Positions 1 to 64,000 of a stretch of 64,000 nt of DNA are shown one piece after another. The position numbers and the translations under genes were made by a program. The notes under the pieces were generated by a model, which had not been told where the DNA came from, did not search any database, and saw only the letters and a program-made list of their open reading frames with translations. Numbering within the stretch: position 1 is the first letter of the stretch; the number at the start of each line of letters is the position of its first letter. This DNA comes from Bacilli bacterium. Lineage in GTDB: Bacteria; Bacillota_I; Bacilli_A; ML615J-28; CAG-698. The stretch spans positions 6,332 through 70,331 of the forward strand of contig JBAYTA010000001.1 of the NCBI GenBank assembly GCA_041675865.1, given 5' to 3'.

Positions 1-1213
1 TAGAAGAATTACACCAAAATTTATTAAGAAACTATTTTCAAAAGAAAAAAGTGCTTTAAGTGCTTATTTACATGGCAATAATTTAATGGCTTCTTTTGGT
101 TTTCGCTATTTCGGACCAACTAATGGACATAAAATAAAAGAACTTATTAAGTTTTTAGAACATGCGAAAAAATCTAATTCATCAATAATCATTCACGTGA
201 AAACTTTAAAGGGTAAAGGATTTAAATACGCAGAAGAAGACCAACAAGGAATATGGCACGGAGTTGGACCTTTTAATCCTGAAACTGGTGAAATTAAGGC
301 TAAAGAAACCAATGGTTTTGTTAGTTGGAGTAATGGAATAGGTAATTTAATATTAGAAAAAGCAAAGCATAATTCTAAAATTAAAGTAATAACTCCAGCT
401 ATGGTTCAAGGTTCTGGACTTGCGAAATTTGCTGATGAATTGCCTAAACAATTAATTGATGTAGGAATTGCAGAAGAACATAGTGTTGTCATGGCTTCCG
501 CAATGTCCATAAACGGATTAATTCCTGTTGTATCAATTTATTCTACTTTCATGCAAAGAGCTTATGATCAAATAAACCATGATGTTGCAAGGATAAACTC
601 TCATGTTATATTTTTAGTAGATCGTTCTGGCATTGTAGGTGAAGATGGCGATACACATCAAGGAACATTTGATATTGCATTCTTATCTTCAATTCCAAAT
701 ATGGTAATCACTATGCCTAAAGATTTAGATGAAGCAAATAGTTTATTAGATTATGGACTTAATGATCATAATGGACCTTTTGTTATAAGATATCCAAGAG
801 GTAATACAAACAAAGTTAATATTACTAATAAAAAATTAGAACTTGGTAAATGGGATAAAATTATTGACAATAACAATAACTATTTGATTACCTATGGCCC
901 AGCAGTTGGTGATGCTAAAAAAATTATAAAAAATGATAATCTAAATATTGGTTTAATTAATGCAAGATTTATTAAACCTCTAGATTTAGTTTTGCTTAGA
1001 AGTTTAGAGAATAAAAATATAATTGTATATGAAGAAGTAACAAAATATGGTTCGCTTGCTTCACTTATATATCAAGCAAATAATGAATTTAATTTAAACT
1101 TAAAAATAACATCATGTGCAATTGATGATATTTTTGTAGAACAAGGAAAAACTGAATTAGTTAAAAAAGATTTAGGATTAGATATATTAGATATTTTAAA
1201 AAATGTTAAATAA
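1..1213 (+). CDS. dxs: 1-deoxy-D-xylulose-5-phosphate synthase, C-terminal part (5' end lies outside the window)
   Basis: The frame is open from nt 2 with no upstream stop. The translated 'FRYFGPTNGH..ELIKFLEHAK' region and the transketolase-like C-terminal domain resemble DXS. It is followed directly by recN, as in Bacillus. Confidence 0.8.
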   Translation, partial: RRITPKFIKKLFSKEKSALSAYLHGNNLMASFGFRYFGPTNGHKIKELIKFLEHAKKSNSSIIIHVKTLKGKGFKYAEEDQQGIWHGVGPFNPETGEIKAKETNGFVSWSNGIGNLILEKAKHNSKIKVITPAMVQGSGLAKFADELPKQLIDVGIAEEHSVVMASAMSINGLIPVVSIYSTFMQRAYDQINHDVARINSHVIFLVDRSGIVGEDGDTHQGTFDIAFLSSIPNMVITMPKDLDEANSLLDYGLNDHNGPFVIRYPRGNTNKVNITNKKLELGKWDKIIDNNNNYLITYGPAVGDAKKIIKNDNLNIGLINARFIKPLDLVLLRSLENKNIIVYEEVTKYGSLASLIYQANNEFNLNLKITSCAIDDIFVEQGKTELVKKDLGLDILDILKNVK

Positions 1214-1225
1214 AGGAATAGACGT

Positions 1226-2866
1226 ATGTTATTATCACTGTATGTACAAAACTTTGCAATAATAGATAATGTAGAAATTGATTTCAAAGATAATATGACA
1301 GTAATTACTGGTGAAACTGGTGCTGGTAAATCACTTATTATAGATGCTATTGGATTATTATTTGGTAATAGAGCTTCTAGTAATTTAGTTCGTTTTGGTG
1401 AAGATAAAGCTATTATAGAAGGTGTTTTTTCTTATGTTCCAAAAGAAGTACAAGAAATTATTAGTTGTGAAGAAGACGATGTTTTAATTATCAGAAGAGA
1501 AATTTATGCTAATGGAAAAAGTATTTGTAAAATTAATAATCAGAATGTGACATTGTCACAACTTGTAGAAATATCGGACTTAGTTGGTGATATTCATACT
1601 CAATTCGACACACAACGACTTTTCAATCCTAAAAATTATTTAAACTTTATTGATGATGAAGAAGTAAACAATCTTTTAATTCAATATAGAGATAATTTAA
1701 AAGTTTATAATGCAATAAATAAAGAGTATAAAGATCTTCTTAATAAAAGTAATACTGATTTACAAAGATTGGATTTTTTGAAATTTCAAATAAATGAAAT
1801 TGAAAATGCAAAACTTTCAGTATCTGAAGAAGAAGAACTTAAAACAAGAAGCAATTATTTAATGAATTATGAAAATATATTAAATAATTTAAAATTAATT
1901 GTTGATTTATATAATGATGAAAATACACTAGATAATATATATAATTCAATTAGCTATATTTCAAAATTGGAATCGTTCGAACCGAAGTATAAACAATACA
2001 AACAAACTATAGAAGATTCATACTATACTCTTACTGATGTTATTGATGAAATTTCAAAAGAATTAAAATTGCTTGATTTTGATGAAAATGAGTTAAATAG
2101 CATAAATGATAAATTAGGGATTTATTCTGATTTTAAAAGAAAATATAAAAAAACAACAGAAGAGATTATAATTTATTATAATGAGATTTTAAATGATGTA
2201 AATAATATTGAAAATTACGACGAAAATATTGAAAAATTAGAAAAAAAGTTAAAAGATGCCTATAATAAAACACTTGAGATTGCAAAAAATATACGTAATA
2301 AAAGAATTATTCTTGCAAAATCATTAGAAGAAAATATTATTTTAAACTTAAAAGATTTAAAGCTTAAGAATACTAAATTTGACATACTATTTAACGATTT
2401 AGAAAATATTAACTTTAAAGCAGATGGTATAGATGAAATTGACTTTTTAATATCATTCAATATTGGTGAACCTTTAAAACCTTTATCAAAGGTTGCAAGT
2501 GGTGGTGAGTTATCACGTTTTATGTTAACACTTAAAGTATTAGTAAGTGAAAAACTTAAATTACAAACTATTATTTTTGATGAAATTGATAATGGTGTTA
2601 GTGGTGAAATTGCTTATAGTATTGCAAATAAAATTCATACTATTTCGCAAAAAGTTCAAGTATTATGTGTAACCCATTTGCCACAAGTCGCAGCAATTGC
2701 AGATCAGCAAATCAATATCTCTAAAGCGATCATAAAAGATAGAACTATTACAAATACTAAAGAACTTGAATATGAAGAAAGAATTATCGAAATTGCTAAG
2801 ATGATTTCTAATGGTGAAGTTACTGATGCAAGTAAAAATTTATCAATTGAATTATTAAAAAAATAA
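1226..2866 (+). CDS. recN: DNA repair protein RecN
   Basis: The N-terminus reads 'MLLSLYVQNFAIIDNVEIDF' with a Walker A 'GETGAGKS'. It has an SMC-like coiled-coil middle and a C-terminal 'SGGELSRFMLTLK' signature and Walker B 'IIFDEIDNGVSG'. An 'AAGGAA' RBS precedes the ATG. Confidence 0.9.
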   Translation: MLLSLYVQNFAIIDNVEIDFKDNMTVITGETGAGKSLIIDAIGLLFGNRASSNLVRFGEDKAIIEGVFSYVPKEVQEIISCEEDDVLIIRREIYANGKSICKINNQNVTLSQLVEISDLVGDIHTQFDTQRLFNPKNYLNFIDDEEVNNLLIQYRDNLKVYNAINKEYKDLLNKSNTDLQRLDFLKFQINEIENAKLSVSEEEELKTRSNYLMNYENILNNLKLIVDLYNDENTLDNIYNSISYISKLESFEPKYKQYKQTIEDSYYTLTDVIDEISKELKLLDFDENELNSINDKLGIYSDFKRKYKKTTEEIIIYYNEILNDVNNIENYDENIEKLEKKLKDAYNKTLEIAKNIRNKRIILAKSLEENIILNLKDLKLKNTKFDILFNDLENINFKADGIDEIDFLISFNIGEPLKPLSKVASGGELSRFMLTLKVLVSEKLKLQTIIFDEIDNGVSGEIAYSIANKIHTISQKVQVLCVTHLPQVAAIADQQINISKAIIKDRTITNTKELEYEERIIEIAKMISNGEVTDASKNLSIELLKK

Positions 2867-2898
2867 GCACTTCCAATTTTTAAAAGTGCTTTTTTTTA
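2866..2898 (+). terminator. rho-independent terminator after recN
   Basis: An AAGCACTT/AAGTGCTT stem is followed by a run of eight T. Confidence 0.6.
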
Positions 2899-2957
2899 TC
2901 TAAAAATTACAAATAATAATGATGTAGCCAAAAAAGGAGGTAATTTTTATCAAAATT

Positions 2958-3953
2958 TTGAAAAGATTTTTATTGAGTTTATGTTTGCTATTTGTAATTT
3001 TATTTGTCAGTACCACATCGTTATACGCACAAGAATTTAATATTTATGTCATTCCTGGTGGTGACTCTATCGGGTTACAATTAAACACCGGAATTGTGAT
3101 TACTGGTAAGTACGATGTAAAAACAAAAAACGGTGAAGCATCACCATGGTCTAAAAGCGATATAGAAGTCGGAGATAAAATCTTAGAAGTCAATAATCAA
3201 GTTGTTAATAAAATAGGAGATTTACAGAAGATTATTTCTAATATAAAGAGTGATCAAGACGTTCTCATGAAGTTAAAAAGAGAAAATACTTTGATTATGA
3301 CTACATGTAAGGTTGTTAAATCTGACAATGATAAAATGTCATTAGGCTTATATGTAAAAGATGAGATAATGGGTGTTGGTACCATGACTTTCATCAAAAC
3401 AAACAAAAATACTTATGCTGCTTTAGGTCATTCAGTTATACCTGATGAATTAAATGGCAAAAGTTTAGGAACAATTACAGCATCAACTATTCGTGGAATT
3501 AGGAAATCATTACCTGGTGTTCCAGGTGAAAAACAAGCTACATTATCAACAGTATCGATTGGGTCAATTGAAAGAAATACTCAAATAGGTATCTTTGGTA
3601 AAGTAAATAATATAAATGATTTCTCCAATGAAAAGAAAATGAAAATTGCATCCCCAAATGAAGTAGTACTTGGTGATGCAGAAATTTGGACAGTTATTGA
3701 TGGTTCAAAAAAAGAAGTATATACAGTAAAAGTAGTTGACTTAAAGAAACAAACTAGTACAGGTATTAAAGGTATTAAAATTAAAATTACAGATGCAAGA
3801 CTATTAGAAACTACAGGTGGTATAATACAAGGCATGAGTGGCAGTCCAATAATTCAAAATGGAAAAATAATTGGTGCTGTATCGCATGTTGTTGTTGATT
3901 CTCCTGAATATGGTTACGGTGTATACGCGATGTGGATGTATAATGCTTTCTAA
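2958..3953 (+). CDS. spoIVB: stage IV sporulation protein B, SpoIVB (S55) serine peptidase
   Basis: It has an N-terminal signal anchor, a PDZ-like region and the SpoIVB peptidase motif 'IQGMSGSPII..GAVSHV'. It sits between recN and spo0A. The start is probably the TTG at 2958, but the exact start is uncertain. Confidence 0.85.
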   Translation: MKRFLLSLCLLFVILFVSTTSLYAQEFNIYVIPGGDSIGLQLNTGIVITGKYDVKTKNGEASPWSKSDIEVGDKILEVNNQVVNKIGDLQKIISNIKSDQDVLMKLKRENTLIMTTCKVVKSDNDKMSLGLYVKDEIMGVGTMTFIKTNKNTYAALGHSVIPDELNGKSLGTITASTIRGIRKSLPGVPGEKQATLSTVSIGSIERNTQIGIFGKVNNINDFSNEKKMKIASPNEVVLGDAEIWTVIDGSKKEVYTVKVVDLKKQTSTGIKGIKIKITDARLLETTGGIIQGMSGSPIIQNGKIIGAVSHVVVDSPEYGYGVYAMWMYNAF

Positions 3954-3960
3954 TTTGGCT

Positions 3961-3990
3961 AAAAAAAAGGGCTTTTAAGCCCTTAATTTA
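3961..3990. terminator. bidirectional hairpin terminator between convergent spoIVB and the small HTH gene
   Basis: An AAGGGCTT-tt-AAGCCCTT stem is flanked by an A-run upstream and T-rich sequence downstream. Confidence 0.55.
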
Positions 3991-3992
3991 GA

Positions 3993-4175
3993 TTATTTAA
4001 CTTTTGGTTCCCATTTACATCTAATAGGAGAAACAATCTTCTCTTCTTTCTTTAGAGCATTGAAAGCTTTATCTACAACTTTTCTATCTAAGCCTGTTGC
4101 AGTTGCAACTTCACCAGCTGTTATTGGTTTATTTGCTTCTTTCATTGCTTGTAGAATTTTGTCATTAATTTCCAT
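3993..4175 (-). CDS. small (60 aa) winged-helix/HTH DNA-binding protein
   Basis: 'PITAGEVATATGLDRKVVDKAFNALKK' is a typical HTH recognition-helix pattern. The gene is convergent to spoIVB and sits between spoIVB and spo0A. Confidence 0.5.
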   Translation of the reverse strand: MEINDKILQAMKEANKPITAGEVATATGLDRKVVDKAFNALKKEEKIVSPIRCKWEPKVK

Positions 4176-4282
4176 AATAATACCTCCATTACTATATTAT
4201 TATAGCATATTCTTCATAAATTTTATATTTTTTTATAAAGTATATTAATTGTGCCAAAACACGCATACAATATTCTACATTT

Positions 4283-4322
4283 TTCGACAAAACCGTGTAA
4301 AAATTCAAGATACGATGTCGAA
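4283..4322. promoter_or_regulatory. Spo0A-binding (0A) boxes in the spo0A promoter region
   Basis: A TTCGACA at 4283-4289 (reverse orientation) and a TGTCGAA at 4316-4322 lie next to a TTTGACA -35-like element. Both sit 120-150 bp upstream of the spo0A ATG, which fits the known autoregulation of spo0A. Confidence 0.45.
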
Positions 4323-4438
4323 ATTTGACAAATTCAAAAAATTATTTTATAAAAAAAAGGTAAATTTCCAAATTTTTCTTGAAAAATCTAAATCAATAGT
4401 GTAAATTAGAGTTACCTATATGGTGGAGGAGAAAAATT

Positions 4439-5254
4439 ATGAATAGTTTAAAGGTTATCATTGCTGATGACGGTAAAGAACTAGTCCAAGCAATGCAGGA
4501 CTTCTTTAGCGATAAAGAAGAGATTCAAGTTGTTGGTGTACACAATGATGGTGTTACTTTACTTAACACACTTCGTGTTACACAAGTCGATTTACTTATA
4601 CTGGATATTTTCATGCCAAACTTAGATGGGGTAAAAGTGTTACAAGAATTGAATTCCAGAAGAGACCGCTACAAAGTACCAAAAACTATCATTGCAGTAA
4701 CAGCTTTTTCAAATGAAAAAATTATGAATAGTGTTGCTGAATTAGGTGCAGATTACTTTGTTGTAAAACCTATTAACTTTACACATTTATTTGAAACTAT
4801 TAAAGATTTACACGAAAAGAAAAACGAAAAGAACCAAACCAAAACTCAGAGTGCATACAGTTTTAATAATAAAACTGATCTTGACACAGAAATTACAACA
4901 TTACTACATGAGATAGGAGTTCCAGCACACATAAGAGGATACCTTTATATCCGCGAAGCCATTACAATGGTTTATCATAATCTTGAAATTCTGGGCAATA
5001 TTACAAAGATATTATACCCAGAGGTAGCTAGAAAATTTAATACAACATCATCTAGAGTTGAAAGGGCAATTCGTCATGCAATAGAAGTTGCCTGGGTTAG
5101 AGGAAATATCGATGCAATAAGCGATATATTTAGTTATACTATAAGTTATCATAAATCTAAGCCAACAAACTCAGAATTTATAGCAATGATTGCTGATCGT
5201 TTACGTCTATTACATAAGCGAGAAAAACGAGAAGTGTTAACTAGAGTTGTATAA
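4439..5254 (+). CDS. spo0A: sporulation master response regulator Spo0A
   Basis: It has a receiver domain with the phospho-acceptor Asp in '[13 protein letters not shown]'. The C-terminal Spo0A-specific DNA-binding domain reads '[34 protein letters not shown]'. A GGAGGAG RBS precedes the ATG. Confidence 0.95.
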
Positions 5255-5277
5255 TTTTGAGTATTATATAGATTAAA

Positions 5278-5306
5278 AGACTAAAAATAAATTTAGTCTT
5301 TTTTTA
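5278..5306 (+). terminator. rho-independent terminator after spo0A
   Basis: An AAGACTAAA/TTTAGTCTT stem is followed by TTTTT. A second hairpin at 5315-5333 serves the convergent minus-strand gene. Confidence 0.6.
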
Positions 5307-5336
5307 TAAAAAAAAACACAAATAAATTGTGTTTGC

Positions 5337-5555
5337 TTATTTACTAGATACTTCAACTATTAATAATATTAATGAAACTAAACTAAGAACAGTCATACCT
5401 ATAACAATCAAGTAAACAAAGATTTTTCCTAGTAGACTTTTTGAAGGATCTTTTAATTCAACTTCTACAGAATTGTCTAATTTTACTTTTGTTTTTAAAA
5501 GTGGTGTTCTTTCTTTTTTATTTGTTTTTTTGTTTTCTTTTTTCACTATTTTCAC
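5337..5555 (-). CDS. small Lys-rich single-pass membrane protein (hypothetical)
   Basis: A 72-aa ORF with a basic N-terminus and one C-terminal transmembrane helix. It has its own terminator hairpin. Confidence 0.4.
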   Translation of the reverse strand: MKIVKKENKKTNKKERTPLLKTKVKLDNSVEVELKDPSKSLLGKIFVYLIVIGMTVLSLVSLILLIVEVSSK

Positions 5556-5625
5556 CTCAAAATATGTTATAATTATAGATATGTATTATTATAACATAAG
5601 TTATTAGAAAAAGGAATGAAAAAAT

Positions 5626-6828
5626 ATGAATTCTTCGAAAATAATCTTTCATATTGATATGAATGCATTTTTTGCTTCTGTTGAAACTGCATTAAATCCT
5701 AATTTGAAAGATAAACCGATAGTTGTTGCGCATAATGATCCATTATATCGAGGTATTATTTTGTCGCCAAATTATGAAGCTAGAAAATATGGAATTAGAA
5801 CAACCATGCTTGTTAAAGAAGCAATGTTATTATGTAATAATTTAATAATAGTTGAACCTAAGATGGAAAAATATAAAGAATATTCAAATAAGTTCTTTGA
5901 GTATTTATATACTATTACAGATATTATAGAAATTGCTTCAATAGATGAAGCTTATATGGATGTAACAGAAAAGTTTAAACAAATCCACCCAATTGATTTA
6001 GCAAATCTTATTCAAAGGAAACTTTATAATGATTTCAAACTTCCGTCTAGTATTGGAATTGCTCCAAATAAATTTCTTGCAAAAATGGCATCAGATTTAA
6101 AAAAACCAATGGGTATAACTGTTTTAAGAAAAAGAGAAATTGATAAATACTTATGGCCACTTTCAATTGATAAGATGTTTGGGGTCGGAAAGAAAACAAA
6201 ACCTAAATTAGAAGAAATAGGAATTAAGACCATAGGAGATCTTGCAAACTTTAAAGATTTTGAATTATTAAAAAACACTGTTGGTGATTTAACGGCTAAT
6301 AGTTTGTATGAACATGCAAATGGAAATGATAATTCTATAGTTGATGTAAATAGTTATAGCGAATCACAATCTGTTAGCAATTCTCATACATTTGATAATA
6401 ATGTATTTGATCCTGAATATGCGAAAAAAACTTTAAAGGTTATTGCAAATACAGTAAGTTATAGATTAAAGAAAGAAAATAAAAAAGCACTAACAATTGG
6501 TTTGATCTTAAAATATTCAAACTTCAAACAAATTAATAGAAGTACAGGATTAGAGATAGCTACAAATAACGATAAAGAGATTTATGATATTGTAGAAGAC
6601 ATATTTGATGAGTATTTTACTCAAGGTGATATGATAAGATTAGTTGGAATATTTGCATCTAGATTAGAAAATGCAAATGATGAAGTAAAACAATATTCAA
6701 TTTTTGATGATCCAGAAGTTATTAATAAAGAAGATGGAATTAACAGATTATTAAATAATTTAAAATCAGAATTTGGGCAAAATAGTATAAACTTAGGATA
6801 TTATAATTATAAAGCAAAGGATGAATAA
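5626..6828 (+). CDS. dinB: DNA polymerase IV (Y-family)
   Basis: 'IFHIDMNAFFASVE' is the catalytic DxD/F motif of Y-family polymerases. The full UmuC-like palm/fingers and little-finger layout is present. Confidence 0.9.
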   Translation: MNSSKIIFHIDMNAFFASVETALNPNLKDKPIVVAHNDPLYRGIILSPNYEARKYGIRTTMLVKEAMLLCNNLIIVEPKMEKYKEYSNKFFEYLYTITDIIEIASIDEAYMDVTEKFKQIHPIDLANLIQRKLYNDFKLPSSIGIAPNKFLAKMASDLKKPMGITVLRKREIDKYLWPLSIDKMFGVGKKTKPKLEEIGIKTIGDLANFKDFELLKNTVGDLTANSLYEHANGNDNSIVDVNSYSESQSVSNSHTFDNNVFDPEYAKKTLKVIANTVSYRLKKENKKALTIGLILKYSNFKQINRSTGLEIATNNDKEIYDIVEDIFDEYFTQGDMIRLVGIFASRLENANDEVKQYSIFDDPEVINKEDGINRLLNNLKSEFGQNSINLGYYNYKAKDE

Positions 6829-6831
6829 AAA

Positions 6832-7680
6832 ATGCAAACAAAACTAGGACAAGTACAAAAATTTAAAGTACTAAGAGAAACACAAATAGGTTATATGTTA
6901 ACTATTACTGGAGAAGATGAATATTTTCTTCATAAAAATGAAACTGATTTTAGACATTTAACTGAAGGAGAGGAAGTAAACGGATTTTTATATAGTGATA
7001 AGAAAGCAAGAATTGCAGTTACATTAGTAACACCTAATGTAACTATCGATAAACCAGGTTTCACTAAAGTAATTGAAGTAAACAATTCACTTGGAGCATT
7101 TTTAGATATTGGTATTAGTAAAGATATCTTACTGTCAAAGGATGATCTGCCGATTGATTATAATGAATGGCCAATTGAAGGCGATGTGTTACTATGTATA
7201 TTAAGAGTTAAAGGTGATAGATTAATTTCTAAGATGCTTAATAAAAATGAAATCTTGGATTTAAATCTTCATTTTGAATTACCTTTAAATCAAAAAGTTA
7301 TTGGTTATGTTTATAGAATTACAGAAGATGGTATTAATATTGTTACTAAAAACTATAATATAGTTTTCGTCTATAAAACAAACATGCGTAAAAAGTATCG
7401 TTTGGGTGAAGAGGTTAATGTTAGGATTATTAAAAAAAATATTGATGATTACACTGGTACTTTATTTGATTCTAAGGAAGAGGTAATTAAAGAAGATTCT
7501 AAAAAGATTTTAGATTATTTAAATAAGAATAATGGTATAATGTCTATTACTGAAAAATCAGATCCAACTGTTATATATAAAGTATTTGGAATGAGTAAAA
7601 ATGCATTTAAAAATGCTCTTGGGTCTTTATATAAAGCTAAGCAAATTGAGATGGATGACGAAAAGGTTGTTTTATTGTAG
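6832..7680 (+). CDS. CvfB/YitL-family S1-domain RNA-binding protein
   Basis: Repeated S1-like barrels and a C-terminal winged-helix, 282 aa. It is translationally coupled 3 nt after dinB. Confidence 0.65.
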   Translation: MQTKLGQVQKFKVLRETQIGYMLTITGEDEYFLHKNETDFRHLTEGEEVNGFLYSDKKARIAVTLVTPNVTIDKPGFTKVIEVNNSLGAFLDIGISKDILLSKDDLPIDYNEWPIEGDVLLCILRVKGDRLISKMLNKNEILDLNLHFELPLNQKVIGYVYRITEDGINIVTKNYNIVFVYKTNMRKKYRLGEEVNVRIIKKNIDDYTGTLFDSKEEVIKEDSKKILDYLNKNNGIMSITEKSDPTVIYKVFGMSKNAFKNALGSLYKAKQIEMDDEKVVLL

Positions 7681-7829
7681 AAAAATGACAATGTCATTTT
7701 ATACAAAATTAGACAATAAATTATATCATCGACAAGATATGACTATATTTAATGTTTTTTGAACTTGATTTTATTGATTCGATAAATTTTTATTATTGAT
7801 TTATCATAATTTAAAATATGTGAAAAATC

Positions 7830-7858
7830 TTGACTTTCCTTTTGTTTTAGGTTAATAT
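7830..7858 (+). promoter_or_regulatory. sigma-A promoter for the hisS-aspS leader
   Basis: TTGACT (7830-7835), a 17-nt spacer, then TAATAT (7853-7858). Confidence 0.55.
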
Positions 7859-7865
7859 AGTAATA

Positions 7866-8095
7866 TCTATTTTAATAAATCGTTAAGGTAAGAATAGTAA
7901 TTAATTTGTTTTAAGTTAAAGCGAAAAGTGGTTGGTGAGAGCACTTACTTAAATATTAATGAAGGACACTTGCTTAGATTCCACCTAGGACGTAAATCTT
8001 GCGTTAAAGATTAAAGTGCATCATTTTGATGAAGTAAGGTGGTACCACGGATTAACAAATTCGTCCTTAAGATTTTTTCTTAAGGACTTTTATTT
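7866..8095 (+). promoter_or_regulatory. T-box riboswitch leader (tRNA-sensing transcription attenuator) of hisS-aspS
   Basis: The conserved T-box sequence 'AAGGTGGTACCACGG' lies at 8036-8050. It is followed by the terminator hairpin GTCCTTAAG..CTTAAGGAC plus TTTT at 8063-8092. A candidate specifier region 'GAAGGACAC' is at 7961-7969. Confidence 0.8.
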
Positions 8096-8118
8096 AAATT
8101 TAAATTAAGGAGATCAAT

Positions 8119-9381
8119 ATGTATCAAAAAGTAAAGGGAACTTTGGATTTTTATGATGAGAGTGCGATTAAGTATCGTTATTTAGAATCTGTTATATCTA
8201 AGGTTATTAAAAATTATGGTTATACTGAAGTTATTACACCAATTTTTGAAAATACAGAAATTTTTGTTAGAACATCTGGTGAAGAATCAGATATTGTAAC
8301 TAAAGAAATGTATACATTTTTAGATAAAGGCAAAAGAAGTATTACTTTAAGACCAGAAGGAACAGCTGGGGTTGTTAGAAGCTTTTTAGAGAATAAAATG
8401 TATGCAAATACAACTCTTACAAAACTGTATTATTTTGGTCCAATGTTTCGCTATGAAAGACCACAAACAGGTAGATACCGTCAATTTACACAATTTGGTG
8501 TAGAAGCTTTTGGTGCATCTTCACCTTTACTTGATGCAGATGTAATTATTAGCGCTTATCAAATTTTTAAATCTTTAGGAATCGATAACTTAAAATTAAA
8601 AATTAATACAATTGGTGATTTCACTTCTAGAAATAATTATGTTGATGTTTTACAAGATTATTTTAGGAAAGACATTGATAAACTATGTAGCGATTGTAAT
8701 AATAGATTAGAAAAAAATCCTTTAAGGATTTTAGATTGTAAAATTGATAGTGATAATCCAATAATTAAATCGGCTCCAAAAATTTCAGATTCCTTAACAC
8801 AAGAAGCAAAAGATTATTTTAAGGAAGTTTTAAAAGCTCTTGACTATAATAATATCAATTATTTTGTAGATGAAAATCTAGTTAGAGGACTTGATTATTA
8901 TACAGACACTGTCTTTGAATTTATAATTGAAAGTGATGATAATCTAAATGGTCTTGCAATTTGTGGTGGTGGAAAATACTCTGATATGGTTAAATCATTT
9001 GGAGGTCCAGATATTCCAGGAATTGGATATGCTTTTGGAATAGAAAGAGTTATCTCTATCATGGATCAAAAAGGTCTTTTTCCTAATTTAGATAAAGCTG
9101 CAGATGTTGTGTTAATTGCATTAGATGAAGAATCAAAATTATATAGTTTAAATCTTGCAAATAAATTACGAATGAATGGTTATTATGCAGATATAGATTA
9201 TTTTAATACTACTATGAAGCAACAATTTAAATTGAGTGATCGTTTGAATGCAAAATTCATTATAATAATTGGTGAAGAAGAGTTAGCAAATAATTCTCTA
9301 ACTATTAAAAACACTAAAACAAAAGAACAAATTACAATAAAAGAATATATGTTATTAGAATATTTAAAGGAGAAGATCTAA
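8119..9381 (+). CDS. hisS: histidine--tRNA ligase
   Basis: Class II aaRS motifs 'RPEGTAGVVR' and 'YYFGPMFRYERPQTGRYRQF', plus the HisRS anticodon-binding C-terminus. Confidence 0.95.
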   Translation: MYQKVKGTLDFYDESAIKYRYLESVISKVIKNYGYTEVITPIFENTEIFVRTSGEESDIVTKEMYTFLDKGKRSITLRPEGTAGVVRSFLENKMYANTTLTKLYYFGPMFRYERPQTGRYRQFTQFGVEAFGASSPLLDADVIISAYQIFKSLGIDNLKLKINTIGDFTSRNNYVDVLQDYFRKDIDKLCSDCNNRLEKNPLRILDCKIDSDNPIIKSAPKISDSLTQEAKDYFKEVLKALDYNNINYFVDENLVRGLDYYTDTVFEFIIESDDNLNGLAICGGGKYSDMVKSFGGPDIPGIGYAFGIERVISIMDQKGLFPNLDKAADVVLIALDEESKLYSLNLANKLRMNGYYADIDYFNTTMKQQFKLSDRLNAKFIIIIGEEELANNSLTIKNTKTKEQITIKEYMLLEYLKEKI

Positions 9382-11126
9382 TGCGAACACATAATAATGG
9401 CGAGTTAAGATTAAATGATGTAAATAAGGAAGTTAAATTAGTAGGTTGGGTTGCAAAAACTAGAAATTTAGGTGGTTTAATATTTATCGATTTAAGAGAT
9501 AGATATGGAATTACTCAAATTGTTTGTAAACCAGAAAATCCAAACTACGAAAAATTAGAAAATGTTAGAAATGAATACGTTCTTCAAGTTAAAGGGACTG
9601 TAATAGAAAGAGAAAGTAAAAATAAAAATTTACCAACAGGAGAAATTGAAGTTGTTGTACAAAATGTAATAATTTTGAGTGAAGCTAAAAATACTCCACT
9701 TATTATTGCCGATGAAACTGATGCTTTAGAAGATACTAGAATGAAGTATCGTTATTTAGACTTAAGAAGACCAGTAATGCAAAAGAACTTAATTCTCCGT
9801 CATAATATTGCAAAGTCAGTGAGAAACTATTTTAATGATTTAGATTTTGTTGAAATTGAGACTCCTGTATTTGGTAAATCAACTCCAGAAGGAGCAAGAG
9901 ATTACTTAGTTCCATCCAGAGTTAATCCAGGAAAGTTTTATGCACTTCCTCAATCACCACAAATCTATAAACAATTATTAATGGTTTCAGGATTTGAACG
10001 TTATTATCAAATAGTAAAGTGTTTCCGTGACGAAGACCAAAGAGCAGACCGTCAAATGGAATTTACTCAAATCGATGTTGAAATGAGTTTTGTAGATGAA
10101 GAAGATATTTATGTTTTAGTAGAAAAATTAATTTCCAAAATGATGAAGGAAGTTAAAAATATTGATGTTGAACTTCCATTCCCACGCTATAAATATGAGG
10201 AATCTTTAGATATCTTTGGAACTGATAAACCAGATACAAGATTTGCTTTACATTTAGTTAATATTGAAGATGCTATTAAAAATATTGAATTTGCAGTATT
10301 TACTGATACAATAAAAAATGGTGGAGTAGTAAAAGCTATTAATGCAAAAGATGCTGCAAATAAATATTCTCGTAAAGATATTGATAGATTAACAAATGAA
10401 GTTAAGAAATATAAGGCAAAAGGCCTTGCTTGGTTAAAATATGATAATAATGAATTTAGTGGATCGATTGTTAAATTCTTAACTGATGAAATAAAAGAAA
10501 ATTTAATTAAAAAATTAAATATTGAAAATAACGATATTATATTTATCGTAAGTGATGATAAGAAAATAACAAATCCTTCGCTTGGTCATTTAAGAAATGT
10601 CTTAGGAAAAGAATTAAATTTAATTGATAACTCAAAATTTAATTATTTATGGATAGTTGATTTTCCTTCTTTTGAATATGATGAAGAAGAAGGCCGTTAT
10701 ATCGCTGCCCATCATCCTTTTACATCGCCAAAGGATGAATTTAAAGATAAACTTCTATCAAACCCAGAAGAATGTTATTCTAAATGTTATGACTTAGTCT
10801 TAAATGGTTTTGAACTTGGAAGTGGATCAATTAGAATACATGACCAAAAAGTTCAATCAGATATGTTTAAAGCTATTGGTTTAAGCGATGATGAAATTAA
10901 AGAAAAATTTGGTTTCTTTGTTGAAGCATTAAAATATGGTACACCACCTCATGGTGGAATAGCATTAGGTTTAGATAGACTTGCTATGATTCTAACAGGC
11001 TCAACATCATTAAGAGATGTTATTGCATTCCCTAAATCTGCTTCCGCAATTGATCCAATGAGTGAAGCACCAAGTTTTATTAGTCAAAAACAATTAGATG
11101 AATTAAAATTGGTTATTAAAAAATGA
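9381..11126 (+). CDS. aspS: aspartate--tRNA ligase
   Basis: An N-terminal OB fold, 'FRDEDQRADRQMEFTQID', the GAD insertion, and 'GGIALGLDRLAM'. The start overlaps the hisS stop (TAATG). Confidence 0.95.
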   Translation: MRTHNNGELRLNDVNKEVKLVGWVAKTRNLGGLIFIDLRDRYGITQIVCKPENPNYEKLENVRNEYVLQVKGTVIERESKNKNLPTGEIEVVVQNVIILSEAKNTPLIIADETDALEDTRMKYRYLDLRRPVMQKNLILRHNIAKSVRNYFNDLDFVEIETPVFGKSTPEGARDYLVPSRVNPGKFYALPQSPQIYKQLLMVSGFERYYQIVKCFRDEDQRADRQMEFTQIDVEMSFVDEEDIYVLVEKLISKMMKEVKNIDVELPFPRYKYEESLDIFGTDKPDTRFALHLVNIEDAIKNIEFAVFTDTIKNGGVVKAINAKDAANKYSRKDIDRLTNEVKKYKAKGLAWLKYDNNEFSGSIVKFLTDEIKENLIKKLNIENNDIIFIVSDDKKITNPSLGHLRNVLGKELNLIDNSKFNYLWIVDFPSFEYDEEEGRYIAAHHPFTSPKDEFKDKLLSNPEECYSKCYDLVLNGFELGSGSIRIHDQKVQSDMFKAIGLSDDEIKEKFGFFVEALKYGTPPHGGIALGLDRLAMILTGSTSLRDVIAFPKSASAIDPMSEAPSFISQKQLDELKLVIKK

Positions 11127-11791
11127 GTTTTGAAAGATTAGAATTTCTTCTAGGTAGTAGTTCAATAGATAAACTTAATAATTCTAAAGTCGCTGTTGTG
11201 GGTTTAGGAGGAGTAGGTGGAGTTAGCGCTATTACCTTAGCTAGAAATGGTGTTGGAACATTAATTGTACAAGATTTTGATGTTGTTGCACCAAGTAATA
11301 TAAATAGACAAATTATTGCTAATTATGAAACAATTGGTAAAAGCAAAGCTGATTTAGTTGAAGAAGAAATAAAAAGAATAAATCCAAATTGTAAAATTAT
11401 TAAACTTAATGAAAGATTTAATGAAAATTCAAAGTTGTTTGACTATGATTTTGATTTTCTAATTGATGCTATTGATCAAATAGATGATAAATATTTATTA
11501 ATAACAACTTGTGTTGCTAAAAAAATCAATTTCATATCATCTATGGGTGCTGCAAAAAAAACCGACCAAACTAAACTAGCTATAATGGAAATAAGTAAAA
11601 CTACTTATGATCCATTAGCAAAGATTTTAAGAAAAAAACTACGAGACGACCAAATTTATGATAAAATAATGGTAGGATCTTCTACAGAAGCTCCTAGAAA
11701 AATCGCTAATCTTGGCTCTTACATGCCAGTAACTGCAAGTATGGGGTTATTATTAGCAGATTATGTAATAAAGAAAATAATAGAGGAGTAA
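11123..11791 (+). CDS. tcdA: tRNA threonylcarbamoyladenosine dehydratase (ThiF/MoeB-family E1-like, TcdA/YrvM)
   Basis: A Rossmann 'VAVVGLGGVGG' motif and ThiF-family length. It follows aspS, as yrvM does in B. subtilis. Confidence 0.75.
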   Translation: MSFERLEFLLGSSSIDKLNNSKVAVVGLGGVGGVSAITLARNGVGTLIVQDFDVVAPSNINRQIIANYETIGKSKADLVEEEIKRINPNCKIIKLNERFNENSKLFDYDFDFLIDAIDQIDDKYLLITTCVAKKINFISSMGAAKKTDQTKLAIMEISKTTYDPLAKILRKKLRDDQIYDKIMVGSSTEAPRKIANLGSYMPVTASMGLLLADYVIKKIIEE

Positions 11792-11794
11792 TAT

Positions 11795-12037
11795 ATGTTT
11801 TTAAATATTTTTGTAAGTATAATAGTTGTTTTTTCTGTAATCATGCTTTTCTTTTTGGCTGTTATAGTTAATGGTTTAACGAAAAAACCGGATAATGTAG
11901 AACTACCTGAACAATGTAGTAGCTGCAATAATAATTCTTGCTATATTAGGTTTGATGATTCACCAAAACCTAAAGAAACTATTCAAGAATTCTATAAAAA
12001 ATGTGAGGAGAATAATGCAAACACAGAAGCGAACTAA
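11795..12037 (+). CDS. small membrane protein with a Cys-rich C-terminal motif (hypothetical)
   Basis: One N-terminal transmembrane helix followed by 'CSSCNNNSC'. Its 3' end overlaps the next gene. Confidence 0.35.
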   Translation: MFLNIFVSIIVVFSVIMLFFLAVIVNGLTKKPDNVELPEQCSSCNNNSCYIRFDDSPKPKETIQEFYKKCEENNANTEAN

Positions 12038-12491
12038 TTATCTTTCTTGGGATAACTATTTTATGGGGGTAGCTATTCTATCTAGTATGCGAAGTAAAGA
12101 TCCTAATACTCAAGTTGGTGCATGTATAGTTAATCAGAAAAAAAGAATAATAGGTATTGGCTATAATGGATTACCTGTGGGTTTAAGCGATGATGAATTT
12201 CCATGGGGAAATCATGGGGATTATTTAGATACTAAATATCCTTATGTTGTCCATGCAGAACCTAATGCAATTTTAAATTCAATTGAAAAACTTGATAATG
12301 CAACAATTTATGTTACATTATTTCCTTGTAATGAGTGTGCAAAACTTGTAATTCAAAGCGGAATTAAAGAAATTGTCTACTTAGATGATAAATATAATAA
12401 TACTGAGGCTGATATTGCGTCTAAAAGGATGTTAGATGCAGCAGGTGTAAGTTATCGTAAATTAAATGAAATGACATTAGAGGTTAAATAA
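12015..12491 (+). CDS. comEB: dCMP deaminase (ComEB-like cytidine/deoxycytidylate deaminase)
   Basis: Zinc motifs 'HAEPNAI' and 'PCNECAKLV'. I chose the start 'MQTQKRTNYLSWDNYFM' after a GAGGAG RBS. The longer ORF starting at 11952 is an alternative. Confidence 0.8.
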   Translation: MQTQKRTNYLSWDNYFMGVAILSSMRSKDPNTQVGACIVNQKKRIIGIGYNGLPVGLSDDEFPWGNHGDYLDTKYPYVVHAEPNAILNSIEKLDNATIYVTLFPCNECAKLVIQSGIKEIVYLDDKYNNTEADIASKRMLDAAGVSYRKLNEMTLEVK

Positions 12492-13609
12492 TGATTCAAT
12501 TTTTTAAAGATTTAATAAATGGATTTAAGAAATCAAGTGTTACTAGAAAAATATTTTATTCATCACTTATTTTAATCTATTTTATACTTATAGCACTTTT
12601 AACTATTAAAGTTAATGTGGAAATAATTACACCGGGTGGTATAAATGCAAACATTGGAACTAATGAATACAATATTGCTAGTCCCAATGTATTTGTAGAT
12701 ACTGATTACAATCCGGGAAATATTTTTACAGTTGGTGTTCATTCAAGAAAGAGAATATCTCTTTACCAATATTTAATAAGTAAAATGAATGATGATATTG
12801 CATTTGAAGACTATGATCCAAAAACAAGTCTTTCAAAAGAAGAAGATTTAATTCTAGGTAAAAAAAGTAAAGATGTAAGCATAATAAATGCTTTAATAGT
12901 TGCCTATGAAGAAGCTAAAAAAGTTGATGATAATATAAATATTGATTATGAATTTGAAGGTGTTTTAGTTTCTTATGTTTTTAATAAAGATTCAAAATTA
13001 GAACCTGATGATATTATTACACATTTAAATGATCAAAAAATAGAGCCTGATACATTTAGAACTGAAATTGGTAAAATTAATAATGATGAGAATATTAAAC
13101 TAACAGTAAAAAGATATGATTCTGTTGCAAAGATGGATGTTGTTAAAGAAATAACTACAAAAAAATATTTTGATGAAGCAGCTAATCAATATTTACTTGG
13201 TATCTCTACAATGGATTCATATATAATAGATGAAGAAACAGCTTTTCCAGAATTTACTATTCATAAAAATTATAGTTCTATTGGTGGTAGTGGAGGAGCT
13301 ATGCAAGCTCTAGCAATTTACAACTCAATTTTAGAAGTTGATATCACGAATGGAAAAACTATTATTGGAACAGGTACTGTATCAGTAGAAACATATAATC
13401 CTGAATTAGTATTTGGTCAAATAGGAGATATAGGTGGAGTTAGCCAAAAAATAGTTACTGCAAATTTATATAATGCAGATATATTTTTTGTAAATCCAGA
13501 AGATGCAGAAGAAGCTAAACAAAAAGCTAAGGAAATAGATGCAAAATTTGAAGTTGTTGAAGTAAAAACATTTGCAGAAATAGTTAGTCATTTAAAAGGT
13601 GAAAATTAA
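12491..13609 (+). CDS. YlbL/SepM-like membrane-anchored Lon-type (S16) protease with PDZ domain
   Basis: An N-terminal transmembrane helix, a PDZ-like middle, and a C-terminal Lon proteolytic-domain pattern 'SIGGSGGAMQALAIYN..GTGTV'. Confidence 0.7.
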   Translation: MIQFFKDLINGFKKSSVTRKIFYSSLILIYFILIALLTIKVNVEIITPGGINANIGTNEYNIASPNVFVDTDYNPGNIFTVGVHSRKRISLYQYLISKMNDDIAFEDYDPKTSLSKEEDLILGKKSKDVSIINALIVAYEEAKKVDDNINIDYEFEGVLVSYVFNKDSKLEPDDIITHLNDQKIEPDTFRTEIGKINNDENIKLTVKRYDSVAKMDVVKEITTKKYFDEAANQYLLGISTMDSYIIDEETAFPEFTIHKNYSSIGGSGGAMQALAIYNSILEVDITNGKTIIGTGTVSVETYNPELVFGQIGDIGGVSQKIVTANLYNADIFFVNPEDAEEAKQKAKEIDAKFEVVEVKTFAEIVSHLKGEN

Positions 13610-14028
13610 TGTTTAAAAATTATAAAGAACCAAACTTTTGGATTCGTGGAAAATTAGAACAAAGAAAATTTTATGATATTAAGTTAAATACCAAAACTAG
13701 TATAATAACTTTTATAGCAGGTTTACTTTTTGGAGCAGTAATAATTTTACCTTTTGGATTAATGTTATTTCAATTTATAATGATATTTGGTTATAATTTA
13801 TCTATTTTTGTTTTATATCTAACAATTATCTGGATTCTAATGATGCTCTTCAATGGCTTTTCAAATTATTTTACTGTTAAATTAGCTCAAGCATATAATA
13901 AAGACATGAATACTTTACAAGAATTAGAACCTAGATACATATTCTTTTACCAAATACTTAATTTTGGTTTTGGATTATTTAGTTTATTCATAATTGTATT
14001 TTTTGGTATTCAACTAATAAATAGATAG
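13609..14028 (+). CDS. polytopic membrane protein (hypothetical)
   Basis: 139 aa with three or four hydrophobic helices, coupled to its neighbours. Confidence 0.45.
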   Translation: MFKNYKEPNFWIRGKLEQRKFYDIKLNTKTSIITFIAGLLFGAVIILPFGLMLFQFIMIFGYNLSIFVLYLTIIWILMMLFNGFSNYFTVKLAQAYNKDMNTLQELEPRYIFFYQILNFGFGLFSLFIIVFFGIQLINR

Positions 14029-14036
14029 GAGTATTC

Positions 14037-14519
14037 ATGATGAAGACAAGACAATTAATAATAGGACTTATATTAATAGTAGTAGGAGTTTTAATAGATC
14101 AATTCACAAAATTGATCGTATTCAAAAATCTAGAAATGAATAAACAGTATGATTCGATCCCAGGATTTAAAATATATCCAGTTAGAAATGATGGTGCTGC
14201 TTTTGGAATATTTGCAGGCAGAATGTGGATGTTAATAATTATTACTTTAATTGCATTTGCATTCTTCATTTATTTAATGAAAGACTTTGATTTAGTCACA
14301 AAACCAATTTATAGTGTTGCACTAATATTAATTATTAGTGGAACTATTGGGAACTTTATTGATCGTATAGTTGATGGATCTGTGAGAGATTTTATTAAAT
14401 TTAGTTTCTGGCCATCTTTTGCTATCTTTAACATAGCGGATATATGTTTAACTTTTGGAGTAATTCTGTTATCTATTGATATATTGTTCGGAGAGACAGG
14501 TATAAGGTGGACAAATTAA
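14037..14519 (+). CDS. lspA: lipoprotein signal peptidase II
   Basis: Conserved 'NxGAAFG' and 'FNIAD' LspA motifs with four transmembrane helices. Confidence 0.9.
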   Translation: MMKTRQLIIGLILIVVGVLIDQFTKLIVFKNLEMNKQYDSIPGFKIYPVRNDGAAFGIFAGRMWMLIIITLIAFAFFIYLMKDFDLVTKPIYSVALILIISGTIGNFIDRIVDGSVRDFIKFSFWPSFAIFNIADICLTFGVILLSIDILFGETGIRWTN

Positions 14520-15412
14520 TTAAAATTATTGAAGAAGTTGATATTCGTCTTGATAAATATCTAATTGATTATTTACCTGAAATGACTAGAACACAAATTC
14601 AACAAATGATAGAGAATGAAGAGATTTTAGTAAATAATAAACCAACTAAACCTTCATATAAGTTGAGAGTAAATGATGAGGTAGTAGTTAAGTATGTAGA
14701 ACCAAAAACTTTGGATATTAAATCTGAAGAAATACCTCTAGATATTTATTATGAAGATAGTGATTTAATAGTAGTTAATAAACCAACTGGAATGGTAGTT
14801 CATCCAGCATTTGGTAATTATGAGGGCACATTAGTAAATGCATTAATGCACCATTGTAAAGATTTATCTACTATTAATGGAGTAATTAGAGCAGGGATTG
14901 TTCACAGGATTGATAAAGAAACATCTGGTTTGCTTGTTGCATGTAAGAATGATTTTACTCATAAAAACTTAAGTAAACAATTTAGTTCTAAAACAGTTAC
15001 TAGAAAATACATTGCAATAGTACACGGAGTTATAAATCATAATCTAGGTAGAGTTGACGCTCCTATTGGTAGAAGTAAAGAAGACAGAAAGCTTATGGCT
15101 ATTGTTGAAGAAGGAAAACATGCTGCAACAAATTTTAAAGTAATTGAAAGATTTAAAGACCATACATTATTAGAATTATCTTTAGAAACGGGAAGAACAC
15201 ATCAAATTCGTGTTCACATGAAATATATTGGTTTTCCTGTAGTTGGAGATCCACAATATGGTTTAAGAAAAGATAAATCTAATTATGGACAATATCTTCA
15301 TGCAAAAACTTTAGGATTTATTCATCCTAGAACTAATGAATATATGGAATTTAATAGTCCATTACCTGATTATTTTTTAGAATATTTAGATGAAATAATA
15401 GCTAATGAATAA
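14507..15412 (+). CDS. rluD: 23S rRNA pseudouridine synthase, RluD family
   Basis: An S4 domain, 'HRIDKETSGLLV' and 'GRTHQIRVH' motifs, and a GTG start. The lspA-rluD adjacency matches Bacillus. Confidence 0.9.
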   Translation: MDKLIKIIEEVDIRLDKYLIDYLPEMTRTQIQQMIENEEILVNNKPTKPSYKLRVNDEVVVKYVEPKTLDIKSEEIPLDIYYEDSDLIVVNKPTGMVVHPAFGNYEGTLVNALMHHCKDLSTINGVIRAGIVHRIDKETSGLLVACKNDFTHKNLSKQFSSKTVTRKYIAIVHGVINHNLGRVDAPIGRSKEDRKLMAIVEEGKHAATNFKVIERFKDHTLLELSLETGRTHQIRVHMKYIGFPVVGDPQYGLRKDKSNYGQYLHAKTLGFIHPRTNEYMEFNSPLPDYFLEYLDEIIANE

Positions 15413-15416
15413 AAAA

Positions 15417-15443
15417 AACAATCAAATTAATGATTGTTTTTTA
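15417..15443. terminator. bidirectional terminator shared by rluD and rnhC
   Basis: An AACAATCA/TGATTGTT stem is followed by TTTT. The rnhC stop codon lies in the loop. Confidence 0.6.
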
Positions 15444-16332
15444 CTTTGTCTAGGTTCTTAAAATTTGTTTTTGCACATTTTGTAAGAATAGATTCTGATT
15501 GTTCTTTTAAGATTTTTGCTATAGCAAGATCAACCTTGTTACTTGCACCTTTAGGTAATTCAAATCCTATTTCATCTGATAATTTATCCATTTGCTTTAG
15601 AAATGCGTTTCTAGCTAAAATACTTGCGCAAGCAATTGATAGATATTTTGATTCAGCTTTTTCAACTAATTCCACATTCAACATTTTAGTTTTTTGATCA
15701 TCAATATAATCAAGATATTTCTCTTTTGTAGTGAATGCATCTATAATAACTGCATCATAATCTTGAACTTTTTGGGTTAACTTTAAGATAACATCATTAT
15801 GAAGCAACGCTTTTATTTTGTTCATATTATAATTTAATACTTGTGTTAAATAATTATATTTCATATTATCTAATGATACTATTTGAAAAGGAATTATTTT
15901 TATTAGTTCCGCTGCAATTTCTTTTATTTTATTATCATCTAAATCTTTAGAATCTTTAACACCTAGTTTCATAACAGGAATAATTTTGTCTTTATCAACA
16001 AAAGCTCCTGCCACAATAATAGGCCCGAAAAAATCTCCCGTGCCTACTTCATCAGTTCCAATAACCCTTAGGTTAATTGGTACTTCAGTATTTTTTTCTT
16101 CTATCGCAACACTTATATCTAAAGTATCACAAATTTCTTTATATACATTTGCAGCCTTACTTCCTTGTACAAGTAGAGTAAGAGTTTTATATAAAGTTAT
16201 TGTCGCACCCTTGTATTTTGCTCTAAAAAGTGTATAATTATTAGTGTGTTTGATAGAATAATCTTGATACTTTTTAATTATTAAGTCAGATTGACTATTA
16301 TTTAAATTTAATGTATAACTCATTTTCACCAT
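15427..16332 (-). CDS. rnhC: ribonuclease HIII
   Basis: An N-terminal TBP-like domain plus the RNase HII/HIII catalytic core 'GTDEVGTGDFFGPIIVA'. Confidence 0.85.
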   Translation of the reverse strand: MVKMSYTLNLNNSQSDLIIKKYQDYSIKHTNNYTLFRAKYKGATITLYKTLTLLVQGSKAANVYKEICDTLDISVAIEEKNTEVPINLRVIGTDEVGTGDFFGPIIVAGAFVDKDKIIPVMKLGVKDSKDLDDNKIKEIAAELIKIIPFQIVSLDNMKYNYLTQVLNYNMNKIKALLHNDVILKLTQKVQDYDAVIIDAFTTKEKYLDYIDDQKTKMLNVELVEKAESKYLSIACASILARNAFLKQMDKLSDEIGFELPKGASNKVDLAIAKILKEQSESILTKCAKTNFKNLDKVKNNH

Positions 16333-16387
16333 ATCCTTAATACTATTATATCATAAAATTGAATAAAAAGAAAGTTTGTATAAGACA

Positions 16388-18721
16388 ATGAATAAATACC
16401 ATAAAATATTAGAATTAGATAAGATAATTTCTAAAGTAAAGGATTTTTGTTATTTAGAAGAATCAAAAAAACAACTCGATAATAATGAGTTAATGAATGA
16501 TTTGAAAATAATTGAAAATACTTTAAATGAAATAGATGAAGCTACTATATTATTAGAAAGAATGCAGAAATTTCCGCTATATTTTCGCGGTGATATTAGA
16601 AAGATTCTTACTTTAATTAGAAAGTCTCACATAATAACAATTGAAGAATTAGTTGAAATTTTAAAATTTTTAGATACAGTTAAAGCAAATATAGTTTATT
16701 TAGAAACAGTTGAAAATTTGAAAATTGAAGCTAGTTATTATAAAGACAATATTAATAAATTATTTTATCCAAAAGATATTAATTTAAGAATAAAAGAAAT
16801 AATAACTCCATATGGAGATATAAATGATAATGCATCTGTTGATTTGTATAATATTCGAAAACAAATCAGAGATACTGAAAAGAATATTCAAGTTAAACTT
16901 CAAGAATTACTTGTGAAATTATCTTCAAAATTAACTGAAAGTTTAATTTCAATTAGGAATGACCGATACGTTATTCCAGTTAAAAACGAATTTAAAAATA
17001 CAGTGAAGGGTATTATCCACGATCAATCTGCATCAGGAGAAACATTCTTTATAGAACCTTTGGCTGTAAATGATTTAAATAATAAATTAAATCAATTAAG
17101 AGAAAATGAAAAGAAAGAAATTAATAAAATATTAAGAGATATTAGCAATTCACTTGCTAATATATTTGATGAATTAATTATTAATTTAGATGTATTAATT
17201 CATTTAGATATTGTTTTCTCCAAAGCATTATATGGATTAAAAATTAATGGGAAAAAACCAAAGATTAATGCTAAAGGCATTGTTGAACTATATAAATGTA
17301 GACATCCTTTACTAAATGTAGAAAATGTTATTCCCAATAATGTTATTATAGGCAAAGATTATCAAGGAATAATTATAACAGGACCTAATACTGGTGGTAA
17401 AACTGTACTATTAAAAACAGTCGGTTTACTATCTTTAATGGTTAAAGCTGGATTATTAATACCTTGTGATGAATCAAGCAATATCATGATTTTTGATAAT
17501 GTTTATTCTGATATAGGTGATGAACAAAGTATTGACCAAAACTTATCTACTTTTTCATCACATTTAAAGAATGTAATTAATATTATAGATAATGTAACAA
17601 ATAATTCGCTTGTATTATTAGATGAACTTGGTTCCGGAACAGATCCTCTTGAGGGATCTTCACTAGCAATTTCTATAATTGAATTCTTACTTGAGAAGAA
17701 ATGTTTAATTATTGCAACTAGTCATTATTCAGAACTTAAAACATATGCCTTTAATTCAGATAAAATAATTAATGCAAGTGTTGAATTTGATATTAAAACA
17801 CTTAAGCCTACATATAAATTATTAATTGGTGTTCCTGGTCAGTCAAATGCATTAGAAATATCAAAGACCTTAGGATTAAATCAGAAAATTATTGAAAATG
17901 CAAATAAGTATGCATATCAAAAAGATAGTGATACTAATAAAGTACTAAATAAATTAATAAAACAAACTCATGAATTTGATCAAAAATTAAATGAATTAGA
18001 AGATAAAGAGAATTTAATAAGTCAAAAAATTAGAGAAAATGAAGAACTAAAAATTAAGATAGAAGAAGAAAAAAATAAAATCCTATCTCTTGCCCAAAAG
18101 GATGCGCAAGACTTAATTAGAAAATCTTCAAAAAAAATAGATGAGATTATTGAAGAACTTAATTCTATGAAATTAAGAGAAATTAAAGCTCATGAAATTG
18201 CGCAAGTTAAACATGATATTAAAGAATTAAAAACTAGTACAAATATTGAAATCGAGCCTATTTATACTAACTATGAGTTTGAAGCAAATCAAAGCGTATT
18301 TGTTGAAAACTTCGGTGCATATGGTATAATAATCAAAGAAAATAAGAATAATCGTTACGATGTACAAATTGGGAATGCTACTGTTAATGTAGAAAAAAAA
18401 TATTTAAAACCTACAGAAAACAAACCTAAAGAACACTTAAAACCAAGAACAAACGTTGTCGGGGTTAAGAAAAATGTCCCTAGCACCCTAGACTTAAGAG
18501 GCATAAGGTATGAAGAAGCATACCAAAAACTAGAGAAGTATATCGATGATGCTATATATGGTTCCTTACAAATAATAACAATTATTCATGGATTTGGAAC
18601 AGGTGTGATAAGAGAAATGGTACTTAATTTCTTGAAAACTTCACCATATGTAGAAAGTTTTCGTTTTGGCGGTGCAAATGAAGGTGGCCAAGGAGTTACT
18701 GTAGTAACATTAAAAAGTTAA
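16388..18721 (+). CDS. mutS2: endonuclease MutS2 (MutS domains plus C-terminal Smr)
   Basis: Walker A 'GPNTGGKT', 'LLDELGSGTDP', and a C-terminal Smr domain 'LDLRGIRYEEA..HGFGTG'. The ATG at 16388 is my call; the TTG at 16376 is an alternative. Confidence 0.9.
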   Translation: MNKYHKILELDKIISKVKDFCYLEESKKQLDNNELMNDLKIIENTLNEIDEATILLERMQKFPLYFRGDIRKILTLIRKSHIITIEELVEILKFLDTVKANIVYLETVENLKIEASYYKDNINKLFYPKDINLRIKEIITPYGDINDNASVDLYNIRKQIRDTEKNIQVKLQELLVKLSSKLTESLISIRNDRYVIPVKNEFKNTVKGIIHDQSASGETFFIEPLAVNDLNNKLNQLRENEKKEINKILRDISNSLANIFDELIINLDVLIHLDIVFSKALYGLKINGKKPKINAKGIVELYKCRHPLLNVENVIPNNVIIGKDYQGIIITGPNTGGKTVLLKTVGLLSLMVKAGLLIPCDESSNIMIFDNVYSDIGDEQSIDQNLSTFSSHLKNVINIIDNVTNNSLVLLDELGSGTDPLEGSSLAISIIEFLLEKKCLIIATSHYSELKTYAFNSDKIINASVEFDIKTLKPTYKLLIGVPGQSNALEISKTLGLNQKIIENANKYAYQKDSDTNKVLNKLIKQTHEFDQKLNELEDKENLISQKIRENEELKIKIEEEKNKILSLAQKDAQDLIRKSSKKIDEIIEELNSMKLREIKAHEIAQVKHDIKELKTSTNIEIEPIYTNYEFEANQSVFVENFGAYGIIIKENKNNRYDVQIGNATVNVEKKYLKPTENKPKEHLKPRTNVVGVKKNVPSTLDLRGIRYEEAYQKLEKYIDDAIYGSLQIITIIHGFGTGVIREMVLNFLKTSPYVESFRFGGANEGGQGVTVVTLKS

Positions 18722-18744
18722 TTTTAAAAATTGGAGGATTAAAA

Positions 18745-19050
18745 ATGGTTAAGAAAATTGGCAAAAATGATTTTAAAGAAGCAACTAAAGGTTTAACTTT
18801 AGTAGATTTTTATGCAGATTGGTGTGGTCCTTGTCGTATGGTTGGACCAGTTGTAGAAGATTTATCAAAATCAATGACAGATGTTAACTTTACAAAAGTT
18901 GATGTTGATGAAGAAGGAGAATTAGCAGGCTTATTTGGAGTTAGAAGCATACCTACTTTAATTCTATTTAAAGACGGAACTGAAGTTGATCGTATTGTTG
19001 GATTTGCTCCAAAACAAAAACTTGAAAGTTTGATTAATAGTCATAAATAA
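18745..19050 (+). CDS. trxA: thioredoxin
   Basis: A 'WCGPC' active site and a strong GGAGG RBS. Confidence 0.9.
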   Translation: MVKKIGKNDFKEATKGLTLVDFYADWCGPCRMVGPVVEDLSKSMTDVNFTKVDVDEEGELAGLFGVRSIPTLILFKDGTEVDRIVGFAPKQKLESLINSHK

Positions 19051-19051
19051 C

Positions 19052-19080
19052 AAACAGGGATTATATTATCCCTGTTTTTA
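19052..19080 (+). terminator. rho-independent terminator after trxA
   Basis: An ACAGGGA/TCCCTGT stem followed by TTTTT. Confidence 0.65.
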
Positions 19081-19149
19081 ATAAAAAAAAAATTCATTTT
19101 ACAAGACTTAGAAATTTTGTTATAATTAGATTAGTAGGAGAAGTGGGTT

Positions 19150-19665
19150 ATGGAGCGATTAGATATTATTAGTTATAAACACGATGGCGAACTTCACCGT
19201 GTTTGGAAAAACGTAGTAAAAATCCACGAATCAAAAGATTTAGTAGTTATAGTAAATAATAAAGTTGATGTTATTGATGGGGATGGAAGACGCTGGAAAA
19301 CCAGAGAGCCTGCCATTTGTTATTTCTTTAAAGATTATTGGTTTAACGTAATTTGTATGATTCGTAGCAATGATGTTTACTATTATTGTAATTTAAGTTC
19401 ACCGTTTATTATTGATGAGGAAGGTTTAAAGTATATTGATTATGATTTAGATGTAAAATTATTTCCTGATGGAGAGGTATTACTATTAGATAGAGATGAA
19501 TTTGATTTTAATATTAAAGATTTACATTATACAAAAGAAATTCTTGATATTATCAAATATAATTTAAGCACATTACTAGATATGATAGAAAAAAGAGAAG
19601 ATCCTTTTAATTCTAAATGCGTTTATGATTGGTATAATAAATTTCTAAAAATGTCTAAAAAATAA
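19150..19665 (+). CDS. DUF402/YgaC-family protein (nucleoside tri/diphosphatase-like)
   Basis: 171 aa, 'HDGELHRVWKN..DLDVKLFPDGEVLLLDRDEF', with an AGGAG RBS. Confidence 0.55.
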   Translation: MERLDIISYKHDGELHRVWKNVVKIHESKDLVVIVNNKVDVIDGDGRRWKTREPAICYFFKDYWFNVICMIRSNDVYYYCNLSSPFIIDEEGLKYIDYDLDVKLFPDGEVLLLDRDEFDFNIKDLHYTKEILDIIKYNLSTLLDMIEKREDPFNSKCVYDWYNKFLKMSKK

Positions 19666-19733
19666 AAAAATTGGAAATTCTATTATAACAATGAATTAAT
19701 TGTAAATAATATAATTGAAAGGAATTGATCAAT

Positions 19734-19985
19734 ATGAAAAGTACTACAAGAGATTTATTAGGTCTTTTAGCATTTATTTCACTCTTGATTTTTACTGCTA
19801 GTTTTATTTTAAATAGAATTGGCGCACAGACTTCATTTTTTACTTATGCTGGTTATGGATTAGCTTTAATAGTTGTACTTGGAATTGCGAAAGTGTATGT
19901 AGATAAACTTAGCATGACATGGAAAATAGTGTTTTATATCATAGCAATATTTGCAATCCTTGATTACCTATTTTCAATATTTTAA
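19734..19985 (+). CDS. small two-helix membrane protein (hypothetical)
   Basis: A GAAAGGA RBS 10 nt before the ATG and two hydrophobic helices. Confidence 0.4.
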   Translation: MKSTTRDLLGLLAFISLLIFTASFILNRIGAQTSFFTYAGYGLALIVVLGIAKVYVDKLSMTWKIVFYIIAIFAILDYLFSIF

Positions 19986-20024
19986 CATAAAAAAATAGCA
20001 GCTTAGTGCTGCTATTTTCATTTA

Positions 20025-20636
20025 CTAGAATAATTTATTTACTTTTTCCCAATCAATTATATTGAAGAAGTTTTCAACATAATCTGCACGACGATTTTGG
20101 TAATTTAGGTAGTATGCATGTTCCCAAACGTCAATTAGTAATAATGGTTTTACTTCTAATTGTAATGGAACATCTTGATTAGGTGTTGATACAATCATTA
20201 ATTCATTGTTTTTATCTGCTACTAACCAAGCCCAACCAGAACCAAATCTGTCCATTGCTGCTTTCTTAAATGTTTCTTTGAATTTTTCAAATGAACCAAA
20301 TTTCGCATCAATTGCTTCAGCTAATTTACCAACAGGTTTCTTTGGAGAATTTGGTGTTAGTAAATCAAAGAATAAATTGTGATTAAATACTCCACCACCA
20401 TTATTTCTAACTTTTGTTTGAATATCATTTGGTAATGTGTTTAAGTTTCTTAATAGGTCTTCTAATGTTTTATTATGTAATTCAGGGTGATTTTCCAAAG
20501 CAGCGTTTAAATTGTTAACATATGCTTGGTGATGTTTGTCATGATGAAAATGCATTGTCTCTTTATCAATATATGGTTCAAGAGCATCATATTCATAAGG
20601 TAATTTTTCTAAAGAAAATGGATAAGTTTTATTCAT
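20025..20636 (-). CDS. sodA: Mn/Fe superoxide dismutase
   Basis: The 'DVWEHAYY' metal-ligand motif and an AGGAGG RBS. Confidence 0.95.
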   Translation of the reverse strand: MNKTYPFSLEKLPYEYDALEPYIDKETMHFHHDKHHQAYVNNLNAALENHPELHNKTLEDLLRNLNTLPNDIQTKVRNNGGGVFNHNLFFDLLTPNSPKKPVGKLAEAIDAKFGSFEKFKETFKKAAMDRFGSGWAWLVADKNNELMIVSTPNQDVPLQLEVKPLLLIDVWEHAYYLNYQNRRADYVENFFNIIDWEKVNKLF

Positions 20637-20805
20637 TTCGTTCCTCCTAATTTTATTATATTCATATTTTTTTGAAATGTAATTAAAGTTTTTTGTTTAA
20701 CTTAACTTACAATCGTATTATAACATAGTTTATTTCAGTTTGAATTAAATATGCTTTTTAAAATGAATCAATTTTTGGTATAATATTTATAAGGAGATTT
20801 TTATT

Positions 20806-21462
20806 ATGAATTGGGAGAAAATTATCAATGAGGAATTATCAAAAGAATATTTTAAAAATATTTTAAATGTTTTAAACAATGATTTGAAAAAATATAATAT
20901 ATTTCCTAAAAATGAGGATATTTTTAGAGCGTTTAAACTTACAAAGTTGGATAATGTAAAGTGTGTAATTTTAGGACAAGACCCATATCATGGTTTAAAT
21001 CAAGCTGATGGACTTGCTTTTTCGGTTAGAAAAGGAACTCCACTACCTCCATCATTAAAGAATATATTTAAAGAATTGAACTCAGACTTAGGATATGAAA
21101 TACCTAATAATGGTGATTTAACAAAATGGGCTAAGCAAGGTGTTTTGTTATTAAATACTATTTTAACTGTTCGTGAAGGTAATCCCAATTCGCACCAAAA
21201 TATAGGTTGGGAAATTTTTACAGATTATATTATTTCTATCTTAAATCATACTTCTAGACCGATTTGTTTTATATTATGGGGTAATAATGCGAAAACTAAG
21301 CAAAAGTTTATTACTAATAAAAATCATTTAGTTTTAACTGGAGCACATCCTAGTCCACTTTCTAGTTATAGAGGGTTTTTTGGTGGTAAGTATTTTTCAA
21401 AAGTTAATGAATTTTTAAAAGATACTAACCAATCTATTGTAGATTGGAATTTAGTTGATTAA
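20806..21462 (+). CDS. ung: uracil-DNA glycosylase
   Basis: The 'VILGQDPYH' catalytic motif and the 'HPSPLS' motif. Confidence 0.95.
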   Translation: MNWEKIINEELSKEYFKNILNVLNNDLKKYNIFPKNEDIFRAFKLTKLDNVKCVILGQDPYHGLNQADGLAFSVRKGTPLPPSLKNIFKELNSDLGYEIPNNGDLTKWAKQGVLLLNTILTVREGNPNSHQNIGWEIFTDYIISILNHTSRPICFILWGNNAKTKQKFITNKNHLVLTGAHPSPLSSYRGFFGGKYFSKVNEFLKDTNQSIVDWNLVD

Positions 21463-21511
21463 TTCATTTGTATTAATGATTAAAAAATAGTATAATTATA
21501 TATATAATCTA

Positions 21512-21627
21512 ATGGGGAGCTACGGCTGAGAGGTTATAATAAATTTATTATAACGACCCAAAACCTGATCTAGGTAATGCTAGCGTAGGAAAAACTTTTT
21601 TCTTTAGCATTCCTAAAGAATTTTTTT
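21512..21627 (+). promoter_or_regulatory. TPP (THI-box) riboswitch with terminator expression platform
   Basis: 'GGGGAGC..GGCTGAGAGG' and '..ACCCAAAACCTGATCTAGGTAATGCTAGCGTAGG' match the THI-box aptamer. They are followed by a TTCTTTAG/CTAAAGAA hairpin plus seven T. A TTGTAT-17-TATAAT promoter lies just upstream. Confidence 0.85.
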
Positions 21628-21642
21628 CTTAGGAGGTATAAA

Positions 21643-22254
21643 ATGAAAAATAAAGGTACTAGATTTATTGCTGAAATGGGTATATTTATTGCCCTTGGCT
21701 TAGTTTTTGATATTGTTGCAAAACCAATAGGTGATGCTATTTGGCCAAATGGTGGGTCTATTTCGATTGCTATGGTGCCAATCTTCATAATGAGTTTTCG
21801 TTATGGTTTAAAAGGTGGTTTGTTTTCTGGAATAGCAATTGGAAGTATCCAAATGCTTTGGTCTGGCAATGGAATAGTTGGTTGGGCACAAGCATTATTA
21901 GATTATACTGTTGCATATGGTCTTGTTGGTCTTGCAGGTGTATTATCAAAAACAGTTTATAAAAATAAAGATAATATTAGAAGTGTTATATATGCACTTA
22001 TCGCTATATTAATTTGTGGATTATTAAGAACATTTGCTCATATACTTTCAGGTGTACTATTTTGGAGTCAAGATTTATTTGATGAAGGTATTGCATTAAC
22101 ATTAATTTGGATTGGCTCTGCTACATATAATTTAGCTTATATGGCTCCATCAATTATTTTATCAATGATTGTTATGACTGTTTTAATTACAAAGTATTAT
22201 CACTTAGTAGAATATGTTGATTTAAATCCAAAAAATAAAATGAGTTCCCAGTAA
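21643..22254 (+). CDS. thiT: thiamine transporter ThiT (ECF-type S component)
   Basis: Six transmembrane helices and a ThiT-like N-terminus 'TRFIAEMGIFIALGLVFD'. It lies immediately downstream of the TPP riboswitch. Confidence 0.75.
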   Translation: MKNKGTRFIAEMGIFIALGLVFDIVAKPIGDAIWPNGGSISIAMVPIFIMSFRYGLKGGLFSGIAIGSIQMLWSGNGIVGWAQALLDYTVAYGLVGLAGVLSKTVYKNKDNIRSVIYALIAILICGLLRTFAHILSGVLFWSQDLFDEGIALTLIWIGSATYNLAYMAPSIILSMIVMTVLITKYYHLVEYVDLNPKNKMSSQ

Positions 22255-22267
22255 AGGGAACTCATAT

Positions 22268-23863
22268 TTAATTTAGATTTCTATTTTTATAGATAAATAA
22301 ACTACTAACTATTAATATCATTGAACATATTATCATAATTGTTGAAGTTAAGATATTAGTTTCAAGTGGATCAATATGATAAAAGGACGAAAAATACATT
22401 ATTGCTTTTGGAAGTTTTAAAACATTTTCTAGGTATAATGCAACAAAACTAAAAGCTATATAAACCCAAATTATCTTAGAGTACTTAATACCTATACTAT
22501 AAAGTATACAAGCAAGACTAAAAATTAGCCAAATAGCTGGTATAAAAGATAAACCAGTTTGAATTAATTTAGAAAAGCTCATAACTTCTAAAATAAACTC
22601 TCTTCCTGTAATCCACATACCTAGTACAATAATTAATTGAATAATAATTGAAAATAAAAATGCAAATATTATATGCTTTAGGAAATACTTAATTCTCGAA
22701 TATAGTCTTGAGTATATATTATCTAAAAATGAGTTTGCTTCTTCCTTAGTTAGTTTTAAAATAATAAATAAGGCAGGAATTAAACTAAATAATGTTATAA
22801 TTTTTAAAATATAGATTATTATAACTTCAGAATAATTTGCTGTATTTGATCCTAAGAATTGTTTCACAATTTCAATTTCATAAAATGCTTCAAACTCTTT
22901 AAAGATTGCTCCAAAGGCAGCTGTTAGGATAAATAAACTAACAGTCCATACTAAAATTTGGATTTTTTCTAAACGGAATATTAATCCAAAACTATTTTTA
23001 GAAAACTTAGATGCTTTAGTTCTACCTTTACTTGAATTATAAATACCTGAGCCAAAATCAATGTTTTTATAGAGGTAGAGGCTTAAAGCGAACAGTATTA
23101 TAATAAGAAGTAAGATTATTGTGATATATATTAAGTTATTTTTATAAAAAACCTGGACATTAAGTAATAATCCTAGTGGAGATATTAATGATATGAAGTT
23201 ATCTCCTACATCACCAATTGCTCTTATTAAATATGATACAAGTAGAATTAAGTATGAAAAATTATAAGCTGCACTTGCTGTATTAAATAATTTTGTTGCT
23301 ACAAATCCTACAAGAGCAAAGAAAAGTCCACCTAAAGCAAGGATTAATCCATAGATGATTGCACCAAGAGTTGTTGAACTAGGAATATTAATAATTATCA
23401 GTCCTATAGATACACTTAAAAAAATAATTAAATTTATTCCAATAATTACAACAAGAGAAGAGGTAAGATAAGTAAATCTATTTACTGGTTTAGATGTTAT
23501 TATTTCTATTAAACCAGCTTCTTCTGAAACTTTAGTAAATTTAATAGAAAAATAGATATTCATTACTGCTACTGCTATTAAAGTAAATAGTAATAATTCT
23601 TGAGAAAAAATTACTGTATGATTGAAAGCATCTATTGGATAAGCACTTCCAAGCAAGCCCTTCATAGCTGGATTTATCATTATATTTGCATAGTTTAAAA
23701 TTGCTTCTTCAGTCTCATATAAACTTGGATACAAATCTGCACTAACAAGAGTAATTCCTACAATGCTTATAAGCCAAATTAATATTTTCTTGAAATCGTT
23801 TTTTATTATAAGTTTATATAATAATAAATTAATTTTCTTCATATTAATTAGCCTTGTTTTCAT
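22268..23863 (-). CDS. ABC-2 type transporter permease (about 12 transmembrane helices)
   Basis: 531 aa and highly hydrophobic. It is translationally coupled to the upstream ATPase. Confidence 0.7.
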   Translation of the reverse strand: MKTRLINMKKINLLLYKLIIKNDFKKILIWLISIVGITLVSADLYPSLYETEEAILNYANIMINPAMKGLLGSAYPIDAFNHTVIFSQELLLFTLIAVAVMNIYFSIKFTKVSEEAGLIEIITSKPVNRFTYLTSSLVVIIGINLIIFLSVSIGLIIINIPSSTTLGAIIYGLILALGGLFFALVGFVATKLFNTASAAYNFSYLILLVSYLIRAIGDVGDNFISLISPLGLLLNVQVFYKNNLIYITIILLLIIILFALSLYLYKNIDFGSGIYNSSKGRTKASKFSKNSFGLIFRLEKIQILVWTVSLFILTAAFGAIFKEFEAFYEIEIVKQFLGSNTANYSEVIIIYILKIITLFSLIPALFIILKLTKEEANSFLDNIYSRLYSRIKYFLKHIIFAFLFSIIIQLIIVLGMWITGREFILEVMSFSKLIQTGLSFIPAIWLIFSLACILYSIGIKYSKIIWVYIAFSFVALYLENVLKLPKAIMYFSSFYHIDPLETNILTSTIMIICSMILIVSSLFIYKNRNLN

Positions 23864-24728
23864 AATAACTTAGGAATAGATCTTCTAATGTAGGCGGATT
23901 TGCTTGAAAATTTTCTAATTTGTATTTTCCTAGTTCCAGTAAAACTTGATTTACTAAATAATTTTCTACTAAAAATATTAATTGATCATCATTTCTTTGT
24001 ACATTATGAATTCCTTTAATATTATCTAATGCAATATTATCTTTAGTCTTAATAGTAAATTTAGATCTTGTTAAATGACGCATATCACTAAGACTGCCGC
24101 TATCTACGATTTTTCCATCTTTTATAATTGCAATTTTATCACAGACTTTTTCTACTTCAGATAAGATATGGCTAGATAAAAATATTGTTTTACCTTTTTT
24201 CTTTAAATCTAAGATTATTTCTTGGAAGACATTTTCCATTAATGGATCTAATCCAGATGTGGGTTCATCAAAAATATATAAGTCAACATTAGCTGCTAAA
24301 GCTGCAATCAAAGTAACTTTTTGCTTATTACCTTTAGAGTATGTTCTACATTTTTTAGAAGTATCTAAATCAAATTTTTTAATTAATTCATCTCTTAAAG
24401 TATAATCACTTACTTTACTCATTTTAAGTAAGATATCAATAACTTCCCCACCTGTTAGATTACCCCAAAGATTAGCCTCAGCTCCAACATAGGCTAAATT
24501 TTCGTGGATTAAAATAGTATCATTAAAAGCATCTAAACCAAATACTTCAACACTACCACTAGTTGCTTTTAATAAACCTAAGATTATTCTAATTGTTGTT
24601 GATTTTCCAGCACCATTAGGGCCAATAAATCCAAAGATCTCACCTTGATTAACACTTAGATTAATATTATTAAGGGCTCTAAATTTTCCAAAATCTTTGG
24701 TTAGATTTGTAAGTTTAATTACTTCCAT
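23844..24728 (-). CDS. ABC transporter ATP-binding protein
   Basis: Walker A 'GPNGAGKST' and Walker B 'IFDEPTSGLD'. Confidence 0.85.
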   Translation of the reverse strand: MEVIKLTNLTKDFGKFRALNNINLSVNQGEIFGFIGPNGAGKSTTIRIILGLLKATSGSVEVFGLDAFNDTILIHENLAYVGAEANLWGNLTGGEVIDILLKMSKVSDYTLRDELIKKFDLDTSKKCRTYSKGNKQKVTLIAALAANVDLYIFDEPTSGLDPLMENVFQEIILDLKKKGKTIFLSSHILSEVEKVCDKIAIIKDGKIVDSGSLSDMRHLTRSKFTIKTKDNIALDNIKGIHNVQRNDDQLIFLVENYLVNQVLLELGKYKLENFQANPPTLEDLFLSYYENKAN

Positions 24729-24797
24729 AACTCCTCCAGTAAAATTTTATTAGTATAGATCCATAATTAAAAAGATAAATGTCTCCTATGAAGCAAA

Positions 24798-25373
24798 TTA
24801 TTGATTAAAGTAATAAGTATCAATAGCTTTTAAATAATCCAAAGGTGGAGTATATCCTTGTTTAATTAATACACCAACTTCACTCGCTTTTTCAATTGTA
24901 ATACTTTTTCTTCCGCCATTAATTCCTTCTTTGTATAAATTATAAAAGACTGCAATGTCTATTAAATATACTTGGTTAACACATTTATAATATATTAATA
25001 CAAAAGCAATTCCTCCATTATCGTGAACTAATTTTAAATGTTCTATTTGATGAGGGAATATATGTTTAAAAGCAAAACTTTTATTATTAGTTTCTTTTGC
25101 TTCGTAATCTATATATTTGCCTTTATAAATACCATTATAGTCTGTAGTAGAAGGGGTTCTATAATATGCTTCCACAATCCGTGCCTTACTTCTAGCGGGG
25201 TAGTCTACTTTTACTACTTGAATAGGTGTAGGCTTTTTATATATAATTGCTTTATTATTAATTCTATAATATTCATTTGTAATATTAAGTCCATTTTCAA
25301 ACATCATACCATGAGATTTTAAATCTACTTTTTTAATTGTTCGTTGATTAGGAAATGGATAGTTTACTTTCAT
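24798..25373 (-). CDS. recU: Holliday junction resolvase RecU
   Basis: 191 aa reading 'VDYPARSKARIVEAYY..FAFKHIFPHQIEHL..FVLIYYK', a RecU/PBP-related factor A-like pattern. Confidence 0.8.
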   Translation of the reverse strand: MKVNYPFPNQRTIKKVDLKSHGMMFENGLNITNEYYRINNKAIIYKKPTPIQVVKVDYPARSKARIVEAYYRTPSTTDYNGIYKGKYIDYEAKETNNKSFAFKHIFPHQIEHLKLVHDNGGIAFVLIYYKCVNQVYLIDIAVFYNLYKEGINGGRKSITIEKASEVGVLIKQGYTPPLDYLKAIDTYYFNQ

Positions 25374-25472
25374 TTATCTCACCTAATATAATTATAACAC
25401 TTTTAAATATTTTATTGAAGATATAAAGTAACTTAAATTATGCTATTTACATAATCTATATTGAGGTGGAAT

Positions 25473-25760
25473 ATGGTATTAATTATAAATAAGGATAGTA
25501 CAAATATTAATTACAACGATGAAAACATAATTGTGTTAAGAAGTGTATGTGATTTAAAAACATATGAATGTACCTCTTATACAATTGTTTTAATTGATAT
25601 TGAGATTGATGATGAGGGGATTGTAGAAAAGTATAATTTTCCTTTTGAAGAGTTAATTATTACTTTAGATGTTGTTGCAGTTATCACAAATAAGAAATCA
25701 AATACTTTACAAGAAATATGTAATTATCACAAAATTCCTCTTTTGGTAAACAAATATTGA
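25473..25760 (+). CDS. small hypothetical protein with a degenerate receiver-like pattern
   Basis: 'MVLIINKD..IVLIDIEIDDEG..' resembles a beta1/beta3 CheY-like layout. A terminator hairpin lies at 25766-25797. Confidence 0.4.
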   Translation: MVLIINKDSTNINYNDENIIVLRSVCDLKTYECTSYTIVLIDIEIDDEGIVEKYNFPFEELIITLDVVAVITNKKSNTLQEICNYHKIPLLVNKY

Positions 25761-25863
25761 AAATAAACATACTCAAATCTGAATTTGAGTATGTTTTGCA
25801 TTATTTAGATGATTATTATATTATTTTCTAATTATGCAAATAATAATGTAAATAGGTGAAATT

Positions 25864-27693
25864 ATGATTGATCTTTTAAAAAGTATTCTAAAAAATATAA
25901 AATATAATTTTAAATCTCTAATATACTTTGAAGTGCTTTATAGAATTATTGGAGTATTTGTAATATTTCCGCTAACTAGACTTTTATTTAATCTATCAAT
26001 AAAGTTATCAAAATATAATTATATTAGCAATGAATTAGTGATTGAATATTTATTACTTCCAACAACCATTATAATTTTTATTTGTTTACTTGTAATATTA
26101 GGTATTTATATAGGATGGGAATTAATATTTTTAAGTTTACTGTTTAATCTGAATTATCACAAAATAAAAGTAAACTTTTTGGATTTCTTAAAATATGGAT
26201 TAAAAAAAACATTGTTTGTATTTAAAAGATATCACATTTTTATAATTATTCCGGCTATCTTCTTTTTTGTGTTTGTAGAGTATATACAAATTGCAGGTTT
26301 AATATCTACTTTATCCATTCCTGATTTTATATTAAATGAAATTAATAACATACCTACATTGAAATATAGTTTTATATTTTTAATACTTTTTCTTTTTATA
26401 TTGTTTATCCATATAGTTAACAAAATAAATATTTATACATTAGATTCATCAATAAAGATAAATATATGGCTAGAAAATTATAAAATTATAAAAAATAATC
26501 GTCTTAGGATGATCTGTGAATTTATAACTTTGAATATTATTTTAAATACTTTATTTTATCTTACTTATTTATTAACCCTTGCTATTACCTCTCTAATAGT
26601 TCTAATTACATTTGGTCAACATTTTGTTTTAGGAGTTGTTTTCACTGTATTTTATGCCTTATATATTGGTATAAGTTTTATAGCATCAATAATCCTTATT
26701 CCAATCAATTTTTCGTTAGTCACTTCTTGGTATTATAGATCTAAACAAAAACAAGGAATTAAGTTAAATAAACCTAATGTATTAATTTCTAAAAATAATC
26801 AAAATCTTAAATTAACTAAACGTTTAATCATTCTTACTTTTATTGTTGTTTTTGCAATAAATATTAGCAATGTCCTTGGTTTAATAAAAGAATCGAAGAT
26901 TCCTGTAGAATTATTTAATTATCCATCTATTATTGCACACCGTGGCGCATCTAAATCTGCACCAGAAAATACCTTAGCAGCAATTGATAAGGCAATTATT
27001 CAAGGTACAGATATTATTGAAATTGACATTAGATTTACTAAAGATGGTATTCCAATTTTACTTCATGATAGTAAATTAGGAAGGACAACAAATGATAAGG
27101 AAAATAAAAATATTGAAGATGTTGATTTGGAATATATTAAATTACTTGATGCTGGAAGTTGGTTTTCGGTTGAATATAAAGATGAAAAAATACCAACACT
27201 TGAAGAAACTTTAGTTTTTATAAATAGGCGTGCTGATGTAATAATTGATTTAAAAGTTAATAATCATTTATTTACTAAGTCTGTAGTTGAGTTAATAGAA
27301 AAGTATAATTTAGCTAATGATGTAAAAATAATGACTTCTAGTACTACTGATCTTTTTTTGATTAAAAAATTAAATCATAATATTGAAACAATTCTTGTAG
27401 TTACAACATTCTTCGGAAATATAGAATCCTTAAGTGATTATGAATATATTGATTGTGTAGCATTTGAAAGACAAATTATTTCAAACAATCCATACTATAT
27501 CGATGTTATAAAAGCAATGAATAAGAAAGTATATATTTGGACAGTAAATGATAAAAAGAGATTAGAGATGATAAATTATCTTGATATTGATGGAATTATA
27601 ACTGATAATCCGCTTATTACAAGGGAAGTTGTTTATTCAAAAAATAAGAATATTTCTTTAGTTAAAGTATTAAGAAATCTATTTTCTCGTTGA
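25864..27693 (+). CDS. membrane-anchored glycerophosphodiester phosphodiesterase (polytopic N-domain plus GDPD domain)
   Basis: About eight N-terminal transmembrane helices, then a GDPD catalytic 'HRGASKSAPENTLAA..EIDIRFTKDGIPILLHD'. Confidence 0.8.
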   Translation: MIDLLKSILKNIKYNFKSLIYFEVLYRIIGVFVIFPLTRLLFNLSIKLSKYNYISNELVIEYLLLPTTIIIFICLLVILGIYIGWELIFLSLLFNLNYHKIKVNFLDFLKYGLKKTLFVFKRYHIFIIIPAIFFFVFVEYIQIAGLISTLSIPDFILNEINNIPTLKYSFIFLILFLFILFIHIVNKINIYTLDSSIKINIWLENYKIIKNNRLRMICEFITLNIILNTLFYLTYLLTLAITSLIVLITFGQHFVLGVVFTVFYALYIGISFIASIILIPINFSLVTSWYYRSKQKQGIKLNKPNVLISKNNQNLKLTKRLIILTFIVVFAINISNVLGLIKESKIPVELFNYPSIIAHRGASKSAPENTLAAIDKAIIQGTDIIEIDIRFTKDGIPILLHDSKLGRTTNDKENKNIEDVDLEYIKLLDAGSWFSVEYKDEKIPTLEETLVFINRRADVIIDLKVNNHLFTKSVVELIEKYNLANDVKIMTSSTTDLFLIKKLNHNIETILVVTTFFGNIESLSDYEYIDCVAFERQIISNNPYYIDVIKAMNKKVYIWTVNDKKRLEMINYLDIDGIITDNPLITREVVYSKNKNISLVKVLRNLFSR

Positions 27694-27769
27694 TGTTTTA
27701 CGTTAGTTTAATAAATATTGCATTTTTTGTAGAAATATTGTAAAATAAGATATAAAGGAATATAAAAAT

Positions 27770-29587
27770 ATGGATAGAAATAATTTACTAGAAAGACAAA
27801 AAAGAATAAGAAACTTTTCAATCATAGCACACATAGATCATGGAAAAAGTACACTCGCAGATAGAATTTTAGAATTAACACAAACTGTTGAGACAAGAAA
27901 CATGAAGCAGCAAATGCTTGACTCTATGGATTTGGAAAGAGAACGCGGAATTACAATTAAACTAAACGCTGTGCAAATTACATATAAGTCAAAAGACTCA
28001 ACTGAATATATATTACATTTAATAGATACCCCAGGTCATGTAGACTTTACTTATGAAGTATCTAGATCTCTAGCTGCATGTGAGGGGGCTATTTTAGTTG
28101 TAGATGCAGCACAAGGAATTGAAGCACAAACATTAGCAAATGCTTATCTTGCTATTGATAATGATTTACATATCATCCCTGTAATTAATAAAATTGACCT
28201 TCCAAATGCAGATCCAGAAAGGGTAAAACTTGAAATTGAAAATGTGGGACTTGATACAACACACACAATTTTAGCTTCTGCTAAAAATGGAATTGGGATT
28301 GAAGACATTTTAGAAGAAATAATTAGAAGTGTACCAGCGCCAACCGGAGACCCTGATGCACCATTAAAGGCTTTAATTTTTGACTCATATTATGATCAAT
28401 ACAGAGGAATCATACCATCAATTAGAATTATCGATGGAACTATAAAAAAAGGTGATAAAATATATATGATGTCTACAAAAGCTGTGCATGAAGTTGTAGA
28501 AGTTGGTATATATACACCTAGAGAAATTCAAAGAGATTTCTTGACTGTTGGTGATGTTGGTTGGATTAGTGCAGCAATTAAAGATATCAAAGATGTAAGA
28601 GTTGGGGATACAATTACCCATTTTAATAAAAAAGCACCTGTAGCATTACCGGGTTATAGAAAACTTAATCCAATGGTATTTAGTGGTCTATTCCCAATTG
28701 ATAATAAAGAATATGAAGAATTAAAGGAAGCTTTAGAAAAATTAATATTAAATGATGCTTCTTTAGTCTATGAACCTGAGACATCTAAAGCACTTGGATT
28801 TGGATTTAGGGTTGGATTTTTAGGACTCTTACATATGGATATTATTCAAGAAAGAATTGATCGAGAGTTTGGGATTCCATTAATTGCTACTGCTCCAAGT
28901 GTTATCTATAAAGTTAATCTAACTAATGGATCAATAGTTACAGTGCATAATCCTTCAGAAATGCCCGATCCAACTCATATAAAAGATATTGAAGAGCCTT
29001 ATGTAAATGCAACTATTATGAGTCCAAGTGATTATATCGGTGCTATAATGGAGTTATGCCAAAATAAAAGAGCAATCTTCAAAAATATGACTTATATTGA
29101 TACCAAAAGAGTAACTATTGAATATGAAATGCCACTTTCTGAAGTTGTATTTGATTTCTTCGATCGACTTAAATCTTCTACAAGAGGATATGCATCATTT
29201 GATTATCAATTTTCAAGATACTTACCTTCTAAATTAGTTAAAATGGATATTTTAATAAATGGAGAAAAAGTAGATGCTTTAAGTATGATTGTCCACCGCG
29301 ATGCTGGTTTTCGTCGTGGTAAAGCAATGACTGAGAAATTAAAAGACTTGATTCCAAGACAATTATTTGAAGTTCCAATTCAAGCTGCAATAGGTACAAA
29401 AATTATTGCTAGAAGTACAATAAAATCTATGGGCAAAAATGTGCTAGCTAAATGTTACGGTGGTGACATCACTAGAAAGAAAAAACTTCTTGAGAAACAA
29501 AAAGAAGGGAAAAAGCGCATGAAGACTGTTGGTAATGTAGAAATACCTCAATCAGCATTTCTTGCTGTACTTAAGATTGATGAATAA
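27770..29587 (+). CDS. lepA: elongation factor 4
   Basis: GTPase G1-G4 motifs 'AHIDHGKST' and 'DTPGHVDF', plus the LepA C-terminal domain. A TTGCAT-17-TAAAAT promoter lies upstream. Confidence 0.95.
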
Positions 29588-30707
29588 AATAGAAAGTTTA
29601 TATATACATATTCCATTTTGTTCAAAAATTTGTACTTATTGTGATTTCTATAAAATGGTTGCGAAGCCATATGTGAAAGAAAAATATGTTGAATATTTAA
29701 TAAAAGAACTTGAAATGAAAAAACAATATCTAACAAGTTTAAAAACTATCTTTATAGGTGGTGGAACACCTACTTGTTTATCTTTGGAATCAATGGAAAA
29801 GTTATTTAGTTATCTTAATCAATATATTGATAAGGATATTTTAATTGAATTTACAATTGAAGCAAATCCAAATGATATAACCCTTGATATGGCAAAACTA
29901 TTTAAAAAATACAATATAAATAGAGTTAGCCTTGGTGTACAAGGCCTAAAGGAAGAGAAATTAAAAATTTTAGGTAGAACACACAATGAAGAAGATGTAA
30001 AGAAAGCAATTAAAAATTTAATTAAAGCAAAGATTACAAATATAAATGCTGATATTATTTATGGAGTAGGTAAGGAAACATTTGCAGACATTAAATATGA
30101 TTTAGAAAGATTAATTAAATTTGGAGTAAAACATATATCAGCATATTCACTTATCTTAGAAGATAAAACTGTTTTAAAAAAATTATTTGATGAAAAGAAA
30201 TTTTTCTTATACGATGAAGATGAAGAAAGTAATTTATATAAACAAATAGTTAATTTCTTAAAGAAGAAAAAGTTTATTCATTATGAAATAAGTAATTTTT
30301 CAAAAAAAGATCAGCAATCAAATCATAATTTAGTATATTGGAATAATATGAATTATATAGGGGCTGGTGCGAGCGCTAGCTACTATATTGATAATATGCG
30401 ATATACTAACATCCGTAATTTAGAAAAATATTATCAAGGAATAGATAACAATCAGCTAAATTATGCGGCAGTTACTGAGTTAACTAAAGAAGATATGATG
30501 AGTGAAGAAATGATCATGGGCTTAAGAAAGATTGAAGGAATAAATATTTTAGATTTTAAAGCTAAATATTTACTTGCAATTGAAGAAGCTTTTCCAATTA
30601 TTAAAAAATTTATTAGTTTAGAATTACTTGAAATTAAAAACAACTATTTATTTATTCCTGAAGAAAAACTATATTTATCTAATGAGGTTTTAGTTAATTT
30701 CGTCTAG
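29580..30707 (+). CDS. hemW: radical-SAM heme chaperone HemW (HemN-like)
   Basis: The '[14 protein letters not shown]' CxxxCxxC motif. Its ATG overlaps the lepA stop. The lepA-hemW order matches Bacillus. Confidence 0.85.
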
Positions 30708-30719
30708 GAAAGGAATAAT

Positions 30720-31214
30720 TTGCTTAAAAATAATTTATTTAAAAACAGATTATTTGTATATTTACTAAGTTTATATTTGGTAGGTATAATATTTGGTATA
30801 ATTTTTGTGAAAACAAATGATTATGTTTTTAATAATCAAACTAAAAATTATATGAAAATATTTTTATCGAATTATTGGTATTTATTTGTAATTTGGTTAT
30901 TTGGGTTTTCTTTCTTAGGCTATATAGTAACCTCAAGCATTGTATTTTTTAGAGCACTTGTTTTTGGAATATTAGTAAAATTATTAATTGTGAGTAACTT
31001 TGGTCTATTTATAATATTATTACTTTTAGAAATATTAATATTTTTTCCTACGCTAATATTTTTAGCATATATATCTTTAAGTTTAAGTAAGGAAAATTTT
31101 AAAATATATATTGGTGGATTTTCAAATACATTTAATCTCTCAAAATATATTAATTTAATGTTAGTTATAACTGTTATTTGTGCTCTATACTCATTATTGA
31201 TTTATATAAATTAG
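30720..31214 (+). CDS. spoIIM: stage II sporulation protein M-like membrane protein
   Basis: It has SpoIIM-like topology and a central motif pattern. It sits next to xerD, as in B. subtilis. The start is TTG. Confidence 0.55.
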   Translation: MLKNNLFKNRLFVYLLSLYLVGIIFGIIFVKTNDYVFNNQTKNYMKIFLSNYWYLFVIWLFGFSFLGYIVTSSIVFFRALVFGILVKLLIVSNFGLFIILLLLEILIFFPTLIFLAYISLSLSKENFKIYIGGFSNTFNLSKYINLMLVITVICALYSLLIYIN

Positions 31215-31226
31215 TTGGTGGTTTAA

Positions 31227-32129
31227 ATGGATAAGTATTTAAAAGAATATATATATTACATTAAAGGTGAATTAAATCTTGGAACCAATACTGTAGAGTC
31301 TTATACGAAAGATATTGAACAGTATATTGATTTTCTTAAAACATATAGACACAAAAACAATCCAGAGGATATAGAAATTCCAGATATAAGAAACTATATG
31401 AGCAGTTTAAAAAGAAAGTTTTTAGCTGCTGGAACGCAAGCAAGAAAACTAACTGCGATAAAGAGTTTTCATAGATTTTTGTTTTTAGAAAAATATACTA
31501 CTAGAAATGTTTCTAAAACTATTTCTAGTCCAAAACAAGAAGACAAGCTTCCGATAGTTTTATCGATAGAAGAAGTTAAGATTTTACTTGATTCTTTAAA
31601 AAGTGATACGCCTCTTAATTTAAGAAATAAAGCTATGATTGAAGTTGCTTATGCATGTGGTTTAAGAGAAAGCGAGTTAATAGGATTAAAAATAAGTGAT
31701 TTGCACTTAAACCAAGGTTTAATAAATATATATGGTAAAGGTAACAAAGAAAGAATTGTTCCAATTAATAAAAAGGCAATTGCTACAATCAATGATTATT
31801 TAGAAAATTCTAGACCTATTTTACGTTCTAATCAAAGCAAAAATATTCTCTTTTTAACAAAATCCGGAAACGCTGTTCCAAGAACATATTTTTATAATAT
31901 TGTAAGAGATGCAGCTATTAATGCTGGATTAAGAAAAAAAGTAACTCCGCATATGCTAAGACATTCATATGCTTCACATTTACTTGAAAACGGATTAGAT
32001 TTACGTTTAATTCAAGAATTACTAGGGCATGAAGATATTAGTACCACTGAAATATATACTCATATAAATAATACAAAACTAAAAGATGTTTATATGTCAG
32101 CTCATCCAAGAGCTAAGAAAGGACATTAA
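31227..32129 (+). CDS. xerD: site-specific tyrosine recombinase XerD
   Basis: An N-terminal SAM-like domain and the catalytic R..HxxR..Y residues ('HMLRHSYASHLLENG..EIYTH'). It is about 300 aa. Confidence 0.85.
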   Translation: MDKYLKEYIYYIKGELNLGTNTVESYTKDIEQYIDFLKTYRHKNNPEDIEIPDIRNYMSSLKRKFLAAGTQARKLTAIKSFHRFLFLEKYTTRNVSKTISSPKQEDKLPIVLSIEEVKILLDSLKSDTPLNLRNKAMIEVAYACGLRESELIGLKISDLHLNQGLINIYGKGNKERIVPINKKAIATINDYLENSRPILRSNQSKNILFLTKSGNAVPRTYFYNIVRDAAINAGLRKKVTPHMLRHSYASHLLENGLDLRLIQELLGHEDISTTEIYTHINNTKLKDVYMSAHPRAKKGH

Positions 32130-33314
32130 ATGAAAAAATTTAAACGAATATTTTTAATAGTTGCAGATTCTGTTGGTGTTGGAGCACTTCCAGATGCATC
32201 TAATTATGGTGATGAGGGTACAAACACTTTAAAACATTTATCCTATGCAAAAAAAGATTTCTCTATTCCCAATTTAGAAAAGTTAGGAATAGGGAATATA
32301 ACTGAAATTAATAACACAAAATCTGTTGATCTTCCATTAGCATCTTACGGGAAGATGGCTGAAGTTAGTGTAGGAAAAGACACTTTAACTGGACACTGGG
32401 AAATTATGGGGTTAAAAGTAGATACACCATTCCCATCATTTACAGACAATGGTTTTCCAGATGAATTAATTAAAAAATTAGAACTAGAAACTAATCATAA
32501 ATTTATTGGAAATATTGCTGCTAGTGGAACTGAAATAATTAAAGACTTAGGTGAAGAACACATTAAAACTAAAGCTATTATTATATATACTTCATCTGAT
32601 TCTGTCTTGCAACTTGCTGCTAATGAAGCTGTTATTCCATTAGAAGAATTATACCGAGTTTGTGAGATAGCAAGAAAAATTACTCTAGAAAATCCTGCTT
32701 GGCAAGTAGGAAGAATTATCGCAAGACCTTTTATTGGTGACAATAAAGACAATTTCACAAGAACTCCTAATCGTCATGATTATTCAGTTCAACCATTCTC
32801 TAAAACCGCTTTAAATCATTTACAAGATAATGGTTATGATGTTATTTCTGTAGGTAAGATTTTTGATATATTTGATGGTCAAGGAATTGACGAAGCAAAT
32901 AAAATAAAAAGCAATCAAGAAGGAATGGATATAACAATCTCTCTTACAAAACGCGATTTTACTGGTTTGTGTTTTGTGAACTTAGTAGACTTTGATGCCC
33001 TATATGGGCACAGACGCAACCCACTTGGCTATGCAGAGTCAGTAGAAGAGTTTGATAGAAATGTTGGAATATTATTAAACAATTTAAACGACGATGATTT
33101 ATTAATCATTACTGCTGATCATGGTAATGATCCAACTCATTCAGGAACCGATCATACAAGAGAATACGTACCTTTATTAGTTTATAATAAGAATTTACAA
33201 GGTCAATATTTACGGATTAGAAACACATTTGCAGATATAGCTGCAACAATTTGTGATAATTTTAATGTACAAACAACAACAATTGGTACTAGTTTTCTTA
33301 AAAGCCTAAAGTAA
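32130..33314 (+). CDS. deoB: phosphopentomutase
   Basis: 'IFLIVADSVGVG' and a C-terminal 'TADHGNDPT' metal-binding motif. Confidence 0.9.
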   Translation: MKKFKRIFLIVADSVGVGALPDASNYGDEGTNTLKHLSYAKKDFSIPNLEKLGIGNITEINNTKSVDLPLASYGKMAEVSVGKDTLTGHWEIMGLKVDTPFPSFTDNGFPDELIKKLELETNHKFIGNIAASGTEIIKDLGEEHIKTKAIIIYTSSDSVLQLAANEAVIPLEELYRVCEIARKITLENPAWQVGRIIARPFIGDNKDNFTRTPNRHDYSVQPFSKTALNHLQDNGYDVISVGKIFDIFDGQGIDEANKIKSNQEGMDITISLTKRDFTGLCFVNLVDFDALYGHRRNPLGYAESVEEFDRNVGILLNNLNDDDLLIITADHGNDPTHSGTDHTREYVPLLVYNKNLQGQYLRIRNTFADIAATICDNFNVQTTTIGTSFLKSLK

Positions 33315-33327
33315 GGAGGAGATTACT

Positions 33328-34266
33328 GTGTTGATAGAAGAAAAACTTTTGACACTTGGTAGAGAAGGGAAGGTTAAACTATACATTACTAAACCTAATA
33401 ATATTAAAGAAGCAAAAGGTGTAGTAATGCTTAACCATGGTATGGGGGAACATATTGAAAGATACCATGAATTTGCATCTAGACTTGCTCAGGCTGGTTA
33501 TATTGTCTATGGACACAATCATCGAGGTCATAAAGATTCAATTTCTAATTATGACGACTATGGGTACATTAATTGTGAACATAGTTTCGATATTTTAGTT
33601 GATGATAATGCTAGAATACTAGAATTAATTAAAAAAGAGTATCCAAATTCGCCTATATTTCTATTTGGACACAGTATGGGTTCATTTGTAGTACAAAGAT
33701 TTGCTCAACTACATGGGAAGAAAATAAACGGTATTATCCTGATGGGATCTGCAAAATTAAACAGAATTGTTTTAGATAGTGGAGTGCTTTTCGCAAAACT
33801 TAATTGTCGTTTTAAAGGCAAAAAACATCGAAGTAAAACATTACATAAACTGATGTTTGGAGGTTTTAATAAACATTTTAAACCAAATAGAACTGAACTG
33901 GATTGGTTAAATCGCGATGAAATTGAAGTCGATAAATATATTGCTGATCCTTATTGTGGTGGTGTATTTAGTGCATCATTTTATAGAGATTTCTTTAGAG
34001 GTCTAAGAAATATAAATCAAAATTATGAATTAGTTCCTAAAGATTTACCAATTTTAATTATTAGTGGGGAAATGGACCCTGTTGGTGGTCCTAAAGTACT
34101 TGTAAATAATTTATATAAAACATATCAAAGGAATAATATTAAAGATTTAGAATTAATTATTTATCCAGAAGCTAGACATGAGTTACTACTTGAATTAAAT
34201 AAAGACGAAGTAATGAATGATGTAATAAAATGGATAAATCATTATTCGAATTTGTGTAATATATAA
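33328..34266 (+). CDS. alpha/beta hydrolase (lysophospholipase/monoacylglycerol lipase-like)
   Basis: The nucleophile elbow 'GHSMGS', a GTG start, and an AAGGAGGA RBS. Confidence 0.7.
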   Translation: MLIEEKLLTLGREGKVKLYITKPNNIKEAKGVVMLNHGMGEHIERYHEFASRLAQAGYIVYGHNHRGHKDSISNYDDYGYINCEHSFDILVDDNARILELIKKEYPNSPIFLFGHSMGSFVVQRFAQLHGKKINGIILMGSAKLNRIVLDSGVLFAKLNCRFKGKKHRSKTLHKLMFGGFNKHFKPNRTELDWLNRDEIEVDKYIADPYCGGVFSASFYRDFFRGLRNINQNYELVPKDLPILIISGEMDPVGGPKVLVNNLYKTYQRNNIKDLELIIYPEARHELLLELNKDEVMNDVIKWINHYSNLCNI

Positions 34267-34534
34267 AATTTAAAAATCTTCTATTAATTTAGAAGATTTT
34301 TTTATGCAACCGGGTTAGTATTGATTGTGGTTGATCTTATTCAGTCAATAAAAAATAAAATACGGAAATAAATGAACTAAATTATGAACTTATAATAAAA
34401 ACACGAAATAAAGTTGAAAGTATTAAACTTATTGAAAATGAATAATGATTATTTAAAAATGTATGATTATTTAAAAAATATTTGATTAGTATTTATAATA
34501 TGATATAATTGGTTAGAGCAAAGAGGAGGAAACT

Positions 34535-36679
34535 ATGAAGAAAATATTTAAATTTTTATTATTGTTTTTTATTGCTTATACAATAACTACATTTAGTTTA
34601 AAAGTACAAGCAGCTGATGGCCCAATTATGGTCATTGTAAATCCAGGAGAAGACTCATCAACAATGATGAATATAAGCTATCATACTAGTTTAGAGAACA
34701 CTGTTATCCAATATTATGAAGCGCCTTCAGGATCAGCACAAATGATTATGCCAGAATGTAGAGCTACTCCATTTACTGAAAACAATAATTATCAATGTTT
34801 CGCAACATTGACAAACTTAAAACCTGATACAACATACAATTATTATATATTAGGTTATTCAAGCTATGTAGAAAGATCATTTAAAACTGCTGGAGCTGAT
34901 GAATTTTCATTTGTTCATGTAACAGATATTCATTCTTATAGAAGTGGTGCTAGTAATACTAGAGTAGCTACTGCAAATAAAGTTTTAAATACAATTAACC
35001 AAATTAAAGATTTTGATTTTACTCTAATGTCTGGAGATGTTACCGCATATGGTACTGTTTATGAACAATGGGAAACATTATATGGAATGGATGTTTTAAA
35101 ATCAAAAATGACTGCAATTACCCCTGGTAATCATGATTATTACAATACAAGTGCTGCAGTTGTTAGTATAGACTATTTTAATTCAGTTCTAAATAATCCA
35201 AAAAATGGAGCAGATGGCGTCCTTAATTCCACATATTACTTTAAATATGGGAATACATTATTTATTTCCTTAAACTCTGAAGAAGCTGCAAACAATTCTA
35301 CATTAAGAGCAAATCAAATAAAATGGTTAAATGAAGTTACCGCAAATAATCCTTCAGATTTTATTGTTGTTTTTACTCATAGACCGTTTTATACTGGTGA
35401 CAATTTGAATGCTGGCCAAGCAAGCGATATGAGAACATATTTCCAAGAAATATTTGATAAGACTGGTGTTGATTTAGTTTTAGGTGGACATAATCATGTT
35501 TATGCTAGAACAAATCATGTCTATCAAAATAATAAAGTTCTAGAAACAAACCCTAAATATCCGTATTTAGGAACGGTTTATTTAACTGGAATTCAAATTG
35601 GAGATCGTTATAAAACAGAACCAGGTACTAAACCTAGTATAGTTGAAGTGGCACATGTTGGTGCAGGTCAAGATGGTGGAAGTTTAATTACAGTTAATCA
35701 AGATAAAATTACTATCGAATTTATTAAACATGATGGAACAAGATTGTATCCATATGAAATTTTAAACAAATCTAAAGTAATAAATAAACAAAGTATTGAA
35801 TCAAGCGTTGAAGTATCTAAAACTAATGATACTATCAATATTGATTATTCACAAAATACTTTAGTTGGTAGTGTTAAAAAAGTAAATGTTTATGATGAAA
35901 ATAAAACTCTTTTAAAAACATTCTTGAACCCAACAAATCATTTAGAAATCGAAAATGGTCCAAAGGTGGGAAGATATAATCTTGAAGTAGAAATGTTTTT
36001 AAGAAATGGTGAAGTAATTAATAAAAATGTAGTAGCGATAGATAGTAGATATGACTTCGGGACAGTATTTGATTTTGAAACTGTAGAAGAAGAACTTTAT
36101 ACAAATTTAACTTGGAAAGCTGATGTGTTAAAAGATAAATTTGTTAGATATGAAATATATGCAAACGGCTCAAAATTAAAGGAAGTATCCAAAGATGCTA
36201 CATCGACAGTTTTGGATAAAATAAGCCCTTATAAAGAAAATGATATCTCATTCAGAGTTATTGGTGATAACAATTCTATACTTTATCAATATGATTTTGT
36301 TTATGGTGAAAATGCTAATGATATCCATGTAGTCTTCAATATAGAAAAACTAAGATTAAAAGAAGGCGATGAAAAGGATTTAGAAATTACTGTTTTCCCA
36401 GAACAAGATGTAAAATTAGAATTTGTTTCTAGTGATCCAAATGTTGCAACTGTTGATGAAAATGGTAAAGTTACTGCTATTGGTGAAGGTACATGTACAA
36501 TAAGTTTAAATGTTGCTAAACGTTGGGATGTAAAATCAGAAATAGAAATTACCGTAGAAGCTTCTCCAGTTAAAGATCCGACTCCTCCAACTAAAAAAGG
36601 ATGTTTCCAAGGTGGAAGTATATTTGTAGGATTTGCAGTTATAGGATTAGTAGTTATTTTAAGAAGAAAAAGATTTTAG
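34535..36679 (+). CDS. secreted, C-terminally membrane-anchored metallophosphoesterase (purple-acid-phosphatase-like) with Big_2 domain
   Basis: A signal peptide; calcineurin-like motifs 'GDVTAYG', 'GNHDY' and 'GGHNHVY'; a Big_2-like 'VATVDENGKVTAIGEGTCTI'; and a C-terminal transmembrane helix plus an 'RRKRF' tail. Confidence 0.8.
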   Translation: MKKIFKFLLLFFIAYTITTFSLKVQAADGPIMVIVNPGEDSSTMMNISYHTSLENTVIQYYEAPSGSAQMIMPECRATPFTENNNYQCFATLTNLKPDTTYNYYILGYSSYVERSFKTAGADEFSFVHVTDIHSYRSGASNTRVATANKVLNTINQIKDFDFTLMSGDVTAYGTVYEQWETLYGMDVLKSKMTAITPGNHDYYNTSAAVVSIDYFNSVLNNPKNGADGVLNSTYYFKYGNTLFISLNSEEAANNSTLRANQIKWLNEVTANNPSDFIVVFTHRPFYTGDNLNAGQASDMRTYFQEIFDKTGVDLVLGGHNHVYARTNHVYQNNKVLETNPKYPYLGTVYLTGIQIGDRYKTEPGTKPSIVEVAHVGAGQDGGSLITVNQDKITIEFIKHDGTRLYPYEILNKSKVINKQSIESSVEVSKTNDTINIDYSQNTLVGSVKKVNVYDENKTLLKTFLNPTNHLEIENGPKVGRYNLEVEMFLRNGEVINKNVVAIDSRYDFGTVFDFETVEEELYTNLTWKADVLKDKFVRYEIYANGSKLKEVSKDATSTVLDKISPYKENDISFRVIGDNNSILYQYDFVYGENANDIHVVFNIEKLRLKEGDEKDLEITVFPEQDVKLEFVSSDPNVATVDENGKVTAIGEGTCTISLNVAKRWDVKSEIEITVEASPVKDPTPPTKKGCFQGGSIFVGFAVIGLVVILRRKRF

Positions 36680-36847
36680 ATTAAAACGAGATTAAACTCT
36701 CGTTTTTTACTATTTTAAGCGGTTTTTTATCAAAAAAAGGCGTTTTACAGCGATTTATCTTTTTTTAGCTTGATATTTATCAATAGTTTTATTTTAGATG
36801 GTTTATAGGAGATGTACTGTACCATCTTAAAGTGGTCTTAGTAATAA

Positions 36848-36876
36848 TTGACTTTAGAGTTAATTTCTTGTATAAT
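36848..36876 (+). promoter_or_regulatory. consensus sigma-A promoter
   Basis: TTGACT, an exact 17-nt spacer, then TATAAT, about 35 nt upstream of the 36913 start. Confidence 0.6.
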
Positions 36877-36912
36877 AACAAAGTCGATTAATAATGAAAG
36901 GACTTTAGCAAA

Positions 36913-37494
36913 TTGAAAAAATATTATAAAACTAGAAAAAGATTTTTTATCGTAGTAATTTGCTTTATTACTTTAATATCAGGATATAGTATATTAAAAG
37001 GTATAATAAATAAAAATACCAATTCAGATCAATTAGCTGAATTTGGTTTTAATAATATAACAATAGAAGAACTAGTTCAAGGACTTGATTCTAATGATAT
37101 AAATAAACCAAATTTAAGTGCATCAATTACAGGGACTCATTTACTTCTGGCAAATGCAGATAAATCTGTTAAGATCCCTTTAAGTAATGATAAATTCTAT
37201 GTGTCATTTGCACCCTATATAAATAATACCCATACTTGTAGTAATCATAATTTAATTACTTGCACAAGTGAGCTTAAAAATGAATCTTTCCATGTTCTTA
37301 TATTAGATGAAACTGGTAAGGCTATTATAGATAAATATGTGCAAAGTATGGATAATGGTTTTATAGGCATGTGGATGCCAAAAAACATAACAGGCAAATT
37401 AATTGTCTCTTATAATGGATTAAAAGCAAGTACAAATATCACTACATTTAATGATAGTAATACTTGCATCACTACACCATTAAAATTAAATTAA
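36913..37494 (+). CDS. small secreted/lipid-anchored Cys-containing protein (hypothetical)
   Basis: A TTG start, an N-terminal signal anchor, and four Cys residues in 'HTCSNHNLITCTSE'. Confidence 0.5.
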   Translation: MKKYYKTRKRFFIVVICFITLISGYSILKGIINKNTNSDQLAEFGFNNITIEELVQGLDSNDINKPNLSASITGTHLLLANADKSVKIPLSNDKFYVSFAPYINNTHTCSNHNLITCTSELKNESFHVLILDETGKAIIDKYVQSMDNGFIGMWMPKNITGKLIVSYNGLKASTNITTFNDSNTCITTPLKLN

Positions 37495-37504
37495 ATATAA
37501 ATAT

Positions 37505-37545
37505 ACAGCCCTTATATTCTAAGAATAGGGGCTGTATTTCATCTC
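37505..37545 (+). terminator. rho-independent terminator
   Basis: An ACAGCCC..GGGGCTGT stem followed by T-rich sequence. Confidence 0.6.
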
Positions 37546-37703
37546 TACTGGCTTTATTTAGGATAATATAATGTTTACTCTAACTACTAACTGAATCGAT
37601 TAGGGATTAAATATGAAATGAATGCTTGTTTTTGATTTAAGAAATTTGTATAACAACAAATATAGTCAAAAAATGCAAATGAATACGTTTATTTGAAGAT
37701 AAT

Positions 37704-37784
37704 TGTCGAAAGTAAATATGAAATATATGTCGAAATATTAGGTGAATATCAATTTTTAGAACATAAATTATATAAAATTCGACA
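37704..37784. promoter_or_regulatory. cluster of three perfect Spo0A-box heptamers
   Basis: TGTCGAA at 37704-37710 and 37728-37734, and TTCGACA at 37778-37784. The region has no ORFs. Confidence 0.4.
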
Positions 37785-38702
37785 TTCATCACTTTATAAA
37801 CTGCGCTTTGGATCTTTGTTTTAGCAATAATCATTATTATAAGGTTGGTCTAGTGTAATTTAAAATATCAAGGACTAAATTTCGCGTACAATCATTTTAA
37901 ATATGTATTTCTATTAACTAATCATTTAATATTAAAATTGATTATAGAGGAAATTTAAGGGCTTTAGTTAATTTACTCTTTTAATGTTAGAATATATATC
38001 ATTTATTAGATGAATCCACAAATCACTATTATGCATGGCCCAATAAAAAAATAGATCGTATAAAAAAATAAGCTTCTGTGAGAGGCTTATTTAAATTTGA
38101 GAGGGTATAAATTAATAGATACTAGAAGCTAATATGAGGATTTTAATTTAATATATAATATAATTGCTTTATACTCATTGTTATCAACAGTTATACAGTT
38201 TTACACATTGTTTTGATATATTAGCCATAGTGCTATATATATTTAACTTAACATAATATACATTATAGGAAGTTGTTTTACTATTGAATTATTCATTTAA
38301 TTTAACGGTTTAACCAATACTTTTATGGTTCTATTCTTTTTCCAAGACATCTTGTAATAACCTTATGATGACTTATTAAGCATATAATAGATAATCTTCT
38401 CTCATGAGCAGTTATTGTTCAGCTTTTATAAGTTTAAATTATAAAACAAAATTATATATCTGAAGTATATTTTTATATTAATGTACTTTCATAATAACTT
38501 ATGCATGTATACCCACAACTAATAATATAAATGTCTCTTGGAGCGGATACATACCAGATTTATATGGCTAAGAAAATTGTAGAATAATGTAATATAATCC
38601 TGATATATGATAACATAAAATGCTTTAATTTGAAACAACATTTTTATAAAATTTAATTCGCAAATCTAAGTTCAAATTTATTATTAAATTATTAATATAA
38701 AT

Positions 38703-38729
38703 AGTGCCTTTAGTATAAACTAAGGCACT
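38703..38729 (-). terminator. hairpin downstream of the ABC exporter operon
   Basis: An AGTGCCTT..AAGGCACT stem about 90 nt past the stop of the last ABC gene. Confidence 0.45.
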
Positions 38730-38816
38730 CTAATAAAGTATTATTGGTAAATACCCATCCTATTAAAGATAATTGTCTCCTAGGAAGGGTATTTTTTTGT
38801 TTAGTAACTTTAATTA

Positions 38817-40595
38817 TTAATTTAGTTGATAATTTTCCGATTGGGTTTTAAAAAGCTTATAATACAAAGAATTTTTATCTTTCATTAGATTTTTATGTGT
38901 ATCATAAGAAACTACTTTGCCTCCATCTAAGACTAATATATAATCACAGAATACTGATGATGACATACGGTGAGAAATATAGATTGCTGTTTTATCAAGC
39001 ACTAGTTCATTAAAGTGTTCATAGATTTCTGCTTCTGCTATTGGATCCAATGCAGATGTTGGTTCATCTAAAATAACTAAGCTTGAGTTTTTATATAGAG
39101 CTCTTGCAATAGCAATTTTTTGTCCTTGACCACCAGATAGTTCTATACCATCTTCATCAAATGATTTATTTAATCTTGTATTAATACCTTTAGGTAATTC
39201 AGTAATTTTTTCAGTTAAGCCAACTTGATCAATAATTTTATTTAGTTGCTCTTTTGCAGTTTGTTCTTCTCCTGTAATGTTTTTTATAATCGAATACGCA
39301 AACAATTTATAATCTTGAAACACAATTGAAATTGCATCTAAATAAGATTTATAATTATAATCATAGATACTTTTATCATTGATTAAAATCTCTCCAGAAT
39401 CTGGCTCATAGAATCTACATAGTAATTTAATTATAGTTGTCTTACCTGCACCGTTTAATCCAACAATCGAGATTTTTTCTCCCTTATTTATTTTGAATGA
39501 TACATTATCAAGGATTAAGTTATTTGATTTTGGGTAAGTAAAACTAACATTTTTAAATTCAATTTTTTCTATTTCCTTTAGTTCTAAATCACTAGGTACT
39601 TCTAATGCATTTGGTAATTGCATAAACTCCACAAATGGATTTAAATAATCTAATAATTGCATCATATCAATTACATTATTAAATAAACCATCAAATGTTT
39701 TAGAAAAGTTGATTGCGGAATTTGCAAACATTGTGAAATCACCAATGGTTATTTTCTTTGATGTTTCTACAGTTGAAGCTAATAATCCAACATATAAATA
39801 AACTAACCCAGTTTGAAGCGCTGTTAATAACGACTGCAATCCTTGTACAATACCCATATTCCTAAAGAATTTTTTGAAGTTAGATACATTTACTTTGTTG
39901 TAATGTTGAACTCTATCTAAGATTAAAGGACTCATATTATATAAACGCATATCTTTAGATAATCTTTGATCATTCGTTAAGTTAAAATAATAGTTGTATT
40001 TTCGATTAATTGGTATAATACTTTGAAAGAAATTGACTTGGTATTTCATAAATTGACTATTAATCACTAAAGTTATAATAACTCCGATTAGTAATATTGT
40101 TATTAAAATATAACCCAGAGTTAGCATAATAGCAATTAATCCTAACAATGTAATAAAGTTTGTTACAAGCCCTGATAATCCATTAACCATTCTTTGGAGT
40201 GCATTTTGATTATTTATCGCAAATGCTGCTCTTTCTTTTAAGTCTAAATAATATGGATCTTCTAGATGCTTATATTCTACTTTCATAATTTTAATAGACA
40301 TTTCTTCCATAACTTTATAAGATACTTTTCTTTGTTTTACTTCAAGCAATCTCTTATATATTTTGTTAATTAAATTAATAATCAAATTAAAGCCAACAAT
40401 AGCTATACCGTAATAAAAAGCTGTCATAAGATCCTTATTTATTATTAGTTCATCAATCAAAAATTTAGGTAAAATTACATTTCCTATTACTTGAATTGAA
40501 GAAAATAACGATCCAAATATTGTTAAAAATATAAATCCTGGAGAAACCTTAAACATTAATTTCAATAGATATTTAATTTTCTTAAATGCTTTCAT
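38817..40595 (-). CDS. ABC exporter subunit (fused TMD-NBD), heterodimer partner 2
   Basis: Six transmembrane helices, Walker A 'GLNGAGKTT', signature 'LSGGQGQKIAIARAL', and Walker B 'VILDEPTSALD'. Confidence 0.9.
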   Translation of the reverse strand: MKAFKKIKYLLKLMFKVSPGFIFLTIFGSLFSSIQVIGNVILPKFLIDELIINKDLMTAFYYGIAIVGFNLIINLINKIYKRLLEVKQRKVSYKVMEEMSIKIMKVEYKHLEDPYYLDLKERAAFAINNQNALQRMVNGLSGLVTNFITLLGLIAIMLTLGYILITILLIGVIITLVINSQFMKYQVNFFQSIIPINRKYNYYFNLTNDQRLSKDMRLYNMSPLILDRVQHYNKVNVSNFKKFFRNMGIVQGLQSLLTALQTGLVYLYVGLLASTVETSKKITIGDFTMFANSAINFSKTFDGLFNNVIDMMQLLDYLNPFVEFMQLPNALEVPSDLELKEIEKIEFKNVSFTYPKSNNLILDNVSFKINKGEKISIVGLNGAGKTTIIKLLCRFYEPDSGEILINDKSIYDYNYKSYLDAISIVFQDYKLFAYSIIKNITGEEQTAKEQLNKIIDQVGLTEKITELPKGINTRLNKSFDEDGIELSGGQGQKIAIARALYKNSSLVILDEPTSALDPIAEAEIYEHFNELVLDKTAIYISHRMSSSVFCDYILVLDGGKVVSYDTHKNLMKDKNSLYYKLFKTQSENYQLN

Positions 40596-42372
40596 GTTCT
40601 TCTCCTTGTTGATAGTACTTACCTTGAACTACAAACATATTATAGTATTCACCTTTTAATTGCATTAGTTCATCATGAGTACCATATTCTTCTAATACTG
40701 AATTATTAAATAAGGCAATTTTATCGCAAAATTTTGTGCTAGCAAGTCTATGTGATATGAAAATTGTTGTATGATCTTTAACTAGATTATTAAAGTTTTC
40801 ATATATTTCTGCTTCTGCTAGAGCATCTAATGCTGCAGTTGGTTCATCTAAAACTACCATTTTACCATTTTTATATAATGCTCTTGCTATAGCTAGTTTT
40901 TGATTTTCCCCACCACTAAAAATAATTCCTGACTCATCAATATTCTTAAGCATAATTGTATCTAGACCATGGTCAAGATTTCTAACTTTATCTCCTAAAC
41001 CTACTAAATCTAAACACTTCCAAATTCTTTCTTCGTCATTTGATAAACCTAGAGTAATATTTTCTCTAACTGAGAAAGCAAGAATATTTATATCTTGAAA
41101 CACAGGTGCAAATAGGCTTTGGTATGTCTCTTTATCATAATCTAATGCATTAATTCCGTTTACTAAAATAACTCCTTCAGTGGGTTTAAATAATCTAAGT
41201 AATAATTTCACAATCGTTGTCTTACCGGCACCATTTATACCAACGATTGCTAGTTTTTCGCCTTTTTCAATTTTTAAGTTTAAATTTTTTATAATCCATT
41301 TTTCTGTTTTAGGATATTTGAAACTTACATTCTTAAACTCAATTTCAAGTGTTTCACTTTCAATGTTACTAATTCCTTGAGATTTTTCATTAAAATCTGT
41401 ATCCATAAAGACAAAATAGTCATTTAAATACTGACCCTTGCTTATTAAGAAAATAATATCTTCTACTAAAACTTTTAATAATGTAGTTAGAGCTAAAGCA
41501 GCAAGTAAATAGAAGGAAAACGATGCAATATCCATTCCATCAATTACCTTTGTAATTAGAAAATAGAATAATAAACCATCACTAATTAGTACAAATAAAG
41601 CATCAATCAAAGCAAGGAAATATTCTTTGTTTTTTATTTTGCGAAAAACAGATAAATACGATTTTATTTCAAAATCATAGCTTTCAGTAATACTTTTTTC
41701 AAAATTATATAAACGAATATCTTTTCCAAAACTGAAATCTTGAGCTGTACTTTCAAAGTATCTTAATCTCCTATTAGCATTTGCAAGATTTTTCTTTTGT
41801 TTAAAGTTTATATTTTTAATAATAAATGCACTAAAAACACTAAATATTAATGATAAGATGATAGAACCAACGACTAAGATGTTTAAGGTTATTAAAAAAT
41901 AAATGTAAATCAAAGATAGCATTATCTTAGAAGCAAAAACAAAGAGTCTTCTTATCACCTCTTCAAAATCATTACCTCCTATAACATCATAAGCATCACT
42001 ATTTTCATTTAAAAAGTTTGGATCCTCTGTATAATGATAATCTAAGCGGTTTGTTTTATCAAAGATATTTGTGAGTAGATCAATTCTTACTTTCATTACT
42101 TTCACATAAACATTGGTATGTATATATCTTTCAAAAAATGAAAAAACACCAATTACAATAGTTATAACACCTACTATTAATAATAATTCTTCTACAATGA
42201 TAGATGCATCTTGTAAGCCTTCAATAATTAATCTTGGCATGAAGATGGCAAGTATGGGTACAGTTGTTGCTAGAATTGTATAAATTAGAAATAGTAAAAA
42301 TAAACTTTTTTCAGATTTCCAAATTTCATTTACTGATCTTTTCATTGTTTTTAAAAAAGAATATTTTTTCAT
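40582..42372 (-). CDS. ABC exporter subunit (fused TMD-NBD), heterodimer partner 1
   Basis: Walker A 'GINGAGKTT', signature 'FSGGENQKLAIARAL', and Walker B 'VVLDEPTAALD'. It overlaps both neighbours. Confidence 0.9.
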   Translation of the reverse strand: MKKYSFLKTMKRSVNEIWKSEKSLFLLFLIYTILATTVPILAIFMPRLIIEGLQDASIIVEELLLIVGVITIVIGVFSFFERYIHTNVYVKVMKVRIDLLTNIFDKTNRLDYHYTEDPNFLNENSDAYDVIGGNDFEEVIRRLFVFASKIMLSLIYIYFLITLNILVVGSIILSLIFSVFSAFIIKNINFKQKKNLANANRRLRYFESTAQDFSFGKDIRLYNFEKSITESYDFEIKSYLSVFRKIKNKEYFLALIDALFVLISDGLLFYFLITKVIDGMDIASFSFYLLAALALTTLLKVLVEDIIFLISKGQYLNDYFVFMDTDFNEKSQGISNIESETLEIEFKNVSFKYPKTEKWIIKNLNLKIEKGEKLAIVGINGAGKTTIVKLLLRLFKPTEGVILVNGINALDYDKETYQSLFAPVFQDINILAFSVRENITLGLSNDEERIWKCLDLVGLGDKVRNLDHGLDTIMLKNIDESGIIFSGGENQKLAIARALYKNGKMVVLDEPTAALDALAEAEIYENFNNLVKDHTTIFISHRLASTKFCDKIALFNNSVLEEYGTHDELMQLKGEYYNMFVVQGKYYQQGEEHESI

Positions 42373-43394
42373 AATAAATTGCTCCTTATGGTATTTAGTA
42401 CTTGATTAAGTCTAGTTTTATTAATTTCGTAATAAATTTTTTTATTATCATTAGGATCGATTACCATTTTTAATAAATAATTATTTACTAAAATATTTAA
42501 ATGGTGATTTATTGTAGCTGCACTTAGACCTAATTGGGATGCAATATCACTTCCATATGTTTGTTTTAGAGATAGAATTTTTAAGATTTTGTATCTTGTC
42601 GAATCGCTTAATGATTTTATAACATTTAATGCTTCCTCTTCATCATTGTTTTTATTTTTAATCAGATTAGTAAATTTAAAAACTAAATATCCGACATAAA
42701 TATAACGTTTATTATCCATTGTTTTATGAAAAATATAGCTATAATCACTTATACTAATATTAATTTCAGTTGTACTATTTTGATATATCTCTTCTCCTTT
42801 AAAGAAATCATTTAAAAGTGTAGGTAGAGTATCAGTATCTTGAATAATATTATATAATTCCATAACTTCTTCTTCTACAAAATGATAATATTTTTGGTAA
42901 ATTACAGCTGATTTTTCTACACATTCTATAATCTCTAAAAACAGTTCTTCTCCACCAGTATATAAACTGATTAATGTTAATTTATCTTTATCATCCATAT
43001 CCAAGCCATTTATGATATTTAATATATCATTAAAATCTAAGGTCTCACTATAATCTTCTTTAAACGCAAGATCTGACTCAAAAAATCGATTAATAAATAT
43101 TTTATGATCTAACTTTTCACTATTTATATACTTTACATAGAGTCTATTTAAAACAGGAATTGTATTTGATTTAACTATGAAATATGGAATTAATTTATCT
43201 GGTACAGAAACTTCATTTTTAAAACTACTTTTTAACTTAAAATAATTATTGAGTAATTTTTTTACTTCATTTCCATCCAAACCATATTCTTCTATTTCGC
43301 CCAACAATTCTTGATCAATATTTTTATCTGAGTACAATTTGTGAATTAAGTCAATCGCTTCTTTCTTAAAATCAATTTGCTTATTTATAAACAT
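42369..43394 (-). CDS. ArsR-family HTH protein with about 250-aa N-terminal extension of unknown function
   Basis: The C-terminal 'LSDSTRYKILKILS..GSDIASQLGLSAATINHHLNILVNNYLL' is an ArsR/SmtB-type HTH. The N-domain has no recognisable enzyme motif. An AGGAGG RBS precedes the ATG. Confidence 0.65.
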   Translation of the reverse strand: MFINKQIDFKKEAIDLIHKLYSDKNIDQELLGEIEEYGLDGNEVKKLLNNYFKLKSSFKNEVSVPDKLIPYFIVKSNTIPVLNRLYVKYINSEKLDHKIFINRFFESDLAFKEDYSETLDFNDILNIINGLDMDDKDKLTLISLYTGGEELFLEIIECVEKSAVIYQKYYHFVEEEVMELYNIIQDTDTLPTLLNDFFKGEEIYQNSTTEINISISDYSYIFHKTMDNKRYIYVGYLVFKFTNLIKNKNNDEEEALNVIKSLSDSTRYKILKILSLKQTYGSDIASQLGLSAATINHHLNILVNNYLLKMVIDPNDNKKIYYEINKTRLNQVLNTIRSNLL

Positions 43395-43412
43395 AATAAT
43401 CCTCCTGCCAAT

Positions 43413-43441
43413 ATTATATAAAAATATTAGACCGATGTCAA
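43413..43441 (-). promoter_or_regulatory. perfect consensus sigma-A promoter (minus strand)
   Basis: On the minus strand: TTGACA (43441-43436), a 17-nt spacer, then TATAAT (43418-43413), followed by the AGGAGG RBS. Confidence 0.65.
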
Positions 43442-43443
43442 CA

Positions 43444-43473
43444 ATTATTATTAGATAATTATCTAATAATAAT
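43444..43473. promoter_or_regulatory. 30-bp perfect palindrome abutting the -35 element (candidate operator)
   Basis: ATTATTATTAGATAATTATCTAATAATAAT is a perfect inverted repeat centred at 43458/43459. Confidence 0.5.
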
Positions 43474-43487
43474 GATAAAAAAAGAAA

Positions 43488-44282
43488 CTAGAACTCTTTT
43501 CTAATTTCTTCATTTATTTTTTCAATATATTCATTTGCTTTTTTCACAACACTTAACTTATTTCCATTTTTTGCAACACTTCTAAAATATTCTAATGCTC
43601 TTTTATAATCTGTTTGTTTATATGCAATCAATCCTAAATAATAAACATTTACTACTACATTAAATTTAGGGAAATTTGCTCTAAAAATTTTAGAAAACTC
43701 TTGCTCTGCAAGATTTAAATGGATATTTGCTAGGATATAATATCTTGCTATTATTTGATTATAATTAGATATTAACTGAGTTTTAAATTTTAGAGGGATT
43801 ATGTCAATCAATTCCTTTACTTGATTAATTAGTGTCTTAATTCGCTCTAATTCTTTTGTTTCCTCAAAATAATATATCCATGCTTTATAATACCAAAATC
43901 TAAGTGGAGGGCTAAAATTGGGCTCAAATTCGACTAAATCATCTAAAATATTCTTTGCTTCACCAAGTTCTCCAAGCGATAAATAAGCTAGACTTATTGT
44001 AATTTCATTTAAATATTTATTAGTTTTTGCTTGAATAAAATTACTTAAATATTTTTTATATTCAGTTATATATTTTAAAGGATCACATTCATCCAAATAT
44101 ATTTTTGAAATTCTTAGTAAATTTACTTTTTCTAATCTTAAAGTAAAATAATAAATTGCAAATAGGATTATTCCAATTAATATATATACACTTGACTGAA
44201 TTATCTCTAATATCACAAGAGGTAATACAAATACTACATAAATCGATGCAATAATCAATACGATTAATCTTAGTTTACTCAT
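43488..44282 (-). CDS. membrane-anchored TPR-repeat protein
   Basis: Two N-terminal transmembrane helices followed by TPR-like helical repeats. Its start overlaps the PHP gene stop by 4 nt. Confidence 0.6.
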   Translation of the reverse strand: MSKLRLIVLIIASIYVVFVLPLVILEIIQSSVYILIGIILFAIYYFTLRLEKVNLLRISKIYLDECDPLKYITEYKKYLSNFIQAKTNKYLNEITISLAYLSLGELGEAKNILDDLVEFEPNFSPPLRFWYYKAWIYYFEETKELERIKTLINQVKELIDIIPLKFKTQLISNYNQIIARYYILANIHLNLAEQEFSKIFRANFPKFNVVVNVYYLGLIAYKQTDYKRALEYFRSVAKNGNKLSVVKKANEYIEKINEEIRKEF

Positions 44283-45067
44283 ACATTTTTCCCAAATAAA
44301 TAGTGGACAATATTTAATTTTAAATCTCTTGCAAACTTGTAGGCTTTTTTAACATTTACATCACCTGTATAAGAGATTTTATGATTGTCTTCACCAATTA
44401 TAACTTTCGCCTTTTCATATTCTTGAACAATTTTCCAAAACTCGATTCTAGGATAAATATGAACAATATCTCCATCTTGATTAGTTATTGGTTTTCTTCT
44501 AATACCGTTAGCATTAACTTCTAATAAAACATTATATTTAATACTAGCTTCAATAATTTCTCGACTTACCTTTTCAGTCATTTGATTCCATGTTTGATAA
44601 TTAAATAAAAACAAATCAGGATGAGCTAATATTTTAAAATAACCAGTATTCATTCCTTCAATAACTTGATCTTTATATAAAACAACATTCTCTGCTGTCA
44701 TTTCTCTATAAATATCATATAGTTTATTTTTATTTCTAATAATATGCTGGCCTAAAATTAAATAATCTAACTCATCTAATAATTTTTTATAATAATCATT
44801 GTATTCATTCAGATATTCGATTTCTAAGCCTTTATATATTTTAATTTTATCACCATATTCTTTTATTGCAGCATCTAAAGAAGGTAAATAAATATTTCTA
44901 TATTCTTGTTTATTCATTCGAAATGTCCATTCATCTAAGAGTGGACCATGGTCACTTATACCAATTTCTTCATATTTTAATTCTATAGCTTTTTTAATAT
45001 AATCGGCTGGCATACCCTCTGCATGCTTACATAATTTGATATGTGTGTGATAATTTGTTTTATTCAT
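44279..45067 (-). CDS. PHP-domain phosphoesterase, HisJ (histidinol-phosphatase) family
   Basis: 'YHTHIKLCKHAEG' and 'GISDHGP' are HisJ-type PHP metal-binding motifs. Confidence 0.7.
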   Translation of the reverse strand: MNKTNYHTHIKLCKHAEGMPADYIKKAIELKYEEIGISDHGPLLDEWTFRMNKQEYRNIYLPSLDAAIKEYGDKIKIYKGLEIEYLNEYNDYYKKLLDELDYLILGQHIIRNKNKLYDIYREMTAENVVLYKDQVIEGMNTGYFKILAHPDLFLFNYQTWNQMTEKVSREIIEASIKYNVLLEVNANGIRRKPITNQDGDIVHIYPRIEFWKIVQEYEKAKVIIGEDNHKISYTGDVNVKKAYKFARDLKLNIVHYLFGKNV

Positions 45068-46088
45068 AATTAAATCCTTTATATATTTTTACCCATTTTG
45101 CACTTCTTCCCTTGCCCAAAGGTTTAATTCGCCCTTCATCACGCATTTTCATCAAAGCTCTATTAATTGTAGATTCACTAACATATGGATGGATAATCCT
45201 AATTTCATCTTTTGTGAAAATGTCTGGAAGCTTGGAAATAGTATTACCTATATTATCAGCTTTATTTAAGTTTGAATCAAATTTATAATCTTTAATAATA
45301 CTATAAGCTTTTTCATAACCATTTATTATTATTTTATCCATAAATCTAATAAAACCTAATGTTTGCGCAAATCCTTCTTTCCAATTAAAACTTGCATTTT
45401 TAACTTCAGTTTTGAATTCATTGTAATTTTCATATAATAGTTCAAAAAAGGAAATATATTTAAATGCTTCTAAATCAGATTTAAAAATTAATAAATAAAG
45501 TAATACAAAACTTGATGTAAAGTTGTTTTCTGTAAAAGGTGCGATGTTGTAAAAATCTATAAAGTAATTAAAAAACAAAGTTGTTCTTTCGTATGTATTT
45601 CTTTGAAGATAGATTTCCATTTGCTCATTAATTTCGTCTAAAATAAGTCTTTTACTTTTTGCTGCTTGACTTTTTAAAATAGCTCTTTTATTTGTTTCTA
45701 CAAAATCAAATTTAATATCTTTATAATGAGAATAAATATAATTTATTATATTTAAAACATCATTGCTTTGAAATCTTTGATGCTGATAGTTCCTTTGAAT
45801 ATTAGTTAAGGTTTCTTTTAAATTATAAAGTGTTGTTTCTTCTTTATTTCTAGGAGTTGAGTTTTTAGTTATAATCAAACGTGTTCTAGAATCAGTAATA
45901 TCTAGTTCTAATATTTGTGATAGAAAAAAAGTATCTCTTTCAATAGTTTGATCAATTATCTTATCAAGATCATTTTTTACAGCATCTTTAAAAAACTTAT
46001 TTTGACCTATCCATTTATAGATATTTGATAAAGAAACTATAATATCATTAGGGATAATGAACCTATCTATATTTAAAACTGTACTCAT
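45060..46088 (-). CDS. Fic-family-like protein with degenerate active-site motif and C-terminal winged HTH
   Basis: The central 'IAPFTENNFTSSFVLL' aligns to the Fic 'HPFx[DE]GNGRxxR' motif, but His, both Gly and both Arg are replaced. The C-terminal 'RIKPLGKGRSAKWVKI' resembles the Fic-associated wHTH. Confidence 0.55.
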   Translation of the reverse strand: MSTVLNIDRFIIPNDIIVSLSNIYKWIGQNKFFKDAVKNDLDKIIDQTIERDTFFLSQILELDITDSRTRLIITKNSTPRNKEETTLYNLKETLTNIQRNYQHQRFQSNDVLNIINYIYSHYKDIKFDFVETNKRAILKSQAAKSKRLILDEINEQMEIYLQRNTYERTTLFFNYFIDFYNIAPFTENNFTSSFVLLYLLIFKSDLEAFKYISFFELLYENYNEFKTEVKNASFNWKEGFAQTLGFIRFMDKIIINGYEKAYSIIKDYKFDSNLNKADNIGNTISKLPDIFTKDEIRIIHPYVSESTINRALMKMRDEGRIKPLGKGRSAKWVKIYKGFNYE

Positions 46089-46108
46089 AATATCCTTCTT
46101 TCAAAATA

Positions 46109-46181
46109 AGCCTTCTAATAAATGTTTATCGATAAATATCCATCTTTGAAAAGATAAATGTCTATTAGAAGGCGTTTTTAT
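46109..46181. terminator. long hairpin (bidirectional terminator-like) with nested palindromes between parC and the Fic-like gene
   Basis: GCCTTCTAATA (46109-46119) pairs with TATTAGAAGGC (46162-46172), flanked by T-runs on both strands. TTTATCGATAAA and ATCTTTGAAAAGAT palindromes sit inside the loop. Confidence 0.5.
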
Positions 46182-46209
46182 TGCATTTTTAACCAATTTT
46201 GAGCTATTT

Positions 46210-48690
46210 TTAGCTAAAATCGTTGTTATTTCTAACAATTATTAAATTTAATGGTGTTTTTACTTTTTTAGAATTAATCTTTTTACCTGTTGCACTAGTA
46301 GCACTTCTTATATCAGAGAAATCTAATTTTTCATATCCTTCTTCACCATCAATATATGAATCTAGATCTAGATTAGCATTTTTACGATGAATTATACTTG
46401 ATGAAATTATATTGTTGTTCACAGTTTTCATCATTTGCATATATTGTTTACCAACATTGTTTTTTCTTCCCTTGATAATTTCATCTATTCTAAATCTCTT
46501 AACATTACAGTTAGCAGTTAAGACTACTATTAGATCTTTTTCATCAATATAATGTCCACCAACTACAACATCTTTTGGTCTACTCTTAAGTTCTATTGCT
46601 TTTACTCCAACTGCAGAAATTGCCATTTCTGGTATTTCTTCAGAACTATATCTGTTCATATAACCATCAGCAGTAATAACAACTACTTCAGGATTTACTT
46701 CACTTGTAATATCTACACTTACTACTTCATCATCATCTCTTAATTTAGTAGCTCTAAGTGCTCTTGAATATCTTGTCGCATACAGATGTTTCACATGTGT
46801 CTTTTTAATAAAACCATTTTTTGTAGTAAACAGTATATATTTATTTGCTTCAAAATCATCAATTGGAACTGAGAATATTACTTTTTCAACTGATTCAATA
46901 TTAACTAAAGTTGATATATGGTAACCCAAATCTTTATGTTTCACATCAGGTATTTTTGAAACTGGTAAATATACATAATTTCCACGATCTGTAAAGAATA
47001 ACATTACATCTAATGTAGTAACTTCATAAGTAGCAACTATAAAGTCATTATCTTTAAGTTTAGTTTCATCACCATTTGCATAAGCCTTTGGTGTAAGTCT
47101 TTTAATATAGCCATCATTAGTTAAAATGATTACCATATCTTCTTTCGCAATCAACTCTTTAACTTCAACTTTTACTTCTTCAATTTCATGTTCAATTACT
47201 GTTTTTCTTGGAACATTAATTTTCTTATATGTATTTTTAAGTTCTAGTTTTATTTGTTTAACTAATTCATCTTCACTAGAAAGGATAGCAACTAGCCTAT
47301 CAATAAGTTCATTAAGTTCTTCTTTTTCTTTTTGTAAAGCAAAAATATCGGTATTTGTAAGACGATATAATTGCAACATTACAATAGCTTCAGCTTGAGC
47401 ATAAGAGAATTCATAATTACTTACTAAATTTTCTATTGCATCTTTTTTGTTGTTAGAATTCCTAATTGTTTTAATAACAGCATCTAATATAGATACCATT
47501 GAAATTAATCCGTCGACTATATGTAATCTTTTCCTTGCGGCATTTAATTCATAATTACTACGGTTAATTACTACATCTTTTTGATGAGTTATATAGTAAT
47601 CTAAATACTCAATTAATCCTAGTTGTAGGGGACGTTTATTAGCAATTGCAACTATATTAAAGTTATAGTTTGATTGTAATTCAGTTGCTTGGAAGAAGAA
47701 ATTTTTAATATCTTCAGGATTCACATCTTTTCGAATATCAACAACAATTCTTAAACCTTCTCTATCTGTTTCATCTCTAATATCTATAATTCCATCAATG
47801 TTTTTCTTTACATAAACTTCACTCATTTTTTTAACTAAATTAGCTTTGTTTACATCATAAGGAATCTCAGAAATGATAAGCTTATACATCTTAGACTCTT
47901 CTGTTATTTCTACCTTCGCTTTTACAATTATCTTTCCCTTACCAGTTTTATATGCATTAATAATTCCGTCTAACCCTTGGATAATCCCTCCCGTTGGAAA
48001 ATCAGGACCCGGAACAATTTTCATCAAATCTTTTAAACTTGCATCAGGATGATCTAATTTATAAATTGTAGCTTCGATAATCTCACCAACATTATGAGGA
48101 GGAATTTCAGTTGCATAACCAGCAGATATACCTGAAGCTCCATTTACAAAGAGATTCGGATATTTAGCAGGTAATACAGTAGGTTCATATTCTTCATCAT
48201 CAAAATTAGGAATAAAACCAACAGTTTTTTTATTAATATCTTCTAATAAATATTCAGAATACATTGATAATCTTGCTTCTGTATAACGCATTGCCGCAGC
48301 AGGATCACCGTCAATACTTCCATTATTACCATGCATTTCAATTAAAGGTAGTCTTGTTTTAAAATCTTGAGACATTCTCACCATAGCATCATAAACAGAT
48401 GAGTCACCATGAGGATGATATTTACCTATAACTTCACCAACAATTCTTGCAGATTTCTTAAATGGTTTATTTGAAAACATTCCAAGTTTAAACATTGCAT
48501 AAAGAATTCTTCGTTGTACAGGTTTTAAACCGTCTCTAACGTCAGGAATTGCTCTATCTTGAATTATATATTTAGAATATCTACCAAACCTATCACCAAA
48601 TATATCTTCAAGATTTTCTTGGATTATTTTCTCATTTACGAATTCTTCAATTTTTTTAGTTGTTTTACTCTTTTTAGATCTATTCATCAA
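46210..48690 (-). CDS. parC: DNA topoisomerase IV subunit A
   Basis: The type IIA A-subunit catalytic region contains a ParC-like '[22 protein letters not shown]'. It is paired with parE and sits next to plsY, as in Bacillus. Confidence 0.8.
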
Positions 48691-50623
48691 TTGATACCTC
48701 TTCTAAAGTGAAATTATCTTCGAATTCAAATGAAACATTATTATCAATCCATTCTCTTCTTGGACCTACTTCATCCCCCATTAGTACACTTACACGATTA
48801 TCTGCATCAGAGAAATCTTCAATCTTTACTTGAATAAGTGTTCTAGTTTCTGGATTCATTGTTGTATCCCAAAGTTGATCTGCATTCATCTCACCCAAAC
48901 CTTTAAATCTTTGGATTAAAACATTTTTATTAGATTCAACTTTTGCTTTTAATTCTTCGTCAGTCCATGCATATTCAATTTTATTTTTTATTGTTAATTT
49001 ATATAATGGTGCTTGCGCAATATATACATAACCTTGTTCAATTAATTCTCGCATATATCTAAAGAAGAATGTTAGTAATAATACTTGAATATGTGCTCCA
49101 TCAGTATCAGCATCGGTCATAATGATAATTTTGCTATAGTTTGATTTATCTATATTAAATTCTCTACCAAACCCTGCACCAATAGAATAAATCATTGACA
49201 TTATTTCTTCATTTTTAAGTAAATCTTCTGTCTTGATTCTTTCTACATTTAAGACCTTACCTCTAAGAGGTAGGATAGCTTGGAAGCGACGATCTCTTCC
49301 TTGTTTAGCACTACCACCAGCTGAATCACCTTCGACGATAAATAATTCATTATTCTTACGATTTTTATCTTGAACTGGTGCTAACTTCCCAGCCATATTT
49401 GCAGTCTTACCAACTTTTTGTTTAATCATTCTAACTTCTTCACGCGCTTTTCTAGCAGCTTCGCGTGCTTTTGCAGCTCGGATTGCATTAGAGATTAAGA
49501 TATTTGCAATTTCTCCCTTTTCATTTAAGAAGAATTTCATTTGTTCTAGAACAATAGTTTCAACTGCAAGTTTTGCTTCAGTAGTACCTAATTTATTTTT
49601 TGTTTGTCCTTCAAATTGAAGTATATCTTCGCCTACTCTAATTGATAAAACAGCAGTTAAACCTTCTCTAACATCATTACCTTCTAAATTAGGATCCTTA
49701 TCTTTTAATAAACCCTTCATTCTTGCATAATCATTAAATGCTCTAGTAATTGCTGCTCTAAAGCCTGTTTCATGTGTTCCACCATCTCTAGTACGAATAT
49801 TATTAACAAAGGATAATACATTCTCAGAGAATGATTTTTTAGAATATTGAAGAGCACATTCAACTTGAATATTTGAGTTTGTTCCTTCTAAGAAAACGAC
49901 TTCATGAATAGCTTGTTTACCTTTATTTATTTCCTCCACAAATTCAGAAATACCATTTTCAAACATAAAGGTATCACTTGCACCAGTTCTTTCATCAACT
50001 AAATCAATTTTTAAACCTCTGATTAAAAATGCAGATTCTCTTAGTCTTTGTACACATTGTTTATAATCAATAATGGTTGTTGAAAAAATAAGTGGGTCTG
50101 GTTTAAAATGAACTGTAGTTCCAGTTTTCTTTGATTCACCAATAAATTTATGCTTATGGATCTTTGCTCCACCATTCTCAAATTTTTGGTAATAAATCTT
50201 TCCTTCTCTTGCAATCTTAAGTTCAACAAGTTCACTTAATGCATTTACAACACTCGAACCAACACCATGTAGGCCTCCAGACACTTTGTATGCACCACCA
50301 GCTTCAAATTTTCCACCAGCATGTAAAGTACAAAATACTACTTGCGGAGTAGGTACTCCAGTCTTATGCATACCAATAGGAATTCCTCTACCATTATCTA
50401 TAACCTCAACAGAATTCCCTTTATGAATGATAACTTTTACATAGTTTGCATATCCGGTCAAAACTTCGTCAATTGCATTATCTACAATTTCCCAAATTAA
50501 ATGATGTAGTCCTCTTGAATCCGTACTTCCAACATACATACCAGGACGTTTTCGAATAGCTTCTAACCCTTGTAAGACTTGAATTTTGGATTCATCATAT
50601 TTTTCAATTTTCTTCTTGGCCAT
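48680..50623 (-). CDS. parE: DNA topoisomerase IV subunit B
   Basis: A GHKL ATPase with TOPRIM 'EGDSAGG'. I chose the ATG at 50623 giving '[22 protein letters not shown]'; the GTG at 50632 is an alternative. Confidence 0.8.
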
Positions 50624-50878
50624 ATTTAACACAAACCTTTCATTAGTATAATTTATTATAGCATATATTTAATAAAAAGTAAACAACTATTATCATTATT
50701 TTATTATGCTCATATGCAATAAATGAGTATGTTTATTGTAGAGAATTATGTCGAATTTGAAAATGTTGACTATATTAAAAAGAGATCTTTTTATAGATTA
50801 TTGTCATTTTAAATTAAATATTTGCTTGTTTTAATATCCCATTTAGAGTATAATAGATATCATATAAAGGTGTATTAA

Positions 50879-51544
50879 ATGGTTATTCAAATAGGATTAT
50901 TAATTTTGTCATATTTATTAGGGTCAATTCCGACAGGTTTTCTACTTGGAAAAATGAAGGGTATTGACATAAGAGAACATGGAAGTAAAAATATTGGTGC
51001 TACCAATACAGGCAGAGTACTTGGAAAAAGATATGCAATTATTGCATATATCTTCGATATGCTCAAAGGGGCAGTTTTAGTATTTTTATTTAGATTTGAA
51101 ATTATCTCTTTAGAATATTGCCTTCTTGGTCAACCACTACTTTACGGAATGGCTGCAACATTAGGTCATACCTCTTCTATTTACTTAAAGTTTAAGGGTG
51201 GTAAAGCTGTTGCAACTTCTAGCGGTGTTATCTTTGGTTATGTTCCCTGGCTATTATTAGTTGGTTTAATAATCTTCTTTACAGTAATGTTTATTACAAA
51301 ATATGTATCTGTTGGATCGATTGTTGGAGCATCAAGTGTTTTATTAATTTGTGTAGTTTTAACCATAGTCGGTAAGGATCCGTTTTACGAAGGCTTTACA
51401 TACGATTGGTACTTCCTACTATTTATTACAATAATATTTATTATTCTAATAATTAGACATAAAGGAAACATCTCAAGGTTAAGGCAAAAAACGGAATCAA
51501 AAATTAATTTTAAAAGAAAAAAAGAATCTAGTAATGAAAGCTAG
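50879..51544 (+). CDS. plsY: glycerol-3-phosphate acyltransferase PlsY
   Basis: 'GSKNIGATN' and 'HTSSIYLKFKGGKAVATS' motifs. It is divergent from parE. Confidence 0.9.
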   Translation: MVIQIGLLILSYLLGSIPTGFLLGKMKGIDIREHGSKNIGATNTGRVLGKRYAIIAYIFDMLKGAVLVFLFRFEIISLEYCLLGQPLLYGMAATLGHTSSIYLKFKGGKAVATSSGVIFGYVPWLLLVGLIIFFTVMFITKYVSVGSIVGASSVLLICVVLTIVGKDPFYEGFTYDWYFLLFITIIFIILIIRHKGNISRLRQKTESKINFKRKKESSNES

Positions 51545-51583
51545 ATTCTTTTTAAAATAAAAAATGACCATAGGCCATTTTAA

Positions 51584-51814
51584 TTAATCTTTTTTTGCAG
51601 CATTCATTGATGCCATAACTTGTCTAACTTGTTTTTCTGATGGGGTTCTTCCCATTTGTTGCATCATAACTCTAATCATTTTTTCATTAACAGGTGGGTT
51701 CTTTTCTAAATAATTAGTAAATATCTTACGTGAAATGAAGAAACCTGCAACAGCTCCAACAATTAATACCCCAAGTAAAATAAGTACAAATAACCACCAT
51801 TGTAAATCAACCAT
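51584..51814 (-). CDS. UPF0154/YneF-family small membrane protein
   Basis: 76 aa with one N-terminal transmembrane helix and a conserved 'NPP..E..IR.MM.QMGR.PSE.Q' pattern. Confidence 0.65.
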   Translation of the reverse strand: MVDLQWWLFVLILLGVLIVGAVAGFFISRKIFTNYLEKNPPVNEKMIRVMMQQMGRTPSEKQVRQVMASMNAAKKD

Positions 51815-51967
51815 AATGACCTCCTAAACTTTATATATATTTTACTACAATTTCTAAAAAATATCAATAAAAATAAAATTATGAAAATGTTATCTTTTTA
51901 AAATACTTGTTTATTTTTTAATAATATAATGATATAATTAATATATACTAATAAGGGAGGATTTTTT

Positions 51968-52135
51968 ATGCCAAGATTTATTACAGATGCTTGTATAGCA
52001 TGTGGTTCATGCGCTGCTGAATGTCCAGTAGATTGCATTAGTGAAGGAGACATTTATGTAATTGATCAAGATGCATGTATCGATTGTGGTGCATGTGAAG
52101 AGGTTTGCCCAACCGAAGCAATTATTGCTGTATAA
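51968..52135 (+). CDS. fdx: 2x[4Fe-4S] ferredoxin (55 aa; absent from the ORF track because it is under 60 aa)
   Basis: 'CIACGSCAAECP' and 'CIDCGACEEVCP' cluster motifs. AGGGAGG lies 8 nt before the ATG and the terminator at 52150-52183 follows. Confidence 0.8.
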   Translation: MPRFITDACIACGSCAAECPVDCISEGDIYVIDQDACIDCGACEEVCPTEAIIAV

Positions 52136-52149
52136 AAAACTATAATATA

Positions 52150-52183
52150 AACAGGTTATTCTTTAAAATAACCTGTTTTTTTA
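52150..52183. terminator. bidirectional terminator between fdx and the nif3-family gene
   Basis: An 11-bp AACAGGTTATT/AATAACCTGTT stem followed by a T-run. Confidence 0.6.
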
Positions 52184-52975
52184 ATTCTCGTATTCAAAAG
52201 GATCTGTTTCTAAAGCACTAACAATAATTTCTCCTGCTACTAATTTTATAAGTTTGTTCTTTAAATGACCTAATGCTAATTTTTCTACTCCATGATTAAC
52301 CTCGATAATAGATAAATTATTATAATTTGCAAATTGAGCTGCACTTAATTTAAATTCACTAGATATATACACATCTAAATTTAAATTTAGTGCATCTTTT
52401 ACTGCTCCATCATTGCCGCCGCTACCACCAAAGATACCAACCCTTTTTACTAATTTTGTTTTATCTCCGACATATTTAACACCATTTAATTTAAATTTAC
52501 TAATTACACGCTTTATTAATTCTTGAAAACTCATTTCTTCAATATCACCATATCTTAGATAAGAGTCCTTCAAATTATCTCCACCAATATTTTTTAATCC
52601 TAAGGTTTTCGCAAGATAATCACCAACTCCACCTATACCAACATCAAAATTAGTATGCATAGTATAGACTGAGATATTATTTTCAATCAATTTTTTTATA
52701 ATTCTTCCACCTACAGTATTATAATTAATTTTATAAATCGGTTTAAAGATAAGAGGGTGGTGAGCAATAATTATATTTACATTATTATCAATAGCTTCTT
52801 CTATTACTTCTTCATTTATATCCAATGTTAATAAAACATTTTTCAAATTCTGAAATTTATCACCTAAAATAAAACCAATTCTAGGTAAGTCTTCATCCCA
52901 AGCAAGTTCATGTGGATATACTTGGTCTAAATATTTTACTAAATCAATAATATTAACAAACTGATTATTTACCAT
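52181..52975 (-). CDS. Nif3-family dinuclear metal-centre protein (YqfO-like)
   Basis: The 'IIAHHPLIF' motif at a Nif3-like length. Confidence 0.8.
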   Translation of the reverse strand: MVNNQFVNIIDLVKYLDQVYPHELAWDEDLPRIGFILGDKFQNLKNVLLTLDINEEVIEEAIDNNVNIIIAHHPLIFKPIYKINYNTVGGRIIKKLIENNISVYTMHTNFDVGIGGVGDYLAKTLGLKNIGGDNLKDSYLRYGDIEEMSFQELIKRVISKFKLNGVKYVGDKTKLVKRVGIFGGSGGNDGAVKDALNLNLDVYISSEFKLSAAQFANYNNLSIIEVNHGVEKLALGHLKNKLIKLVAGEIIVSALETDPFEYEN

Positions 52976-53610
52976 AAATTCTCCTTAACTAAATTAATTT
53001 TACATAATATTTCAGCATTCTTATTTGGAATATTATTTAAAATTCTTAAATCATTTTTCATTTTTTCTTTTAAGACACTATCTTTTCTGTCTAATAAAAC
53101 TGGTCCAAAATACAATTCATTTCTTTTATAATTGAATGGTTGTTCAGTCTTCTCAAAGACTATTATTTCATAATATTTACCATCTTCGAAAATTATCTTT
53201 TCATCATAAATATAATAACCTACTTCAGTTAAATATTTTCTTACTTCATATGTATTACGATTTGCTTGAATTATTAATCTTGCATTATTTAACTTTCTAA
53301 AGTCTTTTTTAAGTAAATCAATAATTAATAAGCCACCCATTCCAGCAAAAACTATTACATCGACATAGTCTTCTAGCTTTTCTAAACCATCACTGAGCAA
53401 GAATTCAACTTTATTAGAAAATTCATGAGCATTAATATTATTTTTTGCATTTTCAAGCGGACCTTCTTTATTATCAATAGCATAGGCTTTTTGTAAATTA
53501 TAATTAAGAAAGCCTTCAATAATTACATATCCATGATCACAGCCTACATCTGCTAGGATTTTTTTATTTTCTAAGTATTTTGCTATTTCTTTTAATCTTT
53601 TTGAAATCAT
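52969..53610 (-). CDS. trmK: tRNA (adenine22-N1)-methyltransferase TrmK
   Basis: A 'LADVGCDHGY' SAM-binding motif. The yqfN-yqfO synteny matches Bacillus. Confidence 0.8.
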   Translation of the reverse strand: MISKRLKEIAKYLENKKILADVGCDHGYVIIEGFLNYNLQKAYAIDNKEGPLENAKNNINAHEFSNKVEFLLSDGLEKLEDYVDVIVFAGMGGLLIIDLLKKDFRKLNNARLIIQANRNTYEVRKYLTEVGYYIYDEKIIFEDGKYYEIIVFEKTEQPFNYKRNELYFGPVLLDRKDSVLKEKMKNDLRILNNIPNKNAEILCKINLVKENLW

Positions 53611-53728
53611 TATAGCACCTCTATTTATTTATTATACAATAAGCTTAAACTTTATACAAGTAATACAAATTAACAATGTTAATTACAAATTAATAAAAGG
53701 CGAGTTTTCACTCACCTTAATTCACATC

Positions 53729-54997
53729 CTATTTGTATTGACTTAAACGTTTTTGTCTAGTAGGATGACGTAAACGTCTAATCGCTTTTGCTTCAATTTG
53801 ACGAATTCTTTCTCTCGTTACACCGAATTCTTTACCTACTTCTTCTAATGTGTGAGCTTTTCCATCAATAAGACCGAATCTTAAACGAAGGACTTTTTCC
53901 TCCCTTGGAGTTAGGGTTTTTAATACTGTATCAATTTCTTCTTTATATTTTTCATTAATTGTAAATTCTAAAGGATTAGCTAATTCAGTATCATGAACAA
54001 AATCACCTAAAGTAGAATCATCTTCTTCACCCACTGGTGTTTCAAGTGATACAGGTTCTTGAGCAATCTTTTGAATTTGTTGCACCTTTTCTACAGATAT
54101 CTTCATCTCTACTGCGATTTCATCTGGAGTTGGTTCTCTTCTTAATTCTTGAGTTAATTTTCTTTGAATTCTCACAAGTTTATTTATAGTTTCTACCATA
54201 TGAACTGGAATTCTAATTGTTCTTGCTTGGTCAGCAATAGCTCTTGTAATAGCTTGACGAATCCACCATGTAGCATATGTAGAGAACTTAAATCCTTTTG
54301 TTGGGTCAAATTTATTAACTGCTTTCATTAATCCCATATTACCTTCTTGGATTAAATCTTGGAATTGCATTCCTCTACCTAAATATCTTTTAGCTATTGA
54401 AACAACTAATCTTAAGTTAGATTCTATTAAAATTTCTCTAGCATCTAACCCTTCAGAAACATACATTTCGTATTTAGCTTTATCTTCTTCAGATATTTCT
54501 TTTCTTCCTCGTTCAACTCTACGAAGTTCTTCAGAAGCTAATAATCCTTGTTGGACTGTACGAGATAATTCTAACTCTCTTATTGTTGTTAGTAGAGGAA
54601 TTTGTCCTATCTCTCTTAAATATGTCCTTACTGGATCATCTGAAGGGGAAGGTACTGCAAATGTTGTTACAATATCATCAATATCTTTTTCTTTTAAATC
54701 ATTTTCTACTTCTGTAGAGAATTCATTAAATTCTGGATCACTTTCAATTTCGCCAATAAAGCCATCGAAATCATCACCAATATCACTATCTATATCATCA
54801 TCTAGTTCTAATGTCTCTATATCTTCATCACGTACTAGGTCAATATTTTCAGCTTCAATTAACTTTGTAAACTCATCAAAATCATCAGAATCTTCATCTA
54901 TTAATTTTAGTACATTTATTAATGGGATATAACCATTAATTTTACCTTCTTCAATTAGATCCATTAAAGCCTGGTTTTCGTAAATCATCAGATTCAC
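53729..54997 (-). CDS. sigA: RNA polymerase primary sigma factor
   Basis: An acidic region 1, region 2 '[17 protein letters not shown]', and region 4 '[21 protein letters not shown]'. Confidence 0.95.
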
Positions 54998-56814
54998 TCC
55001 TTTTTCTTTTTAAATTTTATTAAACTTTTTTTATGGTCTCGATAATCTTCCATTTTTTCTACACTTAATTCTACTTTTAATAATTTATCATATAAAGCTT
55101 CTTTATCTTTTTCTTTATAAAACAAATTTATAGCAAGTACACATTCATCAATTGGTTTTAAATCATTTTTAAGAGAATTTACATCAAATCCCATATTTAA
55201 AATATCCTTTAATAAATAAACTTCATTAGTACTTAAAGTTGCTTGAAATCTTTCGCTGTTCATTTCATCATTTTTATTATAATATTCGTAGATTTGTACA
55301 AGCAAACTATTATGTAGTTTATCTACATGACGGTCTTTTAATTTGTCTTTTATAATATTGCAATATTTTTTAGAATGGTATGCAATTTTTATTAACTGTT
55401 TTGATGCATTTACATATCTTAGCACATGATGCTTTGGTTTTTCATCAAATGGTGTATCTACTGTAAATCCAGGTAAATCAAGCGGTGGAACATAATCATA
55501 ATCACTCACACTAACTTGATTAAATACTGGTTTTGGTTGATTTCCATAATCCAATTTAAGGCTCTCAACACTAACTGTTAGATCACCTGCAAGTTTTAAG
55601 AAAAACCTTTCATTAATTGTGTTTGAATTAAAGTATCCTAAAAGTTTGAAAATGTCATTTTTAAATTTTTCAACTGAACTCAGATTGCTTAAATCAAGTT
55701 CTTTTTTGGCAGTCTCATAAAGAAAATCATAACCACTTATTTGTGAATTAAGTAGTAAATTTTCTAGCTTGTCCTCTCCATACTTATTTAAATAATCATC
55801 GGGGTCAGATCCATCAGGCAATAAAACTGCTTGTACATTAAAGTCAGCTTTTAAAAACTGAATTATTGCTTTTTTTGCTGCTTCTATACCTGGCAAATCA
55901 CCATCATAACATATAACAATGTTGTTTGTTGATTTTTTGAGACTTTTTATTTGATTTGAAGAAACCGATGTACCCATTGTTGCAACAGCATTATGGATAT
56001 TGCATCTATAAGCGGCAATAACATCCATAAAACCTTCAAAAACAAATACACAATCTTTATTACGTATATAATTTTGCGCATTAGAGAAATTATATAAAAT
56101 ATTTCCTTTTTTGAAGACTTTATTTTCAGAAGAGTTTATGTATTTTGGTTCTTCTTTGCTAGTAGTATTATAAATTCTACCACTAAAACCTACAACTTTT
56201 CCATTAATATCATCAATCGGGAACATAATTCTATTTCTAAATACATCAGTATAATTACTTGTACCTCTAATAACTCCTGCTTCAATCATGTCTAAAGGTT
56301 GGAAATTTTCCTCTAATAAACTTTTATACAGTAAATCTGGATCTTCTTTAGACAAACCAATATTAAATCTCTTTATTATCTCATCATTTAAGTTTCTTTT
56401 ATACAAATATTTTTTTGCCGTTTCACCTTCAACAGTATTTTCTAAAAGAAATTGATAAAAACTTGAAGATGCTGCAAGGATATTATAATATTTTGTATAA
56501 ATTTGAATATTTTCATCATTTGCAAGTTCAACGTTTATTCCACATTTTTCGCCAACAATTTGAACTGCTCTAGGAAATGGAACTTTTTCGTAGTTTTCTA
56601 CGAATTTAATAACATCTCCCGATGCTCCACAACTAAAACATTTATATATTTTTTTAGTCGGTGATACATTAAGTGATGGATTTTGATCTGGATGAAAGGG
56701 ACATAGGCCAATATATGAGCTTGATTTTTTTTCAAGTTTTATATATTCAGATATTATTTTCACAATATCTGCTTCATCTTTAATTCTTTGGAATGTCGAT
56801 TCCGGAATCATCAA
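54994..56814 (-). CDS. dnaG: DNA primase
   Basis: The zinc ribbon '[22 protein letters not shown]' plus a TOPRIM domain. Confidence 0.95.
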
Positions 56815-56829
56815 AATATCACTTCCCTT

Positions 56830-58194
56830 TTAGTTTATTTTTTCACGTATATATTCAATTAAATCTTCTATTTTTATTCTAACTTGATCCATTGAATCTC
56901 TATCTCTAACAGTAACAGACGAATCTTCTAATGTATCAAAATCAATAGTAACGCAGTACGGTGTTCCAATTGCATCTTGTCTACGATATCTCTTACCAAT
57001 AGCACCGCTTGTATCAAATGTAGCCATAAAATGTTTACTTATTTTTTCAAATACTTCTGTTGCTTTTTCACTTAATTTATTAACTAAAGGAAGAATAGCA
57101 ACTTTAAACGGTGCAAGAGCAGGAATTAATTTTAATACTTCTCTTGTATCGGTTTCATTTACTGCTTCTTCTGTATAAGCGTTTGTAAGAATAGCAAGAA
57201 GCAATCTTTCCACACCTACAGAAGGTTCAACTACATATGGGATGTATTTTGTATTAGTTTCTGGATCAAAATATTCTAGATTTTCTTTTGAATGAGTTTG
57301 ATGAACACTTAAATCATAATCTGTTCTATCAGCAATACCCCATAATTCTCCCCAACCAAAGAAAAATTTAAATTCGATATCAGTTGTAGCTACAGAGTAG
57401 AATGATAATTCATCTTGACCATGATCTCTAAAGCGAAGTCTATCTTCTGTTAGACCAATAGTTTTTAAAAATTTAATACAATAATTTCTCCAATATTCAA
57501 ACCATTCTAAATCAGTACCAGGTTTACAGAAGAATTCTAATTCCATTTGTTCAAACTCTCTAGTACGATAAATAAAGTTACCAGGAGTTATTTCATTTCT
57601 AAAAGATTTACCAATTTGAGCAATTCCAAACGGTAATTTTTTTCTCATAGATCTTTGAACATTTTTAAAATTAACAAAAATACCTTGAGCTGTTTCTGGC
57701 CTTAGGTATACAATATTCTTCTCATCGTCTATTACACCTTGATTTGTTTTAAACATCAAATTAAATTTTCTTATATCTGTAAAGTCATTAGATCCACAGC
57801 TTGGACATTTAACTTTATTATCCTTAATATAAGAAATTAATTCTTCGTCACTCATCCCATCAGCAACTACATTGCCATCAGTTGCATCCTCGATTAATTT
57901 GTCAGCGCGGTATCGAACACCACATTTTTTACAATCTGTTAATGGATCACTAAATCCACCTACATGTCCACTTGCTACCCAAACTTGTGGATTCATAATA
58001 ATAGCACTATCCATACCTACATTGTATGGTGATTCTTGAACGAATTTCTTCCACCATAATTTCTTCAAATTATTTTTAAGTTCAACACCAAGTGGTCCAT
58101 AATCCCAAGCATTTGCAAGACCGCCATAGATCTCACTACCTTGAAAAACAAAACCTTGATGTTTTAAAAATGCTACTAATTTTTCCATTGTCAT
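56830..58194 (-). CDS. glyQS: glycine--tRNA ligase (single-chain alpha2 type)
   Basis: '[22 protein letters not shown]'. The start is placed at an in-frame ATG (MTMEKLV...). The ORF-track start further upstream is unlikely. Confidence 0.85.
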
Positions 58195-58338
58195 ATCTTC
58201 CACAAACACTACGCTCCTTTTTATACTTACATTACATAATATCACAAGTAACTATTTTTGTAAAGTAAAATATTTACTCTAATTTAGTTAAATAAGGCTT
58301 AAATTAAGCCTATTTTCCGTTTTTACATGTTTTACCAG

Positions 58339-58845
58339 TTAGATTTCAAATATGTAACCTAAAGGCGATATAAACGTCAATACAACGAAAAGTGTTGCAA
58401 TGACTATATAATTTGCTATACCTATTAATAAACTACGATTCAACTTAATTCCTTGGATGAAATAAGTTGCTATTGAACCAGCAATTATTGATATAAAATA
58501 AACTATATTAATTGCAATAATATTATTAAAGACCCAAGTTTTAGAATAGATATTAAAAATAACTAAAGTCATTGTAGACATTACAAAAACCCCAAAGACT
58601 CTAGATAATATATAATTATTTGGTAGATCAAAAGATATAAAATATTCAATAATCATTAACAAAGAAATAGCAAAGAAATAGTTTTTCAATATCTCAAAGA
58701 TAGTTATTTTATTAGGCAATAAATTACTAGCACCTACAATTCTTAAACTTTGCACTGTTAATATTAATATATATAATATAACTCCAATAAATAAAATTTC
58801 ATTGATCAATCTAGACTTTTTAAATAATGTCATTCTTATCACCAA
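58339..58845 (-). CDS. polytopic membrane protein (hypothetical)
   Basis: 168 aa with five hydrophobic helices, sitting between the lipoprotein and glyQS. Confidence 0.45.
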   Translation of the reverse strand: MVIRMTLFKKSRLINEILFIGVILYILILTVQSLRIVGASNLLPNKITIFEILKNYFFAISLLMIIEYFISFDLPNNYILSRVFGVFVMSTMTLVIFNIYSKTWVFNNIIAINIVYFISIIAGSIATYFIQGIKLNRSLLIGIANYIVIATLFVVLTFISPLGYIFEI

Positions 58846-58937
58846 TAATATTATTAATATCCATTTAATTAATTATACAATTTATTAACAAAACAAAACC
58901 TGCATTTTACTGCAGGTTTTATCCTTTAAAAATCAGA

Positions 58938-59906
58938 TTATTTTACTTTGTTATAAAGATCTTGCAATACTTTAATGTAATCATTTGTTTTTACTGTAAC
59001 ACCAGTAACAACTAATGTTGTACCATCTTTAGAAATACCACGATCTTTAATTGATTTTAATCCTTCGATTCCGTTTTCTAAAACATAATCTGTAATCATC
59101 TTAGATTGTTTGAACCATTCGTTTTTAGATTTGCCTTCAGCAACTACTGACCAATCACCGTTTTTGAATTCGTATTCTGGTCCATTGCCTTCCATATTAT
59201 AATCATCACCTAATTCAAGTTTTGATTTTGCATTCCAAACGAATTTGTTATCAACTACAGATCCTTGAATTGTATCAAGTTTTAATTCAGTGAATTTGCC
59301 ATCTTTGTCAACTTTAGCAGTTGCAAATACTACAGCGTTAGAAGCAGGAACCCATGCTTTAACAACGCCATCTTTAGCCATTTGTAAAGCTTCTTTTGCT
59401 AATTCTGAATATCCACCATCTTTAATAGTAACACCAGCATCAACATTTGTGAATCTGTCATCAACTTTTTCAACAGCTTCAGGTCCATTTGCTAAGAAGA
59501 AATCTTCAATAAGTTTAGCTTGTTCAAACCATTCTTTTTCAGATTTTTTATCTGCAACAACTTCCCATTTTCCATCTTTGAATTCATATTTAGGTCCATT
59601 ACCTTTCATACCATACTCATTACCAAGTTCTTTTTTAGTCTTAGCATTGAAAGCATAAGTATAAACCGGTTCTTCTTCTGTACCAGTATTTGTTTTTGTG
59701 TTTTGTAATACATCGATATAATAAGATTTAACCTTATCATTTTCGATAGTTACAGAAACGCTAGTAACTTGTGGTCCATCGTTAGAATGAGTTTCCCACT
59801 TGAAAGCAGTGTAAACACCATCTGCTGCATAAGTTCTTTCGCCACAAGCAACGAACAATAATGCTGATACTGCAACAATAAACACTAATAAAAATTTTTT
59901 AAACAT
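58938..59906 (-). CDS. lipoprotein with an internal tandem duplication (possible FMN-binding repeats)
   Basis: A signal peptide with lipobox 'LFVAC'. Two about 150-aa repeats ('YEFKDGKWEVVADKKSEKEWFEQAK..' and 'YEFKNGDWSVVAEGKSKNEWFKQSK..') each end in a G-V-T motif ('DAGVTIKDG' and 'VTGVTVKTN'). Confidence 0.55.
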   Translation of the reverse strand: MFKKFLLVFIVAVSALLFVACGERTYAADGVYTAFKWETHSNDGPQVTSVSVTIENDKVKSYYIDVLQNTKTNTGTEEEPVYTYAFNAKTKKELGNEYGMKGNGPKYEFKDGKWEVVADKKSEKEWFEQAKLIEDFFLANGPEAVEKVDDRFTNVDAGVTIKDGGYSELAKEALQMAKDGVVKAWVPASNAVVFATAKVDKDGKFTELKLDTIQGSVVDNKFVWNAKSKLELGDDYNMEGNGPEYEFKNGDWSVVAEGKSKNEWFKQSKMITDYVLENGIEGLKSIKDRGISKDGTTLVVTGVTVKTNDYIKVLQDLYNKVK

Positions 59907-60050
59907 TAGTCTTTTCTCCTCCTTGTTATTTGATTAAGACATAATAATTATATCATAAACACTTGACGAATTCAATTTTTTCCAAGAAAATGCCAAATGT
60001 AAATGTTTACTTAATTTTATTTACATTTGACAATTTTTTTCTTGTTTTAA

Positions 60051-60368
60051 TTAATTGTTTTCGCTAAGTTTACGATCGTAATCTTCAAGATAAGCTTTGA
60101 TTTTATCACGCATATCTTGTTTTCCAGGTTTGCATAGTTTTGAGTCCGCACCGTCAAAAACTATTGCATTTGCAAGTCCATTACAGCCAGGATGACCGCA
60201 TGCACCGCAGTTATAACCAGGTAATAAATTGGTAATATCTTCAACTCTTGGATCTTCTTCTACATAAAATGCAATCGAAGCAACTGATATTAATACACCG
60301 AATACTCCACCAGTTATAGCCAAAACTATAGCTGGTAATAAATAAGATTGAAACACACTTAAAATCAT
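60051..60368 (-). CDS. rnfB: Rnf complex subunit B, minimal form (N-terminal Fe-S domain only)
   Basis: An N-terminal transmembrane helix plus 'CGACGHPGCNGLANAI..C'. It is 105 aa and lacks the usual ferredoxin domains. Confidence 0.65.
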   Translation of the reverse strand: MILSVFQSYLLPAIVLAITGGVFGVLISVASIAFYVEEDPRVEDITNLLPGYNCGACGHPGCNGLANAIVFDGADSKLCKPGKQDMRDKIKAYLEDYDRKLSENN

Positions 60369-60940
60369 ATGTTTAATGCTCCAAATCTAGAAAATATCAT
60401 TGCAAGAAGTCCTGCAGTAACTAATGCAATAGGAACTCCTTTAAACGCAACTGGAACATCAGCTTTCAATAATCTTACTCTTATAGTTGAAAATAAATAG
60501 ATTACAAATAAGAAACCAACGCTTGATGCAAATGCAAATACAAATGCACTTACAAACGTATAATCAGGAGTTGCAACCATTTTCGCAAGACCTAATACAG
60601 CACAGTTAGTTGTAATTAATGGAAGGTATACACCTAATGCTTTATATAAACCAGGTGATACTTTTTTAATAAACATTTCAATTATTTGAACTAATCCTGC
60701 AATCACAAGAATAAAGATAATTGTTTGCATGTAAACCATATTAAATGGTCTTAATACAAATGTATATAATAGATAAGCAACAGTAGATGATAAAGTAATA
60801 ACAAATACAACTGCTAGTCCCATACCAACTGAAGATTCACGTTTTTCAGATACCCCAAGTAATGGGCAAATACCTAAAAATCTATTTAGTACAACATTTT
60901 GAATTAATATAGCAGATATAGCTAGTGAGAATAGATTCAT
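60365..60940 (-). CDS. rnfA: Rnf complex subunit A
   Basis: 'NVVLNRFLGICPLLGVS' and six transmembrane helices. Confidence 0.9.
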   Translation of the reverse strand: MNLFSLAISAILIQNVVLNRFLGICPLLGVSEKRESSVGMGLAVVFVITLSSTVAYLLYTFVLRPFNMVYMQTIIFILVIAGLVQIIEMFIKKVSPGLYKALGVYLPLITTNCAVLGLAKMVATPDYTFVSAFVFAFASSVGFLFVIYLFSTIRVRLLKADVPVAFKGVPIALVTAGLLAMIFSRFGALNI

Positions 60941-61563
60941 TATTTCTTCACCTCTTTACGTTTATTATTAATTATATTAGCAAGTCCAATGATAATTCCT
61001 AGAATAATAAATGCTGATGGAGGGTTAAGGAAGAAATTATTAAAGAACTTAGCTGAACTATCAAAAATTTGTAATTCAACACCAGACCAAATTGAAATTG
61101 ATCCTGTTCCTAGGAATTCTCTTATAATAGCCATAACTATTAAAACTCCACTATAACCTACTGCCATACCAACTGCATCTAAGAATGAATTACCTACATT
61201 GTTTTGTGAAGCAAATGCTTCAGCACGTCCTAATATAATACAGTTAACAACAATCAATGAAATCCATACACCTAAATTGTTATACAATTCTGGTAAGAAT
61301 GCATTCATTAACATTTCTGCTAATGTAACTAAAGTTGCAACTACAACTATGTAAATAGGAATTCTAATTTCATGAGGTACGATTTTTCTAATCAATGAAA
61401 TTATAATATTAGATAATACGATTACAAATGTAAAAGCTAAACCTAATCCAATAGAATCTTTTAGAGATCCAGTAACAGCAAGAACTGAACAAAGACCTAA
61501 TAAAGATACTAAAACTGGATTTTCATTCCACATACCTTTTAATAAATTTTCTCTTTTAGTCAT
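60940..61563 (-). CDS. rnfE: Rnf complex subunit E
   Basis: 'LLGLCSVLAVTGSLKDSIGLGLA', a paralogue of RnfA. Confidence 0.9.
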   Translation of the reverse strand: MTKRENLLKGMWNENPVLVSLLGLCSVLAVTGSLKDSIGLGLAFTFVIVLSNIIISLIRKIVPHEIRIPIYIVVVATLVTLAEMLMNAFLPELYNNLGVWISLIVVNCIILGRAEAFASQNNVGNSFLDAVGMAVGYSGVLIVMAIIREFLGTGSISIWSGVELQIFDSSAKFFNNFFLNPPSAFIILGIIIGLANIINNKRKEVKK

Positions 61564-62122
61564 TAGTTACACCTCCAAGATCAGCTTTAATTGTTTTGAA
61601 GTGATCAGCAGCCGCATCAAAGCCAGCAATGATTGCACCTAGTGTAAACTGGGGTGTTACACCAGCTACTACTGGAGAATAACTATCAACATTTTGATCA
61701 GCCATACCGAAATCATGATCCATAATTTTATCAGCAAAGCTTGGTGTATCATCATGAGAAATCATTTTTGCTTTTCCAAAAGTTCCATCAACTTTTATTT
61801 CCACAAAACATCTTACAAATCCTGTTTTTTCATAACCAGGAACTGCAGTTTGGTAAATTACAGCTGCTAAGCTACCATCTTCATTAAATGCAAAGAAGAT
61901 TTCTTGGATAGCATCACTTGATTCAGGATAATCAACTTTTTTACCAAATGAGTAATCAGCATAATCAAATTCTTTTCTTAATGCACCAACAACTTGTTCT
62001 TTTGCTCTTTCTTCAATTATTGGTGAAGTTAAAGCATTAACAGCACCAAGTAATACTCCAGCAATTAATCCTAACACTACTAAGAATACAGTATATTTTA
62101 ATATTTTTTTATTATTATTCAT
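61556..62122 (-). CDS. rnfG: Rnf complex subunit G (FMN-binding)
   Basis: An N-terminal transmembrane helix and an FMN_bind domain. The flavin-site motif reads 'VAGVTPQFT', so Thr is kept but the context is G-V-T rather than the canonical G-A-T. Confidence 0.85.
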   Translation of the reverse strand: MNNNKKILKYTVFLVVLGLIAGVLLGAVNALTSPIIEERAKEQVVGALRKEFDYADYSFGKKVDYPESSDAIQEIFFAFNEDGSLAAVIYQTAVPGYEKTGFVRCFVEIKVDGTFGKAKMISHDDTPSFADKIMDHDFGMADQNVDSYSPVVAGVTPQFTLGAIIAGFDAAADHFKTIKADLGGVTND

Positions 62123-64000
62123 CTGTACCCTCCAAATATTTCAAATAATCTAAAGCCATATTTGCAGCTTTCACAATCGCTCTTGATGTAACAGAAGCTC
62201 CAGATACAACTTCTACTTCACTTAAATCAGCTTGTTTAGAAACAATTTCAGTAGGGATTTTATCTTGTGGATGAATTCCTCCACCAACGTCACTCCATTC
62301 ACCATGCATATAAGATTCGCCTGTAGTTTCATTTTTTAAATCATTTGTTTCTACAGCAGTGATCTTAAACTCTTCATCAAATGTGAATGTTGTTGTGATA
62401 GGATTTTTAAATCCTTTTGTTCTAACAACGATTGTTGTTTCAGTCTTACTTACATAATAAGCATCAAATTTATTAGCATCTATTGCAGCTTCTACATCAG
62501 CTAAAATTTCAGCAGGAACAGTTGATGTTATTTCATAATCAGTATCTGTTGTAACAATAGTTTTACTATCAGCATCTCTAAATACATAAACAAATTCTAA
62601 TGTTTCTAAATCTTGAGATACACCAACTAATGTAAGTTCAGTAATAGTATCTAAATAATCAACATATGCCTGAGCAACGCCTACAGCATTTTTAATAGCA
62701 TTAGAAGTAACAGTAGCACCTGCAACAACACCAACACTACTTAAATCATCTTGATTAGCAATAATATCACCAGGAATTTTATCTTTTGGATGAACTCCGC
62801 CACCAACATTTTGCCATTCTCCGCTTGGATATGACTCGTTATATGTAACTACAAAATCAGTAATAACAAAATCATTATCATATGTAATAACATTTGTGAC
62901 AGCACCAGCAAATCCACCTGTAATAATAGTTAATTCTAAGTAGTCAGCACCTTCATTAGCGCTTTGTACAAAGTTTCTAATTTTATTATCATTGATTAAT
63001 TTTGCTAATTCTTCTTTTGATTCTGCATTATCAAATTCTTGATTGCTTACTTGTTTTATAGTAAAGTCTTGAGCAGTAGTAACAGTAAACTCTTCACCAT
63101 TAGATGTAAATTTGTAAACAAAATCAAATGATTTATAGTCTTGTGAACTTTCTACATATTCAAATTCAGGCATTACAACTGGTTCTACAATGCTTTTAAC
63201 AACTGGGAATACTGAAATACCAGCTAATAATAATCCCACTAAAGTATATGATAAAACCATTTTTTTCTTGTTAGGTTCAACTCTTAATTTTGTTGCAAAT
63301 CTTTCGATTATAGCAGTAAACATATTAAGAGCTAAAATAGATACTGCAACACCTTCTGGATTATTAGATGCAAACCTAAACACAACAGTTAATACACCAA
63401 GACCTAAAGCATAAATAATTTTACCATTAGGGTTTCTTGGACTAGTTACTGGTTCAGTTGCCATGAATACAGCACCAAACATTAAACCACCACTAAATAT
63501 ATTAAATAAAGCAAAGTTTAATGTACCAGCATAACCATTGATTGCACCAATAATATAAGTTAATACGAATACAGTTCCGATATAGATTACTGGAATTCTC
63601 CAGTTAATTACTTTTCTCACTAATAGATAGATTAAACCTACTAAACAAAGTAATGCACTTGTTTCTGCAATTACTCCAGGATTAAATCCTAAGAATAAAT
63701 TTAAAATGCCATATTTTTCTAACATAGCTTCATAACCAACAAAAATGTTAGCAAATTCTGCTGGGTTTTTAATTGCACTAAGTGGTGTTGCACCAACTGT
63801 TATAGCTTCAGTAGGATTTAAAAATCCTTTTGATCCAAAACTAGTAGCTCCACCCATAAGTCCAAAATATGAATAAGTAGTTAGAAAAACAAATCCTATT
63901 AAAGCAGGGTTAAATATATTATGGCCAAATCCACCAAATAGTAATTTCGCAATTACAGTTGCAAATATTGTACCAATAAATAATACCCAAATTGGAGTTG
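62115..64000 (-). CDS. rnfD: Rnf complex subunit D fused to two C-terminal FMN-binding domains (N-terminus beyond the window)
   Basis: An RnfD/NqrB membrane core with 'TVGATPL'. A 355-aa extension carries two FMN_bind-like domains with 'VAGATVTS' and 'VSGASVTS'. The ORF stays open to nt 64000. Confidence 0.8.
   Translation of the reverse strand, partial: TPIWVLFIGTIFATVIAKLLFGGFGHNIFNPALIGFVFLTTYSYFGLMGGATSFGSKGFLNPTEAITVGATPLSAIKNPAEFANIFVGYEAMLEKYGILNLFLGFNPGVIAETSALLCLVGLIYLLVRKVINWRIPVIYIGTVFVLTYIIGAINGYAGTLNFALFNIFSGGLMFGAVFMATEPVTSPRNPNGKIIYALGLGVLTVVFRFASNNPEGVAVSILALNMFTAIIERFATKLRVEPNKKKMVLSYTLVGLLLAGISVFPVVKSIVEPVVMPEFEYVESSQDYKSFDFVYKFTSNGEEFTVTTAQDFTIKQVSNQEFDNAESKEELAKLINDNKIRNFVQSANEGADYLELTIITGGFAGAVTNVITYDNDFVITDFVVTYNESYPSGEWQNVGGGVHPKDKIPGDIIANQDDLSSVGVVAGATVTSNAIKNAVGVAQAYVDYLDTITELTLVGVSQDLETLEFVYVFRDADSKTIVTTDTDYEITSTVPAEILADVEAAIDANKFDAYYVSKTETTIVVRTKGFKNPITTTFTFDEEFKITAVETNDLKNETTGESYMHGEWSDVGGGIHPQDKIPTEIVSKQADLSEVEVVSGASVTSRAIVKAANMALDYLKYLEGTDE

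What the first reader, a model, noticed from the sequence alone, without database searches (positions are those of the whole stretch)
62115..63185. RnfD carrying two extra C-terminal FMN-binding domains
The ORF has a normal RnfD membrane core with the 'TVGATPL' flavin site. It then continues for about 355 residues containing two FMN_bind-like modules. Each has the hallmark 'D..S.G..AGATVTS' or 'VSGASVTS' motif, with Thr382 and Ser555 as putative flavinylation sites. Standard RnfD is about 320 aa with a single covalent FMN. Adding the RnfG FMN, this complex would carry four extracytoplasmic flavins. That points to an extended electron wire towards the outside of the membrane rather than a plain ferredoxin:NAD+ ion pump.
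Basis: partly seen in the sequence, partly recalled or inferred. Interest (0 to 1): 0.65.

Follow-up and report, generated by a model that had tools for sequence, protein, structure and literature searches.

The report
RnfD fused to two flavin domains
This is a real gene in which a membrane subunit of the Rnf redox pump carries two extra outward-facing flavin-binding domains; it is a lineage-specific variant of multi-flavin Rnf complexes that others have already proposed pass electrons to the outside of the cell.

Summary
The minus-strand ORF at 62115 to beyond 64000 matches the full-length 742-aa protein P0001. It has an RnfD core with flavinylation site Thr186, a Lys-rich linker, an eleventh TM helix, and two tandem modules that are 37% identical to each other. 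Each module passes Pfam's FMN_bind cut-off and carries a conserved [A/S/T]GA[T/S] site (Thr544, Ser717) exactly at the start of its last helix.

It is not a frameshift. Two independent assemblies hold the identical ORF. Dozens of relatives at 35-66% identity share the architecture, all from uncultured Acholeplasmatales, Izemoplasmatales and "Bacilli" genomes.

The rnfCDGEAB operon is otherwise complete, so this is still an Rnf complex, not a replacement for one. A lipoprotein encoded just downstream is a predicted double-flavin FMN-bind2 protein. The locus therefore predicts up to six covalent FMNs.

It remains untested, and no ApbE flavin transferase was found in the window. The RnfD fusion itself appears undescribed in the literature searched. 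Verdict: new variant of a known kind; interest 0.45.

The parts
62115..64000 (-). rnfD fusion gene. It is incomplete in the window; the first 115 codons lie beyond 64000. The full protein is P0001, 742 aa.
   Evidence: The identical ORF is in L001 and L002, with rnfC directly upstream.
63288..64000 (-). RnfD membrane core, residues 116-352 of P0001. The covalent-FMN threonine Thr186 is the codon at 63786-63788.
   Evidence: Pfam PF03116 scores 208 bits. Full-length TIGR01946 scores 195 bits, just under its 207 cut-off. Thr186 is invariant in 117 of 117 homologues. The codon was checked.
63186..63287 (-). Lys-rich cytoplasmic linker (RVEPNKKK) followed by an extra eleventh TM helix (MVLSYTLVGLLLAGISVFPVV, 63195-63260). 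The helix would carry the chain to the outer face of the membrane.
   Evidence: Hydropathy scan. The AF2 model has a helix at residues 2-22 of the extension. The C-terminus of canonical RnfD is cytoplasmic (PMC9588780). The helix is also present in the unfused RnfD P0081.
62649..63185 (-). Module 1: a small beta/alpha subdomain followed by an FMN_bind domain (62679-62915). The predicted flavinylation site is Thr544 in VVAGATVTS (codon 62712-62714).
62118..62648 (-). Module 2, a tandem duplicate of module 1. Its FMN_bind domain is at 62148-62414. The predicted flavinylation site is Ser717 in VVSGASVTS (codon 62193-62195).
61556..62122 (-). rnfG, 188 aa. Its start overlaps the rnfD stop by 8 nt. 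The predicted flavinylation site is Thr156 in the variant motif VAGVTPQ (codon 61655-61657).
   Evidence: NCBIfam rnfG E = 2e-11, Pfam FMN_bind only E = 0.09. The site aligns with T or S in 35 of 35 orthologues.
60940..61563 (-). rnfE
   Evidence: Pfam Rnf-Nqr scores 206 bits. TIGR01948 scores 222 bits, above its cut-off.
60365..60940 (-). rnfA
   Evidence: Pfam Rnf-Nqr scores 176 bits. TIGR01943 scores 232 bits, above its cut-off.
60051..60368 (-). Short rnfB, 105 aa. It has only a TM helix and the four-cysteine FdI domain, with no ferredoxin-like FdII or FdIII domains.
   Evidence: Pfam PF04060 scores 41 bits. RnfB is 78-110 aa in 55 of 56 related loci. T. maritima RnfB is a precedent.
58938..59906 (-). 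Lipoprotein of 322 aa (P0121) with two FMN-bind2-type domains. The predicted flavinylation sites are Thr160 (DAGVTIKD, codon 59427-59429) and Thr304 (VTGVTVKT, codon 58995-58997). It is the probable electron partner of the RnfD modules.
   Evidence: No Pfam hit. In 40 homologues both sites are T or S only. AF2 pLDDT is 93.6. Foldseek gives 2kzx and 3o6u at probability 1.0. The family profile matches 2kzx at E = 1.5e-8, with GVT aligned on SGAT. It is adjacent in 7 of 7 assessable window-type loci.

Best explanation
The gene encodes a genuine fusion protein. From N- to C-terminus it has:
- a complete RnfD core with its covalent-FMN threonine;
- a positively charged cytoplasmic linker;
- one additional TM helix;
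- two tandemly duplicated modules outside the membrane, each ending in an FMN_bind domain with an ApbE-type flavinylation site (Thr544, Ser717).

The gene sits in a complete rnfCDGEAB operon. The complex should therefore still run the normal loop: ferredoxin to RnfB, to RnfA/E, to the RnfG FMN outside, to the RnfD FMN, to RnfC, to NAD+.

The two tethered FMN domains lie on the same outer face as the mobile RnfG flavin. They most likely tap that node and carry electrons onward. The first acceptor would be the two-flavin lipoprotein encoded immediately downstream. Beyond that would be extracytoplasmic acceptors such as free flavins, Fe(III), O2 or secreted reductases. This would let a fermenter dispose of NADH and ferredoxin electrons outside the cell.

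Shown here: the architecture, the domain identities, the conserved sites, the operon context and the spread among relatives.

Inferred: the outside topology, the actual flavinylation, the branch in the electron path, the lipoprotein partnership and the identity of the acceptor.
For: **Architecture and sites**
- Pfam finds RnfD plus two FMN_bind domains, each above cut-off.
- The AF2 model has pLDDT 86, and the terminal helices start at Thr544 and Ser717. Known flavinylated threonines sit in the same position (PMC9588780; PMC10339131).
- Motif G and A are invariant, and the modified residue is T or S only.

**Topology**
- The C-terminus of canonical RnfD is cytoplasmic.
- A KKK linker and one TM helix follow the core here.

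**Complete Rnf**
- RnfC (TIGR01945, 372 bits), RnfG, RnfE, RnfA and RnfB are all present.
- RnfD Thr186 is invariant. RnfG Thr156 aligns with T or S in 35 of 35 orthologues.

**Real and under selection**
- The identical ORF occurs in two other assemblies.
- Nine GTDB species share the window-type architecture. Forty-nine of 64 assessable related loci have modules fused to RnfD.

**Partner protein**
- The downstream lipoprotein belongs to the 2kzx/3o6u FMN-bind family, with conserved T or S at both sites.
- It is adjacent in 7 of 7 assessable window-type loci and in 6 of 7 loci where the modules are a separate gene.

**Precedent**
- Méheust 2021 proposed that multi-flavinylated RNF complexes give a second path to extracytosolic acceptors.
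- The multi-FMN protein SaFMN3 has Em -184 mV, and its reduced form reduces O2. That potential is above the standard NADH and ferredoxin potentials (about -320 mV and below; own knowledge), so transfer from those donors would be downhill.
Against: - No flavin transferase (ApbE/FmnB) was found. It was absent from 20 window ORFs of 191-400 aa and from within 10 kb in four related loci. The rest of the genome could not be searched.
- No extracytoplasmic reductase or acceptor-related gene is in the operon.
- In 31 related loci the fused module or modules are the only RnfG-like domain. A fused module can therefore simply be RnfG.
- Lipoprotein adjacency follows lineage. It is seen in 0 of 23 loci that lack a separate rnfG and in 2 of 7 loci with one fused module, so the co-occurrence is weak evidence.
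- The lipoprotein has a promoter-like site of its own, though such matches are common in this AT-rich DNA.
- Nothing here measures electron flow.
Confidence: 0.5

Rival explanations
1. The extra domains serve only the normal internal Rnf loop. They would be RnfG paralogues that duplicate, buffer or replace the RnfG flavin shuttle between RnfA/E and RnfD. There is no electron output to the outside, and the complex is a plain ferredoxin:NAD+ pump with a decorated RnfD.
For: - In 31 related GTDB loci, RnfD carries one or two fused modules and there is no separate rnfG gene. A fused module must act as RnfG there.
- All canonical subunits and cofactor sites are retained.
- No acceptor-side enzyme is encoded in the operon.
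Against: - This locus keeps a separate RnfG with a conserved site and adds two further modules. Three flavin domains for one shuttle step lacks an obvious rationale.
- A conserved two-flavin lipoprotein follows the operon in 7 of 7 assessable loci of this architecture.
- The modules' closest structural matches include secreted multi-flavin proteins, not only RnfG.
- The modules show no detectable pairwise similarity to the operon's own RnfG.
Confidence: 0.3
2. The outward flavins mainly react with oxygen. The tethered FMN domains and the lipoprotein would burn NADH and ferredoxin electrons on O2 at the cell surface, protecting an anaerobe from oxygen. They would not feed a defined respiratory acceptor.
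For: - Reduced SaFMN3, a multi-FMN_bind protein, uses O2 as electron acceptor (PMC10339131).
- From memory, and not verified with the papers held here: Acholeplasma species are classically reported to have membrane-bound NADH oxidase activity.
Against: - No evidence on oxygen exposure or on peroxide-handling genes in the window.
- This is a sub-case of the branch model and differs only in the acceptor.
Confidence: 0.12
3. The extension is redox-inactive. It would be a structural, adhesive or degenerate remnant of FMN_bind domains that no longer binds flavin.
For: - Some relatives have deviant motifs (ATAT, ADAT, SSAT, SGTT).
- Flavinylation has not been shown, and no ApbE was found nearby.
Against: - The modified residue stays T or S, and the G-A before it is invariant among close homologues.
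- Even the deviant motifs keep the threonine.
- Both domains score above the Pfam cut-off and fold confidently.
Confidence: 0.05
4. Assembly or frameshift artefact: the extension is really a separate RnfG-like gene wrongly joined to rnfD.
For: - In some relatives (for example L006) homologous modules are encoded by a separate gene after a 408-aa RnfD.
- One MAG (L017) has rnfD split into two ORFs.
Against: - The identical continuous ORF is present in the window and in two independent assemblies.
- The same continuous architecture is found in dozens of proteins at 35-66% identity and in 9 GTDB species, with a conserved junction RVEPNK[KR]K plus TM helix.
Confidence: 0.01

Closest known systems
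Canonical RnfD/NqrB (for example C. tetanomorphum Rnf 7ZC6, A. vinelandii 8AHX, A. woodii 9ERI)
   Same: Same membrane core (Pfam PF03116), same covalent-FMN threonine, same place in an rnfCDGEAB operon.
   Different: - Canonical RnfD ends about 10 residues into the cytoplasm.
- This protein adds a TM helix and about 356 extracytoplasmic residues with two FMN_bind domains.
- The core is divergent: TIGR01946 scores 195 bits against a cut-off of 207.
RnfG/NqrC, the extracytoplasmic covalent-FMN subunit
   Different: - It does not reach the rnfG model cut-off (33 bits against 102).
- It has no detectable pairwise similarity to the operon's own RnfG.
- Each module has an extra N-terminal beta/alpha subdomain.
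- The anchor is RnfD's own extra helix.
Multi-flavinylated RnfG in RNF gene clusters (Méheust et al. 2021, eLife, PMC8238504)
   Same: An Rnf cluster that encodes a protein with more than one FMN_bind domain. The proposed function is the same: a second path to extracytosolic acceptors.
   Different: - Those were described as RnfG variants. Here the domains are fused to RnfD and a normal RnfG is kept as well.
- I found no paper that names an RnfD-FMN_bind fusion.
Secreted multi-FMN proteins SaFMN3 and CbFMN4 (Tong et al. 2023, PMC10339131; PDB 8P2A, 8P2B)
   Different: They are soluble beads-on-a-string proteins with near-identical repeats. They are not attached to a membrane redox pump.
Flavinylated FMN-binding lipoproteins: the paired FMN-bind2 proteins of Huang et al. 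2024, T. pallidum TP0171, and (own knowledge) Listeria PplA
   Same: The downstream 322-aa lipoprotein has two FMN-bind2-type domains with conserved T/S sites. It matches 2kzx and 3o6u. JGI gives its homologues the name 'major membrane immunogen (membrane-anchored lipoprotein)'. TP0171 is a flavinylated periplasmic lipoprotein with an NqrC-type FMN-binding motif; that this JGI name marks TP0171's protein group is my recollection, not tested.
   Different: - The motif is mostly G-V-T rather than G-A-T.
- It is encoded next to Rnf. From my own knowledge, the Listeria system uses Ndh2, quinone and EetA/B instead.
- Its flavinylation is untested.
Nqr/Rnf-like two-subunit systems: an NqrB/RnfD membrane domain fused to an NqrF NAD-binding domain (Méheust 2021; Huang 2024)
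   Same: An RnfD-family membrane domain fused to an extra redox domain. These are proposed to send electrons one way to an extracytosolic FMN domain.
   Different: - In those systems the fused domain is cytosolic (PF00175), the RnfD threonine is lost, and RnfA, B, C and E are absent.
- None of that applies here.

Membership tests
RnfD/NqrB (Pfam PF03116; NCBIfam TIGR01946) | Profile match above the curated cut-off | tested here: met
   Pfam scores 208 bits against a cut-off of 27.7. The stricter TIGR01946 subfamily model gives 195 bits against 207 for the full-length protein, slightly under cut-off.
RnfD/NqrB (Pfam PF03116; NCBIfam TIGR01946) | Conserved threonine of the [S/T]GAT-type site that carries covalent FMN | tested here: met
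   TVGAT186PL. The threonine is present in 117 of 117 aligned homologues.
RnfD/NqrB (Pfam PF03116; NCBIfam TIGR01946) | Encoded with rnfC, G, E, A and B | tested here: met
   The gene order is rnfC-D-G-E-A-B. The same order holds in relatives.
RnfD/NqrB (Pfam PF03116; NCBIfam TIGR01946) | Covalently bound FMN and ferredoxin:NAD+ oxidoreductase activity of the complex | not testable with these tools
   Needs biochemistry.
FMN_bind domain (Pfam PF04205), ApbE substrate | Profile match above the gathering score for each module | tested here: met
   31.9 and 42.4 bits against a cut-off of 22.
FMN_bind domain (Pfam PF04205), ApbE substrate | [S/T]GA[S/T]-like motif with the modified Thr/Ser at the N-terminus of the last helix | tested here: met
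   AGAT544 and SGAS717. G and A are invariant, and the site is T or S in homologues. The AF2 helices start at these residues.
FMN_bind domain (Pfam PF04205), ApbE substrate | FMN_bind fold | tested here: met
FMN_bind domain (Pfam PF04205), ApbE substrate | Extracytoplasmic location | tested here: inconclusive
   This is inferred only. The canonical RnfD C-terminus is cytoplasmic, and a KKK linker and one TM helix follow here. No topology predictor or experiment was run.
FMN_bind domain (Pfam PF04205), ApbE substrate | A flavin transferase (ApbE/FmnB) in the same genome | tested here: inconclusive
   None was found among 20 window ORFs of 191-400 aa or within 10 kb in L003-L006. The rest of the genome is not available.
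RnfG (NCBIfam TIGR01947) | Profile match of the extension above cut-off | tested here: not met
   33-34 bits against a cut-off of 102. The modules are RnfG-like, not RnfG equivalents. The separate 188-aa gene is the RnfG orthologue by position and by its N-terminal match, although it also scores below cut-off (44 bits).
Multi-flavinylated extracytosolic proteins (Méheust 2021 definition: more than one FMN_bind domain) | Two or more FMN_bind domains in one predicted extracytosolic polypeptide | tested here: met
   Two domains. The outside location is inferred as described above.
Nqr/Rnf-like system (NqrB/RnfD fused to NqrF, PF00175) | C-terminal cytosolic NAD-binding domain PF00175, and loss of the RnfD threonine | tested here: not met
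   There is no PF00175 hit, and Thr186 is conserved.
FMN-bind2 paired-domain flavoproteins (Huang 2024), for the downstream lipoprotein | Two domains of about 160 aa, each related to FMN-bind1 (3O6U), with flavinylation-type sites, missed by Pfam | tested here: met
   No Pfam hit. The compact two-domain model has pLDDT 93.6 and pTM 0.87. Foldseek gives 2kzx and 3o6u at probability 1.0. The profile matches 2kzx at E = 1.5e-8 with GVT aligned on SGAT. Both sites are T or S in 40 of 40 homologues. Flavinylation itself is not testable here.

The most novel reading that the evidence does not exclude
In this uncultured Bacilli/Acholeplasmatales lineage, the Rnf complex itself would be the membrane conduit for flavin-based extracellular electron transfer.

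Electrons from NADH and ferredoxin would leave the normal loop at the RnfG flavin. They would hop along two FMNs tethered to RnfD, then two FMNs on the co-encoded lipoprotein. Counting the RnfD and RnfG flavins, that is a six-flavin chain with no haem and no quinone, ending at an external acceptor.

This would make Rnf an outward-facing respiratory module rather than only a ferredoxin:NAD+ pump.
Probability: 0.35. Interest if true: 0.7.

Novelty: new variant of a known kind. Interest (0 to 1): 0.45.

Why it matters
Multi-flavinylated proteins have been proposed as the flavin counterpart of multi-haem cytochrome wires. How they connect to cytoplasmic electron pools is largely untested.

In this locus the connection is written into one polypeptide and one gene neighbourhood:
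- a complete Rnf pump;
- two FMN domains covalently tethered to its RnfD subunit;
- a two-flavin lipoprotein encoded next door.

That gives a compact, clonable system for a direct test. The question is whether Rnf can export electrons, and whether chains of covalently bound flavins carry them.

It also shows that annotation as plain "RnfD" hides a family of architectures in uncultured gut, digester and sediment Bacilli. These include one to four fused modules, modules split into a separate gene, and true RnfD-RnfG fusions with no rnfG gene.

If the domains turn out to serve only the internal loop, the finding is an ordinary lineage-specific gene fusion.

Tried and rejected
- **Short RnfB as evidence against ferredoxin coupling.** The 105-aa RnfB has only a TM helix and the FdI domain. 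I dropped this argument because Vitt et al. 2022 state that T. maritima RnfB is also FdI-only. RnfB is also short in 55 of 56 related loci whatever the RnfD architecture.
- **RnfG as a degenerate domain replaced by the fused modules.** Pfam E = 0.09, and one HMMER alignment put Gly on the flavin threonine. An alignment of 36 RnfG ORFs from the related loci places Thr156 on a T/S-only column in all 35 readable sequences. Val at position -1 is common there, and also at the RnfD site.
- **"Motif-less" fused modules in some relatives**. This was an artefact of my regular expression. They carry ATAT, ADAT, SSAT or SGTT and keep the threonine.
- **Lipoprotein adjacency as a co-occurrence argument.** It holds for window-type loci (7 of 7) and split-gene loci (6 of 7). 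It fails for one-module loci (2 of 7) and RnfD-RnfG fusions (0 of 23). It therefore tracks lineage and is weak evidence.
- **Profile-profile comparison of the lipoprotein with the extension.** Nothing was found. The link came from a PDB profile search and Foldseek instead.
- **Genome scans.**
  - A scan with the extension alone found nothing.
  - A full-length alignment worked.
- **ApbE.** Not found.
- **Membrane NADH oxidase of Acholeplasma.** The literature search returned nothing usable.
- **Promoter and terminator scan** between rnfB and the lipoprotein gene. Not informative in this AT-rich DNA.
Full report
**1. What is in the sequence**

The feature is on the minus strand. One ORF ends with a stop at 62115-62117 and runs off the window at 64000. 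A database search returned an identical full-length protein, P0001 (742 aa), which NCBI names [quoted passage not shown]. The window holds residues 116-742.

The window is about 30% G+C here.

**2. Anatomy of the protein (P0001 numbering)**

- Residues 1-352 are an RnfD core. Pfam PF03116 scores 208 bits. The stricter TIGR01946 model gives 195 bits against a cut-off of 207 for the full protein, so the core is somewhat divergent.
- The covalent-FMN threonine (TVGAT186PL) is present in 117 of 117 aligned homologues. The residue before it is often Val instead of Ala (SGVTPL, AGVTPM).
- Residues 353-386 are a Lys-rich linker (RVEPNKKK) and a hydrophobic helix (MVLSYTLVGLLLAGISVFPVV). In the solved Rnf complex the last 10 residues of RnfD are in the cytoplasm (PMC9588780). 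One more TM helix would therefore put the rest of the chain outside. This topology is inferred, not tested.
- Residues 387-565 and 566-742 are two modules, 37% identical to each other (E = 5e-33). Each is a small beta/alpha subdomain followed by an FMN_bind domain.
- Each module alone passes Pfam's gathering score (31.9 and 42.4 bits against 22).
- An AlphaFold2 model built on 17 homologues has pLDDT 86 and pTM 0.72. The last helix of each module begins exactly at Thr544 and Ser717. The flavinylated threonine sits in that position in RnfG and in crystal structures of flavinylated domains.
- The modules do not reach the rnfG model cut-off (33 bits against 102). They show no pairwise similarity to the operon's own RnfG.

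**3. Not an artefact**

- Two independent Logan assemblies (L001, L002) carry the identical 742-aa ORF, with rnfC directly upstream.
- Dozens of database proteins at 35-66% identity have the same continuous architecture, with [A/S/T]GA[T/S] in both modules.
- The junction (linker plus TM helix) is conserved.

**4. The operon**

The gene order is rnfC (in L001; TIGR01945, 372 bits), rnfD-fusion, rnfG, rnfE, rnfA, rnfB.

- RnfG has only a weak Pfam FMN_bind hit and the motif VAGVT156PQ. In an alignment of 36 RnfG ORFs from the related loci, all 35 readable sequences have T or S at this column (26 T, 9 S). The residue before it is A, V, S, T or P. RnfG very probably keeps its flavin.
- RnfA and RnfE keep the paired cysteines, read directly from the translations. 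RnfB has the CxxCxxxxCx16C motif. RnfC has two CxxCxxCxxxCP motifs.
- RnfB is only 105 aa, with a TM helix and the FdI domain. That looked unusual at first. However, T. maritima RnfB is described as FdI-only, and RnfB is 78-110 aa in 55 of 56 related loci.

The complex therefore looks like a complete Rnf with an addition.

**5. The neighbouring lipoprotein**

About 145 bp downstream of rnfB is a 322-aa lipoprotein gene (58938-59906). It has two internal repeats and no Pfam or NCBIfam hit.

- JGI names its homologues "major membrane immunogen (membrane-anchored lipoprotein)". From memory, not checked here, this is the name of the protein group that contains T. pallidum TP0171, a periplasmic lipoprotein shown to be flavinylated (PMC4436053).
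- In 40 homologues the two candidate sites are T or S only (35 T/5 S and 34 T/6 S). They are preceded by V or A and, in most homologues (36 and 30 of 40), by G.
- The AlphaFold2 model is compact, with pLDDT 93.6 and pTM 0.87.
- Its only confident Foldseek matches are 2KZX and 3O6U, at probability 1.0.
- The family profile matches 2KZX at E = 1.5e-8, with the lipoprotein's GVT aligned on 2KZX's SGAT.
- Huang et al. 2024 call 3O6U a flavinylated FMN-bind1 protein. They describe a larger FMN-bind2 subtype that comes in pairs and had to be found by BLAST searches. This lipoprotein fits that class.

The locus therefore predicts up to six covalent FMNs: RnfD 186, 544 and 717; RnfG 156; and lipoprotein 160 and 304.

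**6. Distribution**

A scan of GTDB species representatives gave 254 relatives. The best 80 are all uncultured genomes. Most are labelled Acholeplasmataceae, Acholeplasmatales, Izemoplasmatales, Tenericutes, Bacilli or Bacillota, and a few MAGs carry other labels such as Bacteroidales or Muribaculaceae. I called ORFs in these loci and searched them with the window's proteins and a module HMM.

| Architecture | Loci | Lipoprotein adjacent (assessable loci) |
|---|---|---|
| Two fused modules plus separate rnfG (window type) | 9 | 7 of 7 |
| One fused module plus rnfG | 9 | 2 of 7 |
| Unfused ~380-440-aa RnfD, separate module gene, plus rnfG | 11 | 6 of 7 |
| One or two fused modules, no rnfG gene (true RnfD-RnfG fusions) | 31 | 0 of 23 |
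| Unfused RnfD plus rnfG only | 4 | 0 of 1 |
| Incomplete locus | 16 | not assessable |

- In the one unfused RnfD examined (P0081, locus L006) the extra TM helix is retained. The separate gene after it is homologous to the window's modules (33% identity, E = 3e-19).
- One relative has a 990-aa RnfD with four module matches.
- A search of 1.84 billion cluster representatives with the extension found only 77 hits at E ≤ 1e-3. Many of the weaker ones are generic multi-FMN_bind proteins. This particular module type is a small, lineage-limited family at single-sequence sensitivity.

**7. How it most likely works**

Established knowledge (Vitt 2022) is that electrons run from ferredoxin via RnfB and RnfA/E to the mobile, outward-facing RnfG flavin. 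From there they return through the RnfD flavins and RnfC to NAD+.

The two tethered FMN domains sit on the same face. The most economical reading is that they tap this outer node and pass electrons on. The next carrier would be the two-flavin lipoprotein, followed by external acceptors. Méheust et al. 2021 proposed exactly this for "multi-flavinylated RnfG" in RNF clusters. A characterised multi-FMN protein has Em -184 mV, and its reduced form reduces O2, so outward flow from NADH or ferredoxin would be downhill.

I give this about 0.5. The architecture and the predicted sites are near certain; the branch function is about even odds.

The main rival (0.3) is that the modules serve only the internal loop. 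The 31 loci in which a fused module must itself be RnfG support this. An oxygen-scavenging role is a sub-case of the branch model that differs only in the acceptor. A redox-dead remnant and an assembly artefact are unlikely.

**8. What is missing**

- No ApbE/FmnB was found among 20 window ORFs of suitable size, nor within 10 kb in four related loci.
- No acceptor-side enzyme is in the neighbourhood.
- Nothing measures flavinylation or electron flow.

**9. Comparison with what is known, and novelty**

The parts are known: RnfD, FMN_bind/RnfG-like domains and FMN-bind2 lipoproteins. The functional idea is published. Automated annotation already records PF03116 plus PF04205 on these proteins.

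In the searchable literature I found no description of FMN_bind domains fused to RnfD, of RnfD-RnfG fusions without rnfG, or of the linked lipoprotein.

I rate it a new variant of a known kind, interest 0.45. It would not astonish a specialist. It does offer a compact, clonable system for testing whether Rnf can drive a covalent-flavin wire.

Noticed in passing
window 58938-59906 (-): A 322-aa lipoprotein with no Pfam or NCBIfam hit. It is a predicted paired FMN-bind2 flavoprotein with two conserved [A/T/S]G[V/A][T/S] sites (Thr160, Thr304). The usual Ala before the modified residue is mostly Val. It lies next to the Rnf operon in most close relatives.
   Followed up: yes
window 61556-62122 (-); RnfD site at 63786-63788: A G-V-T variant of the G-A-T flavinylation motif recurs. 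It occurs in this RnfG (AGVT156), in 8 of 36 RnfG orthologues, at the RnfD membrane site of many homologues (SGVTPL, AGVTPM), and in the lipoprotein family. This suggests the lineage's flavin transferase tolerates Val at position -1.
   Followed up: partly
window 60051-60368 (-): RnfB is only 105 aa (TM helix plus the four-cysteine FdI domain) and lacks the ferredoxin-like domains. RnfB is 78-110 aa in 55 of 56 related loci. T. maritima RnfB is a published precedent.
   Followed up: yes
window 58339-58845 (-): A 168-aa multi-pass membrane protein with no family match in Pfam or NCBIfam. Relatives L003, L004, L013 and L018 have a 163-172-aa homologue directly after the lipoprotein gene. Its function is unknown. 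A role in the same system, for example flavin handling, is pure speculation.
   Followed up: no
L036, L040-L077 and others (GTDB loci): In 31 species-representative loci of uncultured Bacilli (some from gut metagenomes), RnfD carries one or two FMN_bind modules and there is no separate rnfG gene. These are true RnfD-RnfG fusions of 460-603 aa. I found no mention of them in the literature searched.
   Followed up: partly
L006 10001-13300; L005 10001-12973: The same modules occur as a separate 364-aa gene after a 408-aa RnfD that still has the extra TM helix (L006). They also occur as a 990-aa RnfD with four module matches (L005). Gene fusion or fission and module number vary within the clade.
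   Followed up: partly
window 4439-5254 (+) and 2958-3953 (+); L003-L006 upstream genes: The window encodes Spo0A and a SpoIVB peptidase. Relatives have YqfD next to the operon, and one has SpoIVA. These are sporulation genes in a lineage whose relatives are labelled Acholeplasmataceae or Tenericutes, so these organisms may not be wall-less mollicutes.
   Followed up: no
window 62115-62122: The rnfD stop and the rnfG start overlap by 8 nt, rnfG/rnfE overlap by 8 nt, rnfE/rnfA by 1 nt and rnfA/rnfB by 4 nt. This is consistent with translational coupling along the operon.
   Followed up: no
window 59290-59658 (+): A 122-aa ORF lies antisense inside the lipoprotein gene. It is almost certainly a spurious ORF.
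   Followed up: no
L017 about 8001-10197: In one MAG the rnfD fusion is split into ORFs of 242 and 540 aa. This is probably a frameshift or sequencing error in that assembly.
   Followed up: no
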